NCBI RefSeq assembly: GCF_020745735.1
Contig: NW_026867508.1
Span: forward strand, 186,001-250,000
Direction of reading: 5' to 3'
Length of the DNA stretch: 64,000 bases
DNA from: Hemiscyllium ocellatum
Taxonomy: Eukaryota
Shown: in pieces, positions 1-64,000 of the stretch
How positions within the stretch are numbered: position 1 is the stretch's first letter
How the letters are laid out: every line of letters starts with the position of its first letter
Notes under the pieces: model-generated
What the model was told of the DNA's origin: nothing
The model's input: the letters and a program-made list of their open reading frames with translations, nothing else
Database searches by the model: none
Position numbers and translations under genes: made by a program

Positions 1-679
1 GTTGTTATGATAAGTTTTCAGATTGCGCATGGTTTTAAAAACCCCGACATTTTTCGCTCTCATTGGTCCGATGCTGTCAATACAAGAGATTCAAACTCAA
101 TCAGTTTAGTAACCTTGGTACAGCATAAATTAATTGTTTAAATATGTCTTATTGTCAAAACAACAACCAAAATTCAGCTATTCATTTAAGCCATTTGTTA
201 CATGTTGCCACTTTGGAACAGCCAGTAACATCACTGTTCTGTATTCCAGCAGTTGTGGCTGTACTTCAAATTTACTTTAAAATTCAGAACGCACAATCTG
301 TCTTCAAATGAGCATACACTCCTTTGACGTTGTAACATGAAGAATTATCGGGTGATGGTGCATGGACAATTTGAGCCGCATAAATTAGCTTTGGATCAGG
401 ATAACCTGTAACAAAATTAAGAAGTGATGCAGATAGAGAAAAAGAGTCTTCAGAACAAGACTACTGGAAATCTGAGGAATTCTTTCCAATTGATGAAAGA
501 TATTGGGTGAAAGTTATTTTTGCTCTAATGACACTGAGATACTAACACTTATCAGCAAAGTGCAACCATCCGATAACCCAAGACAGCAGATCACTGAAAG
601 TGGGGTTTTAGAATGGGTGTCTTCTATGACAAACTTGCTCCTTTGACAAGATTATGCATTTGTTTTAGAGAGGTCGTAA

Positions 680-2135
680 ATGAAACAAACAGTTGAAATG
701 GGTGATAATGATAATTTCGTCCATAACACAATGTTTGGCTTCCATAATCAATTTCAATCCGTGAGAGATGGAAATTTGAACAAAGAGAATGCCTCACGTG
801 GAAAGGGGAAAGTAGATGTCGGTGAAGATCATAAGGATAATTTATCCAACGGCAAAAAGGAAACCATTGAAGCGGACGGAGAAGTTCAAAATATCCAGTA
901 TTTTCACTGCAAAGAAGTAGGCTACATGAAATCACAATGTTAGTGGTTGAGGAGTAACACTGAGATGATGCGGGAACACAACATAAGGCAGTGAATTTTG
1001 CTGTTGTGGTAACAGAAAGCACAATGGACGCTAGAAAGCTGCACTAGATGTACAAGCCGGTCGGAGTTTGGTTACAGCGTAAATGCCAGATCTTCTTCCA
1101 CCATATACTGTGAAGGTAAGGTTTATTCACATTGGCCACGAACAGCAGGTGAAGAGGTTACAATATTAAGTTACACAGGATCCTTTCAGTCTATGATGCT
1201 GCCTGATGAGGAGATGATGCAAGATGATCAGAGGATTAGATAGAGTAGACAGTGATTTTTTTTTCCTAGAATGATGACGTCAGCTTGTAAGAGAGGGCAT
1301 AACTACAAATTGAGGGGTGATAGATTTAAGACAGATGCCAGCGGCAAGTTCCTTACGTAGAGAGTGGTAAGGGCGTGGAACCTCCTTCCTGCTAATATAG
1401 TCAACTCAGCCACATTAGGGAGATTTAACCAATCCTTAGAAAAGCACATGGATGATTTTGGGATAGTGTAGGGGGACGAGCTGAGAATAGTTCACAGGTT
1501 GGCGCAACATCGAGGGGCGAAGAGCCTGTTCTACGCTGTATTGTTCTGTGTTCTATATTCTATATGTACTTCTGAAGGACTATTGTGAAAAAAAGCACCA
1601 GTAACATAATTAACGGTGAGACAAGAAGTGTTCAATTATGTAAAGTTAGTTTAGAGTGTCCAGTGAAGAATGGAGAATTCGTGGAAGGAGTACTGGGCAA
1701 ACTCTCGTCACCAGGAATACAGTTCGTTGCTCACAATAATGCATGTGTCGACTAGATTCCCAAATGTGTTCCAGTATGCAATATCATATGTAAAAGTATT
1801 GGAAAGGAATTACTCAAATTTGTCACAGGTTACGGACTACCAACAGAAAAAAATCAGATCACAGGTAAAACATCACATCAAAATTATGAAAGGAAGTTAT
1901 GGACAATTTAGGAATAAAACAATTTAAATCTACTGCGTAACATCCAGAATGCAGATAGTGCGAGAAGGGCAGCATCATGTATTACAGACCATGTTGAGGG
2001 CTTATAATCAAGAGTATCTCGATGATTGGAATAACAAAATTCCGTTTGTGCATTTTGCGATCAGAGATGCACGGGTTGCATCCTCAAAATTCAGTCCACT
2101 TGAATTAGATTTTGGCAATGAAGTAAGAGGACAAT
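680..2135 (+). mobile_element. Gmr1-type Ty3/Gypsy LTR retrotransposon fragment (gag zinc knuckle, protease, integrase), degenerate
   Basis: ORF 680-943 ends in the CCHC knuckle remnant FHCKEVGYMKSQC. A protease-like ILSYTGS stretch lies near 1165. ORFs 1670-2135 give integrase motifs (IMHVSTRFP; LQTMLRAY...DDWNNKIPFVHFAIRDA...FSPLELDFGNEVRG). No RT lies between protease and integrase. Confidence 0.75.
1230..1565 (+). mobile_element. CR1-type LINE 3' fragment nested in the Gypsy remnant
   Basis: Encodes RGHNYKLRGDRFKTDASGKFLT.RVVRAWN and ends in a GTTCT(G/A)T-type tail (ttgttctgtgttctatattcta). Confidence 0.8.
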
Positions 2136-2148
2136 TTCTGCATTCGAG

Positions 2149-4960
2149 TGGCGCTGGAAAAGCACAGCAGTTCAGGCAACATCCGAGGAGCAGGAAAATC
2201 GACGTTTCGGGCAAAGCCACTTCATCAGGAATACAGGCAGAGTGCCTGAAGCGTGGAGAGATAAATGAGAGGAGGGTGGGGGTGGGAAGAAAGTAGCATA
2301 GAGCACAGTGGGTGAGTGGGGGTGGGGGTGAAGGTGTTAGGTCAGGGAGGAGGGTGGGGAACGTAGCAAAGAGTACAATGGGTGGATGGGGTGGGATGAA
2401 GGTGATAGGTCAGAGAGGAGGGTGGAGTGGATAGGGGAAAAGAAGATAGGCATGTAGGACAAGTCATGAGGACAGTGCTGAGCAGGAAGTTGGAACTGGG
2501 GTGAGGTGGAGGAAGGGGAAATGAGGAAACTGGTGAAGTCCACATTGAGTCCCTAGGGTTGGAGTGTTCCGTGGCAGAAGATGAGGCGTTCTTCCTCCAG
2601 GCGTCGGGTGGTGAGAGAGCAGCGGTGAAGGAGGCCCAGGACCTCCATGTCCTTGGCAGAGTGGAAGGGGGAGTTGAAATGTTGGACCACAGGGCGGTGT
2701 GGTTGATTGGTGCGGTTGTTCCAGAGGTGCTCCCTAAAGCACTGTGCTAGGAGGCGTCCAGTCTCCCCAATGTAGAGGAGACCGCATCAGGAGCAATGAT
2801 ACAGTAAATGATATTGGTGGATGTGCAAGTAAAACTTTGATGGATGCGGAAGGCTCCAGTCGTGCCTTGGATGGAGGTGAGGGAGGAGGTGTGGGAGCAG
2901 GTTTTGCTATTTCTGCGGTGGCAGGGGAAGGTGCCAGGGCGGGAGGGTGGGTTGTTGGGGGGCGTGGACCTGAACAGGTAGTCACGAAGGGAACGGTCTT
3001 TGTGGAAGGTGGAAAGGGGTGGGGAGGGAAATATATCCCTGGTGGTGGTGTCCGTTTGGTGGTGGTGGAAATGTCGGTGGATCATTTGGTTTATGAGATG
3101 TTTGGTAGGATGGATGGTGAGCACCAGGGGGGGTTCTATCCTTGTTATGGTTGGAGGGGTGGGGTCTGAAGGCGGAAGTGTAGGATGTGGACGAGATGCG
3201 TTGGACGGCGTCTTTAGCCACGTGGGAAGGAAAATTGCGGTCTCTAAAGAAGGAGGCCATCTGGTGTGTTCTGTGGTGGAACTGGTCCTCCTCGGAGCAG
3301 ACAAGGCGGAGCCGGAGGAATTAGAAGTACGGGATGGCATTTTTGCAGGATGTAGGGTGAGAAGAGGTATTATCTAGGTAGCTGTGGGAATCGTGTTTGT
3401 AAAAGAATGTTGGTGCCAAGTCGGTCGTCATTAATAGAGATGAAGGGGTCTAGGAAGGGGAGGGAGGGGTCAGAGATGATCCAGGTAAATTTAAGGTCAA
3501 GGTGGAATGTGTTGGTGAAGTTGTTGAATTGCTCAACCTTCTCGCATGAGCACGAGGTGGTGCCAATGCAGCCATCAATGTAGCGGAGGAAGAGGTGGGG
3601 TGTGGTGCCGGTGGAATTACGGAAGATCAACTGTTCTGTGTAGCCAACAAAGAGACTAGCATAGCTGGGGCCCATACGGGTGCCCATGGCTACCCCTTTG
3701 GTCGGGAGGAAGTGGAAGGATTTGAAGGAGAAATTGTTAAGGGTGAGGACTAGTTCGGCCAAACGAATGAGAGTGTCGGTGGAGGGGTACTGTTGGGGAC
3801 GTCGGGAGAGGAAGGAGGGCTTGGACGCCCTGGTCATAGGCGGATGGAGGCGTAGAGGGATTGGATATCCATGGTGAAGATGAGGCGTTATGGGTCGGGG
3901 AAACTGAAGTCATGGAGGAGGTGGAGGGCATGGATGGTGTCTCGAGCGGATGTGGGGGTTTCCAGGACTAGGGGATATAGGACAGTGTCGAGGTAGGTAG
4001 AGATGAATTCAGTGGGGCAGGAGCATGTTGAGACAATGTGTAAGCCAGGGTTGTCAGGCTTGTGGATTTTGGGAAGGAGGTAGAACCGGGCAGTGCGGGG
4101 TTCCCGGACTATGAGGTTGTAAGCTGTGGGTGGGAGATCTCCTGAAGTGATGAGGTTCTGTGTGGTCTGGGAGATGATGATTCATTGATGGGGGCTGGGG
4201 TCATGATCGAGGGGGCGGTAGGAAGAGGTGTCCTCCAGTTGGGGTCTGTCTTCAGTGGTGTCGAGATCAGTGCACCAGACTACCACTGCACCCCCTTTAT
4301 CTACTGGCTTGATGGTGAGGTCGAGATTGGAGCAGAGGGAGTGGAGGACAGTCCGTTGTGAGGGTGAGAGGTTGGAGTGGGAGTGGGGGTAGATAGGTTG
4401 AGACGGTTAATGTCCCGGCGGCAATTGGAAATGAAGAGGTCAAGGGCGGGTAATAGGCAAGCACGTGGTGTGCAGTTGGATGGAGTGTGTTGGAGGCGGG
4501 AGAAGGTGTCCTCGGAAGGTGGGTGGGAGAACTGATTGTAAAAGTAAGCTCGGAGGTGGAGGCGGCAGAAGAAATGTTTGACATCATGGCGTGTATTAAA
4601 TTTATTGATACGTGGGCAGAGGGGTTTGGAAGTGAATCCTTTGCTGAGTACTGATCTTTCGTCCTGAGTGAATGGGAGGTCTGGACGGATGTTAGAACTC
4701 GGCAGGGCTGAGAGCTGGGATCTGGTGTCGATGTGGAGCTGGGAGTAGGGGCGGAGCCTGTAACTGGAGTGGGCGTGGTGTTAGAGGGAATTGGGTGGAG
4801 TCATGAGCAGGAGAGGTGTTCCCCATAGGGTCCTGGGGGTGGGGATGGTGACAGTGGGATCTGTGGAAGGCGTGTCAGAAGAATGCAGGTGAGTGGCGTT
4901 GTTGGGGGCGGAAGTGATGGCAAACACAGCAGTGGGGAGCTGGAAGGCCATCAGATGTGA
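2149..4960 (-). mobile_element. Penelope-like retroelement (RT + GIY-YIG endonuclease) with pLTR end, frameshifted
   Basis: Minus-strand ORFs contain GVAMGTRMGPSYASLFVGY and FLRYIDGC (RT), and CHRRNSKTC...FTCTSTNIIYCI (GIY-YIG). The terminal repeat at 2149-2235 matches the palindromic element at 8101-8284. Confidence 0.9.
2199..2230 (-). ncRNA. Minimal hammerhead ribozyme motif in the Penelope pLTR
   Basis: The minus strand reads TTC-CTGATGA-A-GTGGCTTTGCCC-GAAAC-GTC-GA: a CUGANGA/GAAA core, a stem II with one bulge, and a GUC site. Confidence 0.55.
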
Positions 4961-7900
4961 TTATCAAGATTGATAAACTTTCAGTCTACGCAGCTCCAAA
5001 CTAGATTTCTGGGAAAGTCTGCTGGTCATTTATGAAAAGTAATTAATCCTGAATACATTCGTTGGGGCATTGCAATGTTATCCAGTTGAATTCAACCAGG
5101 AAGTGAGTCATGGGCGTTAGCAGCACCAAAACCAAGAGACGTTCTAACCTGAGTGAGGTCACAATGAACTTGATACCCTTAAAAGGTTGAGGTCATCTTG
5201 AGGCTGTCTCACTGCAGTTACTTAGGTCACTATGGACCTGTCCCCACGCAGTGAGTTCATAATGGGCTTGTACCTATGCAGTGAGTGAGGTCATAATGGA
5301 AAAATTTATCTGTGACTCTGGTTTTAGACACTGTATTGTCTGGGTGAACTGAACATCTTGAAGAATAAGTTAAACAGTGTCTGTGTTCGCTCTTTTCTTC
5401 GCAACTCACTCTCTTTGCATTCAAGGTTTCTTACAGAAGTGTACTCCAAACGTTTTTGATTAAAGAAATAGTTTTCTTTTAATTGAAAGACTCTGTGTTA
5501 GTTATGTCCATGAAAGCACATTGTTCAACGTCTGACGTCGTGTTTGATATTATTAATGAGGTGAAATAGCCATATAATGGACCACGAGGAAAATTATATA
5601 CTCCACATGCTCGCTCACGTATAAACTCGCTTGAATGGATACTAGCAACTAATTCATATTCTATTCGTCTGTGCCCACTGTGGGGCTACGTGCAAATCGA
5701 GTCACTGAGCATCTGGAGACCATAGTCATGAAGAGCGTCTGTGAAGATGGATTGTGACTATAGAAACCTGGACACACCCTACATGCAGTGGTATCTGCAG
5801 AAACTGGTACACATTCCTAAACTGATTTTTACCGAAGTAGTTACGTTTGACGATGAGGAATTGTCAGGACTACATGTAAGGCAACTGTAGACATCTGTTG
5901 TGAGTACTGTTAACTCAATATAAGCAGTCTGAGTGCGAAATGTATAATGGTCTATTACAATACTAAAAGGCATGGAATCAGATAACAGTGAAAAGCTTGG
6001 AGAACTCAGTGATTACTTCCAGCTTTATCCCACTCGTGCCTTATCTGATGGTGTACTTAGATCTCGCCTTCATAGAGAAGGAAAACTAGTAGACTTACTT
6101 ATTGGAAGATTACATAACGATCCTGTCCAAAAGACCTTTAGAATATGTTAAACATTATCTCGATTTAACGATTTATATGATAAATAGGTCAGATCGTAAC
6201 AGGAATCCTGACATGGATACATAGATACTGTAATCCGTCAAATACTGAGCACTTACAACTGCAAATGAGGGACTGATATTCCAGTACAGTTACCTCACGT
6301 AACGTAGCAATACTAAGTCTGCACCACTCAGTTCTGTACCAAAACCGACGTTATCTAAGTTGATGTATGGATTTAACATATTAATACATCATCACAATAG
6401 ACTCGTAATGTGACACTATTATGAGGAAACTTTAGAGAACACGGTTTCTGCCTCAGACTTCAAGAGTTTTTTTTTCAGTACATGGCATGAAACAAGAGTG
6501 TAGCCATTTTTATTTCCTGTAGTGAAGTTAGACACAGTCCTCTAGCCTACAGCTAAGGGTACTATCTCTGAACCATAATAACCCATAAAATATTTTGAAA
6601 CCTGACACATATTAAATTGTAACCCAAGACAGGGACAGGTTTCACTTATTGGCAGATCGTGGCCTTATTTTCGTGCTTCATTTCCTTCTGTTGCCAGTAT
6701 CAGTCGACAAATGGACGAAACAGCAGCTTAGAACTTAGAACATAGGAAACAATACAGCACAGAATAGGGACTTTGGCTCTCAGTGTTGCTTTATCCTACT
6801 TTACCCTACTCTATATGAAACTCACCCTCAAACTCTTTTTTCCCCCAAACATTCACGGTGGCTATCCAAGAGTCGTTTAAATGTCCCCGATGTATCTGAC
6901 TCTTCTGGCAATTATGGTAGTATATTCCACGCACCCAACACTCTCTGTGTAAAGAAACGACCTCTGAAATCTCCCCTAAACCTTCATCCAAGCCACTTCA
7001 TGATAGCCATTTCCGTCTTTGGAGAACGTCACTGGCTATCCACTCTATCTATGCCTCACATCACAGCTTGTTTTAAATTGTGAAATCACAAGGAATCTAT
7101 GACACAGTGTACTAAGGACACAGAAGTTAAGTGACAATGCCTTATTCTAGACTGTAACTGATCGTAAGAGTATCTAAAATAAGACAATCTCTGTCCTGAA
7201 ATGCATAGATATACTTTTTGTAACTGAACACTGGTCATGCTCATTGGGCTCTACAGCCACTGACGTCATTCTCGAAACAACATTATCATATACCCTGAGA
7301 CCTGGTGAAACTTCAATGCAAGCTGCCCACATCGAGGTCAGGGATGCTACCAATGTGCAATAAGGACCCTAAATCTGAACCTTGCATTATCAGAATAAGA
7401 ACATTTAGCTGCTTTGATGGAAGACTCAAAATGTAATTTCTGCAAATGCGTAACAATCTCCGACTCAGGACAATGCGAAACTGCTGTACTGCCATCAGTC
7501 TGTGTCAAGTATATCTATAGCAAGAGTGAAATAGAATGCGTTTTACCATACACCATGAAGTACTGTCAGGATCCTCAATTCATTTTCATTTCAACTGTTC
7601 ATAGTAACACATATTCCCTATCAAACATGCAATGAAGACATTTCATTTCAGTGAACCTCAGACACCGTCTGCTCAAAATTTTCAGACTAAATCCATTTCA
7701 AAGACAAACATCGTGGCTGCTAGGCATCAAGTGCCCGTTATGAAAGAACAATCTAAGCACTGCTTTGAAAAGGAAATATTGCAGATTTATGCCTTGCATG
7801 AATGAGGACAAGTGCAAGAATTCCAAAGTTCAATTGCAGTATCAATTTCAAATACAGGTTATTACCGGTTTCAATTTCAATTCATTTCTCGTCGTCCTAC

Positions 7901-8100
7901 GTTGACGTGCTGAATTGCAGAATAGAGATGCAGTTCGTTGATTGGCTGACATGCAGAACAATGCATTTGTCAATTGATTGGGTGTTGTCTGGTGTCTCTG
8001 TCCCGAACAAAATATGAGCAGAGACACGGATATCAGGTACATCTTCAGATATTGACGAATAACCATTTCAGGAAGAACCAGTTTCTTTTGCTGGAGAACA

Positions 8101-8284
8101 GAGTTGAAAATTGTGCTGCTGGAAATACACAGCAGGCCAGGTAGCATCCGAGAAGCAGGAGAATCGATGTTTCGGGCATAAGCCCTTCTTCCTGAAGAAA
8201 GGCTTATGCGCGAAACGCCGATTCTCCTGCTCCTCGGATGCTGCCTGGCCTGCTGTGTATTTCCAGCACCATGTTTTTCAACTC
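8101..8284. mobile_element. Palindromic non-autonomous Penelope-LTR-derived element
   Basis: Near-perfect inverted repeat with arms of about 90 bp (gagttgaaaa...cccttctt / cctgaagaaagg...tttttcaactc). It contains a degenerate CTGAAGA...GAAAC motif and is absent from the paralogous unit. Confidence 0.8.
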
Positions 8285-9358
8285 CTTCAGGTAAATGAAA
8301 ACATGCGTTCAGTGAACGTTTGGAGAAACACGATTTAGTACGATCCTAACACACCGATTTGAATTCATTACTTTAATAGACACAGGACTCATTAATCTAC
8401 TGATTATCCACAGATGCCCCTCTTCATTACAGCAGGTACCTGTGAGGATCCACTTCCGTTAGATTTCGCTGGATGTCAATTGATGGAATTTGAATTAATC
8501 ATTTGATGCAGCAGTATATAGTGTGACAAAGATTGCATTTTTATTGCAAAATATATGCTTCTCGTGAAATCTGTAAACTGATAGACAAAACAGTTCGAAT
8601 TGTAAGATACAGGATGTAATAAAATTAAAATTTTCAACACGCAGAATGTTTCACTCTTAGCACCCTCTTCAGAATTGCTTTTTCACAACTTTTGTTCTGT
8701 TTGCTGTCTATAGGTAGATGTCCAAAACAGCCCATTGTGGATTTCAAATGTGTATCTTCCATTCACTCAGCATTTCCCATTACTGTTGAATAAAAAGTAT
8801 TAAACATATCGCCTGGGAGTGGATTTAAAAATGTAAGTTTGTGAGATGGCTGACTCTGTGGATTGTTCTGATGACTTTTTTCAAATCTGTGAATTGAGGA
8901 ATGAGGTATTTATTTTATATATTTGCTACTCAGTCTGCAACTCATCTAAATGGCATGGCTCTATATCTGAACTACCATACTGAAAAGCAAGTTTTATGTC
9001 ATGAATAGGTCCCTCATGAAATTTGTTTCTCTATCTATGGACAAAGGTCACTGACAGGAGGGATGAGAACGCAAGGTATTGAAAATGTTTGGTGGGAAAC
9101 TAAATCAGAAACAGAGCTTCACTGATGGGTTTGTGCAGTTCATTCCTAGCACGTTTACATCGAAGCTAACATATTGATATGGCTCTCAAAAGTAACTAAC
9201 GTTTATTTATCGTGCACTTTTTTTCCTCGGTTAAAGATTCCCCCCCCGTCCCCCCCCACCCACCTCTCTGTGACTCTTCCTCTGGGGTTGAATGGTTCTT
9301 TCTGTTTCTCCATATGAAAGAACCTTTCGGTGAGCTCGAACTGTCATGTTCAGAGAGA

Positions 9359-9857
9359 GGCTTTGAAGGGGCTGTGTCATAACTCTCAATCATAGAAATC
9401 CATGTCTGAGTCTGAGTTGATGGCCTTGTTGATTGCTTACTCTGTATTCTTCGTGTATTTAGTAAATGTGAAAGAGAATCGTTTAGCAAAGTCAGGATTC
9501 CTCTTTGCAATCTCTGCTGCAAGTATATAACTTATGTATTATAGAGGATGCCCTGAGAACTGATTGTGCCAGTAGAGGTCGGGGCTGGATCACTTGACTT
9601 CAAACTGCACGTTACTGTGACATTGCCTCTGTGTTTAACCGCTGTTTCAGGGACTGACTGTTCCACATGTCTTGATGACTCCATTCTAAGATAAACGAAA
9701 AACAGTATTCAAAATTATGTTCATTACAATCATTCGTTTCCTACTAATAGCATGTGAGTTGGAAACATCTGTGTCAGGAGGAATTGAATGTTACTGGGAA
9801 GAAACATTTACTGAGAATTTAGAGAACGATGAGCATTGGTGCCAGAAGTTTCCTCGT
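9359..9857 (-). pseudogene. TCR alpha/delta V pseudogene (leader 9812-9857, V exon about 9393-9685)
   Basis: Paralog of the V at 17592-18071. The leader start is ACG with an in-frame TAA. The V exon reads WSHQDM.EQ...GNVTVTCSLKSSDP...KRNPDFAKRFSFTFTK with stops and frameshift. The Cys104 codon and RSS heptamer are deleted. Confidence 0.9.
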
Positions 9858-11052
9858 GATGAACTATGGGTTTGTAATTCTGCATTCTGGAATACCCTTT
9901 GTTTGAGATCCTGATCAAAACCGTTGTTGCAAAGAATAACAGTGATGTCTAGAGCAATATCTATGGTATCACAGGGAAGGGAAGTCGTGTCAGAGCCAAG
10001 GGCATCAAAAGAAAGCTCAAGGCAGAACTGCAGCAGACTCGGCTCTGAGTGAACTCATTGATCCGTGTGAGAGCAGAAGGAATGCAACGCCGAACAACTG
10101 CAACTGGACATCTTGGATGTTGTGAAGTCGGTGACCACCCCACCACACATCAGGGCAGCACTGGTGAACAAATGGAGAAGGAGCGAATAACTGATCAAGG
10201 ATTGCGTTACTACACAATACAAATGGAAGGTATTCCTACCATTGTGTCTGTGGCTGCTCTTTGAAAGAGAAAGTATAATTATTTTCACAGCCACAGTAAT
10301 TGCCACATTCTGTACTTGTACAGGTTTTAACACTTTCTATGTGTGTTGAATGAAATCCCACTTACATTGGGAATTCTAGATTATAATAAGGCTTAAACTA
10401 TAAAAGAAGCTGTGTTTCTCTTATTTGTCAACTCTCTTGATGGTGTTGCATATATCACTGATATCTAAACAAGTGAAAACAATTTGGCATGATGGATCCA
10501 ATCAACCAAGCTTTACAGCGCTCAGCAGCTCAGTAAAGTTTTAGTTAACCTTAATGTGGCATGAGGGCAATAATATTGTCTTGACTAAAATTCGATTGAA
10601 ATTCGAGTTTCGATTGAAAGGACAGGATCAAATGTTAATAGAATGCACAGACATAAATGTTCCCATTGGTGAACGCTTCAATGACCGCTGCATAAATTTA
10701 AAGTAAGAGGCATTATTAGATTCAGGGTAAGTGTGAAGAGCTTTTAGTCATCTGATGCGTTTCCAAAATCAGAAAGCCATTCTTTGAGGATGGTAGAGGC
10801 AAAACCCCTGTTAGCATTTGGCAATCCTTTCAACATGTACATGCGATGCCAAGTAATCCAAAGGAATTGGCCAATTTTTGGAAGATGGGATTGGAATAGT
10901 CAATTGCTGGTCAATGACCAGCGCAGATTTGATGGTCCACGGGATATTTTCATGTGCTGCAAAATTCTTTGCCTGTACTATTCTATGTCTCGTTCTGCAC
11001 GTTTCGGTGTCTGAATGTCTGCTTTTTCATTCTCCTGTTTGTGCGTGTAAGT

Positions 11053-11217
11053 NNNNNNNNNNNNNNNNNNNNNNNNNNNNNNNNNNNNNNNNNNNNNNNN
11101 NNNNNNNNNNNNNNNNNNNNNNNNNNNNNNNNNNNNNNNNNNNNNNNNNNNNNNNNNNNNNNNNNNNNNNNNNNNNNNNNNNNNNNNNNNNNNNNNNNNN
11201 NNNNNNNNNNNNNNNNN
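11053..11217. other. Assembly gap (165 N)
   Basis: Run of N. Confidence 1.
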
Positions 11218-14200
11218 TCGGTACAAGTTCAAAAGATTGGAGATGATCTCAAGAGCATGGGTTGATTGTAATTAAGTTTCGGTTTTAGAAGAGACAGTGA
11301 GAGATATAATGACTGGAGGGATAATACTGACTTAATAAAGTCACAGTTCCTTTCCAGATTCAATTATCTTATATTTTGGGTGATACATTGTCACCATTTG
11401 CTGGCGTATATTCGCTGCATCCTAGCACAGGTTGAAGCTGATATGCTACTCACGTTGTTTTGCACCTCCACGTTTTCCATGCTCTTGTTATTTTTCAACT
11501 CATGATAGTTTCCTTTGGCGACTTGACATAGATTTATTTTTTGCCCTGACATTTCAGATTATCTGTTTCGGAAAGTTAAAACTGCCCTAAATAAAACTTA
11601 TCTTTCACTGTAATAATCCTTGTTTAAAATATTTTAACAGTGGTTGGAAACGACCAAGTGCAATCAGTCAATCAAAACAGCACAATTTTGAACAGACAGG
11701 GACGTTCTCCAATCCACTTTGGTAAAGACAATAACCTGATTTTCGCTTCCTTGCTAGGATTGAAGGCCTTAAAGTCAGGTGCAATGCTAGTTTACATATT
11801 TTCTAAACAATATGTTCAGATGTCTGATTTAGCATCTTTGAAACAGGTGTGTTTCCTAGATCAAAGATCCAGATACTACCACCGCAACGTTAGAGCTGTT
11901 ATCATTTACTAATCAGCCTGCTTAGAGTGAGTACTCACATCAGAAATTCAACACGCGCCTCATGTCATAATCGCATTTGCTCAAAACCCAGAAGTTCAAC
12001 TTTGTTGTTCCTTTTTATTCGTGGAATGTTGGCATCTCTAGCTAGAGCAGTATTTATTGCTCATGTATAATTGTCCAGAGGGGAGTTAAGAATCAAGCAA
12101 ATTGCTGTGGATTTGCATGCAGATTAGACCTGGTAAGAATGGCAGTTCCCTTCTCTAAAGGACATTAGTGACTCAGATGTTTTTTTTCTGGCAATTCACA
12201 ATAGGTTCATAGTCATCATTGGGGTCCTACTTTCCGATTTTACTGGTTTCAAATTCCACCATGCTGGGATTCAAATCTGAGTCTGCAGCACACTGTCTTG
12301 TTCTCTGGATTAACAGCCCAGCGATAATCCCACTCCATCATCTGATTCCTAGGATGGGAATGGAATGTTAATTCAGGAGCAATGATTAAATAATATCAAT
12401 GCTTGATATCATGTTTGATAACATTACTGAGGTGAAATAGCCATATAAAGACAGCTCGAAAAATTAGGGTCTCCACATAAATTATCACATATAAACTCGT
12501 TTGTATGGTTATTGGTTAATATTTCATACTTTCTTCGTCTGTGTCCACAGGTGGCCTAACTGCAGGTCGAGTAACATGCGGTGGTATCTGTACTAACTGG
12601 TACAAAATCCAAAAATAATTATTAATAATGTGGTCACATTAGACGATAAAGAGGTTTGAGGACCATATATATGATTACTGCGACCACCTATAATAAGTAC
12701 AGTTATTTCAATGCAAGCAGTCTGAGAATGATTGTTATAGTGGGCTATCAGTGAATCATGAGGCACAGAATCAGGTAAATGCTAAAAGCTTGTAAAACAT
12801 CTGCGAGTATTTGCAGGTTTATTCCACTCGTGCCTTTATCTGCTTTTGTATGTTGATTCTGGCTTCACAGAAAACAAAAACTGGTAGATCTACTTATTAC
12901 AAGTTGCTTGTAACAAACAGCATCCCAAAAAACAGCTGAGAACATGAACATAGAATGCACAGCACAGTACAGGTCCTTCAACCCTTCACGTTGTGCCGAC
13001 CTTATATCCTACTCTAAGATCAAAATATGCTACATACCCTTCATTTTACTATCATCCATGTGCCTATTATTTGTTGCTTCTGTCCAAAAGACCTTTAGAA
13101 CATATTAAAAATTATTTCAAATTCACGATTTATATGGTAAATAGATTGGAAATGCATGCAGAGATAATGCAATCCACCAAATACTGTGTGCGTGGAACTG
13201 CAAATGAGGGACTGTTGTTCACAAACACTTAACTCCCATTAATTCAGTAATACTGAGTCTGCACTGTGCCAAAACAGAATTTATCAAAATCGATGGATAG
13301 ATTTATAATTTCAATACACAATCATGGTCGACTCCTTATCTAACGCTTTTATGAGAAACGCTTTGAAGAAAATCGTTTCTGCTTGAGACTTAAGCAACAT
13401 TGTATTTCGTCAAACAATTTGAACGTGCCTGGAAACAACACTTGGACCATTTGTATTTACTACGGTGAATTTTGAATACAATCCTTTTGGCCTCGTGCAC
13501 AGATCATTATCCCTGAAGTACGACAACCCAAAAAATATTTTGAAACTTTTCTGATAGTAAATAGCTACCCACGACAGAGACAGGCTGCACTCATTGCAAA
13601 CTGAGGCCTTAATTCCGTGCACAATTTGATAATATTCTTATATTCAGATAGTTCTGCAAGCTACAAATAGCCTGAACATCAGCTTAGAACACAGAACACA
13701 GAACACGGAACAGTATAGGTTCTTCGGTCCTCAACATTGTGCTGACCTTTTATCCTATTCTAAGGTCCAACTAAGTAACATACACTTAATATAATATCCA
13801 TTTTCCTAACCAAGAGTAGCTCAATGTTCCTCATGTATATGATTCCACTCCCACTGCTGACAGTGCTTTCTAAGCACCCACCACTCGCTGTGGAAAGAAT
13901 CTACCATAGACATATCCATAAGTGTCTACCCTACCCCCCCCCACCTCCCCCACCCCTCCACCCCCACACCGTCATAGCCATTTCCGCCCTGGAAAATGCA
14001 TCTGGCTATCTGCTCTGTCTATGCCTCACATCACACCTTGTTTTAAATTTGGATGCCATTATGAATCAATGATACATTGTCGTCAGTTCACAGGTGCAGA
14101 GGGACAATCTACTACCCTTGACTGTCACCTTCTATTCTGAAATGTATAGGCCCACCGTTCATCACTAATCATTGGTAGTGCTCATTGGTGCTACACTCAC

Positions 14201-15648
14201 TGTGGACATATTTTAAACAACATTAGACACGCATTCTTAAACTAGATAAGAAGTCAATGTAGGCTGCCAAAACCAAGGTCAGGGATGCTACCAATGTGTG
14301 ATAAGAATCCTTAGTCTGAGCGTTCTATTATCGGAATCAGAATACATTCAGCCTCTCTGATGGAAAAGTCAAGTGCAGCACCTCTGTGGATACAATCACT
14401 GACATTGCGAATCCGCTGTAATGACAATAGTCTCTGTCAAGTAGATCTATAGCAAGAAGGGAACATCATGTTGTACTCTCATGATCCTGAATTTATTTCC
14501 AATTTTACTGATCGTTGCAACACATATTCCCAATCAAACGTGCAATGAAGGCGTTTTATATCTTTCCCTGCACCTCGGTGCATTGTCAGCAACAATACAA
14601 CAGCGAATCTCAGACACTGACTGCTGCAAATTCTCAAACTAAATCCGTTTCAATGGTGAACAAGTGCCCGTTATGAAAGAACAATCTAAGCAATGCTGTG
14701 AAAAATAAATTTTGGCATTTTCCGCTTTGGATGAATGAGGACAGGCACAAAATAACTCCAAATTTCAAGTGCCCTGTCAATTTCAACTGCAGGAGAGCCC
14801 AATTTCGATTTCATTCTATTTCTCGCTGACCGTGGAATCCGTGTTGAATTGTAGAATAAAGAAGCAGTTAAATGATTGGCTGACATGCAAAACAATGCAT
14901 CTAAAATATTCATTGGAAGTTGCCTGGTGCTTCTCTTTCGAACAAACTATCAGCAGAGATACGGATAACAGGTACATTTTCCTATCTGATCATGAATAAC
15001 CATTTCAGGGAGAACCAATTTTTTTTCAAATTTGTCATCATGTCTGAGAAAACATTTCGATGCATGATTTTTACTACTACAAGCGCTAATCAGGTGTCAT
15101 CTAACTTTACATACCATCTTCCTTTCTCTCCATGAAATCTGCCGGGTGCGCTGTGTTTTCCAGCCTTTTTTTCTTTCCATACTTATCATTTAATCATCAC
15201 AATGGTCATGTTACCCGACAAGTTCCAAAATTAATCTATCTCTTTCATTTTGCATCATCGGAAAGTAGAAATTTCAATATATTGATTCGTAGTGAAGTAC
15301 ACTATATGTATGCCATGCGGCACAAAGTTGAAAATTTTTGCTTTCAAAATAAGACAGGATCCTCCAGGTCACTGGAAATAAGCGTCCAGCAAATATTTAT
15401 AGAAAGATGTCCCAGCACGAGCAGCTCACACAGATTTAAGTCATTTATATAACAGACACAGGATTCATTAACCTGCTGATAATCAGTAGATGTCCCTCTT
15501 CACTACCGCAAGGGTCCGTGAGAGTATACTGTCGTTAGATGTCAATGGTAGTTCATTGAAATAATTTGAATTAATCATAAAATGCACAACCTTATTCCAG
15601 CAGTGCATAATGTGACAAATGTTGAATTTTCTTTCCAAAATAAATGGT

Positions 15649-16786
15649 AATAGACAATAGAAAATAGGTGCAGGAGTAGGCCATTCTGCCCTTCCAGCCT
15701 GCACCACCATTCAATGAGATCATGGCTGATCATCTTTAATCAGTATCCTGTTCCTGCCTTATCTCCATAACCCTTGATTCCACAATCCTTGAGAGCTCTA
15801 TCCAACTCTTTCTTAAATGAATCCAGAGACTTTGCCTCCTCTGCCCTCTGTAGTAGAGCATTCCACACAGCCACCACTCTCTGAGTGAAGAAGCTTCTCC
15901 TCATCTCTGTCCTAAATGGTCTACGCCGTATTTTTAAGCTGTGTCCTCTCGTTCGGCACTCACACATTATCGGAAACATGTTTCCTGCCTCCAGAGTGTC
16001 CAATCCTTTAATAATCTTCTATGTCTCAATCTGATCCCCTCTCAGTCTTCTGAACTCAAGGGTATACAAGCCTAGTAGCTCCAGTCTTTCAATGTAAGGT
16101 AATCCGGCCATTCTAGGAATTAACCTCGTGAACCTACGCTGCATTCCCTCAATAGCCAAAATGTCTTTTCTCAAATTTGGAAACCAGAACTGCACACAAT
16201 ACTCCAGGTATGGTCCCACCAGGGCCCTGTACAGCTGCAGAAGAACCTTTTTGCTTCTATACTCAACCCCTCTTGTTATGAAAGCCAGCATGCTATTAGC
16301 CTTCTTCACTACCTGCTGTACCTGCATGCTTACCTTCATTGACTGGCGTACAAGAACACTCAGATCTCTCTGTATTGCCCCTTTAACTAAATTGTTTCCA
16401 TTTAAGTAGTAATCTGCCTTCCTGTTCTCGCCACCAAAGTGGATAACCATACATTTATCCACATTAAACTGCATCTGCCATGCATCTGACCACTCAGTTA
16501 ACTTGTCCAGGTCACCCTGTAATCTCCTAACATCCTCATGACATTTCACCCTGCCACCCAGCTTAGTATCATCAGTAAATTTGCTAATGTTATTACTAAT
16601 ACCATCTTCTATATCATTAACATCTGTTGTAAAAAGCTGCGGTCCCAGTACTGATCCCTACGGTACTCCACTGGTCACTGCCTGCCATTCCGAAATGGAG
16701 CCGTTTATCACTACTCTTTGTTTCCTATCAGTCTACCAACTTTCAATCCAAGTTAGTACTTTGCTCCCAATACCATGCGCCCTATT
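15649..16786 (-). mobile_element. 5'-truncated CR1-type LINE (RT C-terminal half)
   Basis: ORFs 16019-16549 and 15740-16003 (LYRALVGPYLEYCVQFW, TRGHSLKIRRRPFRTEMRRSFFTQRVV) with a CTATT-repeat tail. Absent at the empty site in unit 1 (about 8556). Confidence 0.95.
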
Positions 16787-17551
16787 CGTCATGAAATTTA
16801 GAAACTTCTATAGAAATAAAACATTTCAAATTGTAAGATACAGAATGTAATAAAAATCAAGTTGCCTCAACACAGCATATTCTACTCTAAGGAGTATCTT
16901 TATTATTGTCTCTTTATATCTTTATTATTGTGAGATGATTATTAGTGGATGTCCAACACAGCCTATTGTGGATTTCAAATGTGAATCTTCTATTCATTCA
17001 ACATTTGATATAATTGTTGAAGAAGCTGCATTTAACACCCTACCCGGAAATGATTTTAACATGTAAGTTTGTGAGCTGGCAGTCTCTGCGGCTTGTTCTG
17101 ATTATTTCTCTCAAATGCGTCGAAGGAAAAGTTCTGCATTTCATTTATATTTGCTACTCAGTCAGCAATTCCTGTTAATGATAAAACATTATTTCTGAAC
17201 TGACATGCCGACAGCAAGTTTTGCATTACCAGAGGTCCACAAGTAAAATGTAATTTCTCTCGTGATGTAGAATTTCACTGCCTGTACCGATGGGAAGTTA
17301 TGATATTGGAGGAGCTTAGTGGGAAACAAAATCAGAAACAGAGCTCCATGGATGGGTTTGTGCAGTTCATTCTCAGCAGGTCTGCATTTGAAGCGAACAT
17401 ATTGATGTATCTCTGAATAGTAGCTAACTTTAAGTAATCGTGCATTTTTTTTCTAACTTAAAGTCTCTCCTCTGACTCTTCCTCTGGAGCTGAATTGTTC
17501 CTTCAGTTTCAGGGTGTGAATGAGCCTTCTTTAACTGGCACTCTCAGCGTG

Positions 17552-17591
17552 AGTTTTTGTAGGGGTTGTGCCATTACTCTGTATCAGTGTG
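17552..17591 (-). other. V recombination signal sequence (24-bp spacer)
   Basis: CACACTG + 24 nt + ACAAAAACT immediately after the V exon. Confidence 0.9.
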
Positions 17592-18071
17592 AGCGTCATT
17601 GCACAGAAATACATGGCACAGTCAGAGATGATGGCCATGCTGATTGTCAACTCGGCATACTTCGTAGATTTCGTAAATTTGAAAGCGAATCGTTCAGGAA
17701 CATCTGGATTCTTCTTGAGAATGCTTTCTCCAGCTATATAAACCATGTACCTTGGAGGCTGCCCTGGGAGCTGACTGTACCAGTAAACATAAGGGTTGGG
17801 ATCGCTTGTCTTCAAACTGCAGGTTAGTGTGACATTGCCTTCCTCTTTAACTTCCAATTCAGAGTCTGGCTGTTCCACCGTATCTTGCTGACTCCATTCT
17901 AAGAAAAACAAAAAGCAATTTTCAAGATTATGTACATTACCGTCATTGTTTTCCGAATATTAACCCGGAGGTTGCAAACATCTGTGTCTGGAGAAATGGA
18001 ATATTACTGGGAAACAAACACTTACTGAGAATTGATACAATGATGAGGAGTGGAGTGAGAATATTCTTCAT
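17592..18071 (-). CDS. TCR alpha/delta V gene segment, apparently functional (leader exon 18026-18071, V exon 17592-17898)
   Basis: Spliced product MKNILTPLLIIVSILKWSQQDTVEQPDSELEVKEEGNVTLTCSLKTSDPNPYVYWYSQLPGQPPRYMVYIAGESILKKNPDVPERFAFKFTKSTKYAELTISMAIISDCAMYFCAMT. It has a GT/AG phase-1 intron and conserved Cys23, Trp41 and Cys104. Confidence 0.93.
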
Positions 18072-21000
18072 GGTGCACTCTGAGTATGTAATTCTGCAGT
18101 CCGGAAAACCCTTTGTCAGAGATCCTGATCAAAGCTGTTTCCCTCAATGAGTAACAATGACGGGCGACTGCGATCTCTGTAGTATCACAGAGAAGGGAAG
18201 GCGCGTCAGAGACAAGGCAGCAAACGGAAGCTGAGGGCGGATCTGCAGCAGACACAGCTTTGAGTGAACTCATTACGCCGTGTCAGAACAGAAGGTGGAC
18301 AATGCTGTACAACTGAATCCAGAAGTGTTGAACGTTGAAAAGTCTGGTACAACCCTGCCCAAGCAAAGAATCACCAACAATCAAATATGGAGGGGGGACA
18401 TAAATGATCAAGGATTTCATAATTGCAAATACAGTTAGAAGCTATTCCGTCAATTATAACTGTAGCTGCTCTTTGAAACATTCCTGTATATAGTTTCACA
18501 GCCACAGCTATTGTTCTGCAGCTGTGCAAAGTCTATTACTTTCTACATGTCTTTGCAATAACATTCTGAAAGTTAGCATTGAATCAACATCCACTTACAT
18601 GTTAAATTCTAGATTATAATAAGATTCAATGTGTAAAAGAAAGTGTGTTTCTCTTGTCAATGCTACTAATCGTGTTCCACAGATTACTGAACTCCAAACA
18701 AGTGAAAGTAATTTGGGATGATGGATTCTATCAACCCAATGTATTAGGGCTCAGCAGTTCAGCAAAATTTTCATTAACATTAAGTTGACAGGAGGACAAT
18801 AATATGTTCTTCTCTAGAATTTGCATGATTCAGGTGTCTGATTATCTTTCATTTCCCCAAGTCAGTCAACCAAATTCCTGATCTCTGAACTGCAATCCAA
18901 ATCCAGCTCCACATCTGTTTGGTCCACTCCCAATCTTTCCCTCCTTCTGTCTGCTCTGTTCTTCAGCGGTAGTCAGGCTCCTGTCTATATATTGCGAATC
19001 AAATCACTGAGACTGATTCGGGGTTTTGGGCTTCCAAAGGATCTTTGTCATTAAGGAAAGATACAAGATTGCTTTCTCTCTGTCGTTGCCCAGCTTCAGT
19101 TCTTATTGAGGAAACAATAATATGTTTTTTTGTGCAAACTGTTAAAATGAACGTGAATTCCTGGCATTTAAACAGCAAATTTAGAGACAAAGCAGTTCTG
19201 CCAGAATCAATAATGCTTTCACAGCACAGGTAAAAACACCACACTGGGCCGGAAGAAAGCATGCAGTCCGAATCAAAGTAACCAGCTGTAACCGTCTAAG
19301 ATGATACATATTGGATTCATAGGTGTTTTGTTATTTTTCTTCTTTAGGATTTTACAATGAACCTTCAGGCGAAAGTATGCATTTGCTACAATGGGGATTG
19401 GGACCATTTCGGGACCCACAAAGGAAAACTTGCCGAGGGTGAAAGAAGTCTGAGTAGTGACAGGCACTCAGAATGGAAGGAGGCTTCCTATCTGGCTAAG
19501 ATGCTATTCACTTTGGAGGACACAAATTTCTAGATCCTTGAGAATGATTGGAAAGGAAAAACTAAGGTTAATTTTATATTCTGAGCGAGTCTGCAGGTGC
19601 ATTATTAAAGTCAGTGATACAGAATGACAAAGGCAATAAAATTTGGTGTGCTGAGAACAACTTCACTGGGTCCTAAACATATTGCTTTAACCACTCAATC
19701 ACCACAATGACTTGGTAATATGCACAGATGATTTCATTTAGGCTATGATGAAAATCATTTCACAATCGTTTCATTTGTGATGATATTTCTCCTTTAATAA
19801 GGTTATGTTGTCCTTTTTTGCCAGGAGTTCATGAAAATGTAAGTTCTGAAATGTTTGTGTTTGGATGCGTTTTAGGGCCAATTTGATTATAGTTAACAGA
19901 TACTGCCTCAGGCAAACACCTTTTAAGTTTAAAAAAAACACTCGTACAATGAAAGGGGAGTAGCCAGTTCTCCCAGCTCAGCTCTTCTTTCGTTTGTTTG
20001 CTTTTTGACTGTCTGACTATTTATTGAAAGAAGTCAGCAATCGTGAAGCTGGTGGATGCAAAAGTTTTGTCAATGTCGAAAGCTTTCTCTAATACCTCTC
20101 ATGTAAGACATTGGGTTTGAGTTTACCTTTTGCATCAAGCGGTGTGTATGGGGACTTTACAATTATTGAGAACAGCAGCATTAAATTGAGATAGCCTGCT
20201 GGTTTTTTTTGGGTAGTTTATGTTATTCTGCTTTCTGCTCTCTTTGGTTCGTTTTTCATTGGGTAATCTCGCAAATAAATTCAGTTTTATTCAAAGGAAA
20301 GTGATTTAACCAGCTCTACACCCGCCCCCCCACCCCCACGAGAATATACACATTACACCTGCTACTGAGAAGTAGCAAAGTTAGAATCTGCGCTACTTCC
20401 TTGAAATGTTTAGATGAGATCTGGTCTGTTCCAAAACACTGTGAACTTTCATAACTCCTTAAACTTTTGGGATATCTCTAGGAACAGCAAATCTTTTAAG
20501 CTTCGCATGCATTTCAATCATCCAGCTACATTCTAATCATTTTAACTTCTGCTATTGGAGGTTTTGTCGCTTTTCTGTATATGTGTCTATCTCTGATGAA
20601 GAAATTAGGTTCCTGATTTGGTAAATAATACCGATTACACTTCAGAAATGCTCCGTTACGTAGAACATAATTTGAGGTATCATCAACTATTAAAACATTC
20701 AATATCAACGAGTATTTTCTATGAAGTCGTGGTCACTGCCTTTTTGAGGAAGGGAATTCGAAACACTCATGAACCTCTGAAGAAAAATATGCCCCTTCTC
20801 TCTGTCTTAAATGGATAGCTCTTTTATAAATTGACACGCTCAGTCAATGACCTCTAGCTGCAGTACGCCTCAAAGTATCTCTTCAATATATTCGCTAGAG
20901 GAAACTTCGAATAAAGGTGACACTTTCCCAAATATCTGCTGTTTTTGCAGCAGCTTCAATTTACCAGCAGATGTTGGCATTCTATTATTTTAATCTGAAG

Positions 21001-21155
21001 GCAGCAACATGGTGTAATGCTTTGACGTTGTTATTTCTTCCACCTCAAGCCAAATGCATCTCCCATTGCGTGCAGAGATAAAAGCAAACATAATCAAAGA
21101 CACGCACGCACCCGCAGACAGACAAAACAAAAACACAGACGCACGCAGGTCTGGA

Positions 21156-21425
21156 GGTGGCACGGTGGCTCAATGGTTATTACTGCTGCCTCACAGCCCT
21201 TGGGTCACAGGTTCGGTTCCAGCTTCAGATGACTGTCTGCACGGAGTTTGAACATTCTCCCTGTGTCTACGTGGGTTTCCTCCCACCGTACAAAGATGTG
21301 CACATCAGGTAGATTGCCCATAATGTTAAGTGCATTAGTCAGAGGGAAATTAGTCCGGGTGGGTTACTCTTCGGAGGGTCGGTGTTGGGCTGAAGGACCT
21401 GTATCCACACTGTAGGGACTGTAAT
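21156..21425 (+). mobile_element. HE1-like V-SINE
   Basis: tRNA-like head (ggtggcacggtggctcaatgg...ggttcggttcc), V-SINE core (ggagtttgaacattctccctgtgtctacgtgggtttcc) and CR1-like 3' end. Confidence 0.85.
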
Positions 21426-22329
21426 CATATGCATATACAGAAGGAAAAACATTAATAGACAAACAAAATGCACAAATTACCGTGTTATGGGCCAGAGCAA
21501 ACCCCATCAAGGTATGTTTAGAAATTAACATGTCTTCTAAGTGTTCTACATTTCAAGATTAATGGAATGCATTACGTTCCAGATGCAATTAGTTTGATGT
21601 AACTACTCGATTTTAGACAAGGTGCATTTCATTGTTATGCTGCTCCTTCATCCGGTAACTCGTGGACTGGATCATGGGGTACAGAATTTACAATAGAAGA
21701 TCAAATTGTCATACAAGTGATATGACTAGTTATCTGACGAAGAGGCAGTGCTCCCAAAGCTTGTACTTTCAAATAAACCTGTTAGGTTATAAGTTGGTAT
21801 TGTATGATTTTAATTCTGACCGCCACAGTACATCATTGGCACCTTGACATGGTGCATGTCTGTGGTAAATATTGAACATGATATCTGGAATCAGAGTGAT
21901 GTTACAGACAGACAGCAGTTGTTAAAGTAAAACATTTGGTACTGAAAGACAAACAGATAGACATGACCAGAAAATGGCTCTAAGTGAAACTTGAAGAGGG
22001 CGTTTTACTAGATGTTGACACTTAATAGTTTTCTCCTGGCTCTAAACGTAGCTCTGTGACAAGTGCTTAACTCCACATTTCATGTAATTTGAAAACGTTT
22101 CAAATTTACAGTGTCCTTTTGTTTCTTCCTACAGATATTAAAAGTCAAAATAAGCATACATCAATGAAATATGAGGAAACTGGCCTTTCCTTTAACGTTA
22201 ATCACATTTTATTAAGAGTTACACAATCCAATTGTCATGAAAACGATGCACATAAACCTACTATTCAATACCAACTATTGTTAATTTTGTTACTTTTTTT
22301 CCATTTTCTCATTGTGCAGCATTTCTGAG

Positions 22330-23990
22330 ATTCCAGTCGCTGTGAATCAGTTAAATCGATATTCTTCGTGGATTTAGTAAATGTGAAAGAGAATCGTTCA
22401 AGAAAATCAGGATTCCTCTTTACAACTGGAAGTAGCACCAACACATTATCCCCAATTGCAAAATTACAAATTTACTATTTCTTATTCGCTTCTTGTTTCA
22501 ATGTATGCTGTGATATTTTTAAATGCTGTCTAGCCAACGCCCCAGCTCTATTTAATCGTTCTCTAATATTTGTCACATAGGGCAAATGGGTGGTCTCTAT
22601 ATTCTGACTTATTAATTTCTCCTTAATCAATTTTAACCTCTTACTACATACCAGAAATTTATTTCAAATGGACCGAATTGGAACGATTCACCTGGGCAGC
22701 TCTTACCACAAAAAGTACAAATAGAACTCCCTTATCCTAATCATCTGGATAATCCTGACCATAAGCCTGCAACATGGTTTATAGTGTTGAATGCCTTCCC
22801 TCTAGCGCTCCCTGCCATTCTGGATGGTACAGAGTAGATTGGAATACCTTCATTCCCAAGTTATCCATAACCTCCTTGAATAGTCCGGATGTGAAGTTTG
22901 ATCCTTGATCTCACTGAATGCCTATTGGCAGTCTGTATCTAGTTCAAAAAATTAAGTAGTTCTTCTACACCCCTATTTTCAGTGATGTTGCATAGTGGTA
23001 TTACCTCTGGAAATCTAGTTGATACATTCAGTATTGTTAATAACTACTTATTTCCACTTTTTGTTTGAGGTAGCTGACCTACACAATCACTCAAGTTTGT
23101 TGTGAAACGTTCATCAAATGTTGGAATAGGTATTGAAGGTATAGGTTTTATTACTGCCTGTGGTTTTCAGATTAGTTGACATGTATGACACATCTGGATT
23201 AGTGGTGCTGGAAGAATGGTGCTTTATTCCTGATGCAGGGCTTTTGCCCGAAATGTCGATTTTACTGCTCCTCGAATGCTGCCTGAACTGCTGTGCTCTT
23301 CCATCACTACTAATCCAGAATCTGGTTTCCAGCATCTGCAGTCATTGTTTTTACCATGTATGACACATCTGGCAAAATTCAACTGCAGCTTTGTGTAGTC
23401 GTGGTCAGTCGAAATGTCATTGTATTTTAGCCTGTGATTTCTTCGCCACTAAATGACCTCCAAGTGGTAGCTCATGTGACACTTGCAGCACCTCCTTTTT
23501 TTTTACCCTACTGGCAAAACAAATTGGTGCACCTATGCCCATTTCTCATCTGCTTGGCTGTGTGGTGGTCTCCATTTCTTCGTTAAGGCATCATCTGTAA
23601 AATAATAGCACACAGGGATGCATTCACTTTCCTTCTCTGTAAATGACATTTGATACAACTGTTTTAAGTTCTCATCTTTCTGCTGTAATTCAATTAGCTT
23701 AACAGAGCTAAAGTTACTTGCATGTTTAGTTGTTTGCTGCTTCTCTGCCATTTTTCTGATTAGAAATGGTCTCGGATAACACTATGTCTGTTTCCATATT
23801 TGTGCCTTTTGATCCAACCTGCATCAGCTTGTGCCTCTGTGATCTTGTGATCACACAATCAGGGAATATTCCTGGGTAAACATTCTCCATGTCTTCAGTT
23901 GCTTGCATCTCCATTGGCGTTTCAACCAGTGTAGGGATCACAAAAGCCTGCTGATTAAAACAATAATGTTGATAGATGCCACCACTCGTG
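22330..23990 (-). mobile_element. Gmr1-type Gypsy integrase region, degenerate, interrupted by a pLTR-derived insert at about 23195-23345
   Basis: Minus frames give VYPGIFPDCVITRSQ and KKWRPPHSQADEKW followed by integrase core remnants similar to 42150-43250. Confidence 0.8.
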
Positions 23991-26479
23991 AGGTTTTTTG
24001 TTTCTCGTCTTGAGATCTACATGATTCTGGGCCTCACTGCCCAGTAATGGACTGCCTAGTCTTCCACATTCAGGTTACTTACATTGCGATAACCAGCTTT
24101 TGTACATGTCTTGTCTTGAAATTCTGGTTTTCATATTTCTACTTTATTAACACTCTAGGTTGGAGGCTATTCCGTTGTCTTTCCCTATTACTGCTTGCTG
24201 CCGATATGCAGGATTGTACATTCACATTATAAGTTCGCCGAACTCTCTCTTTACAGTTACTATCACTGGAGAGTGAGTTAATCTTTCTGCACATATTATA
24301 CCTGCGATGGTAGAGAAACTAAAAACTGCGTGGTAAAATGGAAATTATCTAAATCTGTGTCTTTTGTTATGATTGCATGCAAATATCCATTAATAGATCT
24401 GTTCATAATCTGCTCACGTCTGATCGCTTCGTTCACCAAGTTCCATTAGAAATTAAGTATCTGTCTAGACTGAGTTGATTTCACTTAAATTCAATATAAA
24501 TCTACACAGGTCCGTATTTACTCTCCAATCCAACCAGAAGTATAAGCAGAAACGTGTTTGAGGGTATATGTGGCAGCGAAGTGCACGTTGAGAAGCTGCA
24601 TAAGGTGAAAGAAGAATTGGGCACCGCTTTCGAAGGCTTTCAGCTGGAAAAGATCAAAGGTTCTCAGTCCATGTAGAAGATTGGATGATCCTGAATCAGA
24701 GCGTTATCCAGCGCAGAAACAGATCCTTCCATCCAATTCGTACATACTGACCAGATATTTTAAATTGATCTTGACCCGTTTGCCAGAATTTGTCCCATAT
24801 CCCTCTGAATACTTCCTATTCATGTATTTATCTGCACGTCTTTTAAATGCAGTAATGGTACTCGCCTCCACTACTACCTCTGCAGCACTTTCTATTACAT
24901 GCAACCTCCCTTGCATGGAAAGGTTGACCCTCTGGTCCCTTTCAAATCCTTCTCTCTCACACTCATACCTCTTCAAATTCCATGTTTTTCGTCACTTGAA
25001 GAGTGAGTAGGTGCATGGTAGTCACAAACCTCGAGATTCAAACCTCATTCTTTCTACTCCATCTGTTCTATTCACAACTGACAGCTACCACACAATTCAT
25101 TGACCTTTGTGTCTGCATTATTCGTGGCCACAGCATCCGTGAGTTGTTGTCATTTTGTCTGTTGGGAAAATTGTGGCCGCTATTGCACTGCTGTCATTAG
25201 TTGGAGCGGGAGTGCAGTGGAACTAAGAATCCAACAGAGTTTCTTCCGTCTGTACATATCTAAATAGACAAGCCTGCATTCACACATTGCCTTGAGATGC
25301 TCAAAGTTTAATTCCAGGCACTTCGTCCGCACCACATTGACCAGAGTCATTTCAAAGTGTCAAACTCATTTGTTCTAAATAAATAACCTTCTGTCATAAA
25401 TACTAAATCAAGAGCACACAGGCAAGACTATAATCTATTTACAGTCCTGATTTCCCTTTAGATGTCATTGATGTTAATTCATCTTGACATGTTGTCCAAT
25501 CTGACCATTCGTCAGAACTGAAGGGAAATATAAAATGATGATTTTTGAGTATTGTCAGAAGTTGGGGGAGAAAGAAGGTAAGAACTTTTTTCTGCATTTT
25601 CAGCCGTCATAGGTCAATGCTGAGTTCCACAATTTGATGAAACCCAAGAAACATCAAGCAGGTCTTTCTTGTGTCTGTAAATGGAATTGAAACAATGAGG
25701 ATATCGTTCTGAAGAAGCCTCATTCTGGGCCAGAAACATTAACTCTATTTTTTTCTTGCCATGTGTTTTTTCTGACGCACTAGGCTTCTCCAACATCCTC
25801 TCTATTAAAATTTCTTGAAATATTCCTTTAATTCCTTACATCGTTTTGCCTTTGCTCTCAGAGGAACTAATACATGTGGTCTATTTTTATAGGTGTCAGG
25901 AAAATATAATTTCCTTCTCAATGTCAATGTTATTATCTTTGATACTCTCGTTGTCGTGTGTTCTGGGCGGCCTCACAACATGTTGCATTAAGTCTTCTTC
26001 CCATTAGCTTCAACAACATGAAAGAAAGAATGAAACAAACAAACAAAAACAAACAAAGTAATTGATGCAGCATCTTTTATGAACCCAAGGATATCCAAAC
26101 CATTTTAGTCACAATTAAGTAATTTTTTATTTGTAATGTTGGAAATACAAAATCAATGGTGAGCAAAGTGTGATTCCACAAAAGAAAATCGAGCAGCAAT
26201 CTGTTTTCAGTTCAAACATATGATGGACAAATGTTGGTGAAGGGTGACAGGGATAAACTGTTTTTTTTCTAGAATACCAGCAGTGAAGTGTTACACACTC
26301 CAAATCAGAGATTGAAAACACTCAGTGGTTTAGCATCTCATTCAGAAAGACGCCGCATCTGATAGCTTATCATTCCTTTATCATTTGCAACAGATAAGTG
26401 TGGACGCTGGTCTGTGAGCATCACAATTCTGACTCAGTGAACGCACTACATCTGACACCAGGTAAAAAGAGGGGGAGGA

Positions 26480-27350
26480 TGCTGATCAATCAGTCATTCC
26501 AATCTTTGTGTTCCTTTTTCTCACTGTTTTATGCAACCAATGATCCAGGCAAAGGGAAAAGTTAACATTTTCTGCAGCTCCTTTCTGAATTGGATTGGGC
26601 AACTGTCAAAATGAAGAAATTGTTGTAAGAACAGAGCAATTGGCGCATGCTGGTCTTCTTTTGAAAGATCCATTGTGAGTCGGTGATATGCAGGCTGGTG
26701 AAATAATCCTTACCTGTAAATTGGACACAGAGGGAAACCCAGCATGCGTGATCCACAGGCAGAGCAAGCTGAGAGAGATTGGAAAGAACAACGAATGTCT
26801 TGCAGTTGGGCATCACTGGGTGTCTGCCAATCTCAATAACCCAGAATCACTTACGGGCTCAGCTAGCCACTAGATTACATGCTACAGTCAGGGCATTGAG
26901 TAGGAAAATGAAGGTGAATGGCAGACATGAGTTTAATAAATGGTCCAGCCAGTCGTAGACCTGCCAGACAGGTAACCTATGGAAAGTCGATTTGATGTCG
27001 CAGAACCAGGGTACTCCATCTAACAAGTTTAGTGGCTGGTGGATGAAATGGAAAGAACTGGTCCAAAGCACAGACTATTCATATGAACAGCAATTCAGTT
27101 TTCTCAGTGTAATATCTGATCTTCAGATTTTACAGCAGATGGTCAGAAAGCAGCCCATGATGAATGACACTTTCAGTCACACTGAACAACATGAGCAACA
27201 AAAACTAGCACAGTTCTGAATCTACACGCAGCGGTGGTAGAAAGCAGACGATACCTAAAGTAAAGGCGGGTGACCCGGTCGTGGATGACTGCTATGATCA
27301 TAACAAGGAAACCTGACACTGCTCTCGTCACGAGGTACTAGGGAATGCAC
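26480..27350 (-). pseudogene. GPR139/142-like class A GPCR pseudogene (copy 1)
   Basis: Minus frames: YLVTRAVSGFLVMIIAVI...LDGVPWFCDIKSTFHRLPVWQVYDWLDHLLNSCLPFTFIFLLNALTV, with multiple stops and frameshifts. Similar to 46290-47081. Confidence 0.8.
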
Positions 27351-27818
27351 TGAAAATGTCCACACTATTTTCAGCACAGGATTGCACAATCACCACCAAG
27401 TTGTTTATGAGGGATAAAAACAAGGATTTCTCTTACAAAGTGGGCTTAAGTCACCAACCATTGCCTGACCCAAGCTATTGTTGAAACTATCCAGATGTGT
27501 CTAGTTGCCAACTCCAAAGTTAATGCTAATTAATCCACACCGCATGCTCAGTTGAACATTTCCTAATACAGGTATCGTTGCAAATGTTGATTAACACAGC
27601 ATCCGCTGTATGATGCTCAGTCAATCCAATTTAGTGCTAAAAACATTTAGCTCAGTTATATTTGCTCATTGCTGAGTATGGTGATATGGCTATTCGGGCT
27701 TTTTTTAAACTGGTACAGACAATCAAAGGAAATGCGAACTGATGTAGTATTAAGCTAGTTTAAGCTAGCTCTGATTGTTGATGTGACTTTTATATCTGGT
27801 TACTGGAGCAATAGGAAG

Positions 27819-28145
27819 TAGTGGTGGCCCGGTGGCTCTCAGGGCCAGGGACCTGGGGTTTAATTCCAATCTTGGGTGACTGGCTGTGTGGAGTTTGCAC
27901 ATTCCAGACGTGTCTGCGTGTGTTTCCCTTGACTGCCCTGGTTTCCTGCCACAATCTAAAGATGTGAAGGTTAGGTGCACTAGTCATGACAAATTGCCCA
28001 TAAGGTTCAGGGATGTGTAGGTATGATGCAGTAGTCAAAGGGTGATAATAGGCTTGGGCAATGCGTCTCGGTGCATTACTCTTTGGAGGGTCAGCATGGA
28101 CTTGTGAAATTGAAGGGCCTGTTTCCATACTTTAGTTATTCTATG
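27819..28145 (+). mobile_element. HE1-like V-SINE
   Basis: Same head, core and tail as 21156-21425. Confidence 0.85.
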
Positions 28146-28959
28146 AAGTACAACACCAAAACTTTTTGTGGGACTGTTGAAATAGAAATTGATGACACAC
28201 TAAAATAAACGTTGAACACAAATACTCACCCTTGTTCTGATGTAGTCCACATCCACACATACTCCATAATTCACATTTTGGCTCATTGACAACAGGAATA
28301 TTGGAATGGCGAATTGTTTTTTGTTCAGTGTAAATAACTTTACAATGGCTGCTAGTTTGTGCTACTCATTTCGATTTGAACTTGCTGTTTACCTATTTTG
28401 TTGCAAGTGTATTGGGCATTCAGTTCTAGAGGCACTTAACAAGTTATAGCTTTTTGTTTATCCTCCAGTCATTTCTCTTAATTTCCTCTTAGATTTGTGC
28501 TCTCTTTACCCTTATGTCACGACCAAGTTGTCATTTTGTCACACTCTTCCACTCTTTAATTTACTGCACTCTCCGAAATTTCATTAATTATCCTGCAACA
28601 TTTAGTTTCAAATCTTTGCGACCTTCCTAGTTTCGTAAATTCACATCAACAAAGCTACCAGCACCACACAGCTTATTGTGGCCTCATTTTTGCAAATACC
28701 ACATTCACCAGTACCAATGCCGCTGCATGACTTCTCCTTCAGCAATCATTCAGAAAATCATTCATTTTTCTAACATAACTTTTTCTATTCCACATGGTCA
28801 ACACGAACTTTGACATTCAGCTTCATAATTTCATACTTCGTACAGATTTCAAAGAACCTCTGCCGTTTATCCACCTGCGCCATTTGTACATGAGTGCAAG
28901 GATGGGATACTCTCCTTGGAGATCCTCTCCGTCACAATTCATATTCCTCTCCCTTAGAT

Positions 28960-29330
28960 GACGTACTAAAATCTGGCACCACTCAGACAGCATATAAGAT
29001 ACTGAAGGGGATCGATACAGCAGATAAAGAGAGGAAGTATATTCTTGTTGAGGAATCTAAAACGGAGGGGCAGAGTAATGAAAAAGACAGTCCCAGTCTT
29101 TAGAGATTTGAGGGAGGACTTATTTTCTTTGAGGGTCATAATTCTTTGAGATTCTGTTTCCCTCAGTACAATGCCATCCAATTCATAGTGGCTAGATAAA
29201 GCGTGAACGAGACGGAATCTCTGAAAATGTGAGGTAGAGCAAATGGTGAGGAAGACTCAAACAACCAAGGAATAGATTGAGACAGCCAACCATATTTATT
29301 CCTAATGAATAGTGACTGAAGAACCAGCCA
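28960..29330 (+). mobile_element. CR1-type LINE 3' fragment
   Basis: AYKILKGIDTAD...EESKTEG...DLRRTYFL-type 3' RT remnants. Confidence 0.7.
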
Positions 29331-29464
29331 ATTGCAACTGGAAGTCATGCCACCCGAGTTTTTCAGTAAGTAAAGCCCCCTTTTGATCTGCGATCAGTCG
29401 CTGATATAAGACTATAAAAGCCATCGTTTTACACAGCGTATTATTTGCTGTTGAACTACGAACC

Positions 29465-29854
29465 ATGTATACTCTGTGTTATACGCTGATACTCGTGGCT
29501 ATGCTGCTCGGTGCGTCTGAGCTGAAACCGTCATTACATGTTTCATTGCTTTTTGCTGCACACATCTTTTTGATCCATTTTTTATCCATGATTCAGTTTT
29601 CCAGGATCCGTTTCAGTTTAACTTCATGAAGGACAGACTCTAAAACTGAACTGTAGCTACACAACAGAATCCTCGAATCCATCCAGTATTCCAGGGAAAC
29701 TCTTGAGATATTTGAGATCTAAAGGGGGAAGGGAGATAAGTCTCCAGAGTTTTCTGAGCAGCTTTCTCTAATTTGGACGAAGACAAACAAAGAGTTCCTT
29801 TCAGTTCTTGTCTCTGACTCTGCCGCCTATTACTGCACACTGCTGCCCATGCTG
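29465..29854 (+). pseudogene. TCR alpha/delta V pseudogene (leader 29465-29510, eroded V exon about 29605-29847)
   Basis: Leader MYTLCYTLILVAMLLG with a gtgcgt donor. V remnants EGQTLKLNCSYTTESSNPS, GDKSPEFSE and VSDSAAYYCTL. The FR2 Trp region is deleted, the frame is shifted and the RSS is degenerate (CATGCTG). Confidence 0.85.
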
Positions 29855-30572
29855 TTGTAGAGGTGCAGTCAAACAATAAACAACTCTTACCTCTACCCAT
29901 TCACAGATTCTGACCTGCGTTATGAATTGCTAACATGGTCAAAACTTACAAAAGCCACTTTTTCCAACGATTTCTTTCTGTGTTGCGTTCTGTACAAAAT
30001 CCTTCTTTACAGCTGTTGTATGTATTATTCATGGCACAACTCATTGCAAGACGGACTCCGAAATTAAGACAGCAACAAAATTCGTTATTGCACGTCACTA
30101 CCCTCACTCAAAGATTGACACTTCAGAGAACCATGCTTTCAGATGATATCTGTCTTGTTATTTGTTTGTATCCCAAAGAGCCGTCATTTTCGGTTTCTTT
30201 CAGAATGATGTTGACAGAGTTGTGATCTTAGATTATGCAAGATCTTGGATGCACTGTAGATCACAAATGTCCGATTGAATGGCAGAGCAGTCTAAAGGGC
30301 CAAATAGCCACCTGCAACTCACACTGCGTTCATGTGACTAACTCTCTGTGGTCATTGACAGGAAAACAGAGGCTTTGTCAGCTGATTGTGTGTCACAGCG
30401 TGTCTGCGTCAGATATGAATCAATCGTCATCGAATCCGGACGTGACGTCTTCCCAATTTTGATTTGAAACTGGTCAGCTTCTGTATCTTCTATTCAAACC
30501 CACAATTGGCTCTGAGCTGATACCGTTCATTTATAGCTCGCTCTGTTTAAACCCACTGATTGCTCTTTAAGG

Positions 30573-31079
30573 ATGTCTCCTCATATTACTTACTTATTCG
30601 TAACCGTAACAGTTCTCTTAAATGGTAAGTTGCTGAGTTTTAAAACGTACGCAATATGGGATCAGCAGTCTCCCCCTTCAGCTGTCTTTCACTGTATTAT
30701 GATACATGTCTTTAATTTGAAAATAGTTATTAGAATCGTCCATTAAATTCATTTTTTTCTAAATTTCAGTTGGTGTCAATTGTGCAAACCATGTCTCACA
30801 GAAGCCGGTTACAATAGCACAGATTGAAGGAGATTCGGTAACTATTCATTTCAGCTATTCAACCACTGTTGATTCATATTCCTTACAATTGTACCGCCAA
30901 GATCCGGGTACACCCCCGACATTCTTGATCTACATCCCTAGATACGGGGAAGTCTTCAAAGCAAAAGATGTTGGCGATCGATTTTCTGCATCTCTGGACA
31001 CTTCCAGTACGGAGGGGAATTTTACCATCAGCAGACTTCAGCTGTCTGACAACGCGATGTATTACTGTGCGCTCAGAGA
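30573..31079 (+). CDS. TCR alpha/delta V segment with open frame but Cys23>Phe and Trp41>Leu (ORF-class V; leader 30573-30624, V exon 30770-31079)
   Basis: Spliced product MSPHITYLFVTVTVLLNVGVNCANHVSQKPVTIAQIEGDSVTIHFSYSTTVDSYSLQLYRQDPGTPPTFLIYIPRYGEVFKAKDVGDRFSASLDTSSTEGNFTISRLQLSDNAMYYCALR, with canonical splice sites. Confidence 0.92.
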
Positions 31080-31118
31080 CACAGTGAGTGGAAGTAGAGG
31101 GAGTCTCGTACATAAACA
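31080..31118 (+). other. 23-RSS
   Basis: CACAGTG + 23 nt + ACATAAACA. Confidence 0.92.
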
Positions 31119-32092
31119 CCGCCCAATGTAACAAAATGCAAAGTGTGGCTGGTATAGTTGGGGGTACAGTCGGAAATAACATTTACTTCCTCAATTTATA
31201 CAAGAATTCACTGAATTCAAATGAACCAAAGCAATTAATAAGGCGACAGCATTGGGGCAGGTGTGTTGTCCTCAGGTGATATCGAATACATCTTGAATAA
31301 AATGCAAATATGTGATTAGCGAATCTATGCCATTCTGAAAATTAAAATCATTGTAATCGAATGACTGTCAAAAATATTCCAACCGGTAAAGAAGGTGTTT
31401 AGAACAGAACATGAGGCAAAGGTACTAAATCGTGTGGAATGCAGAGGAAACTGAAAACCGTACCTACAGTCTTATGTGGAATATCTAGATTTGCAAGAGA
31501 AATTTTATCAATCTCAAAGGTATATTTTCAATTCTGCTTTTGAACACGGGCTGATTTCTGATCATCCAATGTACATTTTGGGAAATTGGAGCTCACTATT
31601 CCTATGAGGCAGATTATTTCTGAAGTTAGCTTTGATCATTTGCTTGCATTGATAACAATCATTTTTGCGCCTGCCAATATTGTAGAGGCTTAGAATTAAT
31701 ATGTGTAAGTATCTTTAATACGGAGAGGCCTGTAATCAGGTTTGTACAATTGTCTGGGCTTTCACTGTACGTACTTCAGTGTCCACAATAAACTGTAATT
31801 TAAATTTTAAACTACCCTTCCTCTCTGAAACTACGAGAGCATATCTCCTTCTAGAAAGAAAGGATTTTCTTTCTTTATGACGAGTTCCAAGAGATCGCCA
31901 AATCAACAGTACTCTTTTATTTCCTGCTGCAGTCACTACCAGCGTTAATAATTGACGTGAATATTTTAAATCATCTTTATATGCACTATGCTCAAGGCTT
32001 TTCCGCACTGGTATCTACTGAAGTAACAGTGTGCGACATCCTGTTGAGAACAGCCTTCGACAGGCAACAGCTGTGACCCAGAAACCTGCGGC

Positions 32093-32131
32093 AGTTATTG
32101 TACGAGGCTTTCACTCGTTCTCATCACAGTG
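32093..32131 (-). other. 23-RSS
   Basis: CACTGTG + 23 nt + ACAATAACT after the V exon. Confidence 0.9.
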
Positions 32132-33339
32132 ATGCTCATTGCACAGTAATACACCGCGGTGTCAGACGGCACCAGCTCCGATATTGTCAATCGGTACAAC
32201 TTGTCAGATTTTTGGATTGTATCAGCAAACCGGGTCTGAGCAAAATCCGCCTTAAATTCACCACCTCCGCTCTCGAGCCTCCGGACTGCGAACTCGGGTT
32301 GCCTGCCCGGGTACTGACGGTACCAGAACAAGTAATAAGCATTGCTGGTGTACGTGCAGTTTAAAGTCACATCTTCTCCCTCTGTCTGTGTGACCAAGAG
32401 CTCCCGCTGACTAACAGAATCTCCATCGCTCAGACCTGGAACACAGGGTTAAAGAAAGCGGAAATCGTTGATTAGATGTACAGTTAAAAATGCATGCTGA
32501 TGGCTAAAATGTCGAATTCCGTTTGATGTAAGTTTAAACAGGAATGTTATCATAAAACAAAAAAAAAGTAACTCCAGGTGCTGGAAAGCTCAGTTGTGAA
32601 GAAATGCTACTGGATCCGAAACTGCTTTAATCCTGTTTTTTTTTCTCCAAGATGCTATCAAAGTTATGGAGTTTTCCCAGCAATATCTGTTTTCTTTTAA
32701 TATAAAAAATGCTTCAGAAAAAGTGGAAAATATTCGTTTTAGCAATCCACACGAGAATCTACCTTCCCCCTCTTGCTCTAATTTTATTTGTATGTCCATC
32801 TTTCGATCTCTTCATTATCTGTTTAGAAGACTCCCTCTTCATGACTTTATGGCCTGACTCAACTCAACCTGATGCCAGTGAGTTTCATGTTCTGAAGCCA
32901 AAGCAGAATTTCCTTAGCTTTTCCATTCTATCACGTTTCTTACCCCTTTACTAAGACTCGTCGTTTTGGAATCCTGCATCATCTGAAACATTGTCTCCAT
33001 GTTGACCCCTCCAAAAACATTTGTCAATCTTATCTTTATTAGAGAAACTAAGTATCACGTTTTGGGTTGTACTTTTCCAAAGCTATCACCCCTTAAAGCT
33101 GGTATCATTACTGCAATTAATCATATCGTGTTTTGTGTCCCTATGTTCTTCCTGCAAGATATAGAGAAAATCGGTTCACAATGGCTGAAGTGTAAAGCAG
33201 CCAGAATTCAATATTTACTGAAAAAGATACGGGTTTGGATCACACATAGCAATAGACAAATTCAACACTTCTCTTCAGTGTAAAACTTCTTACCAATGAT
33301 GAATGCCACGGAAACCATCACGAAAACTGAGAACAGCAT
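32132..33339 (-). CDS. TCR alpha/delta V gene segment, apparently functional (leader 33294-33339, 858-bp intron, V exon 32132-32435)
   Basis: MLFSVFVMVSVAFIIGLSDGDSVSQRELLVTQTEGEDVTLNCTYTSNAYYLFWYRQYPGRQPEFAVRRLESGGGEFKADFAQTRFADTIQKSDKLYRLTISELVPSDTAVYYCAMS. All hallmark residues are present, with a GT/AG phase-1 intron. Confidence 0.93.
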
Positions 33340-33420
33340 TACTGCTGCTCTGGTTTCTGACCACTTGTTTGTGTCTCAGAAATCTGCAGAATATCGAATA
33401 AGAGAAAAAATGAGACCCAG

Positions 33421-33453
33421 AGCATTGGCTGAGATTAGTCTGACGTCACTTCC
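33421..33453 (-). promoter_or_regulatory. Putative V promoter: ETS-CRE composite plus CCAAT
   Basis: The minus strand reads GGAAGTGACGTCA (perfect CRE at 33441-33448), then CCAAT, about 100 bp upstream of the ATG at 33339. Confidence 0.6.
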
Positions 33454-35251
33454 TTCACAGCAAGCTGCGATGATCACAGAATCTGTTTGCCTATGTGTCA
33501 TTTTCGCCAAAAAACTCTATCTTTCAGCCACAAAACTTACATTCTGCTCGTCAGAAAAAAAGCAGGGTTGATATAGACAGCCTGGTTTCTAATAAACCCG
33601 ATAAACGTTAATCTGAAATATTTAACTCAAAGAACTACAATGTACAGGAAGATCCTTTGTTTATTTTATTCAAAGTGACTGATCAGACTGAATTTGTAGA
33701 TGGGTTTGGCTTCAATTAATTTCGTACTGCAGACACACAGGGTATTTTTTGTCACTTTCACTCAGGGATTGACGGTTGTTGAATGGATGAACTTTGGGTA
33801 TCTGAAGCCCGAAAGGGAACCAACATTGTGAGGTGGGCAGATGCAGTGGAGATTGTCAATTCGAAATGTGTTGGGATATTTTTCATGGGAGGTGGAAATG
33901 ATTGTCCAGGATTCCTCCTGCGAACAGAACACATACCAGTATTGAACGAACATCGTGAAATCGAATTGATGTTTGGAGGCTTTGGTTGAGGCATGTTTCA
34001 AAGAATGGAACCAGTTCTTTGAGAAATATGGCCACTTCATAAGAACGCAGGAGAAAGGAACAAAGTGGATTTATTCAGCAGACAACAGGATTTCCGAGAG
34101 ACCTTTAACCAATTTCGGCAATTAATTGTTTTATGTTTCAACAGTCAAAGTCAGAGAAGGAACACAGATCATGTTGCTCGAGGATCAGAAATGGAGGTCT
34201 CCAATTGACAGAGTTGTTGTCCGACTATGCGAGCTTCCTTCACCCCATGCAGACGGTCAGTGGGTCTGAGGAATTCGGGCTTAGTGATGAGGTGGATAAA
34301 CAGCTACCTTCGTTATTATCTAAATGAGAGTGATCTTTTTATTTTTGCTGTATTAACTGGTGAGATTAAATATAAACAGAATTCACTTTAGCTTTTATTT
34401 ACGACATTGCAAATGTAACTGATGTACCAATGCCAGATTCTCTGTAGTTCCTGAAAGAATATGGTTCGCTGCCTCATTTTGAAGGAATATTACAGCCAAA
34501 TATCTGCTTTACCAACGGCGCTCAAATGGCATAACGGATCTTTAAATAGACATTTGTGTAGTGTCTCTTTAGATCTGAATGGAAGTGACGAGAGAGCAGA
34601 GATGCACATTACCGCAGCTTCAAATATGGTCGGAAGTGCAAGTAATCCTGCCAAGTTTACAGATGACGTAAGTGCAAAACCACGTGGGGAGAACAAAAGG
34701 ATGCAGAGACTTTAGAAGAGATAGAAATCCTGAACAAATCCATGGTCACTGAAATCTCCAGAAATGCTGCACAATCAGAAAATCAAAAAAAAAGTAACGA
34801 GACGTGGTATCGAATTATAGGTTTTTGTGAATCGTTTTCGAGACAATTGGATTGTGTAACTATTAGTAAAATGTCAGTAATGTTAAAGGAAAGGCCACTT
34901 TCTTTCATATTTCATTGATTTATGATTAATTCTGATCTTTAATATCTGTGCATCACAATCGTTATACTTTGCATTCTTCCATTTCTCCTTGAATGGATTC
35001 TCATCATTCTGTCCTTTGCAAGTATTATTGCTGTATTTCTCCCATTTATCTTTCTTTCCATTACTGTTGTTTGATTTCATGCATGATCGTGCATTATCTC
35101 CACGCACATTTCCAATTCTCTTCACTTCTGACTTGTTTACATCTTGTTTCTGCACATTTTATATTTTACTTCTCATTCCCCTTAACCATCATAATCGCAT
35201 TCGTAACCTTGATACATCAAAACCAGGATGGCGGTCCTTCCACTAAGTGTA

Positions 35252-35290
35252 CATTTATGTTAAGTGAGTCCATCTGTTTGTAACACTGTG
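35252..35290 (-). other. 23-RSS
   Basis: CACAGTG + 23 nt + ACATAAATG. Confidence 0.88.
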
Positions 35291-35623
35291 CACTGGTCAC
35301 ACAGAGATAAGTGGCGGTATGACTAAATGTGGCGTCGCTCACAGTTAGGGTACGGTGTTTGTTGTCTGCACTGGTTGTAGTGGTGATCATGTTGTGCTAA
35401 TCAGCTTCTGTTGTGCTCATCACAAGACTCTAACGTGGCTGACTCAGGAGCTGTCTGTACCAACGCATCGTGATAACTGCAGTGGTGTGAAGCAGTTGAA
35501 GAACTTGGTTCCCGTTTCATTAACAACTGTCCACTGAGGACGTTGCGATACTTGATCTTCTCCAATCATTTCCAAGCAGGTCAATGTGGGAAGCAACAAA
35601 ATGACTTTGTAAATCTGAAGCAT
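35291..35623 (-). pseudogene. TCR V pseudogene with leader fused directly to V (no leader intron)
   Basis: Contiguous MLQIYKVILLLPTLTCLEMIG-EDQVSQRPQWTVVNETGTKFFNCF, then a 1-nt deletion, then TTAVITMRWYRQLLSQPR*SLVMSTTEAD*...HRTLTVSDATFSHTATYLCVTS, followed by a 23-RSS. Confidence 0.88.
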
Positions 35624-35944
35624 TGTCAAATTAATGAAAAGTAGAGTTAAGCAGCTGTTCACAGAGCTCCGTTTAGAACCAGGAAATAAATATTAAGTGT
35701 TAACAAGGATAAAAAGAACCCTCCTCAAGTCTCACTTTGAGCCAACTTCCTGTCTGAGTTAAGGAAGTGGTTGTGTCTTGTTGATTGTCTCTCTCTGTTT
35801 AGGTCACTCTGGCTCCAGTCCTCCAGTTCGATATTCATTGCAGACACTCACTGCCTTCTAGTGGAATTCTCTGGAAATTGCAAAGTAGTTTTTTTTTCAC
35901 ACTACAATGTCAACGTGCCGATGTTTGACTGGGATACACAAACT

Positions 35945-36190
35945 TAAAAATCGCACAATACCAGGTTATTGTCTAACAGTTTTATTTAAAAGCACAAGAT
36001 CTTGGAGCCCTGATTCTTCCTCAGGTAGATAGTGGCATGAGCTGCACGACATTTTGATTTTTTTTGCTGAAAATTCTGTGTTCAATGTTCCTGCCTGTCA
36101 CGAACTACCTGACGAACGAGCAGCATTCTAAAATTTTGTACTTTCATTTAAACTTGTTGGACTACAACCGGGTGTTGTATGATTTTTAAA
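35945..36190. mobile_element. Short element with inverted Penelope-pLTR-type arms (degenerate)
   Basis: Arms aaaaatcgcacaatacc...ctcaggtag and ctacctgacgaac...gttgtatgattttt are reverse complements of each other. Confidence 0.65.
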
Positions 36191-38299
36191 TTTCTCACCA
36201 CAGAGTGAGTTGCATGTGCAACAGTCTATGTTACTGAATTTGCCTTTGATAAGGTTGTGTCATGGGACGTTAAGATATTGGAATAGTTAGTTAAGCACTT
36301 CGATGGAGTAGCAGTCAAGCCAATTCTTTTATTTTATTTTATTTTCTGTCTGTATTTTAACTACAGTGTAAAAATAAAACGTGTCTTGCCTAAAGACAAG
36401 AACTTTGACCAATCGAACTACATCTGGAACGCAATGCCTTCCATTTATCTTTAAAAAAGAAAAACTTAGGATCTATGCTTACTATATTTTGATGGGGTTT
36501 GGTTTGATTTGGTCCGTCACATTGTATTTGCGCAGTTCATTTGACGACTCATGTTTTTCCTTCTGTGTATACGTATGCATATCCTCTGTGTGCATGTGCG
36601 TTTGTGTGCGCGTGTGTATGTCTTTGAATATATGCACTTTCATCTCTGTGCAAAATGGGAGATACGTTTGGCTTGAGATTGAATGATTTTCAGTGTAAAA
36701 GCATCGCTCCTTGTTGCTGCTTTCTGATTCAAATGATACAATGCCACTTTCTGCTGGTGAATCGATGCTCTTGCAAATTCAGCAGATATTTGGGAAGGTA
36801 TCACTTTTTTGTGGCGTTTTCTTGAAAATATTTTCAAGGGATATTTTCCGATTTTCGAAATGTAGTAGAGCTAGAGGTCATTATCTGAACATATCAACTT
36901 TTGAAAGAACTTTCAATTTCAGACAGAGATGAGAGAAATATTTCTTGCAGAGGGTTGTCAGTGTTTGGAATTACCTTCTGCAAAAGGCAGAGCCCACTAT
37001 TTGGTGTAAAACTTTCGTTGATTCTCAAGGTCCGAACATTAAGTAAGGGATGGACATTGATAAAGAACCTTTCATGGCTGAGAATATCTCGAATTGTGTT
37101 TCAGGTAGTGGAGCATTTCTGAAGTGCAGCCGGTTTTGCTTAGAAAATTAGGAACCTGATTTCAGTATCAGAGATAAAGATACGAATGCCGAATTGCGGT
37201 GAGACCTCATATAACATTAGAAATTGAAATGTTTAGATTTCCAAATGCAGCTGGATAATTGGAATGCCTGTACCACCAAAAGACCTGCTGTTCCTGGAAT
37301 GTCCCAAATCTTAAAGAATTTATCAAAGTTCACATCATCTCCTGATTTACCTGTCCTTGAGGCTAAATTTAACATAAAGCATTGAGCAGGTTTCTGTGTT
37401 TAATGGGAATCAATATTTATTGGAAATTAATAGTTTCCATATACAGGTAAAAATTATGAGCTGACGATATACAACTCTATCATTTAAATCCCTAACTACC
37501 ATGAACAATTATCCCGTTATGCTTGGATATAGACATGCCAGGCATTGGTATTAGGGCTGGCAGAGAAATTATTTCTTGGCAGGACAGAACTTAAACCTTG
37601 TGAGAAGGAGGCAAAAGTTTAAGCTTATTAGCCTTGTACTCACGATGGCTCCAAAGACACGGATTTGAATGAAGAACAGAATGTTATTGGATGGACTATC
37701 TTTAGGGTGGAAACGTAGCAAGAACAGTTCCTTGCCAATCTTAATTTTCTTACTAAGAAAGTTAATATACTTATGTTGATCATTGTGTGATGGGACCAGA
37801 GTGAGAAAAGGGATGCATAAAGTTCTAAATACCTTGTTCATAGCTTTGCTTCCTTGTTGTGCCATGTGACTTGTTTTTTCATACTTGAGAGTGCTTTTGT
37901 TTATATAAGTTTCATTCATCAATGACTTAGGATATGGTTACCTTTATAAGAGTCACGATTTGGCTCTAATTCATTCTGTCCTGCTTTTAATTCACTGAAA
38001 TGCATCGGTTTTTATAAAGTTAGATTCTGCTTTGTGGTTACCTCTATCCACATACTGGATCAGGGATTCGAGCATGCAGATTCGACCGATGATGGAGCAG
38101 AAACGAGGAGTGAAATCAAGGAAGCAAGCTGAGTCAAACAACTGTGTTTTCATTTTTCATGATAGATAGTTTCGATTAATAACAAGGACAAAACAATCAA
38201 CACTCCAGTAAAATTGCTCACACTCTGATTTCTTCAAGGATTGCATTCCATTCTCCCAGTTTCTCAATTACTATCGTGCATATTCGGATGATTCCCCTT

Positions 38300-38800
38300 C
38301 CATTGGGGTGCCTCCGACATTGCCTCTTTGCATTACTTACCTCCCCACTGTGATTCGTATACCTTAAGCCCCTGACCCATTTTCCACAGATCTGATATCA
38401 CCAAGAAATACAGTTCTTCTTGTTTTCACTTACCAACTCACCAATTTCCACGTTTAAACTATTACTGTCCACCATTTCCAACGTTTGCAATATAAAACTG
38501 CCACCACCAACGTTACATAATAATTGTTACGTCCATGGCACTCTCATCCATGCCTATCTCACTCCTATGGTTTCTCATGCTCCAATTGCACATTCCAGGT
38601 GATTGAAGAAAGTATCATGTTTGCCTTTTCACCTCCTGTTTCCTTTTTGTTCACAGCCTCAAGCACACATCCCAGGTGAAGCAACGTTTTACTTGTACTT
38701 CTTTCAATCAATCTACTGTTTGCAACGTTGTCTGCTCAGAATGACGTCTCTTTTCCATTGTTGAGATTTCTTTTGGTTATACATTGTGTGAACGCCAGAA
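38300..38800 (+). mobile_element. Penelope-like element remnant (GIY-YIG region)
   Basis: QVKQRFTCTSFN-like stretch near 38670-38710. Confidence 0.6.
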
Positions 38801-39689
38801 ATTGGAAGTCTATTGCGAGACTTGACTAGGGCTTAAAAGCATCATCGAGCTTCTCCTTGCGTGGTTGCACGCTGTATGGCTGAGACCGTATTTGACAGCA
38901 TGAGGGAAACGGTCATGGTGGTTTACTGACTTTAAGACATGACTGGATTTACCTCACTGGAATACCCAAGCTTGCCAGAGTTGCACATTGAGGCCAATTG
39001 AATAGAATAAACTACAGACAAAAGAGGAAACAATTGCAAGAGTAAATCATGTATCATGACCAACAATAGAGGAGAAAATCATGTGATAACAAAAGAGCGG
39101 ACGGTGACTGCTTTGTCTGCGACCATCGGTCCAGTAAGTTGTGCTTGATTCAAGCCAATTTCCAGAAAATGGAAGAAAAGGACTGGTGTTTCAATGAATG
39201 GAGAGTGATAACTGTAGACCAACGTTCGTGATGGCCGGGTTCTTGGAGATATCAATCAAGTAGAAATCCTGACACCGAAATGATCTGATCAGCTGACCCA
39301 CTGCGGATTAAATCAGTCTTTTGGTGCTTGAGTGAGAGATTAGTTGGAGCGCAGTAGTGATTCTTCTTTCTACCATTAATGCTTAAGTTTAATATTGCAT
39401 AGTGTAATAAAGGTCGTTGAGTGCTTTTATATTCGTGCATTGTTCGTACATTGACTGATCTGAAATAAAGCTGCAATTTAGACTGAATTCAGCCCATGTG
39501 TATGGCTCGTTTATCTGGTCACGTTCACTTTCCATGGCAACACTACAAAGGTGCATCAGCCAGTTTATAGAACAGGATACCACTGCCCATCTTCTAAAAC
39601 AGGACTGTTCGGTTCGAAATCTGCAGTTCATCAAAGGTTGAAGAAGTCTAAGCTCTCCGGTTTCGATGTATTCAGTAACTGAGAGAAAG

Positions 39690-39790
39690 TGAGGACTGGA
39701 GATGCTGGAGATCAGAGTCGAAAAGTGTGGTGCTGGAAAAGCACAGCAGGTTAGGCAGCATTTGAGGAGCAGGAGAGTCAATGCTTCTGG
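39690..39790. mobile_element. Single arm of the Penelope-pLTR-derived repeat
   Basis: gctggaaaagcacagcaggttaggcagcatttgaggagcaggagag matches the arm of 8101-8284. Confidence 0.7.
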
Positions 39791-40069
39791 TGTCATGTAT
39801 GTATTCTGTATAGGAACTGGAAATGGTCTGTCATGAAAGTGTTTGAAAAACGAACTGAGATCAGAGTGATATCACAGAAGCGTTTTGGTACAAACAAAAG
39901 CCAATGGTTACAGCGGATCTCCAACGGCTCATTAAATGAACATCACTGCCTTGGGCCATACTCCTGCTTCCTTCCAGGAGCGTGCACATGACTTTATTGC
40001 AAATAATCATTCACTACTTTTTTCAATGTTTCAATTAAACCTACTTTCAGGATAATTCCATGATGTGGA

Positions 40070-40760
40070 GGCGCCGATGTTGGACTGAAGTGGATGAAGT
40101 TACAAAATCACTTGACATCACGTTCTAGTCCAACAGGTTTATTTGGAAGTAACAGCTGTCGGAACGATGCTCTTTCATCAGGTAGTTAGTGAGGAGGGAT
40201 TATAGGATACAGAATTTATAGCAAAAGATCATAGTGTCATACAATGATGCCTTATATAAGTCTATGAGTTCAATTTGAATTTGCAGAATTGTATTTGCAG
40301 CTGCATTCTTTTTCCTTCTAAAACACATAATCTGTCGGCAAACAATATTTTTCGTCATAGTTCATGTGACATTTCATACTTTCCTACGTAGGAAGCAAAA
40401 CCAGACTGGGAAACAAATAGACCCAAGACTCATACCTTTAATGCATTGTCTGAACTGAGATGTCATCTATTTTTATATAAAACCTGAAACTATCTCCAGA
40501 ATCTGATTTGAAAGCAATTCTGGGATTTACTTATTAATGCATCGAAACCTGCAACCCATACTAAAAGATGAAAGATTTAACAGCAATCTAGATTTGCTCA
40601 ATATATCGCATCAGTGTCTGACACTATGATCTTTTGCTATAAATTCTGTGTCCTATGATCTTACTCCTGTAGCTACCTGACGAAGGAGCAGCGCTCTGAA
40701 AGCTAGTACTTCCAAATAAACCTGTTGGACGATAACCTGATGCCATGTGATTTTTAACTA
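40070..40760. mobile_element. Non-autonomous element with inverted Penelope-pLTR arms
   Basis: 40095-40185 and 40670-40760 are reverse-complement arms around a core of about 480 bp. Confidence 0.7.
40674..40708 (+). ncRNA. Minimal hammerhead ribozyme motif, apparently intact
   Basis: TAC-CTGACGA-A-GGAGC-AGC-GCTCT-GAAA-GC-TA-GTA. It has the CUGANGA/GAAA core, a 5-bp stem II, a palindromic AGCU stem III and a 3-bp stem I (TAC/GTA). Confidence 0.65.
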
Positions 40761-41179
40761 AGATAATTCCAGGCAGTGCATTCGATATTCGAACTAATCG
40801 TGGTGTGAAAACGTGTAATCTCACGTCAAATGCGCTTCTCTGTTAACGACATTAAACCTATGTTGTTTCATGAGAGTTGAGTCTCTGTAACGTTGAGAAG
40901 CAGATTGAAACTTTGTTTTGAATTTTGAGCAGTTAATAAATTTATCAATTGGACCATAGATTTCAACTACCAAGAAATGAAGTTAAAATTGCATGAAAGA
41001 CTGGTTTGGTCTAAACTTGTTGAGTGCATCCAGTTCTGGAAATCACAGTGTACGGGGTTTGGATATTGAGATGACTGGATAGCTTATTTGTGATACAGGA
41101 TGATGCCAACATCATGGGTTCAATTCCTGTAATGGTTTTTCCATTGCCGGTGTGGGCAATTCCCCAATTACCTTCATTT

Positions 41180-43250
41180 TTGCATCCCGAGGGGTAATTT
41201 GTCCATGTCCATTGACATGTCCAAGAAGGTTACTTGGACTTTGGCAAATTCGCTTTTAGCTCGGTTTACTACCAAGCCTGCCTTCCAAAGTCGATCGAAC
41301 ATGTCCAATAAATGCTGTAAATGTTTCTTCCATAGTGACTAAAAATCACCAGGTCATCAATATGCACCACATATTTGGATAATCTGGCAATGACCTCATT
41401 ACTCAATCATTCAAATGTGGATGGACCGTTTTTCATACTAAATGGCATGACTTTGAACTGATATAGTCACTTGGCGTTACAAACGCTGAATTTGCCTTCG
41501 CACTCTCTGACACAGGTACTTGCTAGTAGCCTCTGAGCAAATCCAACTTATAAATGTAAGTTGCTTGTCACACTTTTTCGACACGGTCATCCAACCATGG
41601 AATTGGATATGCATCCGTCTTTGTAATGGCGTTAACTTTGCAAATGTCCACACATAACTATTGGGTACCATCTGGCTTTGGCAACATGACTATGAGTGAG
41701 GTCCAGTCACTGTAACTCACATCGATTATGCCATCTTGGAGCATGCGATCGATCTCCTTCTGAACCTGTGCCATTTTTAGAAGGTTATGTCTATAAGGAT
41801 GTTGCTTAATCAGAACAGCATCTCCGATATCTACATGATGCGCAATTAGGTTAGTACTTCCCATTCTATTTCCACGTATCTCCCCATTTGATAGTAATAA
41901 CTCTTTCAGGTCATTTCGAATTTCTTGTGGAAGGTAACTCAATAATTTATCCCAGGTTTCGACAGCTTCCTCATTGTCCAATTTGATTTGAGGAATGTCC
42001 AATTCAGAATCCTCTGAACTAGGTTCTTCCTTCTAAGCTGTAGTCATTAATACATTCTCCTGTTGCTTTCCGTCCCTATCAAAATACCTTCTGCCCATAT
42101 TCACATGATACATTCTATGAGATTTCTTCCTGTCTGGAGTCCTTATCAATTGTTCACCTCATTCAATTTCTTCTCAATTTGATGTGGTGCACTAAGCCTT
42201 GCTTTTAAAGGCTCACCTCTTACTGGATGTAACATCAATACCTTATCCCCAATTGCAAAATGGCGAATTTGTGACTCCTTATCCATTTCCTGTTTCATTG
42301 GAAGCTGCAATACTTTTAAATGCTGTTTTGCCAACACACTAGCTCTATTTAATCATTCCGTAAAATGTGACACATCGTCCAAATGAGTGGACTCTGAATT
42401 CTGACTTATTTATTTCTCCTTTTTCAGTTTTAACGGTTCTCTTACTTCATGCCCAAAGGTTAATTCAAAATGGATTGAATTTGGTCAATTCATTCAGTGC
42501 AGCTCTGATTGCAAAAATTACAAATGGAACTCCCTTATTTCAATCACCTGGACATTCCTGACCATAATCACTCAACGTGGTCTTTAGTTTTTGATACCAT
42601 TTCTGTAGCGCTCCATGCAATTCTGTATGGTACTCAGGAGATTTGAATACTTTCATTCCCAAGTTATCTATAGCCTCCTTGAATAGCCTGGATGTGATAG
42701 CTGATCTGACTGAATCTCTATTGACAGTCCGTATCTAGTAAAAAAAAAGAAGTAATTCTTCTACAACCCTTTTTGCTGTGATGTTGCATAATGGGATTGT
42801 CTCTGGAAATCAAGTCAACACATCTATTATTGTTAATAAATACTTATTCCCACTTTTTGTTTAAGGTAGGGCACCAACACAATCAAGCAAGACGCTTGTG
42901 AAAGGTTCCTCAAATGCGGGAATAAAATTAAAGTTTCTGGTTTTATTACTGTCTGTGGTTTTCCAATTAGCTGACATGTATGACACGTCCAGCAAAATTC
43001 AATTGCAGCAGTGTGCAGTCCAGGCCAGGAAAAATATATTTGTATTTTAACCTGTGTTTTCTTCACCAGAAATGAACTCCAAGTGGTAGCTCATGCGCCA
43101 ATCGCAGCACCTTCTTTCTATACACTACTGGCAAAACATCTCTGCCCATTCCTCATCTGCTTGAATGTGTGATGGTCTCCATTTCCTCATTAAGACATCA
43201 TTTGTTAAGTAATCAAACACATCCAGAAAAGTTTTAGCCACTGAAAGAGC
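41180..43250 (-). mobile_element. Gmr1-type Gypsy pol fragment (integrase upstream of RT)
   Basis: Read 5' to 3' on the minus strand: integrase zinc finger (FCWTCHTCQLIGKP), integrase core and C-terminus (42150-43070), then RT (VDIGDAVLIKQHPYR...SYSDWTSLIVMLPKPDG...IDDLV). Confidence 0.85.
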
Positions 43251-43369
43251 CATTACTATCCCAAGCTTTGTCTAAGCAACCAAACCAACAGCCAAAATAA
43301 CGATCCTAGCACCTACCACTCACTGTTTAAAATCCCACAAAGAGCCACTAATCAGTTGTGGACGAGGTC

Positions 43370-44245
43370 AGACTACTCAAAACACTCTTAAGCAAGAAGC
43401 CCCAGTCCATAACTTTACAATTAGATTCGGTCAGTGTACAGTGAAAATTACCCGGAGTAAGATAGCTCGGTTGACGACTAGATTTTAAAATAGACAAAAA
43501 TTTATTTACAAAATTATACAATGAAACACAAAAACAGAATAAAGAACCCCTGCAGAACTCAACCTATCCAGCTATGCTGTTGCAAATATACACAACAGTC
43601 CTCATAAGCAAATTCTCTTTAAAATTCAGTGTAAATGGAACACATGCTTACAGGTTGAAGTTGAAGGGTAGAGATAGAGAAAGAGAGAGGGAGAAAGAGA
43701 GTTTCTACACAGCTCCCTGTTGAACTTCTCACAATGTCAGACAGAAGTTAAACTGCTCAGCTCAGCTAAAGAGTTAACCACTCCCTTTCCTCACACAGGT
43801 CACTTCTAAAACATGATCACTTTGGCCTGAAGGCTCATCTGTTTACATATAAACAAAAAAACTTCTCAAAATCCTTTCCATCTCTGTACCAAACCAGACC
43901 GATCGGGGCCCAGCCTGATTTATTGTCTTTCTGAAAACAATCAAGGACAGAGTCGCCTTGAGTCAAGGAACATCTTTTAGAAAAAAAGGTTCTAGCTTTG
44001 TGGCAGTAGGATAACAATTTGTTATTCTTCACTGCTTGCCACTCTGGCCTGCTTCCTAAAAGAGAGTCACGGAGAAATACTGAGCAAAATGAGGTAGGAG
44101 GCTCGAATGCAAAATTGTTGAGCATAATGACTCCATTGTATGGATGCTGGTCATCAAGCAGCTATTTACTGTCGTCCCATTTTTTTGCCACTCAGCAAGT
44201 AACATTTGTAACCTACGCTGCAGTGCCTTGCATGATCATGTAAAT
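43370..44245 (-). mobile_element. Probable LTR of the Gypsy element
   Basis: Non-coding block adjacent to the pol fragment with an AATAAA-like signal on the minus strand and TG...CA-type ends. Boundaries are approximate. Confidence 0.5.
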
Positions 44246-44369
44246 ATCTGCTCAAGGTTGTAATCATTCCTGCATCTGTCACCATTTCAGCTGCTGCCCT
44301 ACCTGCTGAGTATCTCCAGTATTTTCGGTTTTTATTTCAGGTTTCCACCATTTTGCTTCTGAACTGAAA

Positions 44370-44733
44370 GGATGTTGTGAAACTTGCAGCGGTTCAGTCA
44401 AGATTAACAAGGATGTTACAAGGATTGCAGGGTTTGAATGAAAGGGAAAGGCTGAATAGTTTGGGGTTGTTTTCCCTGGACCGTCGGAGGCTGAGTGGTG
44501 ACTTTATAGAGGTTTATAAAATTGTGAGGTAAATAGACCAGTCTTTTCCCTGGGTCAGGGTGTACAGAACTAGAGGGCATTTGGTTAGGGTGAGAAGAGA
44601 AAGATTTAAAAGGGATCCAAGGGGTTTTTTTTCACATAAAGGATGATATGTGTATGGAATGAGTTAACAGAGGAAGTGGTGGAGGCTGGTACAAGTAAAA
44701 TATTTAACAGGCATCTGGATGGGTACATGAGTA
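44370..44733 (+). mobile_element. CR1-type LINE 3' fragment
   Basis: RRRLSGDFIEVYKI...RTRGH...VRRERFKRD remnants. Confidence 0.8.
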
Positions 44734-44752
44734 GGCCCCTCAATGACCACTC

Positions 44753-46010
44753 TGGTCATTGAGGGGCCCTATTCTCTCTCTAGTTATTGTTTTTTTCTTT
44801 AATATCCTTAAAATACCTCTTTGGATTCACCCTAATCTTCTCAGCCAAGCTTATCTCATAACCCCTTCTCGCCCTCCTGATTTCTTTCTTCAGTAAGCTC
44901 TTGTATTCCCTGTATACCTCAAGAGATTCCCTTGATCCCAGCTGCCTGTACCTGTGCCACGCCTCCTTTTCTTCCTGGTCCAAGCCGCAATATCACTTGT
45001 CATCCAGGGTTCCCTACTCCTGCCTACCCTTTACCTTCACACGAATATGTAGACCTTGAACTTCAGCAATCTCACTTTTAATGGCTTGCCAGAGGTCCCT
45101 CTGCCTGCAAATAAACTACTACAATCAAGCCCTGAGCGCTTCCATCTAATTCCATCAAAATTCACCTTTCCCCAATTTAGAACTTGAAACTGTGGATTGG
45201 TTTTGTCCTTCCGCATAACTATTTTCAAATTAATAGAACTATGGTCACTGGTCCCAGATTGCTCCCGAATTGTGACTTCCGTCACCTGTTCTACCCTATT
45301 CTCCAAGTGTAGGTAGGGTTATGCTCCTTCCCGAATGGACGGCTTGAGGAAACTTTGTTGAATGCACTTAACAAATTCCACCCCAACTAAGCCCTTAATA
45401 TTCTGGCAGTCCCAAACTATGTTAAGAAAGTTAAAACCCCTAATATGACAACTCTATTGCTCCTGCAAGTCTCCCCAGTCTCCCTGCATATTTGTTCCTT
45501 GAAATCCTGTTCAATATTTGGGGCCAATAGTACAACCCTAATAGCATCACCATTCCTTTCTTATCTCACAGCTCCACCGACAAAGCCTTCACTGGATGAT
45601 CCTTCAGTTATTTCATCTGATTACTTCTGTGATACTCAACTTAATCAAAAATGCAACTCCCCCTCCCCTCCTCCCACCACCTCTGTCCCGCCCAGCGCAC
45701 ATGTACCCTGGCACATTAAGCTGCCAATCTTGTCCTTCCCTTGGTCACGGTTCTGTAATGGCTATAATATCCCAGTCCCACGTACCTCTCCGCACCCTGA
45801 GTTCATTGGCCTTATCTGAGAGTCCTCTTGCATCGAAAGCAATTTAATCCAACAGGCATTACTTGCTCCCTATGAGTTCCAACATGATCTGTCTCTTCAA
45901 CTTACTATTTCTGTTAGTGTATCTCCTTCAAGCCTCGCACTTGCCTCCCTGTTGTAGACGATCCTGCCCCCCTGCCAATCTAGTTTAAACCCTTGCTCAA
46001 CTCATCTGCT
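44753..46010 (-). mobile_element. CR1-type LINE fragment (endonuclease and linker part of ORF2)
   Basis: ORFs 45037-45306 (SDHSSINLKIVM...LNWGKVNFDGIR) and 44780-44983 (KKEIRRARRGYE). Confidence 0.85.
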
Positions 46011-46289
46011 GCTGAAACTCGCATACATGCCTTTGTTACCTCCAGACGTAACTATACCAATGTGTTCCTGGGGCCACCCACATCACCACGTCTCTCTAAT
46101 CCTGAGGGTATACAAACCTCTTCTGCCAGTGTTCATGCACACTACCATCATCCGTGACCTCATTGGTTTACACCTTCTGAAACACTCAGATGCCGCTCTA
46201 ACACAAACAACTGCTTCAGCCCCATTACCCTCCCTCACTCTATAAGCTCCTGCAGCCTCTACACCCTTCCCTGTAAGCTCCCGTACCCA

Positions 46290-47081
46290 AACAAGTAACT
46301 GAAGAATGTTTGGGCTCTCTTCAAATGTGTACTTCGGGTTCCTGAAATCCAGTCCATCAAAGTCACTCTTAGCTTTCAGTCACACATAGATAAAATGTCC
46401 AACAACAGGGGACCACATGAGGAGAAAACTGAGAGAAATGGCAAACAGCAAGACAATGGACCTTTGGCAGTTCAACATCTCTGGATCTTGTCGATTTTCT
46501 GCACACCAGAGCCTCCTGCGAGCTCTGTTGGCCGCTATGATTTGTCTTATGGTAAGGATGTTTCGCAGCAGAATGACAAAGAATGGGAGAAAAGGTGTCA
46601 TGATACGAAACAGCCAATCATATACCTGCCAGACTGGCCAGGTATAGAAGCTGACTTTGATGTTGCAAAACCATGATACCCCATCCAAAATGAACAATGG
46701 CTGGAATACAAACTACAAAGGGATGGTCTTGACGCAACACAGAACACAGATAATTCCTATGACCAGTAATGCGGTTTTCTCATGGCTGAATCTGGTCTTC
46801 TGTCTCTGATGGCAGATGGCTGCAAAGCAATCGATGTTAAAGGCCACGGTCAGCTACACCGAGCAATCCAGAGTGCCATAGACCAATACGACACTGAGAG
46901 TGCACGCAGGATGGTGGAGAAGAGACTTTTCCGAAAATTAAAGCGGCTGATTCGATTGAGTATGACTGCAGTAGTAATGACAAGGAAATCACTCACTGCG
47001 ATCGCCACCAGGTAGCAGGTGATACACCTTGAGAGACCACACCGTCCTCGCAATAGAATTATGAACGCCAGCAAGTTGGCT
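46290..47081 (-). pseudogene. GPR139/142-like class A GPCR pseudogene (copy 2; main coding exon)
   Basis: After a tttcacag acceptor: ANLLAFIILLRGRCGLSRCITCYLVAIAVSDFLV...WFCNIKVSFYTWPVWQVYDWLFRIMTPFLPFFVILL...SIVLLFAISLSFLLMWSP, with frameshift and stops. Confidence 0.85.
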
Positions 47082-50000
47082 GTGAAACATCAAATGAGAC
47101 ATTACTGAACTCAGTCGAAACTTTGTATCTTCGTGAAATATTTCACAGAACTGCCTTCAACTATCACCTTGGCACTTCCATTGCCCATTTTATTTTTGAA
47201 AACATTGACTATTACTAGACATGAAGCGCAGCATTAAACATATTGCGATGCAATTTACAATGGAACAGCAGTCCGAAATCTTCTTATTTTAAACAAACTC
47301 ATTGGATAATAACCAGGTCTACTGTCTGACTTTCTCCACCCCAGTCTTACATATCGCCACCGCATCATCTGTCAATGTGATCAGTCCAGGAAAACAAATT
47401 CGCTCTCCAGTCACTGAGTTAATGCCAAGTAGCTACGTGTTCAATTTGTAATAACAAAAATAATGCGGCTGACATGAACAAATTCATATCAAACATGGGC
47501 CAGCCTTTAACAGATAAATGGTGACCGATGTTGGATCCTTACAGAAATGTCTCACCCTTTGCAACCTCATCCTTCAAATTTTCAGATGCTTCTGACTCTC
47601 GTGAAATCCATTCCCGCGGCATCATGCAACAATCTGAAATATCATGTTAAGTTTGGTTCTATGTCCTGTGCATCCCTCAATTTAATATTTCAAAGTGTGT
47701 TGGTTATAGATTTAATGACTAAAACCCAAATTATTGGAATTATGACCTGAGCAGCTCGGCTTTTGCTCTCTTCTTTCAGACGTTCCTTTGGTCAAACCGT
47801 TTGTCAATATTTCATATTCCTCAAAACTAACTTGGTCTGCCACATTGTTCTGCTGTTTGCTGTATGCAGTGAGATAACTTCAAGTTCTCATAATTGAGGA
47901 ACAATATCTTTTTGGAAAATTATTTAAAATATAATGATTTGAAATTTGAGAGAATTCACAGCAGAAAAGCAAACTAACAACAGTTCAAAAGTATTGCATC
48001 GCTATTGACGTCTTTGAGACTAAACATCACTTAAGTCCCAAGACCACATTAAGTATTCTGTTGTCCTTTGGGAAATCGACACTTTGTTACACCCCTGCAC
48101 AGCACATGCTGTAGATTCGTTTAAGCAATGAATGTAGGTTTATATTACAAAATGTCTTCTAAAGTGCAACCACAAAGTAATTCATATTTACATACTGTCT
48201 TGAAAGCTGTGCAGAAAGGCATTTTACCACACTATGTTAAACCAATCATCCTGCAATGGACCAAATTGCAGTTCACTGAATTGCATTTGAACGCAAACTG
48301 TGACAATATTACTGTTCAATGTTCATGCATTGTGATTCAACGCAGTTCTCAGTTCACATAGACCATTTTTCTGTAAGTTTGCTGCAGATATTATTTCATG
48401 ATGTATTATACGGTCTGGAGACCTGATGAAGTGCTGTAAAATCAAAGAGTTGCAGTTTGGGAAAATTCTACTAAATCCTGGAAAGATAAGGAATAAACTT
48501 CTGGAAATACACGAATAGGTAATCGATTTTCTCGAACATCAGTGACTGACCAGGGGCACTGATAGCAGCGAGAATTGAGTAGAAAACAGCAAAGAATGGG
48601 GCAATGACTGGCTCGTGCATCTTCGTTCAGGAACTGCAGGAGTTGCTGTCACCGTAGAGGTTTGCTCTGCAACACATTCAAATGGCCCCTCATTTATTCA
48701 ATACTCACAACAGGGACAAATAAGTCACAGTATGCACCTTACTTACATTTCGCTGAACAAAGAGATTACCTCACTGTTCATGCCTTCCAATAAGGTGAAT
48801 GATTGCATTTCCCTTTGGGGACAGGCTCACTGTAATTACTTTGGTTCCTCGAACTTCACAAAACACGATGTCGAGTCTTCAGTTTGTGAATACGCTGATA
48901 GCAAACACTGAATTCAGTCACTATCTTAAAACTTTCTTTCTGCTTACCAATTCTGCGATTTCGCTGAATAATCTGTATTTTAACCTTCAGTTTACTTCTT
49001 CGTTTGGGTTCTTTTGTACGCTTTTTCATGCCTAATACTTTAACCCTGCTTCAATATTTCCATAAAATTACAGTTCAACTTTTGGAAAACACAGTTAACA
49101 AACAAGGGACCGTAACATTGCGGGGAGCATCAAATGCAAATTTTGGCAACGTTGAATCTGAAAAATTCTTCATTTGATCAGATAAATCACATGTTCAAGA
49201 ATGGTGTTCAAATTCTGAAGTTCTGCTGAGGCTTTCTGTTGCAGAAACAGTTGACAGTTTTCAATATTTAACGTAACAGGAAAGCGACAGTTGAATTAGT
49301 GTTAGAAAATTATGTAAAGGTATGGTGCCAAGTTCATTGGCAACAAAGGCTTGGTTATTGTATTGCAGAAAGGGTCGTATACTAGTGCATTGGAAAATGA
49401 GATAAAACCACTCACAGTTTTCAGAGGGACAGACGTCGTGAAAATGTAAAAGAGGTATGTCACATTTCAGCCATTATCAAGACACCTCAAGGTTCCAACG
49501 ATCTCGCACACGTTCGAAACGAGTAAATAGCATGTGAATGCATAGTGCCATCAATACACTCCTGAGAAACCACAATTAAGTTGGAACCTAGTTTAATAGA
49601 AGCAGAGACGTAGTGTAGCCTATTATAAGCAGAGACAGGGTGGAACGTAATGTCTGCAAAAAGTGACAGAACTTATGTCGTGAAACTAAGCATAAACAAA
49701 AACACAACTATGATAGTATTAGCTGACACACTGTCCAGTCTCCTGGAAATAAATTGGTGGACAGTTTGATCAATAACTGTGAACAGAGACAGGAGCTGAT
49801 TCAGTCAACATTGCAATTGCACAACCAGTCATAGGATCTTGGACATTTAACAACTGCGTGCTCGGTCTGGTCATCAAGGAGGCCCGTATGAGACACATTA
49901 CAATCATGGCCTAGTGAAACTGTAAGAGTTACAGAGCGTACTTAGATGTAAACTAAGTCAGATAGAACACGGGGTCCTTTGTCGTTCTTACGCGAGCATA

Positions 50001-51355
50001 GACATTAGCTCCAATGTGAAAAAAAATGGAATGATTAAAGAGATAGTTCTCGTAAAATAAAATATAGTAACTGGGGTAGCACTAAGGGACCCATAACCAC
50101 AGAGCATAGAATCATCGAGGCGCACAGCACAGAAACAAACCCTTCCATCCAACTCGTCCATACCGACCAGATATACTTGAAAACTGTTCCTTCAAAGCTT
50201 TCCAGTACAGCTACCGTGTGTCAAATAATTACAAAGTTAATTTAAAAACTATATGCAGCAGGCCAAAGAAATGGTGGTCTGCTCCAATCTGACTCCTTAA
50301 ATATATATGGTCTTGAGACTACATAAATTAGAGTTACTGTTCATTAATAAATTAACAAAAATGTTTTAAAGGTTATCAGAACTTACGACAGGCTATACAT
50401 CTCCCCAAACGTCGCGCTACTAACTTCAGAATAAAACATAACCATTTACTAACTGAATTTATAAAACTCAGTAAGGAGGTGTTGGTTCCATTAAGAATCA
50501 TGGTTCTCCTTGCAAGATCAGTCAGGTTTAACCACGCTAGTTAACTTCAAACACACTTTTTTCTTCACGTATTTTTGGAGCAAGGAAAGCTATGCATCTC
50601 ACTCCTTTCAGAAGAATTTCCCCTTGGATTGATATATTTATGATTAAAATAAGAGCAATTATAGTGGACAGCTGGTCCTCTCTCTCCTATTTTGAAAAAG
50701 TTGTTAAATATTAAATTTATTTTAGTTCTGCATTTTCCACAAAAGAAAAGAAATGTCATTTCATTGCTGTGTAGGAATATGGTGCCAGTAAAGGTTATTT
50801 TGATGAGGACTGGCCATTAGCCTTGGAAAGATTATAATGAGCATGTGCTCATCAAGAAATTATCAAGTTTTTCTTTTTCTGTATTATTTACTGCACGTAT
50901 CTTAGATCAATCAAATAGAAGGTTCATTAGCAAGGAAATATTAATGATACAGATATTTGAGATAGTTTAAAAAAACTCTTGACAAGAGAAAGTGGATCTA
51001 GTGTAAATTTTAAATTTTAGCGTGAATTCGGAATCAGAGAAAAAAAGTTTGAGATATCCAGTTTGGCTAAATTGGAAAGTTCAATATTCGTATTAATTGA
51101 GAATAGAGATTAAAGTGACGTTGTGTTTTGCGATATTCTGATGTTGAGAGTGGAGAAAACGATTTGTCAATGAATGCAAATAAAAGACTTGAGAAGATGT
51201 GAAAAAAATCCCGAGGATTCAGGGCACTGCAGAGAATTGCAGAACTGCTATCAAAATTGGTTGAATTTATAATGATAAAATGGTCAGGAAGAAAATGATT
51301 GCAACCTGCTACTTTTCAATACGAATTACATAGTTACGCAGATATAACTGTAAAG

Positions 51356-51665
51356 GCATGTTGGCTCAACGGTTAGCACTGTTATTTTACATCGCCAGGG
51401 ACTAGAGTTCGATTCCCATCATAGACGACTGCCTGTGTGGAATTTTCATGTTCTCTTTATATCTGCGTGGCTTTCCTCCCACAATCCAAAGATGTGCAGG
51501 TCAGGTGAATTGGCCGTGCTACATTGTCCATAGTGTTAGGTGCATTAGTTAGGGGTAAATGTAGGTTAAGGTAATGGGTCTGGGTGAGTTAGTCTTCGAA
51601 GGGCCGGTATGGACTAGGTGGGGCTTAGGGTCTGTTACAAAAACTGTCGGGAATCTAATCTAAGA
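51356..51665 (+). mobile_element. HE1-like V-SINE
   Basis: Same head, core and tail as the other two copies. Confidence 0.85.
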
Positions 51666-53184
51666 CGTTATCGTTGGTTGTGCACGAAAGTAAAAGTTAG
51701 AAGTCAGTCCAACCTCGAGCCTTGTGTGGTATTTGGTATGATGGTGGATGATCTTCTCAGTGAGACTTTAGAAATTCGATGTCATCCAGTAAAAAATGAA
51801 TTAACTTAATGAGCACTGACTCCACAAAAGTTCACTCCCTGCATAATATAGCTATATTTTGCGGCTGAAGAAAAGTTTGAATAGGTTGGATCACACTTCT
51901 TCAGAAAACATGGAACAAGAAGGTGACTGAACAAAGATGTTTTAAATGATGCCCTGGTTAAAAGAAATGAATTCAGAAAATAGTTCTTATTCGTGACTCC
52001 GTGACAACGTTCACTCCAACAACAAATGGAGATATTAAGGCAAATGCATCCATGCAAAGGTATATTAGAACAGAATATAAACACTCATACAAGCACTAGA
52101 TGGAACAGGGAAGCGAAAGAATGGCGAGAGGAATAGATACTTGCATGATTTCAACTCTTAATATATCATTCAGTGTAAAGTGGAGATAGGTTCATGTGAT
52201 GGGCATACATTTGCGGGGTCAAATTAGGTTAATGTCCTGAACCTGCTCTGCAGGTTGTTAATAATATAAAGTTCAGAGAACGCTAGGCCCCGACAAGATG
52301 GGAAAGAATCTAACAATTGATTGGAGGGAATTAGGATTGTCACATATGCTGAAGAGAAATCTCTGACTGAGTAACATTAAAACCGCAGCTGAATCTATAC
52401 AAACTGAAAAGAACCGACAACTCAGAGACTTTGGAACAATCTCCCACAGTGGCATAAACCACAAACAGAACAAAGTACTTGAAGAAATTAAAAGAAACTA
52501 AACGTGAAAATTCAAAATAATTTGAAATCGATGATATCGAGCCTCCTTTTCGCCAATACGACAAAAAAAACAGAACATTACCTGAAGTGTTGCTGTGTCA
52601 AAATCACTGATCTCTGACATTCGGTGTTCAATTTAAGTGTTTTTATACTTTTGGTTAAATGTTCCTGTGTGCAGTTCCTGAGAGAACCCAGATGGGTACG
52701 TCTCAGAAGCATGTTTTTTGGAAATGAAACATGCCACTGAAAACTGAAATCACGAACTCACACAGTACAGAGGAATGTTACTCGATATGCATGCCAATCC
52801 CCACCCATGAAGCTGGAAACCAAATAGTCCTCAAACCTTTGCTGTTTCCTAACTGTCCAACACGCATTTCCTGTTCGAATAATAATTCAATGAGAATACA
52901 CGAGCTTTGACGAATTTGCTCATGCTGTTTATCTCTTGTGTAAAATGTAACACGGCATCTTCTTAACTGATCGATTTTCTATTAACAGTGTGTAAAGAAG
53001 AAACACGTTATGTTCGACTCTGGTTTACATGAAGCGAGAATTCTTCCCGTGAACAGGATGTTTCCTTTATAAACAGTGCATTGACAAACAATCAATACTA
53101 ATCAATCGAGCAGATTCTGGATAAAGACAATCCCGCTCGAACCCATCCAAGACTCCAGCTCGAAGTTCACCTCCTCAAGCCTCT

Positions 53185-53481
53185 GCCAACATGATTTTGT
53201 GCAGCTCTCTCTGCGCTCTGTGATGTTGGGTGTCTGTAACCCCATCGTGTACAGCTTCACGTGCGGGTTTCTCCGTGTTTTGTGTTACTGTGTCAATAAC
53301 AAAATACTCCACCCTGAGAAGCATTTATTTGAAATATTTCTCCGTGCTGTGTAGCATTGTGTCTGTAATCACCCCATGTTCAGGTATTTTGGAGCTGTCT
53401 CCGTGATCTGTGGCAATCTGCCTGTAATTCCCAGCATGTTCAGGTTTTTGTGCAGCTCTCTCCATACTGTGTACCAATGTG
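53185..53481 (-). repeat. Tandem array of about five ~60-bp RSS-derived units
   Basis: Outer-heptamer positions end at 53481, 53420, 53361, 53292 and about 53232. Units share nonamer-like, double-heptamer and tctgtaa.cccc motifs. Confidence 0.75.
53443..53481 (-). other. 23-RSS of the supporting V with an embedded second heptamer
   Basis: CACATTG + 23 nt + ACAAAAACC. The spacer contains CACAGTA, 13 nt from the same nonamer. Confidence 0.88.
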
Positions 53482-53791
53482 CGGACTGAGAGCCGGCTCA
53501 GTGCACAGTAATACACAGCGGAGTCACTTAGTTGTGTTTGCGAGATCATTAACCAACCGATTTTCGCCGTAGCATCAAGAGAAGCAGAAATTGGTGCGCC
53601 AGCAACATTTTTTTTACTCTGCTCTCCTGAGGTGTGTCTTTGAAGCATATATTTCGGAGGTTGGCCTGGGGACTGACAGTACCAGTAAACTGTGTATTGA
53701 CAGATCCCTGAGTATTCTCAGCTTAATGTAACGGTGTCACCAGCAGCAGAGGTTTGCAGTGGTGGACTCCGGGACACCAGGGAAGCTAAAC
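53482..53791 (-). pseudogene. NAR-TCR supporting V-delta (leaderless, CDR1 Cys), pseudogene
   Basis: Phase-1 acceptor (cccacag), then GLASLVSRSPPLQTSAAGDTVTLS*EYSGICQYTVYWYCQSPGQPPKYMLQRHTSGEQSKKNVAGAPISASLDATAKIGWLMISQTQLSDSAVYYCALSRL. TGA at 53718-53720 replaces Cys23. No leader exon was found upstream. Confidence 0.85.
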
Positions 53792-54189
53792 CTGTGGGAT
53801 GACATTCAACACATATTCAGTCCCTGTTGAAATTGCAATTCACGGGAGTTATTCTGTTTATTTTATTGATATTAGATTTCAATATGTTATGTTTCATCAG
53901 AATGTAAACCAATGAGGCGATGAGGTGGCGATTATTTTACATATCTTCTTCTTGTGATGTGCAATACATTGCCAAAATGGCTGCTGGAAACAGAATCAAC
54001 AGTAAAATTCAAATGGGTAACCGATTGCAGCTGAATCAGGCAGAAAAAGATGCAGGGCTATGTGGAGAACGTAAGTGCAGTAGGAACAATTACAAAGGAT
54101 TCTGTAGAAAACAGCTTCCACACATTCTTTTGACAGACAAACTCGAGCGATCATCTTGTCGTCAGCTTGAAAGCTGGAGGGCATAAGGT

Positions 54190-55250
54190 GAAGGTGAAAG
54201 GATAAAGATTTAAAAGGGACACAAATGACAGCTATTTTGCACAGAGCGTGGAGTGTATATGAAATGAATTGCCAAGGAAGTCTAAGAGACAGGTATAGTG
54301 AAATCATTTAAAAATCATTTGGAAACCTATGATGGACAGAAATGTTGAAATAGGTACAGGCCAAACGCTGGCAAATGGAAAACTTTGGTTTGGGAAACCT
54401 GACAATTTGTTTGATGCTATAACTCTATAATAAATTTCCAAACTTCACCACCCAAAATATAACCAAACGATGTTGTGGCACCACGCAGAGCAGGATCCAA
54501 AATAAACGACGGGTTTGAACAGCACTGGTTAGTTCAATCATTGTCTGCATGTTACCTTTGTTCATGAGAGTACACCCGATTTTTGATCCACTTTTATCCC
54601 CAATCGCGACACTTTATTCTCACAGCATTCACAGCTGACGTGAAATATTTCAATTTTGTATCAATTGATTTCTGGTTTTCCTTTGTGCCTTTTTTATTTT
54701 CTTGCGATCATGGCAACCGGCACAAACGTGTTTCAGCAGTCTGTTTGGTTCTGTCTGTACTGTCCCTACGTGGTTTTACTGTTATACACTGGATTCCACC
54801 TTTCACATTTCCCTCAATTGCAATTACTTTCATTGGATTATTGCTTTCTGAGTGGAAATCTTTTCAGTTTTGCATTAAAAATGATGACAGGGCCATTCAG
54901 CCAAACTGATTTATTGCTGCTTGTTTATGCCAACGTTCACTTATGCCTGAAATCTAATTCACATTGTCCATTTAACACAGTGTGTTGGTGTATTTCATTC
55001 TCCTCCCTGTGTTTTCAAAACCTATAAATGACTCAATACTATGTGCTCGAACTACTCTGGTGGCAAGTTCCACGTTTTGCACATTTCTTCACTTTTGTTA
55101 CTTTATTTGTTCTGCTAGTAGCCTATCGCTCTGAGCTCAGTCTAATCCATCCCAGTTTTGAGGCCATCGCACTTAAGGTTTTCATGAAGTCTCTTCGTCC
55201 TTCGCTGCTCCTAATGCAAATCAGATCCAGCGAAAGCAGTTAACGCTTGG
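54190..55250. mobile_element. Old CR1-type LINE 3' fragments in the J-to-supporting-V intron (54190-54420 plus, 54900-55250 minus)
   Basis: RGHKVKVKG.RFKRD and reverse-strand VWNLPPE-type remnants. Confidence 0.6.
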
Positions 55251-56488
55251 GTCTCCACTGCTTTCTGAGTTACAAAATGCCACTGATTCAAGACAATCAA
55301 TCTTCTGAAAATCTTTCTGCTATTCGTTTTCCGATTTTCTGACCCCTAATTGCAACTTGTGACTGTTGGAAAGACTTTTCTGTCTGGGGAAAATTTCATC
55401 GATACGTCTACCACTTAATAATTCTACGTGTTCAAATTAAATCACTCTCCTTGTTTTAAACGGTAGGCAATGACGCTTACACCTCAGAATAGCTTCACAA
55501 TGGACAATAACATTATCTCAAGGGAATATCGAGTGAATATTAGCTTTAATTGTTCAAAAACAAATTAATTCATACTCAAGTCAGGAGAACAAATTTCTAA
55601 CGAGCATTTCAGAGTAGAAAACATTCCATCCCTTCGCTTCAAGTAACTCATACAACATCCTGATGAGTGGGTTTAATTTGAACGATGCCCCAGAACTTGT
55701 CACATATTCCTTTTGATGAATTGTTACTTGCTGTTTCTAAATGAGCATTCTTCAGTTTGAGCAGGTTCCGATAATTACCTTCATTACAGCAAACCGATGT
55801 CTGAAAACATCGACATTAAATGAATTAAACATCTTTACAGTTTCACGTTCAATTCTGAGGCAAGGAAAATGGAAATATGATTGGTTAAACGAATGCATAT
55901 ATGAAATGAATTGAGAAGAAATCGTAACTCTGTCATTCCTGACTCCCATTCCTCAAATAGGATAACTCATCTTGATGTACAGCCAGATAAATTCTACCTG
56001 AGGTTCGCCGAGTAGTGTTCCTGATTTTCTCATGGGTGAAATGTTTTCATTGAACGTTTGGAATTCGGGCTTGAATCTCAGCCTGGTGCAAAGTCCTGTG
56101 AGCTTGCCTCTGTGACCTTAGCAACAAAAAGAGCTCCCTCTGTCACAGTTAACTCCTGGAATGGATCCCAGACAGTCTGCACGCTTTATTCATTAAATCA
56201 CCTGTTCGCCATGTTGTTGGTGTCCCGCTATTGACCGGTATGACCATTGATACCACAAGGACAGTGAAACCGTTGACTCAGGACCAGGTGTCATTCATTG
56301 TTTTCGCCTGTGGAAACGAGGACCTGACACGTATATTCTGCTGACAAGCAACTCCGACATTGGACCAGAAGCGATTCCTTCTAAAATACTTGTTTACTTT
56401 CTTTACATTTAAGCTAATAACTGAAAGCTGAATGAAACGATCATTCAGCAACATAATCAATGGCAAGATGGAATGCAGAGTCACTTAC

Positions 56489-56538
56489 CAGCTGTGACAG
56501 TCACCGCTGTTCCGGATCCATCTACGTAGTCATAATAA
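56489..56538 (-). other. NAR-TCR J segment
   Basis: Reads YYDYVDGSGTAVTVTA plus G, then a gtaagt donor. The DGxGT motif is IgNAR-like. The phase-1 splice is in frame with the supporting V at 53791. Confidence 0.9.
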
Positions 56539-56577
56539 CACAGCAATGCTCCTTTAAGTCTCCACTGCACAAGAACC
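56539..56577 (+). other. 23-RSS of the NAR-TCR J
   Basis: CACAGCA + 23 nt + ACAAGAACC abutting the J coding start. Confidence 0.88.
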
Positions 56578-56889
56578 AATGTTACATCAAAGCATCGAAA
56601 CATCATCAGCACGCTGCTTGACCAAGCTAATTATTCAAGCGATTTAGATAGATAGGCGATATTCTCCGTGTCCAAATTCCCTTTGGCTCAAGCTCATATC
56701 TTGTTTTTCTATCAAATGGCACAGGAATACAGGAGGTGGATGTTCACTTCATATCAGCGAAGAAGAATCGAGTAAACAAATTAGTTCTTTACGGGAATTG
56801 TAAAGTTATAAACCTGCATTACAGTGAAGTAAACTTCAAGCTGACAATTGAGTGTTGGGGCCGGAGAATGTATACTTTACTTGTGAAGA

Positions 56890-56961
56890 TGTTTGTGATC
56901 GGGCTTCTTTCACTGTGCCTTGTTCCAAAATGTGACAGTGGTATATGTCGGTGTAAAACTT
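56890..56961 (-). other. Probable NAR-TCR D segment (56918-56933) with a 3' 12-RSS and a damaged 5' 12-RSS
   Basis: 16-nt ACATTTTGGAACAAGG followed by CACAGTG + 12 nt + TCACAAACA. The 5' side has CACTGTC (one mismatch, at the critical base), a 12-nt spacer and a weak nonamer. Confidence 0.65.
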
Positions 56962-57000
56962 CACAGGAATTGTTGAGATTTTGGACATTACAGCTGAACG

Positions 57001-59942
57001 TAATAATAATAAGACCATAAGACATAGGAGTGGAAGTAAGGCCGTTCGGCCCATCGAGTCCACTCCGCCATTCAATCATGGCTGATGGGCATTTCAACTC
57101 CACTTACCAGCGTTCTCCCCGTAGCCCTTAATTCCTCGAGACAACAAGAATCTATCAATCTCGGCCTTGAAGACATTTAGTGTCCCGGCCTCTATTGCAC
57201 TCTGTGGCAATGAATTCCACAGGCCCACCACTCTCTGGCTGAAGAAATGTCTCCGCATTTCTGTTCTGAATTGACCTCCTCTAACTCTAAGGCTGTGTCC
57301 ATGGGTCCTAGTCTCCTCGCCTAACAGAAACAATTTCCTCGCATCCACCCTTTCCAAGCCATGTAATACCTTTTACGTCTCTATTAAGTCTCCCCTCAAT
57401 CTTCTAAACTCCAACGAATACAATCCCAGGATCCTCAGCCGTTCCTCATACATTAGACCTGCCATTCCAGGGATCATCCGTGTGAATCTCCGCTGGACAC
57501 GTTCCAGTGCCAGTATGTCCTTCCTGAGGTGTGGGGACCATAACTGGACACAGTACTCCAAATGGGACCTAACCAGAGCTTTATAAAGTCTCAATAGCAC
57601 ATCTCTGTTTTTATATTCCAACCCTCTTGAGATAAGAGACAACATTGCATTCGTTTTCTTAATCACGGACTCAACCTGCATGTTTACCTTTAGAGAATCC
57701 TTGACTAGCACTCCCAGATCCCTTTCTACTTTGGCTTTACTAATTTTCTCACCATTCAGAAAGTAGTCTATGCTTTTATTCTTTTTGCCAAAGTGCAAGA
57801 CCTCGCACTTGCTCACGTTAAATTCCATCATTATTTCCTGGACCACTCTCCCAACCTCTCTAGATCCTTCTGTAGCCTCCCCACTTCCTCAGTACTACCA
57901 GCCTGTCCACCTAACTTCGTATCATCGGCAAACTTCGCTAGAATGCCCTCAGTCCCCTCATCCAAATCATTAATATATAATGCGAATAGCTGTGGCCCCC
58001 AACACCGAACCCTGCAGGACACCGCTCGTCACCGGCTGCCATTCTGAAGAAGAACCTTTTATCCCAACTCTCTGCCTTCTGTTAAACAGCCAATCCTCAA
58101 TCCATCCCAGAAGCTCACCTCGAACACCATGGGCCCTCACCTTGCTCAGCAGCCTCCCGTGTGGCACCTTATCAAAGGTCTTTTGAAAGTCTAGATAGAC
58201 CACATCCACTGGGTTTCCCTGGTCTAACCTACTTGTTACCTCTTCAAAAAATTCCAAAAGGTTTGTCAGGCATGACCTCCACTTACTAAAACCATGTTGA
58301 CTTGTTCTAATCAGACTCTGCTCTTCCAAGAATTTAGAAACCTTATCCTTAATGATGGATTCTAGAATTTTACCAACAACCGAGGTTAAGCTGATTGGCC
58401 TATAATTTTCCATTCTTTGTCTTGATCCTTTCTTGAACAAGGGGGTTACAACAGCCATCTTCCAATCATCCGGGACCTTTCCTGACTCCAGTGACTCTTG
58501 AAAGATCTCTACCAATGTGTCTGTTATTTCCTCAGCCACCTCTCTCAGAACTCTAGGGTGTATCCCATCGGTGCCAGGAGATTTATCAATTTTAAGACTT
58601 TTTAACTTTTCTAGCACTATCTCTTTCGTAATGGCAACCATACTTAACTCAGCCCCGTGACTCCCTTTAATTGTTGGGATATTACTCATGTCTTCCACTG
58701 TGAAGACTGACGCAAAGTACTTGTTAAGTTCTCCTGCTATTTCCTTATCTCCCATCACTAGGCTTCCTGCATCAGTTTAAAGTGGCCGAATGTCTACTTT
58801 TGCCTGTCGTTTGTTTCTTATGTACTGAAAGAAACTTTTACGATCATTTCTAATATTACTGGCTAGCCTACCTTCATATTTGTTCTTCTCATTTCTTATT
58901 ACACTCTTTGTTATCCTCTGTTTGTTTTTGTATCCTTCCCAATATTCTGATTTCCCACTGTTCTTGGCCACTTTATAGGATCTCTCTTTTTCTTTAATAC
59001 ATTTCCTGACTTCCTTTGTCAGCCATGGATGTCTAATCCCTCCCCGGATAATCTTTCTTTTCTTGGGGATGAACATCTGTACGGTGTCCTCAATTTTACC
59101 AACAAACTCCTGCCATTTTTGCTCTACTGTCTTCCCGGTTAGCCTCTGCTTCCAGTCTATTTTTGTCAGTTCCTCTCTCATGCCCTCATAATTACCTTTA
59201 TTTAACTGTAACACTATTACATCAGATTTTGCCTTCTCTCTTTCAAACTCCAGACTGAACTCTATCATATTATGATCGCTACTTCCGAAGGGTTCCCTTA
59301 CTTTAAGATCTTTTACAGAGTCTGGTTCATTGCAAAGCACTAGGTCCAGAATAGCCTACTCCATGTGGGCTCCATGACAAGCTGTTCCAAAAAGCCATCC
59401 TGTAAACATTCCATGAATACCCTTTCTTTGGATCCACTAGCAACATTATTTACCCAGTCCACCTGCATATTGAAGTCTCCCATGATGAATGTGACTTTGC
59501 GTTTCTGACATGCATTCTCTATTTCCCGGTAGATGTTGCGTCCCTGGTCCTGACTACTGTTAGGAGGTCTATACACAACTCCAATTATGGTTTTTTTGCC
59601 CTTGTGGTTCCTCAATTGCACCCACACAGACTCCACATCATCCGACGCTATGTCATTCAATACCATTGATTTAATTTTGTTCTTAACTAACAAGGCAACC
59701 CCAGCCCCTCTGCCCACCTCTCTGTCTTTTCGATAAGTTGAAAAACCATGGAGGTTTAACTGCCAGTCCTGACCCCCCGTAACCAAGTCTCTGTGATGCC
59801 TACCAGATCATAATCATTTACTATTATCAGTGCCATTAGTTCATCGGCTTTGTTATGAATGCTACGAGCATTCAGGTGAAGTGCCTTAATGCAAACTTCC
59901 TTATCATTAGAGATGTTGGAAGTCATATGATGTCCTAAGTTA
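57001..59942 (-). mobile_element. Near-complete CR1-type LINE ORF2 (APE endonuclease + RT) inserted in the NAR-TCR V exon
   Basis: Six overlapping ORFs from LNARSIHNKADEL through GDFN, NYRPISLTSVVGK, YLDFQKTFDKVPH and FADDTKL to THGHSLRVRG, ending in a (TTA)n tail at 57001-57012. Confidence 0.95.

Positions 59943-64000: not shown

Follow-up and report, generated by a model that had tools for sequence, protein, structure and literature searches.

The window, 64,000 nucleotides of DNA from Hemiscyllium ocellatum, carries on its minus strand a V segment, V35, which runs from the ATG at position 35623 to the end of the nonamer at 35252. These were exactly the limits given in a preliminary description of this DNA. 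The leader of 21 codons (MLQIYKVILLLPTLTCLEMIG; 35561..35623, minus strand) is hydrophobic and homologous to the leaders of the related proteins P0002-P0007. As had been described, the leader was joined to FR1 (EDQVSQRPQWTVVNETGTKFFNC) without an intron, and the two formed a single ORF from the ATG up to Cys23. The body of the V domain, from FR1 to Cys104 and the V end (35291..35560, minus strand), was disabled. Cys23 was encoded by the TGC at 35494-35492 (in FNC), WYRQ started at 35462, and YLC stood before the heptamer; the V-set landmarks Cys23, Trp41 (of WYRQ) and YxC104 were therefore present, and they were colinear with those of P0002-P0007. The Pfam V-set model gave a weak match (E 0.0038, below the cut-off) to the C-terminal piece of V35 (35 amino acids) and no match to the N-terminal piece. 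Since the direct Pfam match was weak, V35 was assigned as a V segment by its homology to P0002-P0007, which carry PF07686.

The last V base of V35 was 35291, and it was followed by a 23-RSS (35252..35290, minus strand), as the preliminary description had stated. In this RSS, the heptamer CACAGTG (35290-35284) was separated by 23 nt of spacer from the nonamer ACATAAATG (35260-35252). The heptamer was perfect, while the nonamer had 6/9 matches with A5-A7 kept. The length and much of the sequence of the spacer were common to copies from the bamboo shark, and the nonamer of V30573 (ACATAAACA), an intact neighbour in the window, was similar to that of V35.

Other V segments flank V35 in the window, and the neighbours V30573, V32131, and V17594 had split leaders, in agreement with the preliminary description. 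In V30573, the 52-nt L-part1 was followed by a GTAAGT donor, and an intron of 145 nt separated it from the V exon, which began at 30770. The leader exons of V32131 (at 33339) and V17594 (at 18071) were both 46 nt long. The join in V35 had been placed after 52 nt of the leader, with 11 nt on the other side; this split matched that of V30573, but the leaders of the other two are divided after 46 nt, so that the neighbours do not agree on one precise place for the former intron. Two further V-like sequences were observed on the minus strand: a stretch at 9395-9666, which was related to V17594, was split over two frames, and is probably a frameshifted pseudogene, and a fragment at 22310-22426, also related to V17594.

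Several blocks upstream of V35 were common to it and the bamboo-shark copies, and the best conserved of them in the family was a block resembling the CTCF core (CCACTAGAAGGCAG; 35851..35864, minus strand), which lay about 230 nt before the ATG. This block was kept as CCACTAGA(A/G/T)GGCAG in 5/5 family copies from two species, and was preceded by GCAATTTCC. It was located at about 7271-7284 of the bamboo-shark contig L001, and occupied the same alignment columns in L002, L003, and L004. The conserved CCACTAGAGGGCAG block fits the CTCF core consensus and is a candidate CTCF site as judged from its letters. With at most one mismatch allowed, three CTCF-like sites were found in the window against 0.34 expected, and none was found upstream of the other V segments in the window.

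A second conserved block, AGAGTGACCTAA, was located at 35799..35810 (minus strand; alignment columns 137-145), and an inverted pair of ETS-like words, CACTTCC ... CAGGAAGT, at 35745..35769 (minus strand). The words named in the preliminary description were all present, that is, CACTTCC at 35769-35763, CAGGAAGT at 35752-35745, and TGACCTAA at 35806-35799, the last of these within the second block. However, among these upstream words the GAGTGAC core alone (35809-35803) was invariant across the family copies. The ETS-like pair was conserved loosely in the bamboo-shark copies and is a putative element. Fragments of very high-copy interspersed repeats were observed at 35928-36021 and 36116-36200, with a summed contig depth of at least 1e5 in the runs of organisms A and C; these repeats begin about 300 nt before the start codon of V35, immediately past the conserved upstream region.

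Lesions in V35

The stretch of leader and V domain had been described as uninterrupted, a statement that missed the pseudogene state of V35. The ATG frame ended at the TGA at 35446, and the remainder of the segment (WYRQ...TATYLC) was in a different frame that held two in-frame TAGs. The frameshift was due to a 1-nt deletion in CDR1 (35486..35487, minus strand; the exact position depends on the alignment), which appeared as the gap in TTCAC-ACCACT relative to all bamboo-shark copies. The tblastn match to V35 broke at 35486, the site of this deletion. The first TAG (35430..35432, minus strand) was aligned to a CAG codon (Gln) in a conserved PPQ motif, and the second (35397..35399, minus strand) to CAA/CAG, the Gln of DQ. 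The V-domain body lay in four pieces that together tiled the family alignment in colinear order, with no other part missing. V35 is a pseudogene with a CDR1 frameshift and two in-frame stops, and has no functional ORF. As its RSS is of roughly the same quality as the one in V30573, V35 may still rearrange, though only non-productively.

Two near-identical 14-nt patches, 19 nt apart, were observed in CDR2/FR3 of V35, at 35390-35403 and 35409-35422, and the second stop codon sits within the patch that repeats 35409-35422. The orthologous bamboo-shark gene had equal length at this place and no repeat. The 14-nt repeat in V35 looks like a short templated patch.

The V35 sequence was also compared with sequences from other runs. 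Contigs from another run of the same species (organism A) reproduced it apart from a single SNP (35547). In organism B, a contig was 99% identical to V35 and spanned the CDR1 site with no indel. A contig from organism C differed at 19/285 letters within the V segment and at 3-8% in the flanks, again with no indel at CDR1, and in this organism the V35 region was conserved no better than its flanks. The absence of an indel relative to the window at CDR1 in organisms B and C, which carry the labels of two related species, indicates that the frameshift is common to them. For the V domains, pN/pS was about 0.3 among the bamboo-shark paralogues, and 0.7-0.86 between V35 and its orthologue.

Intronless relatives of V35 in sharks

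The 72-aa ORF of V35 had no match in a word-indexed protein search. Exhaustive phmmer with the 51-aa leader and FR1 piece found P0002, which was 54% identical to this piece from residue 1, and a profile search then found P0003-P0007. The other phmmer match, P0001, was a repetitive protein and irrelevant. P0003, P0004, P0005, and P0006 are the products of the Chiloscyllium punctatum genes chiPu_0019060 (GCC20499.1), chiPu_0019058, chiPu_0019059, and chiPu_0025496, all four of which are annotated merely as hypothetical Ig-like proteins. All of these (4/4) were single-exon gene models, and the three that were checked each gave a single tblastn HSP. The ORFs of P0003-P0006 stayed open across the whole RSS (CACAGTG, 23-nt spacer, and nonamer), and the nonamer was perfect (ACAAAAACC) in chiPu_0019058 and chiPu_0019060. 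DNA alignments of V35 with the four single-exon copies had no gap at the join of leader and V domain, and the ATG and the ORF after it were kept in all family copies aligned. The bamboo-shark genes thus resemble V35 in their single-exon leader and V domain, in a 23-RSS with a related spacer, and in the conserved upstream blocks. They differ from it in their intact ORFs and perfect nonamer; V35 is broken by a frameshift and two stops, and its nonamer is weaker. The preliminary description had named an intronless shark V family as one possible explanation, and these four genes with their RSSs, to one of which V35 is the positional orthologue, bear this out.

The cDNA-type proteins P0002 and P0007 start with Met and a leader homologous to that of V35. 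This was relevant to the possibility that the apparent leader is intron sequence or 5' flank, and that a true leader exon is spliced in from upstream. The CTTCAG right after the ATG of V35 (35621-35616) does resemble a splice acceptor. However, besides the hydrophobic leaders with which P0002 and P0007 open, the ATG and ORF are retained in every copy, and no candidate leader exon (hydrophobic, ATG...GT, phase-1) was found within 1.5 kb upstream of V35. An upstream leader exon has therefore next to no probability, and the preliminary description was right to read this stretch as a real leader.

The UniParc numbers of P0002 and P0007 are 31 apart, which points to one deposit. The likely source is Criscitiello et al. 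2010. P0007 is a V-J-C alpha chain with J-alpha and C-alpha, and contains SKGLLSTN, the peptide of a nurse-shark alpha C primer (PMC5931798). In P0002 (UniParc UPI0001F848D4), residues 113-160 formed a J-C stretch, YFGAGTKLTVLE...KATVVCLVT, which had its best scores with the constant regions of TCR beta and lambda. Possible explanations for this J-C are a trans-locus rearrangement, a beta-locus paralogue, or a beta-like delta C of sharks.

V35 itself was found in none of the runs recorded as RNA. Contigs that match its FR1-FR2 were, however, observed in run X20 of organism E, which is guessed to be an RNA run. The match had a loose end at 35564, and the contigs continued into a leader that was identical to the chiPu_0019059 leader in 29/30 nt, with leader and V contiguous. 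If the X20 run is RNA, the intronless family is expressed in organism E.

In the V tree, which had a midpoint root and included one V35 piece in the wrong frame, the seven family sequences including V35 formed a clade with 99/98 support, and the split-leader V17594 was the neighbour of this clade (87/94). All known members (7/7), from at least three species or sources, were without the intron, as would be expected if the lineage had never been split, being ancestrally intronless and older than the split leader. But on this tree the family nests within the split-leader TCR V segments, and the phase-1 split leader is general to Ig and TCR V genes; a 2025 paper states that all antigen-receptor genes have a split leader (PMC12227049). 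An ancestrally intronless family, which the preliminary description had offered, is for these reasons unlikely, and one old loss is the likelier origin.

Four colinear, inverted blastn blocks connected about 7 kb of the window with the bamboo-shark contig BEZZ01001810.1 (L001). Positions 4462-4798 of this contig corresponded to window positions 37481-37145, positions 7487-8266 to 35632-34835, positions 8914-9057 to 34191-34048, and positions 12664-13811 to 31807-30682. The last block, of 1.1 kb, lay over a V30573-like gene, and this bamboo-shark neighbour had 61% protein identity. Around V35 itself, the homology began about 330 nt before the ATG and ran on through the leader, V domain, and RSS to about 450 nt beyond the RSS. 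As judged from these alignments, V35 is the positional orthologue of the intact single-exon gene chiPu_0019060. Because this orthologue is intronless, the intronless state is older than the split from Chiloscyllium. A V segment at 15908-16147 of the same contig (minus strand) had an in-frame stop just past Cys23 (LNCN*), so the orthologous array holds pseudogenes too.

The orthologue also bears on a recent, local loss of the intron at V35, by gene conversion from cDNA of a sterile transcript or by chance deletion, that would not be a trait of the family. The join in V35 looks precise, and the leader has 21 codons as in the split-leader V30573, both of which would suit such an event. Nevertheless, the C. 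punctatum orthologue and three paralogues are intronless, so the state predates the split of the species. A recent loss in situ, as had been suggested in the preliminary description, is accordingly very improbable, and the trait was inherited.

Another explanation for the absence of the leader intron is that V35 is a processed retrocopy, a V that was copied from mRNA and inserted at another site. The precedent would be Vmuj of the marsupial TCR-mu, a germline-joined, intronless V that, as cited in PMC6170632, is attributed to retrotransposition. Going by that citation, Vmuj is like V35 in having no intron between leader and V, but lacks an RSS and is joined to D and J in the germline, whereas V35 is unrearranged, keeps its RSS, and lies in its native locus. 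The V end of V35 is followed by the 23-RSS of an unrearranged segment, the sequence on both sides is conserved over the distances given above, and the synteny with the split-leader neighbours is intact. Moreover, neither a poly(A) tract nor flanking direct repeats of a target-site duplication were found around V35. A retrocopy is hardly credible in view of these data.

Origin and meaning of the intronless state

The explanation that we prefer, with a probability of about 0.85, is that V35 is a dead member of an elasmobranch V family of the TCR alpha/delta locus, whose leader intron was lost precisely and once, in an ancestor and in place within the V array, with the upstream region and the 23-RSS kept. 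In this process, an ancestral gene of the family would have lost its leader intron exactly while staying within the array. The loss could have occurred through recombination with a reverse transcript of spliced germline RNA, by which only the intron would be removed. Such cDNA-mediated loss appears to be the simplest mechanism, and an exact genomic deletion would fit equally. The intact members would be transcribed from the upstream promoter region and joined by RAG via the 23-RSS, and would need no leader splice. V35 would have been disabled later by the 1-nt deletion in CDR1 and the two changes from Gln to stop, and would now be drifting neutrally. It is probable, on a broader level, that sharks hold a conserved and expressed TCR V family that lacks the leader intron yet has kept its promoter, RSS, and position.

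V35 shares with conventional TRAV/TRDV genes, which consist of L-part1, a phase-1 intron, a V exon, and a 23-RSS, the V-set landmarks, the 23-RSS, the location in the same array, and the leader length (about 19-21 residues). It differs from them in lacking the leader intron and in being non-functional. Germline-rearranged TCR V(D)J genes are known from the channel catfish (PMC6170632) and are, like V35, an unusual germline form of TCR V in a fish. However, the catfish genes combine a rearranged state with a leader intron, and V35 shows the opposite on both counts. No description of RSS-bearing intronless V genes was found in the literature searched, and the papers on the catfish, salmonid, and axolotl TCR loci do not mention an intronless V. 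The intronless leader-V family represents an unusual way of organising V genes, apparently not described before.

Annotation pipelines make use of the split leader, which is regarded as a universal mark of antigen-receptor V genes. If the present explanation is true, the family breaks the rule of a split leader in every antigen-receptor V gene that rearranges, and shows that neither V expression nor rearrangement needs the intron. The presence of a leader intron should not be a requirement in annotation, as the bamboo-shark genes filed as hypothetical proteins illustrate. V35 itself, being a pseudogene, adds little in function, but its positional orthology makes the loss old and single, and dates it before the split from Chiloscyllium. 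Germ-line RAG activity in sharks has already been invoked to explain germline-joined Ig genes. The intronless family, if its origin is as described here, would be consistent with germ-line editing of an antigen-receptor locus by way of reverse transcripts, and is a clean case for asking how introns leave a locus that germ cells normally keep silent.
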